Assembly: GCF_009914755.1 (NCBI RefSeq)
Contig: NC_060932.1
Direction: 5' to 3' (one strand)
Source: the human T2T-CHM13v2.0 reference genome, Homo sapiens
Length of the DNA stretch: 64,000 bases
Below are positions 1 to 64,000 of this stretch, piece after piece; position 1 is the stretch's first letter, and each line of letters begins with the position of its first letter. A program made the position numbers and the translations under genes. A model generated the notes under the pieces. That model was not told where the DNA came from. It did no database searches and saw only the letters and a list, made by a program, of their open reading frames with translations.

Positions 1-454
1 TTAACTAGGGAAAAAAGCAATTGGTAATTGCTAATGAGTTAGAAGTTACTGTTCAGGAATTTTAAGGCAGATTTTCCATTTTTGGGGTAAAAAAGGAACG
101 ATTCTGATGGGTTTAAGTATATCATCTCTTATGCATTCACATATGGCTTTGTGTGAAAAAGAAAGAGACAGTTCTAAATGGGTAACTTGGCAGGAATGCT
201 GGTGATAGGAGATGATTTTACAGAGTTGATAGAAAGAGCAGGTTTGGCCTTGAATGCAGAAATCTGGCCTCTGTGGGCTGAATACAGAGAAAGGACAGTG
301 AATTTCCCAATATTATTGTTCCAAAGGTGTGGCAGCAATATCAAAGCCAAAAATCCATTGTTGGAGCCACAAATCTCAAATTAAAGAATGTTGCAAGCAT
401 CCCTTTCATGTAATGAACTGGGTCCAGGTTTCATCTGAGTGATAGCTTAATTGC

Positions 455-467
455 TGGTCAATGACCT
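455..467. promoter_or_regulatory. Nuclear-receptor IR1 motif (FXR/RXR-type), motif only
   Basis: TGGTCA-A-TGACCT, one mismatch to AGGTCAnTGACCT, in non-repeat sequence; AP-1 TGAGTCA at 560-566. Confidence 0.3.
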
Positions 468-759
468 TTTATTTTTTTCTTCTGCTTAAGAGATTAAGCT
501 TTATTCAGGGCACAGCTGAAGAGAGAACAAAGAGTCAGTAAATTAGCAGCATAATCTGTTGAGTCATGAGAACATAAAGCCTTTTCCTACACGCACAGAA
601 GCATTTCAGCTTGGATGACACAGATCTGTCCTTTAAGGGCCATAGGGATTGTTGCTTCTTCCTCCATCCCTCCCTATAGGTTTAATGCCAGCCACGGTGC
701 CCCTTTCCCATTTTTATTGTTGAAGTTTTCTATCCTTCCTGTGGGGAAAAACATTTCTC

Positions 760-2045
760 TTCTTACTTCCATGAAACTGCTCGTGAAGGTCACCATGGCT
801 TCAGCCTTGCTACATCCAAAGCTTGGTTCTCAGTCTTCATCCCATCTCACCTTGCAGCAGCAGCCGACACAGTCGCTCACTCTCTCTTCCAGCAAACATT
901 TTCTTCTCTTGACTTCCAAGACTCTGCACTTTCCCTCCTACCTCTTCTGCTGCTGGATACATCTTCCCAGATGCTTGCTGCTTCCTTCTCTTTTCATTGA
1001 CACATCCAGGGCTCAGACCTTAGATCGCTCCTTTTTCTCTGCCTTCCACATGCTCTTGGAAATCTCATTTGGTCTCATGGCTGTCTGTGCCGCAAACTCC
1101 CACACGAGCACCTCCAGCCCACACCTGTCCCTGAATTCCAGACTCACAGAGCCAACCATCTATTCCATGTCTCTGCATTTCCACCTTCACGTGTCTGAAA
1201 CTGAACTCTAGATCTTTCTTCCAAGTTGGCTTTCCTTGCCTTCTTTCACATCTCAGTTAAGGACAGCTTCATGTGTTTAAGTGCCCGAGCCAATTGTCTT
1301 GGAAGCATCCCTGACTCCTCTCTTTTGCTCACATTCCACATCTAACCTTTCAAAAAACCCTAATATCTGGAATCTCGTTACCACTTCTTACTATCTCCAC
1401 TGCAACCACTTTGGTCTGATCCACAAACATCCCTTGCATGGATTCTTGCAGTTGCCTTTTAGCTGGTCTTCAAGCTTCCATCCTTGTCCTCCAAGGTTGA
1501 TTCTCCCCATTACTCTCAAAGTAGACCAAGGCCCTCATTAAGACCAATGAGGCTCTGCATGATCTGTCCCTTCCCCCAACCATTCCCTCTCTGACTCCTC
1601 TTCCTGTCACTCATCCATTTCAGACACCATGGCCTCTTTGCTGTACCTTTAACTTTCTAGATGTGTTTCTATTTTAGGGCCTTTGCACCTGTGGTTCTCT
1701 CTGCCTGGAATGTTCTTTCCCAGACATGTGCATCATGAACTCCCTCACTTAAAATCTCTGATGTCATTTTCTTGCTGAGGTCACCTTGACAACCCTAAGT
1801 ACCATTGCAACCCTCTCCCTCCAGCCCTGCTGACTCTCCTGCTCTATTATTTTTCTATAACAATTATCATCTAGTAAGATATTATATAATATGCTTATTT
1901 TTATGCTTTTGACAATTGTCAGCCATTTCCCACTAGAATGTAATCTTCATGGGGGCGGGGACTCTGTCTGTTTTGTACCCCAGCACCTATGATGGTATAT
2001 GACACATAGCAGGTCCTCAGTGGATGTTTGTTGAATGAATGAAAG
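760..2045 (+). mobile_element. L2 (L2a-like) LINE, 3' portion
   Basis: Pyrimidine-rich L2 body ending in the typical ...GGATGTTTGTTGAATGAATGAA tail; left boundary approximate. Confidence 0.85.
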
Positions 2046-2691
2046 AAAGCTATAGATGCTAGGATGGCTGGCTTGCTCCCAGGGTGATGTGAATACTTCT
2101 CTCTCAAGCCTTTGATCGGGGGAGACCTCACTTCCTAAAGTGTTTGTTGGGGAGCAGGAGCAAGAATGAAGTTTCCCTGGGGGTAGTTTCTGGGAGAGAG
2201 AAAAAGAGAGCAGACCTTTCCTGCTGTTGCAGGGATGACTTGGGTGGTTCCTACTTGAGTGACGGAGGTGGGTGGTCAGGGAGCCTGGACTGGCTTGATG
2301 TATTTTGTATTCTGATATTTTTGCTTAACATTATATCATGAGCATTTCCTAATTTTAAAAATAATTTTCATGGTGATTGTTTTAATGACAGCATACTTAA
2401 AATACAGTGTTAATGACCCAGCCTTGAAAGTAGATATGTGGATGCATGGAGATGATCATGGGTTGCTTTTGAGAATCTGAGGGTAATGTAGTTAAGAGCA
2501 CAGGTTACCGTTAGGCTGTCTGGGTACAAATCCTGACTCTGGCCCTTTCCGCCTGTGTGCTCTTAGACAATTCACTTTCCTGTGCCTTACTTTCCTCCTC
2601 TGTAAAATTGGAATAGCAACAGTACCTGTATCTGTAACAGTAGTAGTGTTATTTTGGAGAATAGAAGAGTTGATATTTATAAAGTACTTGG

Positions 2692-3205
<514 letters not shown>

Positions 3206-3607
3206 GCAGTGCCTGGAACACAACAAGTACTACATAATGTTGGTTAAATTTTAGAGCAGGTATGGTTTTTCACCAGTCAGACCTCTAAGGCTTATTTCTT
3301 GTTTGTGTCAGGTAAGCTTTTCCAATAAATAGCTGGGGGACTGTCTCAGGCCAATTACTGTGTACCTCTGGGCTTCAGCTTACTTGTCTGTGATGTGAGA
3401 GTCAGAAATGAGTAATTTCAGAAGTATCTTGCCAGCTCTAGCCCTTCGGTATTCAATACTGCCTCTCAATTCACACTTTACTGAGCAGGGAGTTAAAGAA
3501 GACCCAGGATTTCTTTTGGAAACTGTATAAAAAAGTAAGGCCTTAGAAAAATGTTTACAAATGTCCCTTATGGTGCAAGCTAATCATGCCAGAATTGTCC
3601 GAATTAA

Positions 3608-4028
<421 letters not shown>

Positions 4029-4425
4029 TAAAAAACAATGACCCTTACAAATTATCTAACTTTTGGTGACATAATTGCTTCATAGCCCATGATTCAGACA
4101 GAGTTAGCAATTCTAAGAGATTAATTTTCTAAAATGTAGCCAGTAATCACACCCTAACAGTCTGAAAGGGGTCCTAGAAAATAGTCCTTACTTTATAGAA
4201 CAGGAAAATGAAAAGGAGGATGCCTCTCCTGAAAACATTTTTATAACCACTATCAAGATTTTCAACATGTTTCTATGACTGGCAGAATACAGGTCCAATT
4301 CCTTGGCCTGGTTGGTATTCTTGACCCATTTTTATTTGGCTCTAAATAATCTTTTATGGACTGAATTTTGTCTGTGTTCTTTCCACAAATTTACGTGTTG
4401 AAGCCCTACTTCCTGATATAACTAT

Positions 4426-5144
4426 TGGGAAATACAAGTAAAATTCTAAGCCCCTCAACTGAGTAAACAGACCTTCTCTTGGCCATGGCAACCCCAGAAT
4501 AACCTTGAAAACGGTCCTCAGCCATGATGGTATGGGAGGTTGGACACATCTTGTTATATCCGCTCCCTCACTAACAGCCATTAGGCCTTCTTCCCTACAG
4601 GCTAAACAGAAACTAGCCCTCTCAAAAGACTCTGCTGCTGATATCAACCAACCACCTTATGCTGCCCCTCCCTTTTGCAGTTTTGGTGCAACAACAGACC
4701 AGCATTTCTTCCTGATGAGAGACAATTGACCATGGAGTGGTTCTGGCCAGTCTATGGAGAATGTGCAGCAAAGGTTTTCCTGTCATCTGCTTCATCTTTT
4801 GATGTCAGAGGGCCTAAAACTCCACCCTGGGATTATGCTAACACTGCCATTTTTTGTACACAGGACCCATGAAGAGGCATGAAGCTCAATTGCACATGTG
4901 CATGTTTTTCCTTTTGTAAATATTAATGACTCCTCCTATAATCTGTTGAATATGTACACTTAACCACTCAACTTACCATACGTTTCTGTTCCCTTTTCCC
5001 CTCCCTTGAAGTATCTGTTTTTGGCTTCTGACCAGAGACTACACTTCCCAGCCTCTGGGAATGGCCACCCTGCAGGCTGAAACTCTTCATGAGAAATAAA
5101 GCTCTTCTTTCTAAATTTATGAAACTTGTCATTCTTAAATTGAT
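4426..5144 (+). mobile_element. ERV1 MER4-group solo LTR (MER39-like)
   Basis: AAAATTCTAAGCCCC...CTCTTGGCCA start, AATAAA at ~5095, ~720 bp; family name from memory. Confidence 0.7.
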
Positions 5145-5228
5145 ATGATATTTGGAGATAGAGCCTTTAAGAAGGGAATTAATGTGAAACGAGGTCATGA
5201 GAATGAGGCCCTAATCTGATAGGAGTGG

Positions 5229-5581
5229 TGTATTAGTCTGTTTTCATGCTGCTGATAAAGACATACCCAAGGCTGTTTATAGAAAAAGAAAACGGACTCA
5301 CAATTTCATGTGACTGGGGAGGCCTCACAATCATGGCAGAAGGCAAACGGCACGTCTTACATGGTGGCAGACAAGAGAGAATAACAGAACTTGTGCAGGG
5401 AAACTCCCCCTTATAAAACCATCAGATCTCACAAGACTTATTCACTATCACGAGAACAGCATAGGAAAGACCCACCCCATGATTCAACCACCTCCCACCA
5501 GGCCCATCCCATGACACGTGGGAAATGTGGGAGTTACGATTCAAGATGAGATTTGGGCGGGGACACAGCCTAACCATAACA
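5229..5581 (-). mobile_element. THE1 (THE1C-like) solo LTR
   Basis: TGTATTAGTCTGTTTTCATGCTGCTGATAAAGACATACCC...AACCATAACA; 5-bp TSD AGTGG/ACTGG. Confidence 0.9.
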
Positions 5582-6022
5582 ACTGGTATCGTTATAAGAA
5601 GAAGAGGTACTAGAACTCACTCTCTTTCTCTCTGCATAAACAGAGACGAGGCTACATGAGGATACAGAGAAAAGGCATTGTCTGTAAGTTAGCAAGAGAG
5701 GCCTCACCAGAAACCAACCTTGATGCCACTTTGATCTTGGACTCCAGGCTTTAGAACTGTGAGAAAATAACTGTCTGTATTTTAAGCCACCTGGCCTGTG
5801 GTATTTTATTATGGGTGTCCAAGCAGTTGAATGCATCCTCTTTCCAATTTTTTTTTCTTATGTTCCCACAAGGTGCTTGTCTCCTTCTATATGCCCAGGA
5901 GGTGCCCACTTCCTTATCTTTCTCCTGAGTCTTCTTAGGATGGCTTTCCTCTCCACTGCTGCTGTAAGAATCAGTTGGTTTTCATGGCTCTGTTCAAATG
6001 ACATCTCTTCTGGGAAGCCTTC

Positions 6023-6388
6023 TGAAGTGGGTTGCCTAAGTTCTCTCCCAAATTCATGGTGACCCGGAAACTTAGAATGTGACCTTATTTGGAAATAGGG
6101 CCTAAGGACCAATAACATATATTTATAAGAAGAGGAGATGACCCAGAGATGCAGAAAAGATGGCCATGTGAAGACAGTGGCAGAGATTGGACTGATGCTG
6201 CCACAAACCAAGGAATGCTGGAAGCTGGAACAGGCAAGAGTTATCTTCTAGAGCCGTCAGAAGGGGTGTGGCCCTGTTGACACTAATTTTGGACTTTTGG
6301 CCTCCAAAACTGTGAGAGAATAAATTCCTGTTGTTTTATGCCACCAAGTTTGTCGTAACTTGTTAAAGCAGCCATAGAAAGCTAATAG
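6023..6388 (+). mobile_element. MLT1C-like LTR inserted in an L2 fragment (L2 at ~5880-6022 and ~6390-6605)
   Basis: GAATGTGACCTTATTTGGAAATAGGG, GGCAGAGATTGGA and GAGAGAATAAATT motifs. Confidence 0.8.
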
Positions 6389-6789
6389 GCCTTCTCTGAT
6401 CCTCCCAGGGGAAAGTTCCCAGGGGACATTTTGCCTCTTCCCGAGACTTTCCACCTTCTATTATAGCTTATTTAATTGCATCCCATTGGTTCACCAAGAC
6501 TGTGACCACTGGAGGGGAGAATCTTTGAGCCAACAAAGTACTCATCATAGAACCTTGGATATTGCAAAGTTTGTAGTCCTCAAAAATGTCTTCAATAAAT
6601 GAACAGAAGTGCTGCGCTGTCAGATTTCCTAAGGGAAATAATAGCTTTTTCCCAGGACAAAAATTCTGCAACCGTGACATGTGCACATCTACTTCTGGAT
6701 TAATTTACATAGGAGCATGTAGTGGGGAATGAGAATTTCCTATACAATTGTGTTAGTGATTGTTTATTGAAACTTTATGAGAGAAACAT

Positions 6790-7010
6790 TATTGTGTAGT
6801 AGAAAGGGCACAAGACTGGGCATTTAAACCTCTGCAATTGGGTTGGAGTCCAGGTCTTTCTGATTATTGGCTGTGATACCTTAGGTAAGCCACTCTCGGG
6901 CTCAGTATCAATATGAGCAAAATGAGAACAAAATGGTGAGTGCTGCCTACCCCACGGGCATGTTAGGAAACTTGCATGAGGTAAGTTATAAGAGAGGGCT
7001 CTGGAAGCTA
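6790..7010 (+). mobile_element. MIR
   Basis: GCTGTGATACCTTAGGTAAGCCACT...CTCAGT core. Confidence 0.65.
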
Positions 7011-9244
7011 CAAAGTCTCCAAGCTTCTGAGCTGGTTTGAGAGTTATCTAGAGTGCCTTGTGGGGTCACAGTCATAGTCACAGAGCTGTGGGAGTTAGAC
7101 CTGTAAGGGAGTTTAGGGATCATATAATGAAGATCCCAATATTACCTGAGGAAACTGAGGCCAAAAGAAATTGTGACTCACTTATCTACTGTGAATCCAG
7201 TGGCCCCACAGTGGGAGCATGGGTCCCCCTTCACTAAGCTGAGATGCCATAGCAAGCAGGCAACTAGCAATGTTTCTTTCTTTGCAGAAACTAATCACAG
7301 TGAGCTCACCTGATGGAACAGACAGAACAAGTGCAGGACAATTCCCAGAAACACAATAAGAATGTTATACATAATGTCAAACTCATTTCATCAGATGATT
7401 CTTTGAAGTTCATTTTGAAGAATGTCATAAACATTTTAGCAATCCTAGTATGATAAAGGTATAACTTATGATGGCATTTATTCAAGGATTAGGTTGTAGA
7501 ATAACATTATGCCCTAGATATTTGACAGACAGGAGTGTGAATTTTTAAGTCAAATAGATGAGGTGGAGATACCCAGGGAAGATACTGGCAAATCAGCAGC
7601 TCTCAATGGAAGAGTAAACGTCCACGATGTGATGTAAGTGTCCATGATATGATGCAGAGATTGACAGCCTAGTTCCTAGACCTGAAACTGTTAAAATGCT
7701 GATTCTGGTATTCCCAGTCACTTGCTGAAGAAGAAGAGGTTAAAAACCAGTTATAATGCACTGTAGATGTGAGTGATCGGTTAACTTTAAAATGTCCCTT
7801 ACTGTGAGCAAGATCACATAGTTGGATGCATGAAAGAGTGCTCTATTTGTTAAGGAAATAAGAAATACAAATGAGAAACCTGGATGCTAACATTCTCAGA
7901 TGGGAGCTCATTTTATTTTCTAGTAAAGAAAAACATTTTGTGGAGAGGTTCTGTGATTGTGACAAGGAATATGTCTCAAATTAAGGTTATGCTGTGCTAG
8001 ATACATGAAGAACTATATCTTTAAATGACTTAATGGGACATTTTCGAGCAACTCAGCACTTGGCAGATTTCATTTTGACAAGCAGGAGCAGGTGGGTGGC
8101 TCAGGCTTCTCAACCTTGAAGAGATGACCCCAAATGACTTTGTGTTTTCCTGATAGCTGCAAGATAAAATAAGGGTTAATTAACTGTCTAGGGGAAGTTA
8201 CATCCATTGCTCTGGTGAAGGGGAGAGGATTGTGTGACAGATGAATAGAAAGAACCAGTGTCAGGAAAGCACACAGTGACATATGTGCTGGGAAGCATGC
8301 TGGCCAGTCATCCCTGGGGTCCGGTCCGGTGGTAATGGTTTCTGTTCAGCACGAAGGAATTAAACACAACAGTCAACGGTGCTCGCACAAGAGTGCATAC
8401 TTCTGCAATTCTTGAGTGAGAGATTTTTCTGTTTTTCTACCCTTGGGCGAGGAACCGACCCTGCAGAGGCAATACACCTCCAGGCAGGCTTATGCCTTTT
8501 CTGAACTTTGAGAGGCTTTAAATGCTTTGAAAATAAGTAACTTTTCTGAAATTGCTTCAAATCGGGACCCTTTTGACACTCTTTTTCACTTTTTCTACTG
8601 CTTCTATTTTCTCCATTAGTGCCTCTCCCTCTTCTGCTTCCTCTAATCTCTGTCCCTGCCAGTCTGGGTCAAGTTTCTGGCACCTGACTTGTTTGCCAGG
8701 AAAAAGACAACTGCGGGTGAAGGAGAAAACCCTTTCCTGCATGCTCGGCTGCCTTCGGATCCAACGCTCCTAGCTGGGAGATGGGAAGCTGTGGGCTGCG
8801 CAGTGGGTCTTTATGGTCTTGGAAAGGGGACACCCCACCTTGTGCTCATCTTTGTAGAATCTGGGCAAGTTTGGGGGTCCTCATAAAGATTTTGAAATTT
8901 TTGAAGTCTATTCTCTGCCTGTTTTTCTAAAAAATTCTTCAGTAGGTGAATAATTTACTTAACATTGTGTACTTGGGAGAATATGATGATGGGGACAGAG
9001 CATGCTGCATTGCATGGCTTCTTAGGAAGAAAACACTATGGGCTGCCCTGCAGAAATGCAGGCAGAAGCTGTCATCAGTGAATGTTGGGAGGATCCATAA
9101 TGTTGGATTGGAATAGAACTAGAGTGAGGTATTTGATTTTTGTTTTGTTTGTTTGGTATAAAAATTCTATCAGATTCTCTTATGTTCATATTTCTCCCTG
9201 TATTTATAAAAGAACAGTTTTGCAAACCAGAAAAAAGATATACA

Positions 9245-9324
9245 CAGTTGGCCCTCCATATCTTTGGGTTCTGCATCTGTGGATAGAACCAATTGCAGAT
9301 TGAAAATATTCAGAAAAAACTGCG
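9245..9324 (-). mobile_element. MER2 (TcMar-Tigger) 3' end
   Basis: CAGTTGGCCCTCCATATC...GAAAATATTCAGAAAAAA is the reverse complement of the MER2 3' terminus. Confidence 0.85.
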
Positions 9325-9528
9325 ATATGTGTAAGTCTTTGGGAGTTCTTGCTGTATAAATAATTACTGTGAAGTTTCCATTTCATATATGTAGACAGAC
9401 TCTTGGAAATATCTAAGATAGTAACAATGGGAAGTGGTGATATATTGAAAGAAGAAAGAGAACAGCACAAATTGAATCAGAATCTTAGTTTTTTAAAGCA
9501 AATGTGGATGTGAACATATATTACTGTG

Positions 9529-9764
9529 TAGTCGTCTCTGAATGTCTAAGGGAGACTGGTTCCAGGGCCCCCGAGGATACCAAAACCTGCGAATGCTCAA
9601 GTCCCTTGATCTAAAAATGGTGTAGTATTTGCATATAATCTATTCACATTCTCCTGTATACTTTAAATTGTCTCTAGATTGCTTATAATATCTAATACAA
9701 TGTAAATGCTATGTAAGTAGTTGTCACACTGCATGGTTTAGAGAATAACAATAAGAAAAAAAAG
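9529..9764 (+). mobile_element. MER2 5' portion, inverted relative to its 3' end
   Basis: TGGTTCCAGG...GGATACCAAAA...GCTCAAGTCCCTT...GTAGTATTTGCATATAA. Confidence 0.9.
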
Positions 9765-9934
9765 TTATTTATACAGCATGGACTCCCAAAAGACTTACAC
9801 ATATAATAGTCAGATCATGATTTAAAAATCGCTACGTCAGGTCTTTCAATCTTTAATTCCATATTTATTTTGCTTTTCTCACTCTCTCCACATACATTAA
9901 TATACTTATATGTAATATATACAATATTTTTCTA

Positions 9935-10110
9935 AATCTTGATCATTTGATTGAGTTGGTGTTTGCCAGCCTTCTCCACTGTAAAATTGTTTTTCTCTTT
10001 GCAAATAGTAAAAAATTTGTGAGGAGACGCTTTACAATTATGTAAACATCCTATTTGTCATCAAATTTTCCTGTACTTGTTAGCATCCACTGATAATTTC
10101 CCAACTCCAT
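9935..10110 (-). mobile_element. Old L1M 3' fragment
   Basis: TTGATCATTTGATT...TTCTCCACTGTAAA...TTAGCATCCACTGAT. Confidence 0.55.
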
Positions 10111-10189
10111 CATGCCAAGAAATAAATGTGGAAGGAATGATTAAGTTAGAAAATCAAAAATCTATTTTTATAAAAAGAATCTGCAACAT

Positions 10190-10855
10190 TCCTTTACTAT
10201 TCTGGAATGTATTTTATAGGTGGTATAATCTATCTACAAATAACTTCAACTGTAATATAAAGGAGAAACAAAAGGTTGATAATGTATAATAAAAATAATG
10301 TGTATTTCAGTATGTAAATTCTTTGGCACTTCTGTACAAGAGGATACATTGGGAGTCAGGTGTGTGCCCCTATGTGAGAAATCATGGTGCGGGGACAGCT
10401 ACATGTGCAGAGGTGGCCTGCTGATGTCTCAGAATCAGCCAGTGGTATTGTGTTGGTAATGTGATTTTTGAAACCAATGAACAACTTTTGGTAAAATTTG
10501 AAACAAAGTGTGCAAAATATTCCTTCAATTACCCCATATTCACAATCCCACCGAATTTGGTATACATTAAAATAGTGCAAAAATTATTTGAGTTTAAATC
10601 TAAGATGTCTATAAAATTTAGATAACTATAGTTTTTTTATCTACATGGATGCTGGGCGGGACATTTGACAAATTGTATGGGATGTGGATAATTCTTTGGA
10701 GTGTGGCACCAATCTGCTCATTTCAGGATATCTGATACCTCTGGTTTGAACCCACTAGAAGTCTTTTGCATACTCTAATCATCCAGACAATAAAATAACT
10801 CCCACAAATGTCCAAAATGTCCTCTGGAGGTGGTAATACTGGTTGAGAAGCAATA
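10190..10855. mobile_element. MER20/MER20B-like hAT-Charlie element
   Basis: GATAATTCTTTG...ACCCACTAGA...AAATGTCCTCTGG...GGTTGAGAA terminus; left extent uncertain. Confidence 0.6.
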
Positions 10856-12989
10856 TTCTGAGCTCTCTCATAAGCTCAGATTCCTGACCACTGGTGCCCC
10901 TCCCCTTTGCCAACAACAACAAGAACACAAAAAGCACATATGTTGGTTTTTCCTTGGTGTTCCTAATATTCTAGTCCTTCACCTGTTTGCTTTAGCCCTC
11001 TCTATTGCGTCTTGTAGGTCTTGGGCATGAGAGACTTTTTAATTTCCACGGATGCATAATATGTTGATTTGAGGTTTAAGAGAACAGTGGCAAATGGCCT
11101 GATCCACCATATTTACCCCTTCATGGGGATGAATACGAAGATTAATATCTCCTTCAGTTAAGACTAGGAAGACAAGGGACATTTTCAAGGACTCAAACCA
11201 AGGCTCTAATTCTTCCATATACTTCTCCCCCAACATTTGGAGATGTCTTTAACGTTCCATCAAAGGTTTTGCTCCTTGGTGTCCCTGAATTTAGATCAAA
11301 ATCTGGAGCAGAAATGTGATCAGATAACAGGAAAGTCTGGTTTTGAAAGGCTATCTTGCCACATTGAAATAAGAAGTATTATAAACAAGTGCTTGAGTGA
11401 CCAGCAATGCAATTGTGGAGAATCAGCCTATTACTTGATCTTCTAAGTCATTAAGAATGTTTTGACCAAGAAGAGCCTGGCCTACTTGATTTAAATCTGT
11501 TTTAAACAATAATAATGTGAACAAGTCAAAGGAATTTTAAGGAAGGATAATTGTATTTGAGCTGAGAGGTTTCTGTTGACTGAGTTTGGACAGACATATT
11601 ATTAATAACTAAAACATGTGGTATTTTTGTTTGTCATCATTGGAGTATTCCTGGAGTCAATTTCCCCTCTGGTTCTCCATTTTTCTCTCTGTTTTGCTTC
11701 CTCAGGCCTCCCATAATTTTGCTTTCTTTAATGCTTTCATGTTCCAACTTTTTAGGCATGATGAATCTGACTTCTAACTGAACTGAGCAAATGATTTCAT
11801 TACAGTCATGCTTTAAAATCACATTTACAAATTCTCATAGGTCAGCAGCAGAGATACTGGAAACTGGGAGTGCCTACCAAGCACAGATGGGCTACATTAA
11901 TTTTGTGGCTTTCTCTTTGTTCTTTCAGACTGTTTCATGAGGCCTTCTCCCATCTAGAATCTTTCTCAGGAGTATTCTGGATGCTTTGACCTGGATCAGT
12001 TACTGCTTTGGTTTGTGGCAACATGAAAACTGGCACAACAGGACAAAAATGAGTTGATTATTTCAGCTGAACTTCCTGGGAGTTTCATTCACAATAAAGG
12101 AGAGGCAGAACAAGTAGAAAACTGGAACATGCAGCTCCTCATTATGCCTTTGTTGTACCATCCATGCAGTGAATGTTTACCAAATTCACTTTATGCCTCA
12201 TAGCAGGAGGCCACAAGGAGAGTGACTGAGTTCCCATGGCTACCACAGGAGGCCGCCAGGTGGGACAAAGAATTCAGGGTGAGGAAGTAGATGGCCTGGG
12301 TCCCCATTTCTGTTGTTACCTCCTAGCAGTTAGCATGTCTGAACCTCAGACTCCTTATAAAAACCCCAGTTTTGTCTACAGCTCAGTATGATTGTGAGAA
12401 TCAAGTGAAACAAGAAAACTCCAAGGATGAGTTAAAGAAAAAAACCCCACAAGCATTTACAACAGCACAAAGCAGCTTTTTTGAGACCACATAGATGGGA
12501 ATTAAGTTTCAGGAGTCTGGGGTACAAGCCTGAAAGTACATCCACTCTGTGCCTCCCAGGGAAGCTGAGAGGGCTGCATGTTCCGGAGCAAACCCTTTGA
12601 ATGAGGGCGGAGTGGGCAAGAGAACAAGTGAGCCATCCTATTGTTTCTTCAACCTCAAAATGTCAAAATTGAACTCATCACTTCTTGACCTTGGCTTTAG
12701 GCCACCACTTCCCCTTCATGGCGCTCTCTGGCCCTAATACCCTGGCCTTTTGAAGTTAATAGCACGGAAGGCAACCGTGTCCACCCACAGTGTGATTCTT
12801 GGCTGCACTGTGAGGACCAGACACTGGGCCAGAGTGGATGTGGCTCTGATGTCTTATGATTCCCCCCATTGTATGCTCAGAATCTTGTTTAGTAAGGCTG
12901 CCAAGAACGGAGACTACCTAGAGAAGGTTTTCACTTAAATAATTCAGCGTGGCATTGAACAAAGTCAAATGGCAAATGATAAAATTGGA

Positions 12990-13190
12990 GAGAAAGAACT
13001 AGACTTAGGATTCAATCATCCAGGCTCTACTCTGGACTCTCTACTTATTTTTTGTTTGGCTTTGGAAAAGTTACTTCACCTGTTTGCACCTCAGTTTCCT
13101 CATTTGAAAAAGGGGGTTAAGAATCACTGCCGCTATGAAGTTACAGGGCTGCTATGAGAGTCGGATGGAAGGATGTATTTGGTGTGTCAT
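12990..13190 (+). mobile_element. MIR
   Basis: AAGTTACTTCACCTG...CCTCAGTTTCCTCATTTGAAAAA. Confidence 0.75.
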
Positions 13191-13271
13191 CAACTGACGA
13201 GCTCCCTATGGTACAAAGAACACAAAGTAGATTTGGGGTGATTCGTTGTTAAAGGCAATCAGAAAGAAACT

Positions 13272-13490
13272 AGAATTTATTGAGGTTTGTTATGAACCTG
13301 ACTTCATGTTTCATATATAATCACATTCACTTTTCACAAGAATCCTGTGAAGTGGGTATTATCATCCTCCTTTTTCTCAGAGAGGTTAAGTAACTTACCC
13401 AAGATTACACGCTGCCAACTGACCTGGCTGGAATTCAAATCCAGGTCAGGCTGATTCCAAAACTCTTGTTCTTGGTATGACATCTGCTGT
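13272..13490 (-). mobile_element. MIR
   Basis: CTCAGAGAGGTTAAGTAACTTACCCAAGATTACAC...GAATTCAAATCCAGG. Confidence 0.8.
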
Positions 13491-13550
13491 CTCAATAGAA
13501 GAACAAATCATATATATTTGTGTATATAATTTATATACATATATATATTC

Positions 13551-13816
13551 TTTTTTTTTGAGATGGGGGTCTTACTCTGTCACCCAGGCTAGAGTGCAGT
13601 TGTGTGATCTCAGCTCACTGCAGTCTCTGCCTCCCAAGTAGCTAGGACTACAGGCCACCAACACACGGCTAATTCTTTTTTTTTTTTTTGTATTTTTGTA
13701 GTGATGGGGTTTCGCTGTGTAGCCCAGGCTGATCTCGAACTCCTGAGCTCAAACGATCCATCTACTGTGGCCTGCCAAAGTGCTGGAATTACAGGTGTGA
13801 GCCACCGCATCCGGCC
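13551..13816 (-). mobile_element. AluJ-like with ~30-bp right-arm deletion
   Basis: CTGCCTCC joins directly to CAAGTAGCT, a deletion between two GCCTCC repeats. Confidence 0.9.
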
Positions 13817-15499
13817 TAAAACAAATATATACTTTGACTCTAGGCAGTACATTAGTGATTTCTCTACCTGTATGTAGAGATAAAACAAAAAAGCAGATTC
13901 GAAAATTCAATACTTATATCTTAATCCAAACAACACTTCTGTATTTGAGAAAGGAAAGTCCAGGCTAAATGGATGTCTCAGAGAGATTCAAAGCTGAAGG
14001 TTTTGCAGACACCACACCTAAGTGGGTGTTTAATCCAGAAGCGTTAGGAGAAGAATGCCAATTGACAGGACTGCCATGAGATTCCATAGGGACAGTAAAC
14101 ATCCATTGTGATAGCCTGAAGCCAAAACACATGCCATCAGCAGGCAGCTGAATCCACAAATCCAGCTGCATCTGGCTGCTGGGAAGCATTTCACATCATC
14201 TTTGCCGGCAAGAGCTCAAACTCACTAGATTTAAATGAAAACTACTGATAGGAAATGCAGAGAACTCATGAAGGAATGTGTTCGGTAGAAACTTAAGTGC
14301 AAAGCTCTAAATGTTTTGTTTCTAGGGATCGATGAGAAGGCTTAAGGATCTAAAATCTGGGCATTTTAGATCTGCTTAGTACAGGAATAATTTGCGGCCT
14401 CAGGTTTAGAGTCATGTTTGAAAAACTGGCCCCTGGATTGCAGGAAAACAAAAAACAATATAGCCATTTGGTATGACTTGTTATAAAACTTAGCTGGTGG
14501 TTTTTAAAAATAGTTCCAAACCAAATTAGCTCTGGGCACCTGCTGGAGCTTAGTATGTTTTCAGATAGACTTGTTTGCTGTCAGCCAAAAAAAAAAAAAA
14601 AAAAATCCAACCCAACAAAACCTTCCACCCACATGGTTTGTTATAAAACCTGACATTACTAATGCTTTTCCAAGCCACTTTTCTTAGATCAAATCATTCA
14701 AATAAAAAAACATGGCATCTGACATCTTGAAAGAATGGGGCAAATTATTTGCTGTTAGATAACAGTTTCAGAAAGTCATGGGAAGAAGAAAGGTAGGAAA
14801 TGTTAGAAAATACAATGTATTAATCACTGTGTGAAAGCTTTTCTAATTCTTCATGTGACTTCATTCCAACACGGATATTATAATATGGCCGGAATGTTGG
14901 GATTTATGGTTCTATAGGATAGGCCCCTTAAACCATCTGTTATTGCAATGTTTACCCAAGATGTGCGTGGATATAGCTGTTTCAAGTGATTTGGACATTT
15001 TGTTTATGTGACAGAAAAGATATAATTGATATTTAAATGAATAATGGCAACAATGACAGCAACCAAAGTGGCAAAAATCATTTTCTGGAGATTTTATTTT
15101 TTAGGCAATATTGAAAGCTGTCCATTGCTCACAGAGTATGTTAAGACTTGGATCAACATTAACAAATGAAAACCTCATTTCTGCAGTGCTCTGAGGGTTA
15201 TTTAGGTTTCACAGATCTTATTTAAATTCTGATCTGTAGCAGTTCTCTGACTGCAGTTGGGAAAGAATCCTGTTTAATTATACATATGTTTTATATAGTA
15301 AAATGGCTTCAAAAAGCCTCTCTTACCATCACTAGTCTACATATCATTGAATAAAATACTACTGACTCACTAGTGATTCACCCTGCCTTCCTGAATAACT
15401 TTGAATAATTTAACTTCCTAACCACTGCAGGTTCTTGAAATCAAATTGGTATCTTAGAAGTCCGGATAGGAGTAATTATAATAATAATGGCAAGGATAT

Positions 15500-15725
15500 T
15501 GATGACTACTATTTTTATTGTTACTACTACTTACTAAATGCCTGGTACTAAAATAGACACTTTATATGCATTTTTGATATACCTGATAACAGTCCCATAA
15601 AAGTTATTATTAGCCCATTTTATAAATGGGGAAACAGGATCTTAGAGTTTGCACAGCTTAAAAAAATGGAAATATTGGAATCTGAATCCAAAACAGCCTG
15701 ACTCAAAACAATGTTCTTTCCATTA
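15500..15725 (-). mobile_element. MIR
   Basis: CCCATTTTATAAATGGGGAAACAGG. Confidence 0.7.
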
Positions 15726-17199
15726 TGCAAGGGAAAAAAAAAAAGGTTGAGTATCAGAGAGAAGGTAATAGGAGACATTTTCTCCAGGGAGTGACCCATA
15801 AGATGGCAAATGTGCTTTGCTCCCCATTAGAGGGTTCTGGAACCCCAGACATAAATATGATATAGAAACACTCTAATTAGCTCTAAATGAGGAGATGCGG
15901 GTCAAAACTTGCAGAAATTCTCTAGGCACTCTTCTTAACAGGTGTGGTTTAAATTAACCCAGACAAGCACAGTAAGAAAAGCTGCCTTATTTGTTGCTGA
16001 AAGGCCTGGTCAGATACAATCATTAAAGTGTGTGAGTTCTCTATTGAGTAATCCACTTTTGCTATGGAAATCTTAAAATAAACTCTTCTTTATGAATGTG
16101 AAGGCTCACTAATTCTCCTTTCACTAAACCTCAAACCCTGTAATTTTTACTAAGTATCCGAGAGTCTCACAAATGCTAATACCAGAGCATTTTAGTCTAT
16201 CACAAAGATTTTGTTTTAAATTACCGTTGAAAAAAAATCAGATTCAGCATTTCCTATAAGTAATTGAAATGAAACTGGATTTCCCAAATAAAGGAAAGTA
16301 TTTTAGTGGAGTTAATCCTTGATTTGTCTTATTGACAGCAATTTTTACTTAAGCTTTTGGCATTATTTTTCTGCACTGTTTTTTAAGGTTTAAGATGGGA
16401 TTAAAGCATACATGGCATTGCTATTTATGTATTTAATTGTTTATCTCAGAGTATTTAGATCTCGGTTTAGCAACCTAAACCAATTATTTATTGGTCTTGT
16501 ACTTTTTTTTTTTTTTTTTAAATAGAAAGGGCTCAAGCTTTGTATGAGTCCTTGTACACTTCAGGTGACCAAATCAGAACACCTGAAAAATTTGGTCGGC
16601 TTCATTTGCCACCACTTATTTACACAGCTGAGTCATGTATTAAGAATTTGAAAGCATCTCCCATTACTGCTTGTGTAGACTAAGTTAGTCCTCAATGAAT
16701 TGGACCAGGGTTGAAAATAATCCTATTGTGATCCGTCTGAGGTTATGTAGGCTTGGCTAAAAATACCCTGCTACATCCTTACAGAAAATTAAAAAACGGT
16801 AAAGATGATGTAAGTAAACAACTGAATAGCAATGCATTTATCTCATGATAAATGTAATCAGAAGACCTCTACTAGCTGAAGTCTTTCTTTAACATCTCCA
16901 AGCTAATATGGACTTTCTCTTTTAAATTTTGCTGCCTAAAGTACTTAGGTCATATCTTTTTGTTATGCAAGGCCGTCTGCTAGAATATACCATTTCTTTG
17001 TGCATATTACAAAAAGGAACCCTGCTGATTGGACCAATTACAAAAAAGTACCCCTTGCTCTGGGTCTGGGTTAAGGTAGCTCTGTGCCAGCTCTGTGCAG
17101 ACTGGATTTCAGCCCTGCTTGTTTTTCCTTGTGTGTGGTGACCTGTTCTTATGCTACTTATAGTTTGTCCTGTCTCACAGATATTTGTATTTTATCACT

Positions 17200-17335
17200 T
17201 ACTAATTTATTCACTTGAATGTTTAATGAGCACTCATTACATACCAGGTATTCATTAAGCTCTGGAGAATCCAATGATTTATAAATAAGACCTGGACTCT
17301 GCCCTCAAGGAACTCATGTTTTAGTCAGGGTGAAG
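17200..17335 (-). mobile_element. L2 3' end; appears to resume at ~20740-20835
   Basis: TTTAATGAGCACTC...CTGCCCTCAAGGAACTCA; later TTTTGAAGGATGAG...GAACAGCATGTGCAAA. Confidence 0.7.
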
Positions 17336-17337
17336 GA

Positions 17338-17841
17338 TACTGTCAATCAGTATCCCAGCAGCAAACAGATGGCACAGTCATAGGATAAGTTAAAGAGAAT
17401 GTAATAAAGGGGATTATTCACAGGACAGGGTGTAGGGAACTTACAAGGGATAGTGTAGGATCTAGGGGCTAGCAAGGCATGGTTAAAATGGTGGAGTGGG
17501 GGAAGCAGTTACTGGAACCCAGAGAGAGAGAGTGCTGGCTGGAGAGGGTCCCTGGCCAGAGCTAAACTTAGGAGGAGGGTTACAGCAGGGACTGGGGGGA
17601 CTCTGCAATGAGAGAGGTGGGTGGAGGGAATAAACACCCCATTCTCACTCTACTGTCCTCTCATCTCCTCATTATTTAATGGTGTTCTTCATTGGCTGAA
17701 CCTGAGCAGAAGTCAGGAGACTAGGATGCTGATTGATATATTCTTTAGAGTTCAGCCTTTGGGGTGCAGAGAACAGATGTTAAGGAGGGTAGAGGAGGGT
17801 GGAGAGTGGGTCTAGAGGAGAAAACAGAAGATATCCAGCAT
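17338..17841 (-). mobile_element. ERVL 3' LTR (LTR33-like)
   Basis: CCCAGCAGCAAACAGATGGCAC...GGGTGGAGAGTGGGTCTAGAGG...AGAAGATATCCAGCA, followed by the reverse complement of a polypurine tract. Confidence 0.75.
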
Positions 17842-18173
17842 GGTCCATTCCTCTTGCCTCTCTCTATCCACTTCTGTCCTTTACATAGCTAAAAGGTTGT
17901 GTTCCAATACAGGAAACATACAAAATCCCATCAGTTTCCACATCACTGACATTGATATCATCAATCTGGTCATACTCCCAGCTGAAAACTAAAATGTCAA
18001 CAATCACCAGTGTCCTTCATATAAAGTAATGCGGGTGTGAGGGACAACTTATTAATATAAAATATAGCTGCTACCTTGTCTACCTCGACAGCTCGTCACA
18101 GGGCTTAACTGGTAATGATAGTTGTCTTTGTCCTGCCGCTGTTTCCCTCGTTCTGTGTTCACATCCTGTCTGG

Positions 18174-18515
18174 TGCTATGGACTGAATGTTTGTGTCCCC
18201 CCTCAAATTCACATGTTGAAACTCTACCCCAAATGCTATGGTATTCAGTGGGATCTTTGGGAAATTATTAAAATTAGATGAGTCATGAGGGTGGACCTTC
18301 CTCAGTGGGATTAGTGCCTTTATGAGCAATGAGAGAGCTTACTTCAGCTCCCTGCTTTCTGCCACCTGACGATACAATGAGAAATTGGAAGTCTATCTGA
18401 AAGAGGGTCCTCACCTGATCTCAGACTTCCAGCCTCCAAAACTATGAGAAATAAATGTCCATTGTTTATAAGACACCCAGTTTATAGTATTCTGTTATAG
18501 CAGCTGAGTTAAGAG
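18174..18515 (+). mobile_element. MLT1A-type LTR inside the ERVL internal region
   Basis: TGCTATGGACTGAATGTTTGTGTCCCCC...GAGAAATAAATG...GTTATAGCAGC. Confidence 0.85.
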
Positions 18516-19239
18516 TGCTTTACCTGGTGAGGTGACCCAAACCTTCATTCCTATGGGATCTGAGTCCTTGGATTCCATTTTGTGTTGCTGTAGTTTTCCA
18601 TTGACCATGAGTTACTGTGCACATCTACTAAGAGGTGCCCTAGTGAATTCCTGTGTTTCAAACATAGTCCTTCATGCTTCCATTATGCAGCAGCAATCTA
18701 GTTTCCTCCTGGTAATTCAGATCAATCACCCTGGCCAGTAGAATGACCTTTTTCCTCTGTCTGTTAATTCATAGCCATGAGAACTTCAAAAAGGCAAGAG
18801 GGCAGCCTCAGGATTCATCAGAATAGTGACTGTGTTTCCTGGTAGAAGCATGCTTCCTTTGGGCATGAAGACCTCTAAACCCACTGAGCTCAAAGTCACG
18901 TTGAGAGTAAACAACATTTCTTTGAATTGTGGGAACAAGATGAGAAAATTCACTAGATATAATAGTGAGAGGGAGTACTTCTACCTTCTTGCTCTGGTTT
19001 CTGGACCCATGCATTCTAGCTCTGGGGGAGACAGGACCACATAGTGGAAACTGGCTTAAGACATGTACTGCACCCTGTAGGATAGCACCCTAATCTCCAG
19101 TGTGCAATCCCCCAACTGGTACAGCAGCTGATATTTCAGGAGGCCATTCTAGCTTTACATCAAGCTAGGAGAAGATCAATGAATGACATGGATACAAGCT
19201 CATTGCCATTCTTCTTTTGACTTAAAATATTTCCCCTGA

Positions 19240-19653
<414 letters not shown>

Positions 19654-20855
19654 TCAAATATGTGAGGACAAATTGACACACTTTCTATCATGGAAGAAGT
19701 CCACTGTAACTTATCTGCCTCCAGGTACCTGGGCCCCTGAGAAATTGTGTCATGTCAGGGGTTCAGTGTTGGCCTCTACTGTTGGCAGGTTGGGCACTCA
19801 GCAGGTGTGGTAGCTAGGTGCATCCTTCATCCCCGCTACCATGGCCCCCTTTTACATGGCCCATGGAGCAAACACTGGGGAGGCTGAGGAAAGAGGCTAA
19901 GGAGACAGAATCGGTCATTTTACCCACCTGATTGTGGAGAGCCTCCCCAAAAGCCATCTTTCTAATGAATATTTTTATACCTGGTCCATTCGAAGAATTC
20001 ATCCACAAATCTCTTCCCCACTCACTCTTGTCATCAATTTTCCAATTTTGTTCTCATCAAGTCCATGACCATCCAGCCAACACTGTTAGTCTCTGCCCAT
20101 GAGTTAGTGTAGATCAACCATTTTGCCTTTCTCATGAGGTGGACAACCAGATGTACCTCCCAAAGTTCTGCCTGGGGGAGGATTTACATTAACCACTATC
20201 TTTCAGGGATGGCCTGGAAGACATACCATGCAGATCCATCTGTTACCAAACCCAGGCATTTTCCTCCTCCCTTAGCTGGCCACAGGGAGCTCCCTAGGAC
20301 AGCACACGTAGATTGAGGGAGAGAGAGCAAAACACTGGAGCAGGCACTGTGAAAATTCGAGCTTCCTGCTTGTGCCTTCCCAGCATGCTCTGGCGCCTCT
20401 CTATTATGCTGTTCATAACTTACAGTGCACAATATTGTGAGTTGGTGGATCAGATACTTTATACTTTTAATACATTATACTGCAACCTGTAGGCTAGCAT
20501 CTTTTAATACTTTAGTATTATTCCTGAAAATATCAAGGTAATGACCACCTTTTATGATCAAAACCCAGTTCATGATAAGCAGCTCAGGTTACTTGATGCC
20601 TCATGTCTGGCATTCAGTCCCTACCTACCAGGACTTGGAAACAAGCCAGAAACTGCATTTCAAATGGAGAATCATTGTTGGCATAAGAGTGCATGGCTTG
20701 CTGAAGTCTCATTTGCAGTGCCAATGGAAGATAACTCCTGAAAATTCTCTTACAGAAGAAGAGATCATTGAGTCAGGTTTTGAAGGATGAGAAATACATA
20801 ACTGGGTGGACAAGCCATGGAACAGCATGTGCAAAAATTTAAAAAAAGTAAAATC

Positions 20856-21146
<291 letters not shown>

Positions 21147-21156
21147 GTAAAATAGC

Positions 21157-21448
21157 GGCTGGGCACGGTGGCTCACGCCTGTAATCCTAGCACTTTGGGA
21201 GGCCAAGGCGGGCAGATCACCTGAGATCAGGAGTTTGAGACCAGCCTGGCCAACATGGTGAAACCCTGCCACTACTAAAAATCCAAAAACTAGCTGGGCG
21301 TGATGGCTCACGCCTGTAGTCCCAGCTACTCTGGAGGCTGAGGCAGAAGAATGGCTTTAACCCGGGAGGCAGAGGTCACAGTGAGCCGAGATTGCACCAC
21401 TGCACTCCAGCCTAGGCGACAAGAGAGAGACTCTATCTCAAAAAAAAG
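21157..21448 (+). mobile_element. AluSq/Sx-like
   Basis: Full dimer directly downstream of the previous Alu. Confidence 0.95.
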
Positions 21449-22082
21449 GACCCCTGGGGTCCTAATCAGGGGGGCCTCAAACCTTGTAGAGGAAGTTACT
21501 GAATTCCTAGGCAGAGGAATAAGGTAAGACAGAGGAATTGTCTTATCTCTTTAAATAAAGAGACTCATGTTTGTATTCCTTCTGGTGCCTTCACAGCCTC
21601 TTACAATAGCAGATTATATGCATTTTTTGTTTTAGAATTTTAATTGGAAATGTTATATATTGTGTTGTTTATCATGTAGGTTCACAGCATTTTTCTACTA
21701 GGCTGCTAAATTACTTTTTTTTTTTTTTTAAATCAGGCATCCTCCTCAATAAATTTCACATGTGACTTGTTTAGATCCTCATCTCTCTTTCTCCATCTCT
21801 CTGGTACAGCATAGAGTCCATGTAAGGAGATTGCATGGGGGCACCTAAATGAAAATTGGCTGCTATTTGAGTCTCATTATTCAAATTTCTAATCTATTTG
21901 GGTTCTTTGCCAAGTAACTTCCTAAGAAAAAAGATTTCACCTCCTCACTTCTGTAAGATACTAATGCAAATATATCCCATTTGTTAACTTTTTTGTATTC
22001 CCTTTGTGGTACATGTAAAAGTATCTTGCCTAAACTATATAAAATATTCTACAGATAATGAGCGTTGTGTTTTTGTAAGTGA

Positions 22083-22386
<304 letters not shown>

Positions 22387-22424
22387 GCATGGAGCATTTA
22401 AAACATGAATGAATCATTGCTAAA

Positions 22425-22723
22425 TTTTTTTTTTGTTTGAGAAATAGTCTCACTCTGTAGCCCAGGCTGGAGTGCAGTGGCATGATCTCACTCACTGCTA
22501 CCTCCGCCTCCTGGGTCCCGGTTCAAGCAATTCTCCTGCCTCAGCCTCCTGCGTAGCTGGGATTACAGGCATGCACCACCATGCCCAGCTAATTTTTGTA
22601 TTTTTAGTAGAGACTCGGTTTCACCATGTTGGCCAGGTTGGTCTTGAACTCCTGACCTCGTGATCCACCCGTCTCGGCCTCCCAAAGTGCTGGGATTACA
22701 GGCGTGAGCCACCGCACCCGGTC
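22425..22723 (-). mobile_element. AluSg-like
   Basis: Full dimer; TSD ATTGCTAAA(A)TTTT. Confidence 0.95.
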
Positions 22724-23498
22724 AATTGCTAAAATTTTTATAGTTTAATCAATATACATAATCTTGAAGAATGGTCAAAGTGATAGTACCAGATATCCAT
22801 ATCTTGGAAATACGTTGAGAAATGTATTACCTTACTTAGAGAAATACCATCAGTTCTGAAACATTGCTCCCATATTTAGAAATTAAAACTTTTGTTGTTC
22901 TGTGACAGGAGCAGGGCATACCACCAACAAAATGTGCCATCTGGGCCAGGATCCCGGGAGAGAAGGGACTGGAGAACAAATGGCAGATCAAAAGTTAGGA
23001 TCAGAAACTCATGCAGTGTTTACAGCAGGTCTGAGCATGGCGTGCCTTTGATTTCAAAGACTACTCCATGCCTGGATAAGTTTTGTGGACTGGAGAACAC
23101 AAAAGTAACTGGCCCTAGGGGCACACAGAGGAACACTGGGTTACCAGCAGAGAAGGTAAAGATGATTAAGTTTGCAAAGGAAGTGTGAAGGAGATATTGA
23201 CCAGTAAAACAGGATTTGAGCTTCTTTCAGCAAGCATTCTGAGAAAATGCAGATGCTGTTTAACCATTGAGCAGGGCTTCAAATTCTGTGGGATTGGGAT
23301 TGAGTTCCTTGAGGGTTAAAGTTGGTTATATTGTCTGTCAATAAGAGAGAAGCAGAGATTGAATTATTTTGCCAATCAACCATATTGTATCCCTTTACCC
23401 TCTAGAGAATCACATAGTTCTAAAATGCAAAGATGTTCAGCTCTGTTAAGGTTGTCCAAACTTTAGTACTATTCCTGAAAAAATCAGTATAATGATGA

Positions 23499-23916
23499 TT
23501 TTTGTGTGTGTGTGACAAAGATTCACTCTGCTGCCCTTCCTTCCTTCCTTCCTTCCTTCCTTCCTTCCTTCCTTCCTTCCTTCCTTCCCTCTCTCCCTCC
23601 CTCCCTCCCTCCTTCCTTCCTTCCTTCCTTCCCTCCTTCCTTCTTCCCTCTCTCCCCACCTCCCTCCCTCCAGTGGCGCAATCTTGGCTCACTGCAACCT
23701 CCACCTCCTGGGTTCAAGTGATTCTCCTGCCTCAGTCTCCTGAGTAGCTGGGACTACAGGCACGTGCCACCATGCCCGGCTAATTTTGTATTTTTAGTAG
23801 AGATGGGGTTTCACTGTGTTGGCCAGGCTGGTCTTGAACTCCTGACCTCAGGTGATCTGCCCGCTTCAGCCCCCCCAAAGTGCTGGGAGTACAGGCGTGA
23901 GCCACCGCGCCTGGCC
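23499..23916 (-). mobile_element. AluSx-like interrupted by a (TTCC)n tract
   Basis: Alu 3' end at 23499-23536, remainder at 23671-23916. Confidence 0.9.
23537..23670. repeat. (TTCC)n/(TCCC)n microsatellite
   Basis: 13 perfect TTCC units at 23537-23588, then mixed units. Confidence 0.97.
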
Positions 23917-23995
23917 ATAACCACCCTTTTACGTTCCAAACAAGATGTTAGTTTAGAAGTAAAAAAATTTCACCATGAACATAAATCAGAATTTC

Positions 23996-24379
<384 letters not shown>

Positions 24380-25278
24380 TAAATCAGAATTTCTGTTTTC
24401 AAAACTAAAACAGATAATGATCAAATGTGCATTATGGGGGACAATGGTCAAACATGTATCGCCTTCTTCAGTCATCATCTATAAATATTTAGTAAGCCTA
24501 AAATTACAAATAGCTTTAATAGGTGCTATGCAAAGACATGGCCACAGAGTCAGTCCATCTATCTAGTGTCTTATAAAACCACCAGCCTTGACATAAATAC
24601 TTAGTTACAGGATAGGAAGGGAAAGAAAATAAGAATAATCTCCAGTCAAAGGTGGCTATCCTTAATACCCTTGTCAAAGACAACAACAGAATTCATCACT
24701 GTCATTTATGCCATTGCACTGCTTTTATTTTTATTTTACTAAATAGAATGGCAGTTTTTGTTACTGTATCAATGATCTCTTTACTTTTAACTTTAAATTG
24801 TTTTCCAAGGATATGCTTGGAGCTCTATAGAACTGCATATAGCTATAACTAAATAAACAACTTAATTTTACATTAAGGTGTTTAAAAGTCAACTTTTAAG
24901 CTTTCAGGATGGAAAGCAAGGTTAAATTACAGGGTGAAAATTGGGAGAACTTTGGGCAAGAATGAGCAAAAGGAATGTGATTGTTATTTGTAGCTTCCAT
25001 ATACTGAAAATAAACATTTTTTGAAGTTTTTTTTTTTTTAAACTTCTTGAACAACTCCAGTGTCTCTAAGGGTTTATGGGATAAACAGTTAGAATGTTCC
25101 TGATGTGTTGTTTGTGGCAGGATTTGCTAAAGATTGCTTCATTGCACTTCTATCCAACAATGACAATGTAAACTGGAATACACACCGTTACAGCCCAGAT
25201 CTCCAGGAAAGTAAATCTTTCTTTGTTGCTTGAATTAAAGGAAATGTTTTTGAGCTCACTTCAGCTTTCCAGCAATTT

Positions 25279-25638
<360 letters not shown>

Positions 25639-26443
25639 TAATTAAGAAATCAAAATTTAAATCTCCCAAGATTTCTGATTGATTTTTCACAGGAAAAGAA
25701 TAATACATTTATCTTTGAGGCAAATTCAACCAAAGTCTCTGGAGCTTGTCAATACTTAAAATTATATTTATAGATTGCAAAAAGATTTATTTTAGATCAT
25801 TTGCCTCCTGGAGTTTATGAAATAATGGATGTGTTCCTGAACTGGGAAAAGATCCTTCAGACCCATGAATGTTTAAGCTGACTCCGGATGTGCATGTAGG
25901 TACTAATACTGGTGAAATTTTTCTCTTCCTTTTGTCCCATTTTTACGGAGCAATAAATGCAACTTTTAAAGAGTTTATAGTTGAATGCTCTGTGTGCACA
26001 TTGAGAGTAGATTGCTGTCAATTATTTACTATTGGACTTTACCAGAGACCTAGAGAAGTAAAAAAATGTAAAACAATTTAAAACTTTTTATGAGACTTTA
26101 TTTACCTTTTATGTTTACATTAATCATGTATGTATAGTGTATGATCCGTATTCTCAGAATTAACTTCAAAAAAAGAAAAAAGAAATTATTCTGTGGGATC
26201 CTGTCTCCAGAGGAATTAGAAACCTTTCTGGGTATGTTATTATCCCCTATTTTATTTTATTTTCCCTGAAAATTTATCTCCCTGCTGTAAAGAAATCAAT
26301 TTCTTATAACATGAAAGATTTGCTCTCTTAAACATAGCAAATATAGCAAGTAAATAATAAACTGATGTTTCTTTATTTTCATTGCAGCAATCAGCAATGT
26401 CTTGTACATATTGATTGATTAACTGATACAATTCCAGAAATTC

Positions 26444-26752
26444 TTTTTTTTTTTTTTTTTTGAGACGGTCTTGCTCTGTCACCCAGGCTGGAGTGCAGTG
26501 GTGCAGTGGCACAATCACGGCTTAGTATAGCTTCACTCTCAAGCTCAAGCCATCTTCCCACTTCATCCTCCTGAGTAGCTGAGACTACAGACATGTGCCA
26601 CTATACCTGGCTAATTAACAAAAAACATTTTTTTGTTGTGTTTGAGATGGGGTCTCACATTGTTGCCCAGGCTGGTCTGGAACTTCTAGGCTGAAGCAAT
26701 CCTCCTGCCTTGGCCTCCCAAAGTGCTGGGATTATAGGCGTGACCCACTGGC
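26444..26752 (-). mobile_element. AluJ-like
   Basis: Diverged dimer; TSD AGAAATTCTT. Confidence 0.92.
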
Positions 26753-27087
26753 TAGAAATTCTTAAAACCAATAAATTGATGATTAACCCATTAATATTAA
26801 TTAATGATTAGTTGAAAACTTCTGGAATTGCATAATTTAAATAAACTATAGTTCAGCCTAAGATGGGCCATAATTTAGCCATGGAAAATGATGTTCTAGG
26901 GGACTCTTAAGGATATGGGGAAAAGAAACATGCCCTATTACTAAGTGAAAATTTTAGATGACTGTATGACACTTTATATTCTTAATTTTGTAAAAACAAA
27001 TGGATGCATTTGTATCTTAGAAAGAATAAGATAATATAAAGAATTGTCCCAGCTTGTCAAAAATATTTTCTCTGGCTTTCAAATTTT

Positions 27088-27445
27088 CTTTTTTCTTTCT
27101 TTCCTTCCTTCCCTTCCCTTCCCTTCCTTCCTTCCTTCTTCCTTCCTTTCTTCTTTTTTTTTTTTTTTGAGACAGGTTCTCTCTCTGTCACCCAGGCTGG
27201 AGTGCAGTGCCATGATCATAGCCCACTACAACCTTGAACTCTTGGCTCAAGCAGTCTTCCCGCCTCAGCTTCCTAAATGAGACTACAGACATCTGCCACC
27301 ACGTCTGTCTATTTTTTTACTTTTTTGTGAAGATGGGGACTCACCATGTTAACCATTCTGGTCTCAAACTTCTGGCCTCAAGCGATCATCCTGCCTTGGC
27401 CTCTCAAAGTGCTGGGATTACAGGTGTAATGCACCGTGCCTGGCC
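27088..27445 (-). mobile_element. AluJ-like with TTCC-rich tail
   Basis: Diverged dimer flanked by AAATTTT. Confidence 0.92.
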
Positions 27446-27493
27446 TAAATTTTGTATAATGTATCAGTTTTCCCCACCTTTTCTCTTAGAAAT

Positions 27494-27637
27494 TTTTTTA
27501 TTCCTTTTCTCTTTTTTGTAGAGATGGGGTCTTGCTATCTTGCCCAGGCTGGTCTCTAACTCCTGAGCTCAAGTGATCTGCCTGCTTTGGCCTCCCAAAG
27601 TGCTGGGATTACAGGTGTGAGCCACTGCACCTAGCCA
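27494..27637 (-). mobile_element. FLAM / left Alu monomer
   Basis: Left arm plus tail only. Confidence 0.85.
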
Positions 27638-27639
27638 GA

Positions 27640-28610
27640 TTTTTTTTTTTTAAATTATAGAAGGATTTTGTACACAAAAGTAGAGGAAAGACTATAATGA
27701 ATCCCCATCATGTATTCATCATCTAGCTTCAACAATTACCAATATTTTACCAATTTTTAAAAAAACTTTTCTAATTTTTTTGTAGTATTTTAAAATAAAT
27801 TCCTGACAGTATGTCTTTTCATACAAAAACATCTTCCTTGCTTATATTTCCTTTTCTAAAAAAATAACATTATCACTGGATATAAAATTCTGCATTCACA
27901 GTTTTTTCTTTTAGTTCTTTAAGGATGGCTCTGCACTGTCTTCTAGCTTGCATCATTTCTGATGAGAAGTCTGCTACAATTTTTACCTTTGTTCCTCTAA
28001 TTATAATTTCTTTTTTCTCTGGCTACATTCAAGGTTTTTCTCTTACTCCTTTGGTGTCAGCAGTTGATGGTGACTTATTGAGATGTGGGTGCATGTGTGT
28101 TTGTCGATGTGTGGACTTAGGTGTGGGTCCCCCCAGAAGCGGCCTATCTGTAGGGGGCTCTCCTCACCTGTAGGGGGCTCTCTGTGGTCTCCTGCCAAGC
28201 CTCTAATCTTTCTTATGAGCTCTTAGTAGAGGCCCATGGAGAAGCGCTTGGGAGTGAGTGCAAAATTCCCTTGTGTTTTGGGGCTGAGCTATTCCAAAAT
28301 GCTACACTAGCCCACATATGGCCTTTAAAAATTCATTAAAGGTTTAGCTGGTTTGTTTTCTCATCTGTTTGCGTGGTGGTCCCCTCTATCTCCTCTGCTT
28401 GGCCGGACGTGAGGCAGTTAATGGATACTGCCTTTCCTTGGAGGGACCTGCCCCTCTTTAGCATTTGGTTAACTTGGTTGTTTTGTGTTCTCAGCTTGCT
28501 GACACACTTATGAAAGTTATTATTTTGTAGATTTAATGCATTTCTCTTAGTGTTAGGATAGGAGTGATGCTCTCTGCCCCTTTCTATATCTTAAGCAGGG
28601 TGGAAATCTG
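27640..28610 (-). mobile_element. Old L1M fragments
   Basis: CTGGATATAAAATTCT...CACTGTCTTCTAGCTTGCA...TGATGAGAAGTCTG is typical of old L1 ORF1-region relics; boundaries approximate. Confidence 0.6.
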
Positions 28611-28616
28611 CTTATA

Positions 28617-28944
28617 CAGTCATGCGCTGCATAACATTTCTATCAACAATGGATCGCATATACGATGGTGGTCCCATAAGATTATCTAAACATAGAAAAG
28701 GTGCCATATTTTTACTGAACTTTTTCTATGTTTAGACATGTTTAGATACACAAATACCATTGTGTTACAATTGCCTACAGTATTCAGTCCAGTAACATGC
28801 TGTACAGGTTTGTAGCCTAGGTTTGAGGTAGGCTGTACCATCTAGGTTTGTGTAAGTACACTCTATGATGTTGGCACAAGGAAAAATAGAGCTTAACAAT
28901 GCATTTCTCAGAAAGTATCCCCATCGTTAAGTGACGCATGACCA
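28617..28944. mobile_element. Tigger3a (MER7A-type) MITE
   Basis: TIRs CAGTCATGCGCTGCATAAC / GTTAAGTGACGCATGACCA with TA on both sides. Confidence 0.9.
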
Positions 28945-29317
28945 TATTTCTAATCAGTACTCTGGATTTCTGCCCTCAGTTTTTTTTATCTCAGTAAATA
29001 GCACCACTATCCATCCAGTCTCTTAAGCCAGATGGCCAAGAGTTTCCTTGATTTCTTTCTTTTATCTAAACCTCTCCCCCTACCCCTCCCCCATTCATTC
29101 TCCAGTCATATTAACTCTACTTTCAAAACATATCCAAAATGTGTCTATTTTCTTGCTCTCATTGCTACTACCTCCCTATCCATTATCATGTTATACCTGG
29201 GCTACTGCCGTGGCCTCCTAACTGGTTTCTCCCTTCATTCTTGCTTTACCCCATATTGCCCAGCAGCCAGAGTCAGCTCCAAGATATGTTAAGTTCAATT
29301 ATGTTAGCTCTCTCTAG

Positions 29318-29626
<309 letters not shown>

Positions 29627-30049
29627 TAAAATCCTCTTATAATATCCTAACCCACTGAGAACAAAACCCAAACTCCTTACTTTCATGTACAAAACTCCAC
29701 ATGATCTGGTGTGTGCCTACCTTATTGAACTCATCTGCCACTCTTCTCCCTCCCTGCTGTACTCGGACCTCTTTTCAGTTCCTGAAACACATCAAGCTCA
29801 TTTCTGCCCAGGGACTTTGTGTGAACGACTAGCCTTCTGTTTAGAATATTCTTCCCTCTGATTCGAATGTCCAGCTTTCTTTTTAAAAATTCTAATATTG
29901 GCTGAAGTGATCTGCCCCTGCCTCAGATTGTTTTTGGCTATTTTATTAAAAACGCCACCTAGTCTCTTGTTTTTCTGTCATCCTGTATTCAATCTTTACA
30001 TAGTACTTTTCATGTTTGTTTATTTATTGGTTTTTCTGTGTATTGTCAG

Positions 30050-30713
30050 CAGTGCTGCCTTAAACCTGGCAGGAGGGGCCCTTACCCCGGGCCCTTTGTT
30101 TTGAGGATTACACTCCGACCCATTCCACACATCCAGGGATCCACCAGAGTAAAAGGACATGCCTTCCTGGAGCCTGCACTACCTTCTCCCAAGTTATAGA
30201 CCATCGTAGGGGAAACTGATACTCCAGAATTCCCTGTGCATATTATCCCAAGCTAGCTTCTAGGACCTGTATGGAGCTCATTTCTAGGTCCATCTTCCAA
30301 GGGTAGACTGTGCTGTCAGCGTGTATATTCCAAGGCCTGAGGGACAGCCAGCCAAGAGGTGTTTGCAGGAAATGTCAATAGGACTTAGACACACAATCTG
30401 GGGAATCCACACATGTGTGCTCAAGGCCGCTTGTGATGTGGCCAGAACTGGGGGGTGAAAGAAAAAGGGGGGTATCAACTAAGGGCTGGATTTCTACAAT
30501 TGAGGAATCAAAGAATTCTGAATTTGAACCAAGCCTGCTTAGTTGTTATGAAGGAGTGTCTATCAAAGTAGGAGGCTAGAAAATATTTCATCTAACAATT
30601 TGTCAATTGTTATCATTGGTTTGAATTATGACTTTTAGTCATTTAGACATAAAGAATGCTGGCTTGAATTTATATTTTTGCCCTGAGTTCTGTAAATGTA
30701 AGGGATAGAAGTG
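30050..30713. mobile_element. MER115-like hAT-Tip100 element
   Basis: GAATTCTGAATTTGAACC...GTTATGAAGG...GTAGGAGG...TTTAGACAT matches recalled MER115; interrupts L2. Confidence 0.6.
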
Positions 30714-31127
30714 AATGTCTATATCCCACTGGATTCCACGAGAGCTGGGTCTTGTCTGTCTAGCTCACTGCTACCTCCCCCAAGCCTAGAAGGGTGCCTG
30801 CACATTTCAGGTGTGCAATAGATATTTGTTGAATGAAAAATGAAACTTCCTTCCATGTTTCTTCTCTTTTGAAAAGAGTTTTATTTCTTGAACTTTCTTT
30901 TGTTGGAGATTAATATTGTTACTTTTGCTTTACTTATGTTAACATTTGCCATGTCTGTCATTTTCTATCTCTTTATTTTCAGTCCTGAGACATGTTATTT
31001 TAGGCCCCTTTATTATGAACAGCATTTGACTAGATTAAAAAAAAAGTCTCTGTCTTTTAATAGACCATTTTACCCTTTCCCATTTACTGTGATTACTTAT
31101 ACATTGGACTTATTCTGGCACTCTTAA

Positions 31128-31425
31128 TTTTTTTTTTTTTTTCAGATGGAGTCTTGCTTTGTCGCCCAGGCTGGAGTGCAGTGGCTGTGATCTCGGCTCA
31201 CTGCAAGATCCGCCCCCTGGGTTCACGCCATTCTCCTGCCTCAGCCCCCCTAGCAGCTGGGACTACAGGCGCCCGCCACCGCACCCGGCTAATTTTTTGT
31301 ATTTTTTAGTAGAGACGGGGTTTCACTGTTGTTAGCCAGGATGGTCTCGATCTCCTGACCTCGTGATCCCTCCGCCTTGGCTCCCAAAGTCCTGGGATTA
31401 CAGGCGTGAGCCACCGTGCCCGGCC
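31128..31425 (-). mobile_element. AluY, the youngest element in the window
   Basis: GGTTCACGCCATTCTCC and GTTAGCCAGGATGGTCTCGATCTCC diagnostics; CpGs largely intact. Confidence 0.96.
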
Positions 31426-31991
31426 AGTTTTTATTTCTCTTTTATTTCTCTCCTCTCCCCTGACCTCCACCCTTGAACCCCATTCCTGATTTTGGGTGAA
31501 GATTGCTTTTTCAAGGTTCTATTCTCCTACCCCCATTGGTTTAGAAGTGAACTATTTTCTGTTTTCTGTAATTTGCTTTAAATTTTTATCACTTATAGAT
31601 AAACATATTTTTGTATCAACATGTAGAATTAATGTTTTCATTCTTCCTCTAGCCCATACTGGGGGAAGAACTAGAACTAGAGCCCATTTTTACTTCTTCC
31701 TACTGTTTTAAGCCTTCCTGCCACAACCCCACCCTCCTGTGTGTTCCCTGCCACCATCTTCCACGTCAAGATCATTTGGAATTGTCACTACTTTTGTTTG
31801 TTTATAATCAGCACTTATTTAGACTTAGTAATAATTTTTAGCTCCTTACCACCATTTTGAATATGTTACTCTTTTCCCTTGTACTAGGTTTTCAAATCTA
31901 TTTGTTTTAGGTCAGAGCTGATTTTATTATGTTTTTTCCAGAGAGTAAAGCATGGGTGGAAACTTCCTAAATTTTTGCGTGTCTGAATGTC

Positions 31992-32200
<209 letters not shown>

Positions 32201-32922
32201 AAAAAAAAAAAATCAAAATCCTCAGTTTGTTCCATGAACTTTGGTTCTGTGGATGTGAGTTTATCTATATAATGAGCATAGTGCTTTCTTCCAGAGGATT
32301 ACTTTTCCTTAAATATTTGCTGGGTTTGGTTGCATGCCCCTCTGGAATCTGAGCTCCTAAGTTATCCGGCCTCTGCTCTATCTGATTACCTGGCCTCGCT
32401 CCAGGATTCCACACAGGGGTGTGCCTGTGGCTTCCTGGGCAATGGAGGCTTCTGCTTCCTTCCGGATGGCAGTGAGCCCCGTCCTGATGACCAGGACTGA
32501 CATGTTCGTGGATATGCACTACTCCTGTCTCGGAGCAGAAGCCTCTGCTGAATGTACGTGGCACCAGAAGGAGAGGAACAAAGGGTTCAAAGTTCCTGGA
32601 TTCCTCTACTTCCACCAACCACCCTTCTGATTGACCCTGGATCCTCTTTTGCTCCTTTCATTTATTGCCTCTCAGCTTGGAGCCTAAAGACACTTTTATC
32701 CTCTTTATCAGTTCTCTTTTATGTCTGTTTTGGCTATTATTTCTTCCTTCACTATAAATTCATCTACCTTTATTTTTTTTAATACTTAAAAATAATCTTG
32801 TTTTTAAAATTGACACAAAATAATTGTATATATTCATGGGGTACATAGTGTCTTTAATTTTTTTAGGAATTTCTATAATTTCTGATCCACTGAGAGCATC
32901 AAGTCTTTTTTAAGTGCTGTTT

Positions 32923-33387
32923 CATTTCCTTCCTTCCTTCCTCTCTTTCTTTCTTTCATCTCTCTCTCATTCTTTCTCTCTCTCCTCTCCCCTCCCCTCC
33001 CCTCCCCCTCCCTCCCTCCCTTCCATCCTTCCTTCCTTCCTTCCTTCCTTCCTTCCTTCCTTCCTTCCTTCCTTCCTTCCTTCCTTCTTTGCTTCCTCCC
33101 TTGTTTTGATGGAGTCTCACTCTGTCGGCCAGGCTGGAGTGCCGTAGCACGATCTCGGCTCACTGCAACCTCTGCCTCCTAGGTTCAAGCGATTCTCCTG
33201 CCTCAGCCTCCTGAATAGCTGGGGTTGTAGGCACCTGCCACCACACCCCACTAATTTTTGTGTTTTTAGTAGAGACAGGGTTTTGCCATGTTGGCTAGGC
33301 TGGTCTTGAACTCCTGACCTCAAGTGATCTGCCCACCTTGGCCTCCCAAAGTGCTGAGATTACAGGCATGAGCCACCACGCCCAGCC
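32923..33387 (-). mobile_element. AluSx/Sz-like with ~180-nt pyrimidine microsatellite tail
   Basis: TSD AAGTGCTGTTT at 32912 and 33388; 14 perfect TTCC units at 33029-33084. Confidence 0.95.
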
Positions 33388-33649
33388 AAGTGCTGTTTTC
33401 AATTACATTTCTTTTCTTGTTATTTATGGGAATTTGAGATGGCGGAGAGGTTTTAGCATGTTCTTAGTTTACAATCTTCATCCAATCTCCTTGTGATCTG
33501 TTATAAAACATGTTAGCCCAAATTAAAGGAAGCATATCAGTTTATCTGTCAAGTAATATTTATTCCTATCATAGAATTCTAGTAGAAATGTATACTGTGA
33601 ATATGTTAATATATATTAATATTCATTAAATTCTTGCTTATTAACACCT

Positions 33650-33800
33650 TTAGTTTGGCCCTCTCAAAATCCTGAGATATACCAGTTCTAAGATGGGAAA
33701 ACAGAGGCTTAGAGAGGTAAAATAATTTACCCAAAGTCCAACAGATAACACGAAACAGAGCCAGGATTCGTACCTATGTCTTGCCATGACAACAGCTACC
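33650..33800 (-). mobile_element. MIR
   Basis: AGATGGGAAAACAGAGGCTTAGAGAGGTAAAATAATTTACCCAAAGTC. Confidence 0.75.
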
Positions 33801-35285
33801 TTCCATTAAAAGACATAAGGTAACAATAATGAACAATGTCTTCACTGTAAGAAATCAACAAAATACACTTAGCACTCACTAAAGTGGATGCTGTTAGAAG
33901 TCATGAAATCAGTAATTACTGATTATCATGAATAATTTGTCAACAAATCACTGAGCTGACTGTATTTTTCAATTCCATTTTGTTGCCTTGTCAATAAGAT
34001 TTATTCTTGGAGCAATTTGTGAACTGTTGGTGCTTTTTCAGTGGGCAGCACACATAAATGGCATGTACATATTGGTAAACATCTCCGCAGTGTTGGCAAG
34101 TTGGAGGTTCTATTTTGAATTGATTTTTCTCATAGCTTTCAGCTGAGGTTTATTTTCATATAAGCGGTAATTACAGAAAACGAGAGCCTCTAAGGGTAAA
34201 TGTTGCTATGCTAGTTAAAGAGCATTTACATGTATTATATGGCATGCTATAATTATTTGTTTGAGTTATTTCACAGAAATTTTTCCCAGCAATTGTGATA
34301 TATGGGACTCAAGGTCAATAAAGGCAGAGAGTGTAGATGATTTCAGCTTGTGTAAAATCTATGTTGTTTTGATCAAGAAGCATTTTTGGAAAATCTAATA
34401 TAAACACTTGGAAAATTGAAAGACGGATACAGAAATAAAAATCCTTTGTATTTAAATTGAGAAGTTTTAAATACATCAGTGCCAGAGGACTTGAAAATAA
34501 AAATGCCAGAGTGCAATGGGGTTGGTCAGAGAAGGCAGGCAGCATGGGTTTTCTGCAGTTGTGGTGTCGAATACTAGTACTGTGCTTTACAGGTTGAAAA
34601 ACCTTCTCTACTCTTCAGTTTCTTTGATGTAGAGTGAAGTAATACACTACCTTCCTCACAAGGTTGTGACATAATAGATGCAAATTGCTTAGGATTCATT
34701 TTTACTGATCACTACTTGAGGCAAGTTCTTTACACCAAATCTAGACACTTTATCACATTTTCTTCTAGTTTCTGCTCCACCCCACCAGGGTTCAGCGTAG
34801 GTGTCCAATGCCAGACAGCAGATTAGAGAAGATCCTGCAGAGCCAGCTGAGGGACCTGGAGTCAGTAGTTGCCTCCTTTGGGGGCCTTGGTCCAGACGAT
34901 AGGAGAATCATTCATGCAGATGATTTTGTCTCTAACATTCTAAGTTCCAAAGTTGTGAACATGTGTCATATTCATGACTGTTCATCATCTTTTGGATTAC
35001 CTTTATGTATTTAGGAAAAGTCTTCATATGATGAATTTTTCCTCCCCAGTATAGATGTAGACTCAAATTCCAGGATCTTATGCAGCTAGGATGCAAGTAT
35101 GGGACCCAGACTCTGCCAATCATATGCATGTTTGTAGGGCTGCAATTCAGATGTCAAGAACATGAGAAAGCATGCTGGGAAGTGAGCTTCCGTTTTTGGC
35201 CATGCCTCCACTGCTCAGTGGGGTGGGGATTTCCTCATTTGGCCAGTTCTGTGGTTTGAAATTTAGTTTTATATTTAGAAGGTAA

Positions 35286-35649
<364 letters not shown>

Positions 35650-35817
35650 TAAATCAACTAATTTTCCAGTTCATCAGTCAGAGTTAGCTTCTGCTGCTTA
35701 CAACTGAGATCTACTCTTGATAGATAAATAATCTAGTGTGTTGGGCTCTCTGGTATGGCTCATCTTTAAATAACATCCTATTTCTTCAAATAAATTAAGG
35801 GAGACTTTAAGGTTGAA

Positions 35818-35960
35818 TTCATTCACCTGTTCAATCAGCAAACATTATTGGGTGTCTTCAGTGTGTAAAATACTGCGTTAGGTACTGAGCGTTCAATGAA
35901 AACTATTCTTAGTCTCCAGGGACTCCAAATCTTGTAGGTTAGATAAATATTAGCATATAA
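35818..35960 (-). mobile_element. L2 3' end
   Basis: TTCATTCA...CAGCAAACATTATTGGGTG...TAGGTACTGAG. Confidence 0.65.
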
Positions 35961-37201
35961 ACCAAATGTGCTATGTCTGAGGACTCAATCAGATGTGACC
36001 TCTGAATGTGATTATAATTGACAAAATGCTGGGAGTCACTCCCAGGAGATAAGTTATATTATAATAACCTAATATGTTAAAAGAACTTTCTTTAAAGTAG
36101 GAAGGGAAGTAAGAAAAGCTCATATTCATTGACTGCCTTACTTACATTTTTTGTTCTAACTTGCTTTGGAGACTAATATGGATGCTTGGATAAGTTCCAT
36201 TTCAAGCTTGTGGACCATTTCAGACTGGGGAGATGGAGAGAGTTGGGAGAATATTGACACTCATTTAGTATTACTCTTGATGATGACTTTACTGAAGGAT
36301 AAAAGAGGTACAGAAAACTTAAATGTAGGTTTCACCATCATACTGAGTGTCAGGCCTGTGTGCTAGGAGTTTTCCAAATGCTATCTCAATCAGTTTTTCT
36401 TTTTCCTTTCCTCCCTCCCAGTGCACGTGTAGTTCTCTTTAAATCACAAATGGAAGAGATGCAGCTCAAACTAGCAAGAGCAAAACAGGGAATGTTTTGG
36501 TTTATGTAACTAAAGGAGTTGGGAGTAGCTTCTTGCACAACCAGATCTAGGTTCTCAAATGATGTCATTGGCAATTTGTATTTTTCCATCTCTTGGCACT
36601 GTTTTCCTCTCTGTTGGTTTTATTTTCTCATTGCTGCCTCCTTATGGAGGCTGGTGAGATCTCTGGGGTCATGTTCTACCAGAGTAGTCACGCTAATAGC
36701 AGAGGAAGTTCTTTCCAAGAGCGGCAACAAAAGCCTCAGGTTTGGGCCTGAATCTGTTAGGATGGTTTTGGCCACAAGTAATTCAGATGTTGGATTAAAG
36801 GGCCTTACTTTTCTTATATAGCAAGAAACTCAGAGGTAGGGGCAGTTCCAGAGTTAGTTAACTCAGGAGACCAAGGATGTTAGAGCATTTGGTTAGGTTC
36901 TCTATGAATTTCTTGATCTTCCCCTTATAGTTTCATACTATCAGACTATAGCACCCAGCATAACATCTTCACATGACAATGCCCAAAGGCAGGAAGGAAT
37001 AAGTCCCTGCTTTGTGTTTTCTCTTGAGAGTGTGGAAAAACTCTCCGGAAGTCACTGAACAGACCTCTCCTATGTCTCCTGGGTCAGAGTTACATCACAT
37101 GCTCACTCTTTGCCAATCCTTTCCAAGGGGAATACAATTACAAGTATATTTCATTTTACTGCACTTTGCATATGGTGAACTTTTTAAAATTTTTTTATTT
37201 T

Positions 37202-37692
37202 AAGGAGGAGAGAGTTTAATAGGCAAGATAGAAAGGGGAAGAAAGAAGGAAGAAGCTGTCCTGTACAGCGACAGAGGGAGAGGGGCTCCAAAGCCGAGAG
37301 AGGTAACCAACTCCACCTGCCATGGATACCAGCCAGGTATATGAAGAGGCTGGAGGAGGCAGTGTTTGATTTGCATAGAGCTCAGGGAATTGGTTTGACC
37401 AGGCATGTCATTTATGTAACCTTTGAAAAAAATGGCCCTCCCACCCTAGCGTTTTAAAGATATGCAAATTCAGGGTACCATGATGTTCTACACACATGGG
37501 GATATGTGGGGGCCGCCATGTCAGCAGAAACGTGGGGCAAGGGCAAGAAGGCCGCAGGAATTGCCATGTTGGGTGGACCCAGTTTCTAATGGCCTGGCTC
37601 TAAGTGGAGCTTTACAAGAAACTTTACTGGAGATGCTTTAAAAAATGAAAACTTCCCAAGGACCCCTTTTCCTCTCTATCTGCCTAAAATAA
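37202..37692 (-). mobile_element. ERV1 LTR fragment (MER61/LTR9 group), U3-R only
   Basis: Minus strand ATTATTTTAGGCAGATAGAGAGGAAAAGGGGTCCTTGG...ATGCAAAT...CCTATTAAACTCTC; stops 13 nt after ATTAAA. Confidence 0.75.
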
Positions 37693-37980
37693 TTTTTTTT
37701 TTTGAGATGGAGTTTCATTCTTCTTTTTTTTTTTTTTTGCCCAGGCTGGAGTGCAATGGCACGATCTTGGCTCACTGCAACCTCTGCCTGTTCAAGTGAT
37801 TCTCCTGCCTCAGCCTTCCAAGTAGCTGGAATCACAGGCGCCCACCATCATGCCCAGCTAATTTTGTGTTTTTAGTAGAGATGGGGTTTCACCATGTTGG
37901 CCAGACTGGTCTTGAACTCCTGACCTTAGGTGATCCACCTGCCTCGACCTTCCAAAGTGCTGGGAATACTGCGCCCAGCC
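37693..37980 (-). mobile_element. AluSq/Sp-like with small deletions and an internal T-run
   Basis: GAGTTTCA.TCTT and GTGCAATGGC diagnostics; ~13-nt deletion near the 5' end. Confidence 0.93.
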
Positions 37981-38009
37981 AAAAGATGGTGAACTTTTTA
38001 CAAATTGTG

Positions 38010-38993
38010 TCTTCAATTCTGTGAAGGCTGAGAGAGATGAGGAAAATGCAGAAGAAAACTTGGAAGCTAGAAGAGGTTGGTTCATGAGGTTTGAGAAAAG
38101 AAGCCATGTCTATAACATAAAAGTGCAAGATGAAGCAGCAAGTGCTGATGTAGAAGCTGCAGCAAGTTAGCAAGTTAGCTAGAACATCTGGCAAAGATCA
38201 TTGATGGAGGTGGCTACACTAAATAAATTTCTAATGTAGACAAAACACCCTTATATTGGAAGAAGGTGCCATATAGGACTTCATAGCTAGAGAAGAAAAG
38301 TCAATGCCTGGCTTCAAAGCTTCAAAGGACAGGCTGACTCTCTTGTTAGGGGCAAATGCAGCGTTTACTTTAAGTTGAAGCCAGTGCTCATTTCCCATTC
38401 AGAAAATCATATTGCACTTAAGAATTATGCTAAATCTACTCTGCCTGTGCCCTAGAAATGGAAGAGCAAAGCCTGGATGACAGCTCATCTGTTTACAGCA
38501 TGGTTTACTGAATATTTTAAGCCCACTGTTAAGACCTAAAGAAAAGATTTCTTTGAAAATAGTACTGCTCATTGACAATGCACCTGGTCACCCAAAATCT
38601 TATGGAGATGTAGAAGGAGATTAATGCTATTTTCATGCTTGTTAACACAACATCCATTCTACAGCCCATGGATCAAGGAGTAATTTTCTCTTTGAAGTCT
38701 TATTATTTAAGAACTACATTTCATAAAGCTACAGCTGCCATAAATAGTGATTCCTTGGATGGATCTGGGCAAAGTAAATTGAAAAACTTCTGGAAAGGAT
38801 TCACCATTCTAGGCACTATTAAGAAGATTTGTGATTCATGAGAGGAGGTCAAAATATCAACATTAACAGGAGTTTGAAAGAAGTTGATGCCAACCCTCAT
38901 GGATGACTTTGAGGGGTTCAAGACTTCATTGGAGAAAGTAACTGCAGATGTGCTGAAAATAGCAAGAGAACTAGAATTAGAAGTGAAGGCTGA
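38010..38993 (+). pseudogene. Tigger1 pogo-type DDE transposase remnant
   Basis: ORF 38635-38841 [14 protein letters not shown]...[15 protein letters not shown]; multiple stops and frameshifts. Confidence 0.9.
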
Positions 38994-39168
38994 CAGATTT
39001 TATGACTAAGGCTTCAAAGGCAAATGCAACAAAAAACAAAAATAGACAAATGGGACTTAATTAAACTAAAAAGCTTTTGCATAGCAAAAGAAATAATCAA
39101 CAGAGTGAACAGACAACCAACAGAATGGGAGAAAATATTTGCAAACTAAGCATCTGACAAAGGACTGA

Positions 39169-39553
<385 letters not shown>

Positions 39554-40021
39554 TCAAAGGAGATGAACAGACATTTTTCAAAAGAAGACATACAAATGGC
39601 CAAAAAACATGAAAAATGCTCAATATCACTAATCACCGGAGAATGCAAATTATAACTGCAATGAATAGCATCTTACAACAGTTAGGATAGCAATTATTAA
39701 AAAGTAAAAAACAAAACAAAACAAAAAAGCCAAAACAACAACAACAAACAACAGATGTCGGCTAGGAAGCAGAGAAAAGGGAACACTTATACACTGTTGA
39801 TGGGAATGTTAAATTGGTACAACCTTTATGGGTAACAGTATGGAGATTTATCAAAGAACTAAAAATAGAACTACTACATTCTATCCAGCAATCCCACTAC
39901 TGCAAAAAGAAATAATTATATCAAAAAGATACCTGCACTCATATGTTTATCATAGCATTATTCACAATAGCAGAGATATGGAATTGACCTAAGTATCCAT
40001 TAATGGATGATTATATATGGC

Positions 40022-40040
40022 ATCTATCTATCTATCTATC

Positions 40041-40078
<38 letters not shown>

Positions 40079-40092
40079 ATCATATATCTATC
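40022..40092. repeat. (ATCT)n tetranucleotide STR
   Basis: (ATCT)4 ATC (ATCT)9 followed by degenerate units. Confidence 0.97.
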
Positions 40093-41883
40093 ATGGAATA
40101 ATACTTAGCCATAAAAAAGAGTGAAATCATGTCTTTTGCAGCAACATGGATGGAACTGGAGGCCATTATCTTAAGTGAAAGAACTCAAGAGAAGAAAGTC
40201 ATATACTGTATAATCTCACATAAGTGGGTGCTAAATCATGGGTACACATGAACAGAGTGTGGAATAATAGACCCTAGAGAAGTGGAAGGGTGGGAGTGAG
40301 GAAGGGAGTGAGGGATGAGAAATTACTTAATGGGTACAGTGTACACTATTCAGGTGATGGATACACTGAAAGCCCAGACTTCAGCACTATGCAATGTATC
40401 CATGTAACAAAACTGCCTTTCTACCCACTAAGTTAATTTTTTTAAAAAAGAAGTAGAGCCTGAAGATGTGACTTAATTGCTGCAATTTCTTGATAAAATT
40501 TTAATGCATGAAGAGTTACTTCTTAAGAATGAACAAAGAAAGTGGTTTCTTGAGATGAAATTTATTCCTGGTGAAGAGGGTGTGAACACTGTTGAAATGA
40601 CAACAAAGTGTTTGGAATATTCCGTAAGCTTAATTGGTAAAGTAGCAGTAGAACTTGGGGGAAGACTGACTACAATTTTTAAAGAGATTCTAAGGTGGGT
40701 AAAATACTATCAAGCAGAAACACATGCTACAGAGAAATCTTTTATGAAAGAAAGAATCAATTGTGCAGTAATCTTCAATGTTGTCTTATTTTACAAAATT
40801 GCTACAGCCACCCCAACCTTGATCAACCACCACCTTGATTACTTAGCAGCCATCAACACTGAGGCAAGACCTTTCACCAGTAAAAAAAGATTACCACTCA
40901 CTGATAGCTCAAATAATCATTACGATTTTTTAGCAATAAAGTAATTTTAAATCAAGGTTTGTACGTTTTTTAGACATAATGCTATTGTACACAGTATACT
41001 ACAGTTTAGTGTAAATATAACTGTTATATGCACTGGAAACATTTAAAAATTGTGTGACTTGCTTAATTGTGGCATTAGCTTTATTGTAGTGGTCTGAAAT
41101 TGAACTTATGATATCTCTGCGGTATTCCCATACCTCGATAATTTTAAGCTTATTAACATTTATCTCTTGTGTCCATGGATGTTGCTTAAGAACTAAAGAA
41201 AATCAGAGTTCAGTTAGCAAAGAAGAAGGGGTGAACTGGAACGTGGTTTGTAGGTAAGTACCCAGCCATATCCCAGTGTCTCACTGGATTAACTCGGTTA
41301 TGTATTCATTCCTGAACCTATCACGATGACCACTCGTACTCACATGCCTCCCTGTGGAGCTGTGGAAATGGTGGTCATTGTGTTAGGTAGAGGTATTATG
41401 TCAGTTCTGCCCAAGTCACATAAACTGAGAGCAGAAGAGATTGGATCTCTTGTTATTCTATGTCTCCTAGGCTAACTGTCATACCCAGAAGAAGCATAGT
41501 TTTGTTTTGTTAGATCCTTGACCCAATTTTTAGTTTTAAAAAAGGGGGATCCTGTTTCTGTCATTTAATCTTACTCCAAGATTTTGGGTAGCTCATAAAC
41601 ATTTTAGCGTCCCCATAGAAAGTGCGTTAGGTGGTCAAGAATAAAGGAAAGCGTATGTTAAATAGGATCCCTCATTACAGAAGACATGTTATAAGCTGCT
41701 CAACAAAACGCTGTTATTATGGACCATCTGCATGAAAATGGAAATATCTGTTAGAGTCACTTATTTTAATGATACTTGGTGTTGTGAAATTTCACTGTTA
41801 TTCTGCTTCTTTGCTTTGATATATCTTTCGCGAAGTTTCCTTTTAATAATCCTCTATAGGCTGGGTGCGTTGGCTCATACCTG

Positions 41884-42320
41884 TGTATTAGTCCGTTCTC
41901 AAATAGCTATAAAGAAATACCTGAGGCTGGGTAATTTATAAAGAAAAGAGGTTTAATTGGCTCATGGTTCCGCAGGCTGTACAGGAAGCAAAGAGTCTTC
42001 TGTTCACCTTCTGGGGAGGCTTCAAGAAACTGTGAATCACGGCAGAAGGTGAAGGGGAAGCAGGAACATCTTGACTGTCATAAATGGCTGGAGCAGGAGC
42101 AAGTGGGGTGCGGCAGGGTTGTGGGGAGGTGCTACACACTTTTATACAACCAGATCGTATAAGAACTCTAACAGGAGAACAGCACCAAAAGGGTGGTATT
42201 AAACCATCCACGAAGTATCCACCCCCTGTTCAAATCACCTCCCACCACACCCCACCTCCAATATTGGGGATTACAGTTGAACATGACATTCGAGTGGGGA
42301 CACAGATCCAAACCATATCA
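41884..42320 (-). mobile_element. MSTA-like MaLR solo LTR inside the AluJ
   Basis: TGTATTAGTCCGTTCTC...AAACCATATCA; TSD ACCTG/ACCTA. Confidence 0.9.
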
Positions 42321-42430
42321 ACCTACAATCCCAGCAGTTTGGGAGGCTGAGGTGGTAGGATCGCTTGAGGCCAGGAGTTCGAGACCAGCCTGGGCAATAT
42401 AGTGACACTTCATCTTTACAAAAATAAAGA

Positions 42431-43089
<659 letters not shown>

Positions 43090-43679
43090 TTAGTGAAGAG
43101 ATGATACCTTGGAATTGGGCACAGACATAAATACCTGTGGGATGAGTTTTATAAACTCCATTTTGATTGAGTGGTTAAACAACATTTCCATCATGACATT
43201 CTCTTCAAAATGCATAAGAGCTCTTGTTCTCTACTGATTTAAGACCTTATATTCAGGACTGTTAATAATTGGCTTCCCCTTTGCTTTCAGTCATAATGCT
43301 GCACTCTCCCACCTAAGCTTCCCACTCCATCAGGCAGGTCCCTTCTCTGGCCTGGGCACCTCCTAACCTCCTGACTTGGGTTGTGTGTGCTCTGACCCCC
43401 GAAATGTCCTTCATCTGATTGTCCGAATTCTTTGCATCCCTAAAGGCCAGGCTCTTTTTCCTGTATTCTGCCAGCTGATGTAGTTTGCCCTGCTGTCTGA
43501 ACTCTTAATTCATGATTTCTCCATTTAAAGCAATTTAGCATATAAAAACAGTCCATGGTGCTTTGTTCATTAGTTGTTTCCATGTGCACATCCTGTCTTG
43601 TCTCCTTAGTAACATCTCTTGGAGATATAACAGGTATCTCCTGCTCAGATATTTCTCTTTGCACCAAATGGCCACTGGA

Positions 43680-44580
<901 letters not shown>

Positions 44581-45954
44581 TGTCATGATGATGTAAACTT
44601 GGTGTGACACAGGACTACCTATCATAACTTCAAATCTCTCACAGATGACGTGTAGTATTAGACCCACACAGGCATTCAAAACATACTTGCCATTTGATGG
44701 ATAGTTTGTCAGTGCTCAAGCTGAGGATTCTGCCGTGTCTACCAATTTTTAGCAAAAAGTAACCTTAGGATCCGTCCATGTCTTTAGCTTTATGGAATGC
44801 ATTGTTGACTAGGTTTTTGGCACTGATACATGGGTTTGCATATCCGTTGGTCCCTTGATGGGTAGAATTCTGAGTATGCTGAGGCAGATGTTTGCTGATA
44901 CCTTCTGGTGGTATAGTGTGAAGTCCCCTTAAATTTATCCTATAATAGATCACCCAAATAATAGGTTATTCAAAGGAATAAGAAAGATACACATAACTTA
45001 GAACATAATTAAGAGATGAAACCTTACCATGAACTCTCTTTTGGATTATCCACTAATATATTTTAAAGTCCACACTTTGGGTGGAGGTAGAATGTAAGTA
45101 TATTAAGTGTAAATATGTGAGGCAGACTCAGTAAAAGGTTTCCAGGGAAAGTCTAAGTGGCGAGTTCTATTTTTCTAGTGATGATTAACATACAGCAAGG
45201 CACGTCATCAGACAGATCACATCTATCCATGAACAAAGCTGTTACATCGAACGCTGGTATAGAAGAGCACCAGTGAAAATATTGTGTATGAGTCAATCTT
45301 AGCCCTGTAAGTCCTAAAGCTTTTAAATGGGGTTGGTTGGCAATTTTAACAATAGAAAACAGTCATTTATCTTAATGGTTCAGATATCAATTGCTCTTCT
45401 ACTTTGTAATAAAATGACTTTTGGGGTAGGAGTAAGTTCAGTCCATCTCTAAATTCCTCACATGGTGCCAGCAAGAGCAGCTGAGATTCTATTTGCTATT
45501 AAGCTGCCAGACTGCTCTAGTCTTTCTTCCCTGTCTCTTCGCTAACAGCTCTCTTGTCCACTGTCCCCTCTTGCTGCTGGTAATTTTTGTCATCTTTACT
45601 ACTTCTAACATCTAATGCCATATCTTCTGCCTGCCACTTCTGCAGCGTGCCATTCCTTTCCTTCTGTGTCCCACTTTTTATTTTAATTTTGTGGTCTTTC
45701 TTTTTTCCAATTCTGTTGATCATGGAGCTTAGCCTTTTCAGCTGTCATTAGCCAATGCCACCTCTTTTTCCTGTTTCTATAAGTGCGAATGGTCTGGCTG
45801 CCTATTAGCTGGAACAGCAATATTGCCCATGCTCTTCTGATGTATGGAGATGTGATGTAGGGAGCAGCAAGGTGCTAGAGCATAAAATGATGAGGCTCCT
45901 CACTCATAGACAGAGGGTTTGCATATTCTCTCCCCATTCTGTTAGAGCATTTTT

Positions 45955-46307
45955 GGCCAGGCACAGTGGCTCCATGTGTTTAATCCCAGGACTTCGGGAG
46001 GCCAAGGAGGGAGGATTGCCTGAGGCCAGGAGTTCGAGACCAGCCTGGCCAACATAGCAATACCCCATCTCCACAAAAACAAAACAAAACAAAACAAAAC
46101 AAAACAAAACAAAAAAACACAACAAAATGAGCCAGGTGCAGTGGTGCGTACCTGTAATCCCAGCTACTTCAGAGCCTGAGATGGGAGGATTGCTTGAGCT
46201 CAGGAGTTCGAGGCTGAAGTAAGCTATGATCACACCTCTGCATTCTAGCTTGGGTGACAGAGTGACACCTCGTCTCAATTTAAAAACAAAACAGAATGAA
46301 AAGAAAT
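45955..46307 (+). mobile_element. AluJ-like with (CAAAA)n in the linker
   Basis: TSD TAGAGCATTTT / TAGAACATTTT. Confidence 0.93.
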
Positions 46308-46611
46308 AGAACATTTTATTCAAAGAAAAGTCATTGCATGAATGGCCTAGTGTGGGAGACAAAAAAAAAAAAAGATTGTAATCTCCAATCTCCCTATCTC
46401 TTCTATACTAGAGTATAAGCTTTTTAAGAGTGGGAACCATGCCATATTAATGTCTGCTGTCATTATACATATACATTTTACATTATATACACAACATATA
46501 TACACAGTATTCATTGCATAGCACCTGGAACTGATTAAGTGTTCAAAGTATGCTTCTCGAATGAATAAAAGAATGACTCAAATAATCAGAGGTGTGGCAA
46601 AGGTGTTAGGG

Positions 46612-47048
46612 CAGTGGTTTTTAGTAGAATAACAAAACGCTCATTTAGAAGACATTGATGCCTAGGTGCCCAAACCAGGACAAGTACCATTAGTTGATTC
46701 TAAGATGCAATTTCCCCCTACATTTTATTTTTTATTTTAGAGACAGGATCTCACTCTGTCACCCAGGCTGGAGTGCAGTAGCATGATCTTGGCTCACTGC
46801 AACCTCTGCCTCCGGGGTTCAAGTGATGCTTCTTACACTCAATGTGTTAAGAAAGGTATTGTCTCATAATTTGATTGAAAACATTTTTCTTTTTTAGTTG
46901 CACAGAAAATGCACTTCAGAGGGCCAATGACATCTTAGATTTGATGAAATACAGTAAATCAGAATCTCTAGAGGATGTAGCCCAGAGCAAAAGTATGGTT
47001 TAAAGTGTCTGAAGTGAGTCTGATGCACACTGCAAGTTAGAAGCCTCT
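46612..47048. mobile_element. MER5-type MITE containing a MER104-like TcMar MITE (~46688-46955), which contains an Alu 3' fragment (46723-46827, minus)
   Basis: Inner TIRs TGATTCTAAGATG / CATCTTAGATTTGATGAAATAC; outer CAGTGGTT...AATCAGAATCTCT...TCTGATGCAC. Confidence 0.6.
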
Positions 47049-47689
47049 ATATTAGGGGGACTTTGATGAGGGAGAAATTAACAAGGGACCACTTTTTTGT
47101 CTACCTCTAAATCCTCAGCACAGCACCTGGTCCATTGTAGATAACCAGTCCTCATCTGCTGAACCAGATGGAATTATTTAGGGCCTTAGAGAAGCCATCA
47201 AAATTGAGATGATCTAGTAACTGTCCTGAAAGACATGTAGGAATTTTTCAGGTGAGAAGAAAAAGTCTAAGAGAACAGCATGTACAAAAGCAGAGAAGTA
47301 TGACAGCCTAGACTACCTGGGGAAGAGCAAGTGGTGGCTGTCATTGGAGCGAGAGGCAAGCGGGGCGGGGAGTCTGGGAAGATGGTGTTTTATAATTTAA
47401 CCCAGTCCCTATTGGGGTTAATTTGAGAGGAGATCAATGAGGAGCAAGGGAATCAGAGCAAATTTAAATGCTGATCTCCACTCTATTGAAGTTCTGCACA
47501 GCCCAAGGATTTCTTTAACCATCTCCTAGCTTTCATTTTGTTGGGGTTTTATTTTTATACCAGGTGCCGTGGCCTTAATGCTACTGCTTGCTGGCCCAGG
47601 AATCCCACCAGGCTTCTACCTTTTCTCTTTTTGACCTCACTGTCACCCAAAATATCTCTAGTGCCTCACTGATTTATCGCTTTAGTTCT

Positions 47690-47790
47690 GCTTCAGAGTG
47701 GCACACCTCCAGGGGGCACCATCCACACTGTAATATCTGAATAGTGCCCACTCTACACAGCTCTGCAGCACGGAGGCCACTGGGGCTGGG
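47690..47790. mobile_element. MER91-like palindromic hAT MITE with CTCF motif
   Basis: CCTCCAGGGGGCACCATCCA...TGAATAGTGCCC imperfect inverted repeat. Confidence 0.5.
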
Positions 47791-47794
47791 TGTT

Positions 47795-48030
47795 GGCAAG
47801 ACTATGGGCTTTGGAGCAAAGCTGTGACTTTAAATTCTGACTCTTGCCACTTACAAGCTGTATAAAAGGAACAAATGGCCTGCTGCTGTGCCGGTTTACC
47901 GTTCTGCAAAATGGGGATAATAGTACCTCTTTCACTGCATTGTGAGGATTTAATGGTTTAAAGTGGAAAAGCTTCTGAAATAGTATTTGGCATATAATAA
48001 GCACTCCAAACCCTTAGCTAATATTATTCA
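47795..48030 (+). mobile_element. MIR
   Basis: GGGCTTTGGAG...CTGCAAAATGGGGATAATAGTACCT...GTGAGGATTTAATG. Confidence 0.8.
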
Positions 48031-49149
48031 CTTGGTGCTTTCTATAACATATGCAATTTCCTACTTTCCGAGAGTTGCTTGGTATTTGCTGTCTAGTTAT
48101 TACTCTTCATTTGGCTACAAAGAGGAAGAATAGTGGTGGAAATGTGCTAGTAATCTAGTAGTCATGCTTGTTTCAGGTGTAATTTTGTTCCTGAATTCCA
48201 AAATCACCCATAGCTTCAGTAATAGTTCTCTGCTTTACTATGTTCTATTTGGCAGAATGTGATGGAATTCACAGGAGGAAGCAAATTAATTTGCTGGAGT
48301 CAGTTTCATGTTACTTAGCAGTCTTTGGAACATTTCCACTTAGAGATTATTAAAATGATCTACCTAGAGTCAACCTGGAATGTTGGTGGGAATACAAGCA
48401 CCATGCCTTTCCCTCCTTGAGATTTGGACTCGACATCTCTGATCCATATTGTGGGTTATCTTTTATTTTTACTTGGTTTAACTTCAGGCTTTTTGCCTTG
48501 TTACACCAAGCCCAGGTTTCATGTGGCTTCCTTACTCACCGCATAATCAGCAGCATTAATTTGAAGAAGGAATTAGCTAAATGTTGGGGACTTCCTGTGT
48601 CATATGAAACTTTCAGAACCAACCTGAAACAAACCCAGTTAGGTCTCCCCAGAACACATTTGATTGGCAGTTTGTTGCAAAAAGGGATGGCTCAGGTTTT
48701 TAAGTGAATGTTAATTACAGAACGATGTCATGGGGAGCCCACTGAATGTCTTTAACCCATTTTTAAAAAGCAGGTCAAATTCGGCATCTGGAGGATAACT
48801 TGTAATTTGGTCGAAAATAATTGAACAAGTTTAACATGAAATTCAATAAAGGGGTCAGGGCTATTCTAGGTTTAAAATTCTGAGACAAATTTGTTCAGAC
48901 AAGAAAGGCTCTTGTCTGTTGTCCATTATCACCAAGTCCAAGAGAGTACCTGCGTTTTTGTTTCTGCCTTGTAAAAAGAAGATTCTGCTGAATCACTCTT
49001 GGTATTTATTTAGAAAGACATAAAAAAAAAAGCCAGTGGTCTCTCTACCGTAACAGGTGAGGTTTGTTGAACTATGGTAGAAGGAATGTAGAATATAGAA
49101 AGGTTTCAAGCTCATACCTTCTAGGAAGAAGAAAAACGAGAGTGATTTA

Positions 49150-49720
49150 TGTCACATGCATTCCCCAGCAGCAGACCCTGAGAGAAGATTCACATGTAAG
49201 TGACCTATTAAAGATAGTAGCCAGGGAGACCAGTGAGATAGTGGGGCAAGCGGCACAGGGAAGGAGAGCCAGAGCACAGTGGGTAGCTTCATCCTGACCC
49301 CACCAAAGAACTCAGGGGTACAGATTGTGCAAGGGAGCAGAGGCTTTTATATTCCTGCCCCCATTAGCCAATGATTAAGAACCATGGGGAGAGTGGGGAG
49401 GGCTTTGGGGACAAATTCTCAGACACTCCCAGTTTGCACAGATGAAGGCAAGCAGGCTCCAGTGTTGATTCTCAGGTGTTGGCTGTTGAAGATGAACGCC
49501 ATGGACATTTCAGAAAATATTTATGTAGAAAAAGAAAGAAAATAAGTAGCGATAATGCTATAACACAACCCAGAGGAAACCATTGTTTACATTGTGGTGT
49601 GAGTCCTTCTCACCTTTTAGTCAATGCATATATATGGAAAGATGAAAGCCGTGGACGTGCACAAAATGGTAAAAAAGGACCCAAGGGGACATGGGGAGAG
49701 CACTGACCTTGTCCACTACA
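49150..49720 (-). mobile_element. ERVL LTR16-type solo LTR interrupted by a 134-bp insertion
   Basis: TTCCCCAGCAGCAGACCCTGAGA start; ...GAGCACTGACCTTGTCCACTACA end. Confidence 0.65.
49506..49640 (+). repeat. Copy 1 of a 135-bp direct repeat (inserted copy)
   Basis: 13 substitutions and no gaps versus 50878-51012 by manual alignment. Confidence 0.95.
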
Positions 49721-50877
49721 GAGAGGAAGAGACAGACCAGGAGCAGGAAGGCAGAGGCCAGGGCTCCTTTAATTCCCCCCTGCCTCCCCACTGCCTGAGG
49801 CCAAGCTTTAATGGAAGGAGAGGGAAAGGGTGCCTCTAGGAGTATCTGGATGTGAGGGAACCATACAGCATGGGTGTACGCCAAGCTTTTATTGAGGGTA
49901 GTCTGGCACTGTTAGGGTGGGGAGAGTTATCAGGTAGAGACGGAGCTGGGGTTCAGTCTCCTTCGTCTCCTTGCAGCAGCAAAGATGTGCAGGGATTCCC
50001 TCACGCAGGTGGACTGCACTGGGTTAGATGCCGACTGGGAGTCAGTGGATCCCAGGTGTACATCTTTGCGCCAGTGAGCACCAAGGTGAAACAAACACAA
50101 GTCAATCAGCCAGGGAGGGCTGCAAGGTCATAAGGTTGGGGGCATGGCAACGCAGGTGAAGTGGGTCTTTGGTGGAAGGTGTCAGTGGAGCATAAAAAGA
50201 TGAGCTGGAGCTGTCAGTCCCATTTTCCTCCCTGGGTTCCTTTCTCTTCTGGAGAATGAGAAGGGCCAGGGTAGAGCTTGGAGGAGGGGAGTCAAGAATT
50301 GAGAGCTTTGGCCTAGTTCTAGACTTTAAATTCAAGGGTGAGAGATAAAGGGACCTCGGAAATCACTGGAGGAGGAAGGGAGGCAGCCCGGGGGTCCTGA
50401 CAAAAGCCTCACCTGGGCCCCGAGCAAAAGCACATCTAGCTGTAGGCCCCCTTCTTCTGCCTGCCTTGGGAAGCCGGCAGGGAGAGATGGGCACAGGAGG
50501 GTGAGGGACGAGACAGGCAAGACTGTGGATAAGGTGAGATGCAGGTGAGTCTCAATGTCTCCCAGGCCCATTTTTGCAAAGCCTTCCTCCTTTAGTGACC
50601 TTGGACGCCTTCATCATAATGCTGTGGCCCCTTTCCCAGGCTGGCTTCACCTAATGTAGAACTGTTTCATCCTGTCCGAGCCTATCAAACATCTCATTTC
50701 CTCAGCGCTCTGGTATCAGCTGGCCGGCTTTCTAATTAACATCAAGGCGTTAATACCTTCCTCTCATGCTCACAGTATAATGTGCTTCCTTTTCCAAGGT
50801 TATTTGCAAGGGAGAAGGGTACAATCCTTTCGTCTTTGAAAAATAATTTTATCATTTTCTTTCTTATGAAAACACCT

Positions 50878-51012
50878 CATTTCAGAAAATATTTATGTAG
50901 AAAAAGAAAGGAAAAAGATGGCAATAATTCCATAACACAGCCCAGAGGAAGCCATTGTTTACATTGTGGTGTGAGTCCTTCTTACCTTTCAGTCAACGCA
51001 TATATATGGAAA
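50878..51012 (+). repeat. Copy 2 of the 135-bp direct repeat (probable donor, old L1ME-like relic)
   Basis: As above; AT-rich context continues on both sides of this copy. Confidence 0.95.
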
Positions 51013-51507
51013 ACATGTACATGTATATGCTAAGTTTATTTGCATTTTAGCAGAGAATTCTTGAGGAGATGGCCAAAGTTCTCAGCCAAAGAAATGAATA
51101 TGTCCCAGTGAGATTTGCGTTGTCCCCTCTGCTTACATGGACTCTGTAGTGAGCAGGGGCAGGAGTGAGTCCAGTGAACAGCCCGAGATACCTACCCTTT
51201 GTTCAACTGGCCTGGGGCTGGTGAGGTGGCAGGCTTGCAGACTCGGACAGCAGGCATTCAAATATAAAGACTTAGGAAAAGCAGGTGGGAGTCATGTTTG
51301 GAGCAATCCCAGATGGAGTTCCCAGTGGGTTTTTTTGTCTGGACAGGAATCTGAGTCAATTTTGGTCACTGGCAGCTGGGACACACTCAGCTTTTTTGGT
51401 TTATATATTAAGGTGCACCAAGTCTTAAAGATTTGGAAACTTGTAGGGCAATACTTGATTCTTTTGTAGACGTCAAAATTCACCGTGTTCCAGGAACAGC
51501 CAAGTTA

Positions 51508-51912
51508 TGTGTCACGGGCTGGTTTTCCAGGAAGCAGGCTCTGGGATGAAGTTTCGTGAGCAGAGAGTTTATTGGGAAGTGCCCTGGAGAATAGCACCTG
51601 TGGAGGAAAACAGGCTTGGGCAGAAGGAGAAAATGAGTTGCAATGCGTGCCTGCCAGCTTCCGCTGATCTCACCAGGGCTTTGACATTGGAATGGCCCAT
51701 CAGAGTCGCCCTGTGTTGGGCCCAGATGGCCTGGCCTTTATTCTCTTTTCCTGCTTCATTGGTCACTGGATGTGGGCTGCCCGGAAGGGTGTGACTTGGG
51801 GAGGCAGCTCTCTGCAGCTGAGGCAAACCCTGAAGGAGCTCACAGCTGTTTGGGAAGAGTCGCGAAGGAGAAACAAGACACATTCATGACACGCGTTCAT
51901 CCCTGCGCCACA
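51508..51912 (-). mobile_element. LTR16A-like ERVL solo LTR
   Basis: GGAAGCAGGCTCTG...GTTTATTGGG...GGCAGCTCTCTGCAGCTGAGGCA. Confidence 0.7.
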
Positions 51913-52104
51913 GTAGGTGGGCATGAGACAGTCTGGCATGCTGAGGAGAGTGGTGAACTTGGGGGGTGGGATGCAGGCTGTGGTCTAAATCATTGACATC
52001 TAATTTATGAAAATACCGTGCTGGCCAAGCAAAACACATTTTGGATTAGCCTCTGTATGTGGCCTCCTATTTAGATCCTCTGTGCTCTAGGGAGAAGGCA
52101 GTGT

Positions 52105-52310
52105 CTCAGCTCCAGCTGTGGCTTACTCGCTGTAAGACCTGGGCCAGATGATGTAATCTCTGCATGTCTCAGTGGCTCATCAAAAAAAAGGAAGGGAATC
52201 ATAGTTATATCTGCTGTGAAGAGCTGCTATGCAAATTAAATGAAGTAATCCATGGAAAGCACTAAGCACAGCACCAAACACATTGTTAGTACTCAGTCAA
52301 TGTGATATGC
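52105..52310 (+). mobile_element. MIR
   Basis: CTGTAAGACCTGGGCC...TCTCAGT...ATTAAATGAAGTAATCCATGGAAAGCACT. Confidence 0.7.
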
Positions 52311-52333
52311 TCTTATAGTAATTATGACATTGG

Positions 52334-52637
52334 TTTTGTTTTTTCTTTTTTTTTTTTTGAGAAAGAGTCTTGCTTTGTCACCCAGCCTGGAGTGCAGTGG
52401 TGCAATCTTGAGTCACTGCGACCTCCGCCTCCCAGGTTTAAGCAATTCTCCTGCCTCAGCCTCGTGAGTAGCTGGTACTACAGGCATGTGCCACCATGCC
52501 TGGCTAATATTTATATTATTTTTAGTAGAGACAAGGTTTCACCATGTTGGCCAGGTTGGTCTCAAACTCTTGCCCTCAAGTGATGTGCTTGCCTTGGCCT
52601 CCCAAAGTGCTGAGATTACAGGCGTGAGCGCCTGGCC
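52334..52637 (-). mobile_element. AluS
   Basis: Full dimer; TSD GACATTGG. Confidence 0.95.
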
Positions 52638-52689
52638 GACATTGGCTTGTACCTTCGGATTACCAGAAGTTCTTGGTATTTATGATTCT

Positions 52690-53702
52690 CAAAGTTGATC
52701 TTCTGGGCTATCTCTCCTGGCTTCATAACCTGTTCCCATTGCCTACTGGATTTTTCTATCTGGTTCTGACTAACTCAAGGTCAATTACCACCCTGCCACC
52801 CAACCCCTTATGAGCTATATCTCCTTCCTGATCTGTTTCTCCACACTTACTGCCTCCCAGATCAGACACTCTCCATGTATTTCAGAGTCACCCAAACTGG
52901 AATCTTTAGAGGTGTCTTTTCTACCTCCTTCCTCTGCCTTTCTTTCCAGATTCCGTTACTCACCAAGGCTGCCCTGTTGATTCCATCTTCTAAAGAGTTT
53001 CTTACCTTTTCCTCTTTCCCTTGCCTTACTTCACCTCTCATCCCTGTGTCTACTTTTGATGAACTGCATTTCATTCTCCAGATGGCTGCTAAGGAGATTT
53101 TTTTTCCAAACCACAACCATGATCATGGTATTCCTCAGCTTACATCCTTCCTACCTCATTGCTTCCAGCAGAAGTGCTAAGCTCCTCAGACTGTTTTGTG
53201 ATCTGGGCTCTACCTACCTTTCAAGGTTCATCTTTTATCACTCCCCACAGGAGCCCTTGCTACCGCGCCGATCTGCCTGCAGTTCCATGAATGTGCCGTG
53301 TTCTATAATTCTGTGCTTTCCCATGCACAGTTGCTTCTGTCTGGCAGGCTTACCTCCCCACTTGCCCATCTTCCTGGAGAATTCTTATTTATCCATGAAC
53401 TCTTAGTTCATACATCATCTCCTCTGGGATGTCTCCCTGACCTAGTTCAGACTTTGGCATTCTCTTTTTTACAAATCTCCGTCATTCATTTATTTGAAAC
53501 TTATTTTTTCAACAAACACTTACTGAGTTCTCATGATATGTCAAGCAATCTGATCAATGCAGCTATTGAGTTATTTGTCATATGTCTAACTGCAAATCTC
53601 TGAGCCACAAGGACAGTGGCTTTCTTAATTTTGTATTCCTAGTATCTAGCATAGTGCCTGGCATGTAGTAGGTAGTCAAAAATACTGTCTGTATAAATGA
53701 AG
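52690..53702 (+). mobile_element. L2
   Basis: 3' end CTAGCATAGTGCCTGGCATGTAGTAGG...ATAAATGAA. Confidence 0.75.
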
Positions 53703-55159
53703 ATAAAGTGCCTGTTGCCTAAATAGTAATCTGGACAGATGATCTGACCAAACACTTTTTTAATATTAATGAATGCATTTATGTAGAATCTTATAAAATT
53801 AATTAATTTTTAATTATTCTCCTGGCTATGCGAAAAACAATAAAAGGACACAGAATTGAACAAGTTTCCAAAACTGGTTACTCTGATTAGGGGGTTACTT
53901 TCTTTGGGCTTAGTTGGAGGTCCCCTTGAACCTTGGTTTTCTGGGGGTTTATGAGAGTTAGGCCCTTTCCTCATTAGTGTCCTATTCCTTTGAAGGACTA
54001 AAATCCATCCTGGTCTGGAAGCAGGAGACCTGGTAGTAGAGATGCTGATCTCACATATAGCTTCCCAGGAATCCACAATTATTTTGCACCATTTTATTGT
54101 AGGCCAATTCTACAAGAAGAAAACATTTTCCTTCTTCTCATTTCACCTTTCATTCCTTCTGTCTTTGAATTTTCTTTTTTATGTGCAGGCAATTATAAGA
54201 TCTACCTTCATCCTAGGCTTGCTGTGGCACACATAAACTGGTAGCCTTTTGAGGGAGGCACATAGTGGCTGGAGAGGAGCTTTGTTAACATTTAGTAGCT
54301 CTCCAGCCCAGCCTCAGTACACAGAGAGATCATCGTGGGTCCTGCCTACAGTCACTTAGGAGTGCTTTATTTCAACTTCTCAGTGGTGATAGTTCCAGAC
54401 TGAGGCACTTGGGAGTGGTTTATTTGAACTGTGAGCTCTTGTACTTCTGGAATTGGAAGTGTGGCATGAGGCCATCACATTGGGTAGTGGGTGGTATGCA
54501 AGTGCCTGGAAAAGTATCTGTCTTCCTTGACTTCCAGCTGGTCTTTTTCCCCCTGTAAAAGGACTATCAGTGTGGAAAGATACAGAGCCTAAAAGTTGCT
54601 ATTAATGTAGCGTAACTAATTAGTGATTTAAGGAACTTTGAAAGAACAAGGAGTTCCATAACAAGATGACGTTTACATTAAAAATGATCCCCAGCTGGGG
54701 AAATGTACTAGACATGCAGTTTATATAAGGAAAGAACATCCCTCTCTCCCTGATATAGTCCCTGCTGCTTTTAGAAAATAGTTAAGCTTTCTTTGATGGA
54801 CAGATGATGGATTTATGTCCTATCCAGAATGCTGTAATCAAGAATCCAAGGCTCTCCTTGTTCTGGCTGAAAATGGATAGCTGTATTGTGTGGTGATCTA
54901 GTCTTGTTCACAGACGGTGATCACTATCAAGTCGTTTCAGACTAAGATCTATTGTCTTTGTCTCTGAGTTTAAAATTTGAAAATTTCATTTATAAGCCAT
55001 ACCAAGTTTTTACAAATTTAAATAGTTAAATAAAATCTCTTCTGGGTGCAAATATTTCTTCTACAAAACTGTTATATCTTTTTATTCAAGGGGAGGCAAA
55101 TTTACATATACTCCTTATGTTACCCTTTATGTTTAAGATCAAAGGGCATATGCCTTTCA

Positions 55160-55990
55160 TTTTTGTTTTAAAATATATGTTTGAATGATACATGCATCAT
55201 AGTATGAAATATTTAACATACAAAATCACATACAATTATTAAGCCTTCCAGAAAATTAAACTACCCAGTCTTTCTATGCTTACTTGGGGTTATTTCCTTG
55301 TTATCAGTTTATTCCTCCAGAATTATTCAATGCATATCAGAAATAGAAAATATATATAATATGTTTTTAACATGAAAAATAAGGCCTGCTTTTCCCCTTC
55401 ACTTAATAATATCTCTTGGAGATGATGGTGGTAAACATCATTGCTGCTCACCCATATTTCCACTTCTCCTCTTGCCTAATTCAGTAGGAAAGCACTTCTA
55501 ACCCATTGCAGTTAGGTGGCCATATGAGTTCTTTGAATGAATGAAATGTACCCAGAAGTGACACGTGGCACTTCTAGGTAGAAGAATTTAAGAGTAGGTG
55601 CATAATTTTCTTTTTCCCTCATAGATGCACCTGCACTATGGTTATGAATTTCTGGAGGATGAATCCAGGTTCCTGAGTGAGGATAACATGGTGCAGGGCA
55701 TCCTCCTATTCCACAATAGAAAAATAGTTTTGTTGGCTTAAGCTACTAAAGTATTCAGATTGTTTGTTATTGCAGTATAACCTAAGCTATTCTGGGTAAT
55801 ATAGAGATTGTTCTATATTAGTATGTATACAGCTACCTCATTCTTTTAAAAATATAAATAGAAATCTATTGTTTGGTTGTAATATGGTTTATTTGGCTAG
55901 CTGCCTATTGATGGATATTTAGTTTTTTCCTAATATTTTGCCTTTACAAACAATGCTGCAGTAAATACCTTTGTAAATTATATTGTTAGA
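55160..55990 (-). mobile_element. L1ME-like 3' relic split by an MLT1(I/J)-type LTR (~55422-55803, plus strand)
   Basis: CCTATTGATGGATATTTAG...ACAAACAATGCTGCAGTAAATA; LTR end GTTTGTTATTGCAGTATAACCTA. Confidence 0.7.
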
Positions 55991-56057
55991 GCTGGATCCT
56001 TTTTGATCCTTCTTCTTTGAATGAGATGAGATCTTCTTGGATCCACTATTTGCTGGA

Positions 56058-56076
56058 ATGTATGTGTGTATGTGAG

Positions 56077-56113
<37 letters not shown>
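56058..56113. repeat. (TG)n/(TATG)n microsatellite
   Basis: Direct inspection. Confidence 0.95.
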
Positions 56114-57484
56114 TTGGAAAGAGGTTGTGGTCAGGTCATGTTTAGGCTGCCAAGAATTCTTTCTTTCACAGTAACATTTCTTATGAGATGGAATAGTATG
56201 TAGTATTACTTCCATGAGATGGAAGTAACATAATCCTTACTTCCTTTCAGCCAAAAAGAATGAGCGACTGTATCTACCCTGCCTCATGGGCACACTGCTT
56301 CCTACAAATATGGCATGATTATTAGTTTATCATTTAGCTTTGCCTTCCTTGCTTCTCCTTGGTGCTATTCTGATCATCAGAGCTTATTCTAAATCAGGAA
56401 TTATTGGTTTTTCCCACTAGTATATATCGCCTACTTTGCAGTCTGTGCTTTGCCACTTTTGCTGAGATTTGCCACACAGGCATTCTCTTGCAGCATCTTC
56501 CTGCACCCTCTTTGACACTCACTGCCTTTGGCTGCTCCTCCTCATATTTTGTATGTTGGGGCTCACATATGTCTTCTAGTTTCATCAAAGATGTGGTTTG
56601 ATTTGTGTTTTCTTTTATCTTTGTTTTGGGGTGGTTTCTAAGAGAAGAAGGGGGTAGTGCCAGCTTTATTATGTCATTTTAAAATCAGAAATTTCCTCTA
56701 ACTTAAAAAATTCTCAGTTGTCACTCATTATTTTTAAACCTATGCTAAGTCCAGGAAAGCTAATGTAACTTGATTCGGGAGTTACTAGTCTATGAAATGT
56801 GCAATTTTTGCAAAATATGAAATTTGCAATTTTTGCAGTTAAAAAATCCTAGAAGATCAGCAATTTCATGTGGCCCAAATGAATATGCTAAGAGTCTGTT
56901 CATCGTGGAAAACACTTAGTGCATTTTCTGCTAAATACGAAGGCATGGGAACTTCTTCTGACAGTTGCTGTTGACCACAGCCCTCTCTGTCTCGCCTTGG
57001 TACTATGCCATGAGGGGCCCAGGCACACTGATGCATGACATTCTGACTGGCATTATGGCCTCATATTTGAAAGTCTAGACCTGGCTCTCTTTGGCATGAA
57101 GCACAGAGTAGGGTAAAAATTCTGTTTTTTTTTTAAATGCTAAGCAACTAAATTGATACTATAGTTTGTATTTTCTTTATTTCAAGACCAACCATAACAT
57201 ATTGTATAGAGAGCATGTAAATTATTTGCTTCCAAACGGCAGCATTCCCTACATGAGAATGTAATCCTTACTAGAAATAGTTAAATAACAAACCCTAGAA
57301 TACTGCGTTTGAGTCTGGGAGTGACAGGTAGACTTTTCATGGTGTTATCCAAGAAATAATAATACAGTAAATGACTTCTATGTGATTGTTTGATTTTTTT
57401 TGGCTAGCATTCTATCATTCTGGTTCTCATTCTAAGAGCCAGAGTGTGTTGTTTCATTGTCCCTGTGTTTGTTATATCGGGGGT

Positions 57485-58150
57485 GTAGCAATTGTGATCC
57501 ATGTTCCACTGGCCTCACTGTTCCTGAAAAGGCAACTGCTTCTTACTGCAAGTACCTGCAGCTCTCTGTGGATGGCTACAGGAACATACTTGGCCCATGC
57601 ACAGGGCAGGCAAGTAGTGCTGGAGAGTTAACACTCCTAGGAGCAGTCCTGGATCAGGGATAGATGGGAACTGGTGGATAAATAGCCCAGCTTTCCTGAG
57701 CCACAGCTGGGAACACCCAGTTCTATGAAGTTTCCCAGAGTTCCCCAGTGGGATTGAGCCCCACTTGTTCACAGTGATAGTCAGCTCACTGACACACTTA
57801 TTTTAGTTTCCTTTCTTTCTCTGTCTAGTATGAGGGGTGTCCCAATCTCTTGGCTTCCCTGAGCCACATTGCAAGAAGAATTGTCTTGGGCCACACATAA
57901 AATACACTAATGTTAATGATAGCTGATGAACTAAAAAAAGAAAAAAATCACAAAAAAATCTAATAATGTTTTAAGACAGTTTACAAATTTGCATTGGGCC
58001 ACATTCAAAGCTGTTCCGGGCTGCAGGTTGGATAAGCTCAGTCTAGTTTCTTCCTCCCTTATGAGGCTTTCTGGGATCACTTCCCAAATAAGGTTCTTCT
58101 ACCCAATCCATGTATCAGGCTATCCTTCCAGGAGACCGTAATGTAAGGCA
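57485..58150 (+). mobile_element. ERVL 5' LTR (LTR16B-like) split by MER30
   Basis: GAGTTCCCCAGTGGGATTGAGCCCCA...CTGGGATCACTTCCCAAATAA; followed by PBS-like GCTGGTATCAGGAG. Confidence 0.7.
57832..58040. mobile_element. MER30 (hAT-Charlie MITE)
   Basis: AGGGGTGTCCCAATCT...GAAGAATTGTCTTGGGCCACACATAAAATACACTAA; TCTAGT duplicated on both flanks. Confidence 0.9.
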
Positions 58151-58267
58151 GCTGGTATCAGGAGAGGTCCTAGTGGGCAGATCCTTAGGATCAGATCCTA
58201 ATGTTGGGTCATCCTCTGGCTGGCCAGTGGGCAACAAGGGCTTCATTGCTGGGGTTCATGTGGCACT

Positions 58268-58608
58268 TGTGGAGTCCTGATAAGATAAGTAAGCGACAAC
58301 CAGGGAGAAGCCCCAGGTGGTGGAGAAAAATTATTGTGAAAAATGGCTAACTATAAACAACCTGGCTGCACAACATTCTGTTCCCACATACCTCTTTCCA
58401 CATGTAGCCCCTCCAGCATAGCCATATAAAACTTCCCTCCAGCCCCTGTCTCTTTGCAGATAGCATCTTCTCTGCTGTGCTGCCCATTGCATTCTTGCAA
58501 TGTATCTTTGTACTTTCTCTAATAAATCTGCCTTTCTTTACCTACAACTGTCTTGGTAAATTCTTTTACCACTTGTGTCACCAGCCCTAGCCAGTCACAC
58601 CTGCAACA
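58268..58608 (+). mobile_element. Solo LTR (LTR47-like)
   Basis: TG...CA termini, TATAAAA at ~58425, AATAAA at 58521, 5-bp TSD GCACT/GTACT; family name from memory. Confidence 0.8.
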
Positions 58609-59139
58609 GTACTGATAGCCCTTGGTGTCTTATAGCTCAAACGTATTAAAACTGTTACCTGGGGTGGATTGGGTAGAGTGCAGAGAGAAGGGGAGGCATA
58701 GGCTTATCTAATAGTTCTAGTGCTTGAAAGATGTGGTCCATGGTGATTAATGGGCTGTAGAACAGTTGGCTGGTGTTAATGGCCGTAGAAACCCTGAAGG
58801 AAGAAAATGACATGCCGAGACTAGCCAACTATCAACTCAGGGCACAGCGTAAAAACTAGAAGGCCTTTAAGGCAGCAGTTTTGGTGTGTCCTGATGTCCT
58901 GAAGCAAGAGGGCAGGCTGTGCTGAAAATCAGGCAAAAGTTTTGGTTGTAAGTGTGATAAAGTAACAAAGGAGGCTGAACCAACAATCCTAGAAAGTCTC
59001 CTGTGCTAAAATAAAGGCCCTGGTAAGGAAAGGGTCAAACACTAAGATATGGGATGAGGGTATTTGGATATAAGCCCCAAGGTCCCCCTAACTGCTCTGG
59101 GCTTGCAGAAATGGAAAAGAGCAGCCTCCTATTGATCAA

Positions 59140-59594
59140 TGTATTCGTTTCCTAGAGCTGCTGTCACAAGTTATCACAAAGTGCATGGCTTAAAACAACA
59201 GAAATGTATTCTTTCATAGTTCTGGAAGCAAGAAGTCTGAAATTAAGGTGTTGGCAGTGTTGGTTCCTTCTTGGAGGCTCTGAGGGAGAATATGTTCCTT
59301 GCCTCTCTCTCTCCCAGCTTCTGGTGCCAGTACCCCTTGGCATCCCTTGGCTTGTAGGTGCCTCACTCCATTCTTTGCTTCTGTCTTCACATGGCGTTTT
59401 CCCCTGTGTCCATGTGTCTTCTACACTTCTTCTAAGGACACTAGTCCTATCGGATTAAGGCTCACTCTAGTCCAGTATGACCTCATTTAAGTTGATCACC
59501 TCTACAAAAACCTTATTTCCAAAAAAGGTCACATTCACAGATATTGGTAGTTAGGGCTTTATACTTTCGAGGGGATACGATTCAACCTACACCA
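59140..59594 (-). mobile_element. MLT1C-like LTR
   Basis: TGTATTCGTTTCCTAGAGCTGCTG...GGCTTAAAACAACAGAAATGTATT...TTATTTCCAAA. Confidence 0.85.
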
Positions 59595-62500
59595 TCTGGA
59601 GACCATGTAAATGGAGGCTCCACAATATGGTATTCATCTTTCTCAAGATCTGCCCCCTGTCATTTTTTCTAAACCAATGACTAGGATCATGTTCCAGCAT
59701 GGCCCAAGGGGGGACACTTTCCCTATCATGAAAAGAAAAGGATTATTCATCAAAAGAACTACAGGATAGGGCTCATATAACCAGCAAGAACAGGAAGAGT
59801 AATACTGGAAATTGATCTTGAGAATTTGGATCAAGGAAGGCAGAATATAAAAATAATAGGATAGTGTTTGATATGGGGCAGAATTTTATATATTGGCAAG
59901 GACACTCAGAGCCATTCCTCATATGCTGATGGGATGGCCCCTTGAAGCTTGGAAACAACAGTGGCATCCAGTGAATGAGGTAGACATGCTAGAATTGCCT
60001 TGGCAGATTTTAAAGAAAGGGGTCAAAGGCTTAGAAAGCTGGTTCTGTTAGAATCAGAACTGTGATGTGGACATAGACCTTGATAATTAAAGAATAAAAC
60101 AATCTGGTTAGAATTGATCACAGACATTTCTCTTTATTTCACTAAAACTTTCTTCAATTCATTATTGCAAAGAGTTAGAATCAATGTCCAATACAAATTA
60201 TAATTAAAGCTGTACGTATTTAAAACTCTACTTATCGAAGTAGGGCAACTACCTTCTGCCCTGTCTGCTCTTATTGGTGGAGTCTATGTCATAACACTGA
60301 AATTCTCTAACTGTTTCTAGAAGGCTTGGAGTCAGGAGTTTTGCAAAGTTCTTTAGCTGCCTTATCACCTGAAGTTTAAGAAGTTCTCTCTTAGCTACTA
60401 CCTTGGGATCCAGAGAGATATATCCACTTGTGTACCACGGATTCTCAGGGGAGACTCTTTGGCAGAAGCTGCCTGGTAAATCAAGTGGTCAGCTCCTTGG
60501 GCTTACAGCCATGAATTTCATTTTCCATGTACACAAGTTTCCCTGCATTTTCTAATGCCTTTTATCTTCCTCCTAAACCTTGAGTTGAAAGCAGCTGCTT
60601 AGCTTTCACCACATATGCAGATGCATTTATTAAAAACTTAGTTATATTCTGATCTCTATTAAATATTGGATTTGTAACTCACTGCAGAATTCTGCAGGAA
60701 TAAATGAACTGAAATTATATTCTTCCTTTCAACGGTGACATGGAATCTTCAGTTACAGTATGTGAGGTGGGTAGTTGTGGAAGCAAAAACAAGCTCCTAC
60801 TGTGAGAGCAAGAAAGATGCTGCCTGTATTACAACTGAGCCACCTGGCCTGGGAAATACAGTGACAACTTAATTGAACAATTGGTTCTGCAACTGGTGGA
60901 CTTTTACATTTTCTGAACAAGACCATCAATTACCATAAAAACAGAACATAGCATGTTTCTTGCAGTTGAAGCAATACATAACAATTAAGGGATGGAATCT
61001 ATTGTGTATAGAACCCCCCCCCCAAAAAAGATGAAACCCAAATTCTGACTGAGTCTGTGGAAATTCAGTTCATTTTCTTACCAGAATCCTTCTTGTGAAA
61101 ACTGATCAGAGCTTACCTTGCTGCTTTTCTGTGCCACTTATGGAATTTGAGGTGATGACTTTGGCCCTGACATCCTCTTGCCAAATTCTCCCTTGTTCTA
61201 CTTGCCACACCTATTTTTGGCTAGCCTCTGAGATATCCCACCTGGAGGCTGCTAACCAAAGCTACAGGCAAGATGTTGCCTACAGATCTGGCATGATGTG
61301 GAGGTGGATGAGCAGATTATGCAGCAGGCAATGCATGGAGAGACTGACAACAACAGCAAATTCCAAGTGTTTCTAAGTCATCATCTGGGCTCAACTAGCA
61401 TGTAGCACATAATTCACCAATCACCTACAATTTATATTAGATGCACATAGTTTAGATTAAAAAGAAGCAGGCTGAGTGAGATGGCCAAATAGGAACAGCT
61501 CCAGTCTGCAGCTCTTAGCGAGATCAATGCAGAAGGCAGGTGATTTCTGCATTTCCTACTGAGGTACCTGGCTGATCTCATTGGGACTGGTTAGACAGTG
61601 GGTGCAGCCCATGGAGGGCAAGCTGAAGCAGGGTGGGGCATCACCTCATCCAGGAAGTGCAAGGGGTCAAGGAACTTCCTCCCCTAGCCAAGGGAAGCTG
61701 TGAGGGACTGTGCCGTGAGAAACAGTGCACTCCAGCCCAGATACTACGTTTTCTCACGGTCTTCACAACCCATAGACCAGGAGATTCCTTCAGGTGCCTA
61801 CACCACCAGGGCCCTGGGTTTCAAGCACAAAACTGGTGGCTGTTTGGACAGACACTGAGCTAGCTGCAGGAGTTTTTTTTTCATACCCTAGTGGCTCTTG
61901 GAATGCCAGTGAGACAGAACCATTCACTCCCCTGGAAAGGGGGCTGAAGCCAGGGAGTCAAGTGGTCTAGCTCAGCAGATCCCATCCCCACAGAACCCAG
62001 CAAGCTAAGATCCACTGGCTTGCCATTCTCGCTGCCAGCACAGCAGCCTGAGCTTGATCTAGGACTATCGAGCTTGGTAGTGGGAGGAGCGTCCACCACA
62101 ACTGAGGCTTGAATAGACTGTTTTCCCCTCACAGTGTAAACAAAGCTGCATGGAAGTTTGAACTGGGTGGAGCCCACCACAGCTTGGCAAAGCTGCTGAA
62201 GCCAAACTGCCTCTCTAGATTCCTCCTCTCTGGGCAGGGCATCTCCGAAAGAAAGGCAGCAGCCCTAGTCAGGGGCTTATAGATAAAACTCCCATTTCCC
62301 TGGGACAGAACACCTGGGGGAAAGGGCGGCTGTGGTCGCAGCTTCAGCAGACTTAAATATTCCCGCCTGCTGGCTCTGAAGAGAGCAGTGAATCTCCCAG
62401 CACAGGGCTTGAGCTCTGCTAAAGGACAGACTGCCCCCTCAAGTGGGTCCCTGACCCCCATTCCTCCTAACGGGGAGACATTTCCAAGCAGGGATCGACA

Positions 62501-62807
62501 GACACTTCACACAGGAGAGCTCTGGCTGTCATCTGGTGAGTGGCTATCTGGGACAAAGCTTTCAGAGGAAGGAACAGGCATCAATCTTTGCTGTTCTGCA
62601 GCCTCCACTGGTGATACCCAGGCAAACAGGGTCTGGAGTGGACCTCCAGCAAACTCCAGCAGACCTGCAGCACAGGGGCCTGACTGTTAGAAGGAAAACT
62701 AACAAAAAGAAACAAATAGCATCAACATTAACAAAAAGGACATCCACACAAAAACCCCATCTGAAGGTCACCAACATCAAAGACCAAAAGTAGATAAATC
62801 CATGAAG

Positions 62808-63831
62808 ATGAGGAAAAACTAGCGCAAAAAGACTGAATATTCCAAAAACCAGAATGGCTCTTCTCCTCCAAAGGATCACAACTCTTTGCCAGCAGGGGAA
62901 CAAAACTAGACGGAGAACGAGTTTGATGAATTGACAGAAGTAGCCTTCAGAATGTGGGTAATAACAAACTCTTCTGAGCTAAAGGAGTAGGTTCTAACCC
63001 AATGCAAGGAAGCTAAGAAACTTGAAAAAAGGTTAGAGGAATTGCTAACTAGAATAACCAGTTTAGAGAAGAACATAAATGACCTGGTGGAGCTGAAAAA
63101 CACAGCATGAGAACTAGGTGAAGCATACACAAGTATCAATAGCTGAATCGATCAAGCAGAAGAAAGGATATCCAAGATTGAAGATCAACTTAATGAAATA
63201 AAGTGTGAAGACAAGATTAGAGAAAAAACAATGAAAAGGAACAAACAGAGCCTCCAAGAAATATGGGGCTATGTGAAAAGACCAAACCTACATTTGACTG
63301 GTGTACGTGAAAGTGATGGGGAGAATGGAACCAAGCTGGAAAACACTCTTCAGGATATTATCCAGGAGAACTTCCCCAACCTAGCAAGGCAGACCAACAT
63401 TCAAATTCAGGAAATACAGAGAACACCACAAAGATACTCCTCGAGAAGAACACCTCCAAGACACATAATCATCAGATTCACCAAGGTTGAAATGAAGGAA
63501 AAATGTTAAGGGCAGCCAGAGAGAAAGGCCAGGTTACCCAAAAGGGAAGCCCATCAGACTAACAGCAGGTCTCTCTGCAGAAACCCTCTCATCCAGAAGA
63601 GGGTGGGGGCCAATATTTGACACTCTTAAAGGAACAAATTTTCAACCCAGAATTTCGTATCCAGCCAAACTAAGCTTCATAAGTGAAGGAGAAATAAAAT
63701 CCTTTACACACAAGCAAATGCTGAGAGATTTTGTCACCACTAGGCCTGCCTTACAAGAGCTCCTGAAGGAAGCACTAAATATGGAAAGGAAAACCCAGTA
63801 CCAGCCACTGCAAAAACATACCAAAATATAA
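62808..63831 (+). pseudogene. L1 ORF1p, inactivated
   Basis: ATGAGGAAAAAC then TAG at codon 5; ORF 63231-63509 QSLQEIWGYVKRPNL...LQDIIQENFPNLARQ. Confidence 0.93.
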
Positions 63832-63891
63832 AGACCAATGAAACTATGAATAAACTGCATCAACTAATCTGCACAATAACCAGCTGGCATC

Positions 63892-64000
63892 ATGCCAGGA
63901 TCAAATTTACACATAACAATATTAACCTTAAATGTAAATAAGCTAAATGCCCCAATTAAAAGACACAGACTGGCAAACTGGATAGAGTCAAGACCCATAG
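63892..64000 (+). pseudogene. L1 ORF2p endonuclease N-terminus (partial)
   Basis: MPGSNLHITILTLNVNKLNAPIKRHRLANWI. Confidence 0.88.

What the first reader, a model, noticed from the sequence alone, without database searches (positions are those of the whole stretch)
37172..38000. Alu plus ERV1-LTR chimera retroposed as one polyadenylated unit
Seen: a perfect 15-bp direct repeat ATGGTGAACTTTTTA (37172-37186 and 37986-38000) brackets ~800 bp inside Tigger1. On the minus strand the insert reads: 4-5 extra nt, a near full-length AluSq/Sp, its A-tail, ~490 bp of LTR, ATTAAA (37215-37220), 13 nt, then a second decayed A-tail. The right repeat ends TTTTT/A, an L1-endonuclease-type site. The LTR has no TG...CA ends, no U5 and no 4-5-bp TSD of its own. 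Established: L1 TPRT gives 10-20-bp TSDs and A-tails; 3' transduction is well known for L1 and SVA and much less so for Alu. Inference: an RNA spanning an Alu that sat near the 5' end of a MER61/LTR9-group LTR was cleaved at the LTR poly(A) site and retroposed here. T4-T7 runs just after the Alu should stop Pol III, so a Pol II transcript is more likely. It is either an Alu 3' transduction, a retrocopy truncated at the Alu start, or one member of an unrecognised composite family.
Basis: partly seen in the sequence, partly recalled or inferred. Interest (0 to 1): 0.8.

Follow-up and report, generated by a model that had tools for sequence, protein, structure and literature searches.

The report
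Alu-plus-LTR retrocopy made by LINE-1
An old LINE-1-made DNA copy of an RNA that carried an Alu joined to most of a retroviral LTR; it is an ordinary product of known copying processes and has no sign of function.

Summary
A perfect 15-bp direct repeat (37172-86, 37986-38000) brackets, on the minus strand, 5 extra nt, an S-type Alu, an A11 tail, about 495 bp of LTR, ATTAAA and a short A-rich tail.

The LTR belongs to a gamma-type (ERV1) family. Against 19 other copies it lacks the first ~20 nt and the last ~85 nt (U5). It stops at the family's poly(A) site, where 83 other genomic copies also end in A-runs.

The Alu-LTR junction is not peculiar. It lies at an L1-endonuclease hot spot (TT|AAGAAATTATTTT) where I found 9 independent Alus and 2 other retrocopies in other LTR copies, each with its own TSD. 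The TTTT before the window's Alu matches the end of such a TSD.

Best reading (about 0.55): a Pol II transcript of an LTR that already carried an Alu was retroposed by L1, and the cDNA ended 4 nt upstream of the Alu. Rival (about 0.25): ORF2p switched template from LTR RNA to Alu RNA.

I found no source locus and no sibling, so this is not a composite family. The insert is not inside Tigger1; that fragment starts at 38010. Interest is low.

The parts
37172..37191 (.). Left target-site duplication: perfect 15-mer at 37172-37186, probably extending to 37191 (AAATT) with a 1-nt indel
   Evidence: family D3: 28 nt, 82% identical
37190..37197 (-). Terminal decayed poly(A) tail (sense T + A7). 37190-37191 may belong to the TSD instead.
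   Evidence: same end point as the A-tailed copies L005, L006 and L013 and 83 genomic copies
37198..37692 (-). ERV1-type LTR piece, U3 plus R only. It lacks the first ~20 nt and the ~85-nt U5. ATTAAA lies at 37215-37220.
   Evidence: class
37693..37703 (-). A11 tail of the Alu, abutting LTR nt TTATTTTAGG at the family's L1-endonuclease hot spot
37704..37980 (-). S-type Alu body, 277 nt, with a 13-nt deletion over the A-box region, a 5-nt deletion and an internal A15 run
   Evidence: 12 of 198 non-CpG sites and 13 of 31 CpG sites differ from the majority of 86 Alus
37981..37985 (-). Five extra nt, CTTTT. The TTTT matches the last 4 nt of the 13-nt TSD (AAGAAATTATTTT) seen at two other Alu insertions in this LTR.
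37986..38006 (.). Right target-site duplication: perfect 15-mer at 37986-38000, probably extending to 38006
38010..38998 (.). Context only: 5'-truncated Tigger1-like fragment that starts 3-9 bp to the right of the TSD and continues at 40449-41100

Best explanation
This is one LINE-1 target-primed reverse transcription event. It copied a polyadenylated Pol II transcript that ran through an ERV1-type LTR and was cleaved at that LTR's own poly(A) site.

The source LTR (a 3' LTR of a provirus, or a solo LTR inside a transcript) already carried an S-type Alu. That Alu had been inserted earlier by ordinary TPRT at the LTR's recurrent L1-endonuclease site, TT|AAGAAATTATTTT (LTR nt 16|17), making a 13-nt TSD.

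The cDNA, or its 5' joining, ended 4 nt upstream of the Alu. Only TTTT of the Alu's upstream TSD copy was therefore carried along, plus one filler C.

Shown: the TSD, the tail, the truncation at the poly(A) site, the missing U5 and LTR start, and the hot spot.

Inferred: that the Alu and the LTR were contiguous in the template RNA. The source locus itself was not found.
For: 1. TPRT hallmarks are present: a 15-bp perfect repeat (20/21 bp with one indel) and a terminal A-rich tail.

2. The 3' end is the family's R/U5 boundary. Three of 19 aligned copies (L005, L006, L013) stop at the same CTCCTTAAAA and continue as A-runs, with env and a polypurine tract upstream. L1 therefore often retroposed RNAs of this family.

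3. The Alu-LTR junction sits at a site where genomic Alus insert again and again. Nine other LTR copies carry an Alu there: L022, L026, L027, L028, L031, L036, L041, L042 and L083. Four or five are Y-type and four S-type. TSDs are 11, 12, 13, 14 or 16 nt. A cyclophilin processed pseudogene (L003) and another polyadenylated retrocopy (L082) sit at the same site.

4. I wrote the 5' junction expected in a source before seeing any such locus. It gave exactly 2 genomic matches and 0 in the reversed control.

5. The four T before the window's Alu equal the last four nt of the 13-nt TSD at those two loci.

6. One-nt fillers are common: 5' extranucleotides occur in 14.6% of 5'-truncated L1 and 12.4% of full-length Alu insertions (PMC2912911, Table 4 passage).
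Against: 1. No source locus was found. The best other LTR copy is 84% identical (40 of 699 first-look candidates scored). The two closest copies have no Alu at the site (L084 and L085). The junction patterns gave only Y-type Alus or unrelated loci.

2. A cDNA end within 5 nt of the Alu start is a coincidence, roughly 0.2-0.5% by my estimate, whereas template switching predicts a full-length Alu.

3. The G of AAGAAA that should follow the Alu tail is absent (A11 then TTATTTT). It is kept in about 10 of the 11 other insertions at this site.

4. The fifth nt is C, not the A expected from the LTR.

5. Only 4 nt link the 5' end to the LTR.
Confidence: 0.55

Rival explanations
1. A chimera made during TPRT or just before it. 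ORF2p began on the poly(A) of an LTR-terminated RNA, copied about 495 nt, and at the A-rich AAGAAA switched template to the poly(A) tail of a separate Pol III Alu RNA, copying it to its 5' end. Alternatively the two RNAs were ligated first. CTTTT would then be untemplated filler.
For: - The architecture matches the catalogued Alu/LINE-1 chimeras: 452 events, Alu mostly full-length and in sense, 5' of a truncated partner, one TSD, mostly AluJ/S of early primate age (PMC13174262, section 12 read).
- It explains the full-length Alu at the very 5' end.
- It explains the missing G: a switch after copying only AAA, with microhomology to poly(A).
- 5' extranucleotides occur in 12.4% of full-length Alu insertions.
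- No source locus was found.
Against: - The junction falls exactly where genomic Alus sit in 9 other LTR copies. Under this model that is coincidence, apart from the shared A-richness.
- The filler happens to be TTTT, the end of the TSD predicted by the rival model.
- The catalogued chimeras have LINE-1 as partner, not an LTR RNA.
- By my rough likelihoods this model is 1.5 to 15 times less likely than the best explanation.
Confidence: 0.25
2. Two separate events at this locus. First a 5'-truncated LTR retrocopy inserted with the 15-bp TSD. Later an Alu inserted at its 5' edge.
For: This LTR site attracts L1-mediated insertions. Only orthologues could show the order of events directly.
Against: - The Alu has no TSD of its own. 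The upstream sequence ...CACCATCTTTT and the downstream TTATTTTAGG share only TTTT.
- A hot-spot insertion would leave the whole AAGAAATTATTTT upstream, as in 8 of the 9 other Alu-bearing copies.
- The hot-spot nick site itself (TT|AAG) is absent from the window's copy.
Confidence: 0.07
3. Alu-driven 3' transduction, or a member of a mobile Alu-LTR composite family analogous to SVA.
For: The composite resembles SVA in outline: an Alu part plus an LTR-derived 3' end that supplies the poly(A) signal.
Against: - The insert starts 5 nt upstream of the Alu.
- T4, T6 and T7 runs follow the Alu, and the A-box region is deleted.
- The 3' end is a Pol II poly(A) site.
- No sibling was found among the 43 LTR matches, the 94 and 13 pattern matches, or the 5 exact junction matches. 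Every other Alu-bearing copy is an independent insertion into a resident LTR or ERV retrocopy.
Confidence: 0.04

Closest known systems
HERV-W-type processed pseudogenes (L1-retroposed ERV RNA)
   Same: The 3' LTR is U3-R only, lacks U5, is followed by poly(A) and is flanked by an L1-type TSD. These signatures are listed in PMC5537654, section 2 passage.
   Different: The ERV family is different: the LTR bears no resemblance to my recollection of the HERV-W LTR, a point not tested here. The copy is truncated inside the LTR, so no internal ERV sequence is present. An Alu occupies the 5' end.
Alu/LINE-1 chimeric insertions (Law and Burns 2026, PMC13174262)
   Same: A full-length, sense-oriented S-type Alu with its A-tail lies 5' of a 5'-truncated polyadenylated partner, all within one TSD.
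   Different: The partner is an LTR-terminated Pol II RNA, not LINE-1. The junction coincides with a genomic Alu-insertion hot spot, and 4 nt of a plausible Alu TSD precede the Alu. Both points suggest the parts were already joined in genomic DNA.
Processed pseudogene / 5'-truncated retrocopy carrying an embedded Alu from its parent transcript
   Same: The mechanism proposed as best explanation: TPRT of a Pol II RNA, 5' truncation, a TSD of 15-21 bp and an A-tail.
   Different: The parent locus is not identified. The truncation point falls almost exactly at the Alu start.
SVA composite retrotransposon
   Same: An Alu-related 5' part and an LTR-derived 3' part that supplies the poly(A) signal, mobilised by L1 (description in PMC13174262, and my own knowledge).
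   Different: No VNTR, the Alu is in sense and full length, and the LTR is ERV1 rather than HERV-K. This is a single copy and shows no amplification.

Membership tests
L1-mediated (TPRT) retrocopy | Target-site duplication of about 7-20 bp flanking the whole insert | tested here: met
   Perfect 15-mer found twice; 0 of 100 shuffles matched this. It extends to 20/21 nt with one indel.
L1-mediated (TPRT) retrocopy | Poly(A) tail at the 3' end of the insert, next to the TSD | tested here: met
   Sense AAAA T AAAAAAA at 37201-37190; short and decayed.
L1-mediated (TPRT) retrocopy | Nick at a TTTT|AA-like endonuclease motif | tested here: inconclusive
   The nick is CTTTTT|A if the TSD is 14-15 nt, but then AAA between the TSD and the T-run is unexplained. 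It is AAATT|G if the TSD is 21 nt. Only 40% of catalogued chimeras show the motif.
ERV processed pseudogene (HERV-W type) | 3' LTR ends at the R/U5 boundary and is followed by poly(A) | tested here: met
   The window stops at CTCCTTAAAA, as do L005, L006 and L013 and 83 genomic ends. 256 ends continue into U5.
ERV processed pseudogene (HERV-W type) | Colinear internal ERV sequence upstream of the 3' LTR | tested here: not met
   The LTR is cut about 20 nt from its start and is preceded by an Alu, not by env and a polypurine tract.
Integrase-made solo LTR or provirus | TG...CA termini and a 4-6-bp TSD | tested here: not met
   Both LTR ends are missing relative to 16 of 19 copies. The TSD is 15-21 bp.
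ERV1 (gamma-type) LTR family | Internal region of the family encodes a gamma-type Env | tested here: met
   L005:1086-1307, directly upstream of a sister LTR, matches Pfam TLV_coat at 27.6 bits (cut-off 22.5), E 1.6e-6. The MER61/LTR9 name could not be tested because no repeat library is available.
Template-switch / RNA-ligation chimera (Alu/LINE-1 type) | Full-length sense 5' RNA copy joined to a 5'-truncated polyadenylated partner inside one TSD | tested here: met
Template-switch / RNA-ligation chimera (Alu/LINE-1 type) | The two parts are not contiguous in any genomic source | tested here: inconclusive
   No source was found in this assembly. However, the same junction type exists at 9 other LTR copies, and other primate genomes could not be searched.
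Composite retrotransposon family (SVA-like) | Several copies with the same ends and junction but different TSDs | tested here: not met
   No sibling. All other Alu-bearing copies are independent insertions.
Alu 3' transduction by Pol III read-through | Copy starts at Alu +1 and the transduced stretch has no Pol III terminator | tested here: not met
   There are 5 nt upstream of the Alu, and T4, T6 and T7 runs lie within the LTR piece.

The most novel reading that the evidence does not exclude
The insert is a true RNA-level chimera. L1 ORF2p switched from an ERV1 U3-R RNA to an Alu RNA, or the two RNAs were ligated. This would extend the recently catalogued Alu/LINE-1 chimeras to a non-LINE, Pol II partner. 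It would also come from an ERV1 family that, like HERV-W, was mobilised by L1 on a large scale: 83 A-tailed, U5-less ends against 256 ordinary ends.
Probability: 0.25. Interest if true: 0.45.

Novelty: new member of a known kind. Interest (0 to 1): 0.25.

Why it matters
The locus itself matters little. It is one old, fixed, intergenic retrocopy with no sign of function.

Its value is as a worked example. An apparent Alu-LTR 'composite' is accounted for by two ordinary L1-driven steps, and the prediction from that reading (the junction in a source LTR) was borne out elsewhere in the genome.

Two by-products may interest people who work on transposable elements:
- One site in this ERV1 LTR has taken at least 11 independent L1-mediated insertions.
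- About a quarter of the detectable 3' ends of this family are A-tailed and lack U5. This sits uneasily with a review's statement that HERV-W is the sole HERV group mobilised by L1 (PMC5537654, abstract).

Tried and rejected
Source and sibling searches.
- I searched the whole assembly with the 491-nt LTR piece, with 3' junction patterns and with 5' junction patterns.
- One search gave 13 matches. Two were the known C1 and C21 loci. Ten were examined: 4 are plain LTRs without an Alu and 6 are Alus without an LTR. One (C23:47979392) was not fetched.
- The two closest LTR copies were fetched; neither has an Alu at the site.

Empty-site check through paralogues failed. The left flank is unique in the genome: only the window itself and one 50-nt match.

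I looked for TSDs around three A-tailed ERV copies (L005, L006, L013). There was no repeat of 10 nt or more within the sequence held upstream of the LTR (about 1.7 kb), so their 5' ends lie beyond the fetched DNA.

Dating could not separate the models.
- The window LTR differs from 19 copies by a mean of 14.1%, against 14.8% among those copies.
- It has private differences at 21 of 413 conserved columns, within the range of the others.
- The Alu's non-CpG divergence is 6.1%, against a median of 6.9% for 86 Alus.

Naming the LTR family failed. Four LTR motifs were found in no paper, and a search on MER41 with processed pseudogenes gave only general reviews (listing only).

The two-step insertion, Pol III transduction and composite-family readings were considered and given low odds (see the rival explanations).

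Full report
**Observation.**
The 15-mer ATGGTGAACTTTTTA occurs exactly twice in the 64-kb window, at 37172-37186 and 37986-38000. The chance expectation is 0.02 matches, and none of 100 shuffles gave two.

Read on the minus strand, the bracketed DNA is:
- CTTTT (37985-37981);
- an Alu body of 277 nt (37980-37704);
- A11 (37703-37693);
- an LTR-like stretch (37692-37198) containing ATTAAA (37220-37215), then 13 nt, then AAAA;
- T plus A7.

Rfam gives two sub-threshold Metazoa_SRP matches on the minus strand, the two arms of a dimeric Alu, plus Alu-derived mir-1268 and mir-1285 matches.

Against the majority of 86 other Alus the element is S-type in its left arm. It differs at 12 of 198 non-CpG sites and 13 of 31 CpG sites, which is ordinary: the median non-CpG divergence of the 86 is 6.9%. 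It has a 13-nt deletion over the A-box region, a 5-nt deletion and an internal A15 run. The subfamily label (Sq/Sp-like) rests on diagnostic positions that I recall, not on a library.

**The direct repeat is probably longer than 15 nt.**
After the left 15-mer the plus strand reads AAATT before the T-run. After the right 15-mer it reads CAAATT. A 21-nt TSD with one single-base indel explains why AAA sits between the 15-mer and the complement of the poly(A) tail. A 15-nt TSD does not explain it. This is inference. Kojima (PMC2912911, passages) also reports that many TSDs can be extended when one substitution is allowed.

**The insert is not inside Tigger1.**
- The right flank matches Tigger1-like copies only from window 38008-38012 onward: 39 of 39 non-self matches and 24 of 24 loci.
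- Those copies continue for hundreds of bases upstream among themselves, where the window does not follow them.
- The window's Tigger1 fragment runs 38010-38998 and resumes at 40449-41100. No upstream part lies between 30 and 46 kb.
- The left flank (36780-37186) is unique in the assembly.

The insertion therefore lies 3-9 bp outside the truncated edge of the Tigger1 fragment.

**The LTR.**
The 491-nt piece matches at least 42 other places in the assembly at 76-84% identity over long stretches. Forty of 699 first-look candidates were scored.

In an alignment with 19 copies plus flanks:
- At least 16 of 19 begin about 20 nt further upstream (TG...AGGAGTTATTAAGAAATT...).
- Sixteen of 19 run about 85 nt past CTCCTTAAAA into a U5 that ends in CA.
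- Three (L005, L006, L013) stop at the same point as the window and continue as A-rich tails. Upstream they have internal ERV sequence and a polypurine tract.

An ORF just upstream of the L005 LTR matches Pfam TLV_coat (27.6 bits, cut-off 22.5). The family is therefore gamma-type, which is ERV1. The name MER61/LTR9 could not be tested.

Genome-wide, a 34-nt pattern ending in an A-run at this point has 83 matches. The equally long pattern continuing into U5 has 256, both with 3 or fewer mismatches. RNAs of this family were therefore often retroposed by L1, and the window's 3' end is that same poly(A) site.

**The Alu-LTR junction.**
If the Alu had been inserted into a source LTR by TPRT at TT|AAGAAATTATTTT, two things would follow:
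- the Alu tail would be followed by (AAGAAA)TTATTTTAGG;
- the Alu would be preceded by the TSD copy ending ...TTATTTT.

I searched for that predicted 5' junction and found exactly two loci, C21 and C1, with none in the reversed control.

Inspection of these and of other loci with A-runs before the LTR motif showed nine LTR copies with an Alu at this nick: L022, L026, L027, L028, L031, L036, L041, L042 and L083.
- The Alus are of different types, Y-like and S-like.
- TSDs are 11, 12, 13, 14 or 16 nt.
- The LTR 5' end lies upstream in 8 of 9. L022 is the exception.
- U5 or an ERV poly(A) end lies downstream where I could see it.

They are therefore independent insertions, not copies of one composite.

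Two further L1 products sit at the same site:
- A cyclophilin processed pseudogene in L003, with a Pro_isomerase match of 81 bits.
- Another polyadenylated retrocopy in L082.

Among the 95 listed zero-mismatch LTR 5' regions, 4 have such an insertion. Only 100 of that call's 255 matches were listed, and the window's own copy was not among them.

**Mechanism.**
That both parts arrived in one L1-mediated event seems about 90% likely to me. There is one TSD, one terminal tail and no separate TSD for the Alu.

Two readings remain for how the parts were joined.

(a) Co-transcript. A Pol II RNA from an LTR already carrying an S-type Alu at the hot spot was cleaved at the LTR poly(A) site and retroposed, and the copy ended 4 nt upstream of the Alu.
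- For: this explains the junction position and the TTTT before the Alu, which is the end of the 13-nt TSD seen at L041 and L042.
- Against: it needs a coincidental 5' end, the loss of the G of AAGAAA (kept in about 10 of 11 other events) and a filler C. The source was not found.

(b) Template switching or RNA ligation. This is the mechanism proposed for the 452 Alu/LINE-1 chimeras of Law and Burns (PMC13174262; section 12 and passages read).
- For: it explains the full-length Alu at the 5' end and the missing G.
- Against: the hot-spot coincidence and the TTTT are left to chance.

My rough likelihoods favour (a) by 1.5- to 15-fold. I give (a) 0.55 and (b) 0.25. The individual factors in that estimate are my own and not measured.

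Dating does not separate the two. The window LTR is as diverged as its relatives: 14.1% against 14.8% mean pairwise, with 21 of 413 conserved columns private. The Alu is of ordinary S-type age.

**Readings given low odds.**
- Two separate insertions at this locus (0.07). The Alu lacks its own TSD, and the nick site itself is missing.
- Pol III-driven Alu 3' transduction. There are 5 nt upstream of the Alu, T4/T6/T7 runs follow it, and the 3' end is a Pol II poly(A) site.
- An SVA-like composite family. No sibling was found in any search.

The last two together get 0.04.

**Comparison with what is known, and verdict.**
The element works like a 5'-truncated processed retrocopy of an ERV or LTR transcript. 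The HERV-W signatures are listed in PMC5537654 (passages). It resembles the Alu/LINE-1 chimeras in outline. It is a new instance of a known kind, old, fixed and intergenic, so interest is low.

**What could not be done here.**
- Orthologous primate loci.
- RepeatMasker/Dfam naming.
- The supplements of PMC13174262.

Noticed in passing
LTR nt 16|17 (TT|AAGAAATTATTTT) in loci L003, L022, L026, L027, L028, L031, L036, L041, L042, L082, L083; the window's own junction is at 37692/37693: One site near the 5' end of this ERV1 LTR has taken at least 11 independent L1-mediated insertions: 9 Alus of Y and S types, a cyclophilin processed pseudogene and one other polyadenylated retrocopy. TSDs are 11-16 nt. 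Four of 95 listed zero-mismatch LTR 5' regions carry one.
   Followed up: partly
Genome-wide; examples L005, L006, L013, L082, L083, L085, L042: This ERV1 family has many U5-less, A-tailed 3' LTR ends with env and a polypurine tract upstream: 83 pattern matches against 256 ends continuing into U5. These are L1-type processed pseudogenes. A review abstract (PMC5537654) calls HERV-W the sole HERV group mobilised by L1. TSDs of three examples were not found within the held upstream sequence (about 1.7 kb). The family name is unknown here.
   Followed up: partly
window 38010-38998 and 40449-41100: The Tigger1-like copy is 5'-truncated at about 38010 and is split by about 1.45 kb of inserted DNA (38999-40448) that includes an Alu at about 39217-39523.
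   Followed up: partly
window 37704-37980 (minus strand): The Alu lacks 13 nt covering the A-box region and has an A15 run in place of part of its 3' end. Whether these changes arose before or after retroposition is unknown.
   Followed up: no
L022 (C12:69.09 Mb): This LTR copy has an Alu at the hot spot but no recognisable LTR 5' end upstream of it, and a second Alu about 90 nt further in. U5 is present, so it is not a retrocopy. It may reflect Alu-Alu recombination or a target-site deletion.
   Followed up: partly
output: The window's own LTR 5' region should match the pattern with 0 mismatches but is not in the listed zero-mismatch rows. Pattern counts from this tool may therefore miss sites next to long A-runs.
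   Followed up: no
window 37809-37860 and 37881-37941 (minus strand): Sub-threshold Rfam matches to mir-1268 (53.4 bits, gathering score 83) and mir-1285 lie inside the Alu. Both are Alu-derived miRNA families, so this is expected and not evidence of a miRNA gene.
   Followed up: no
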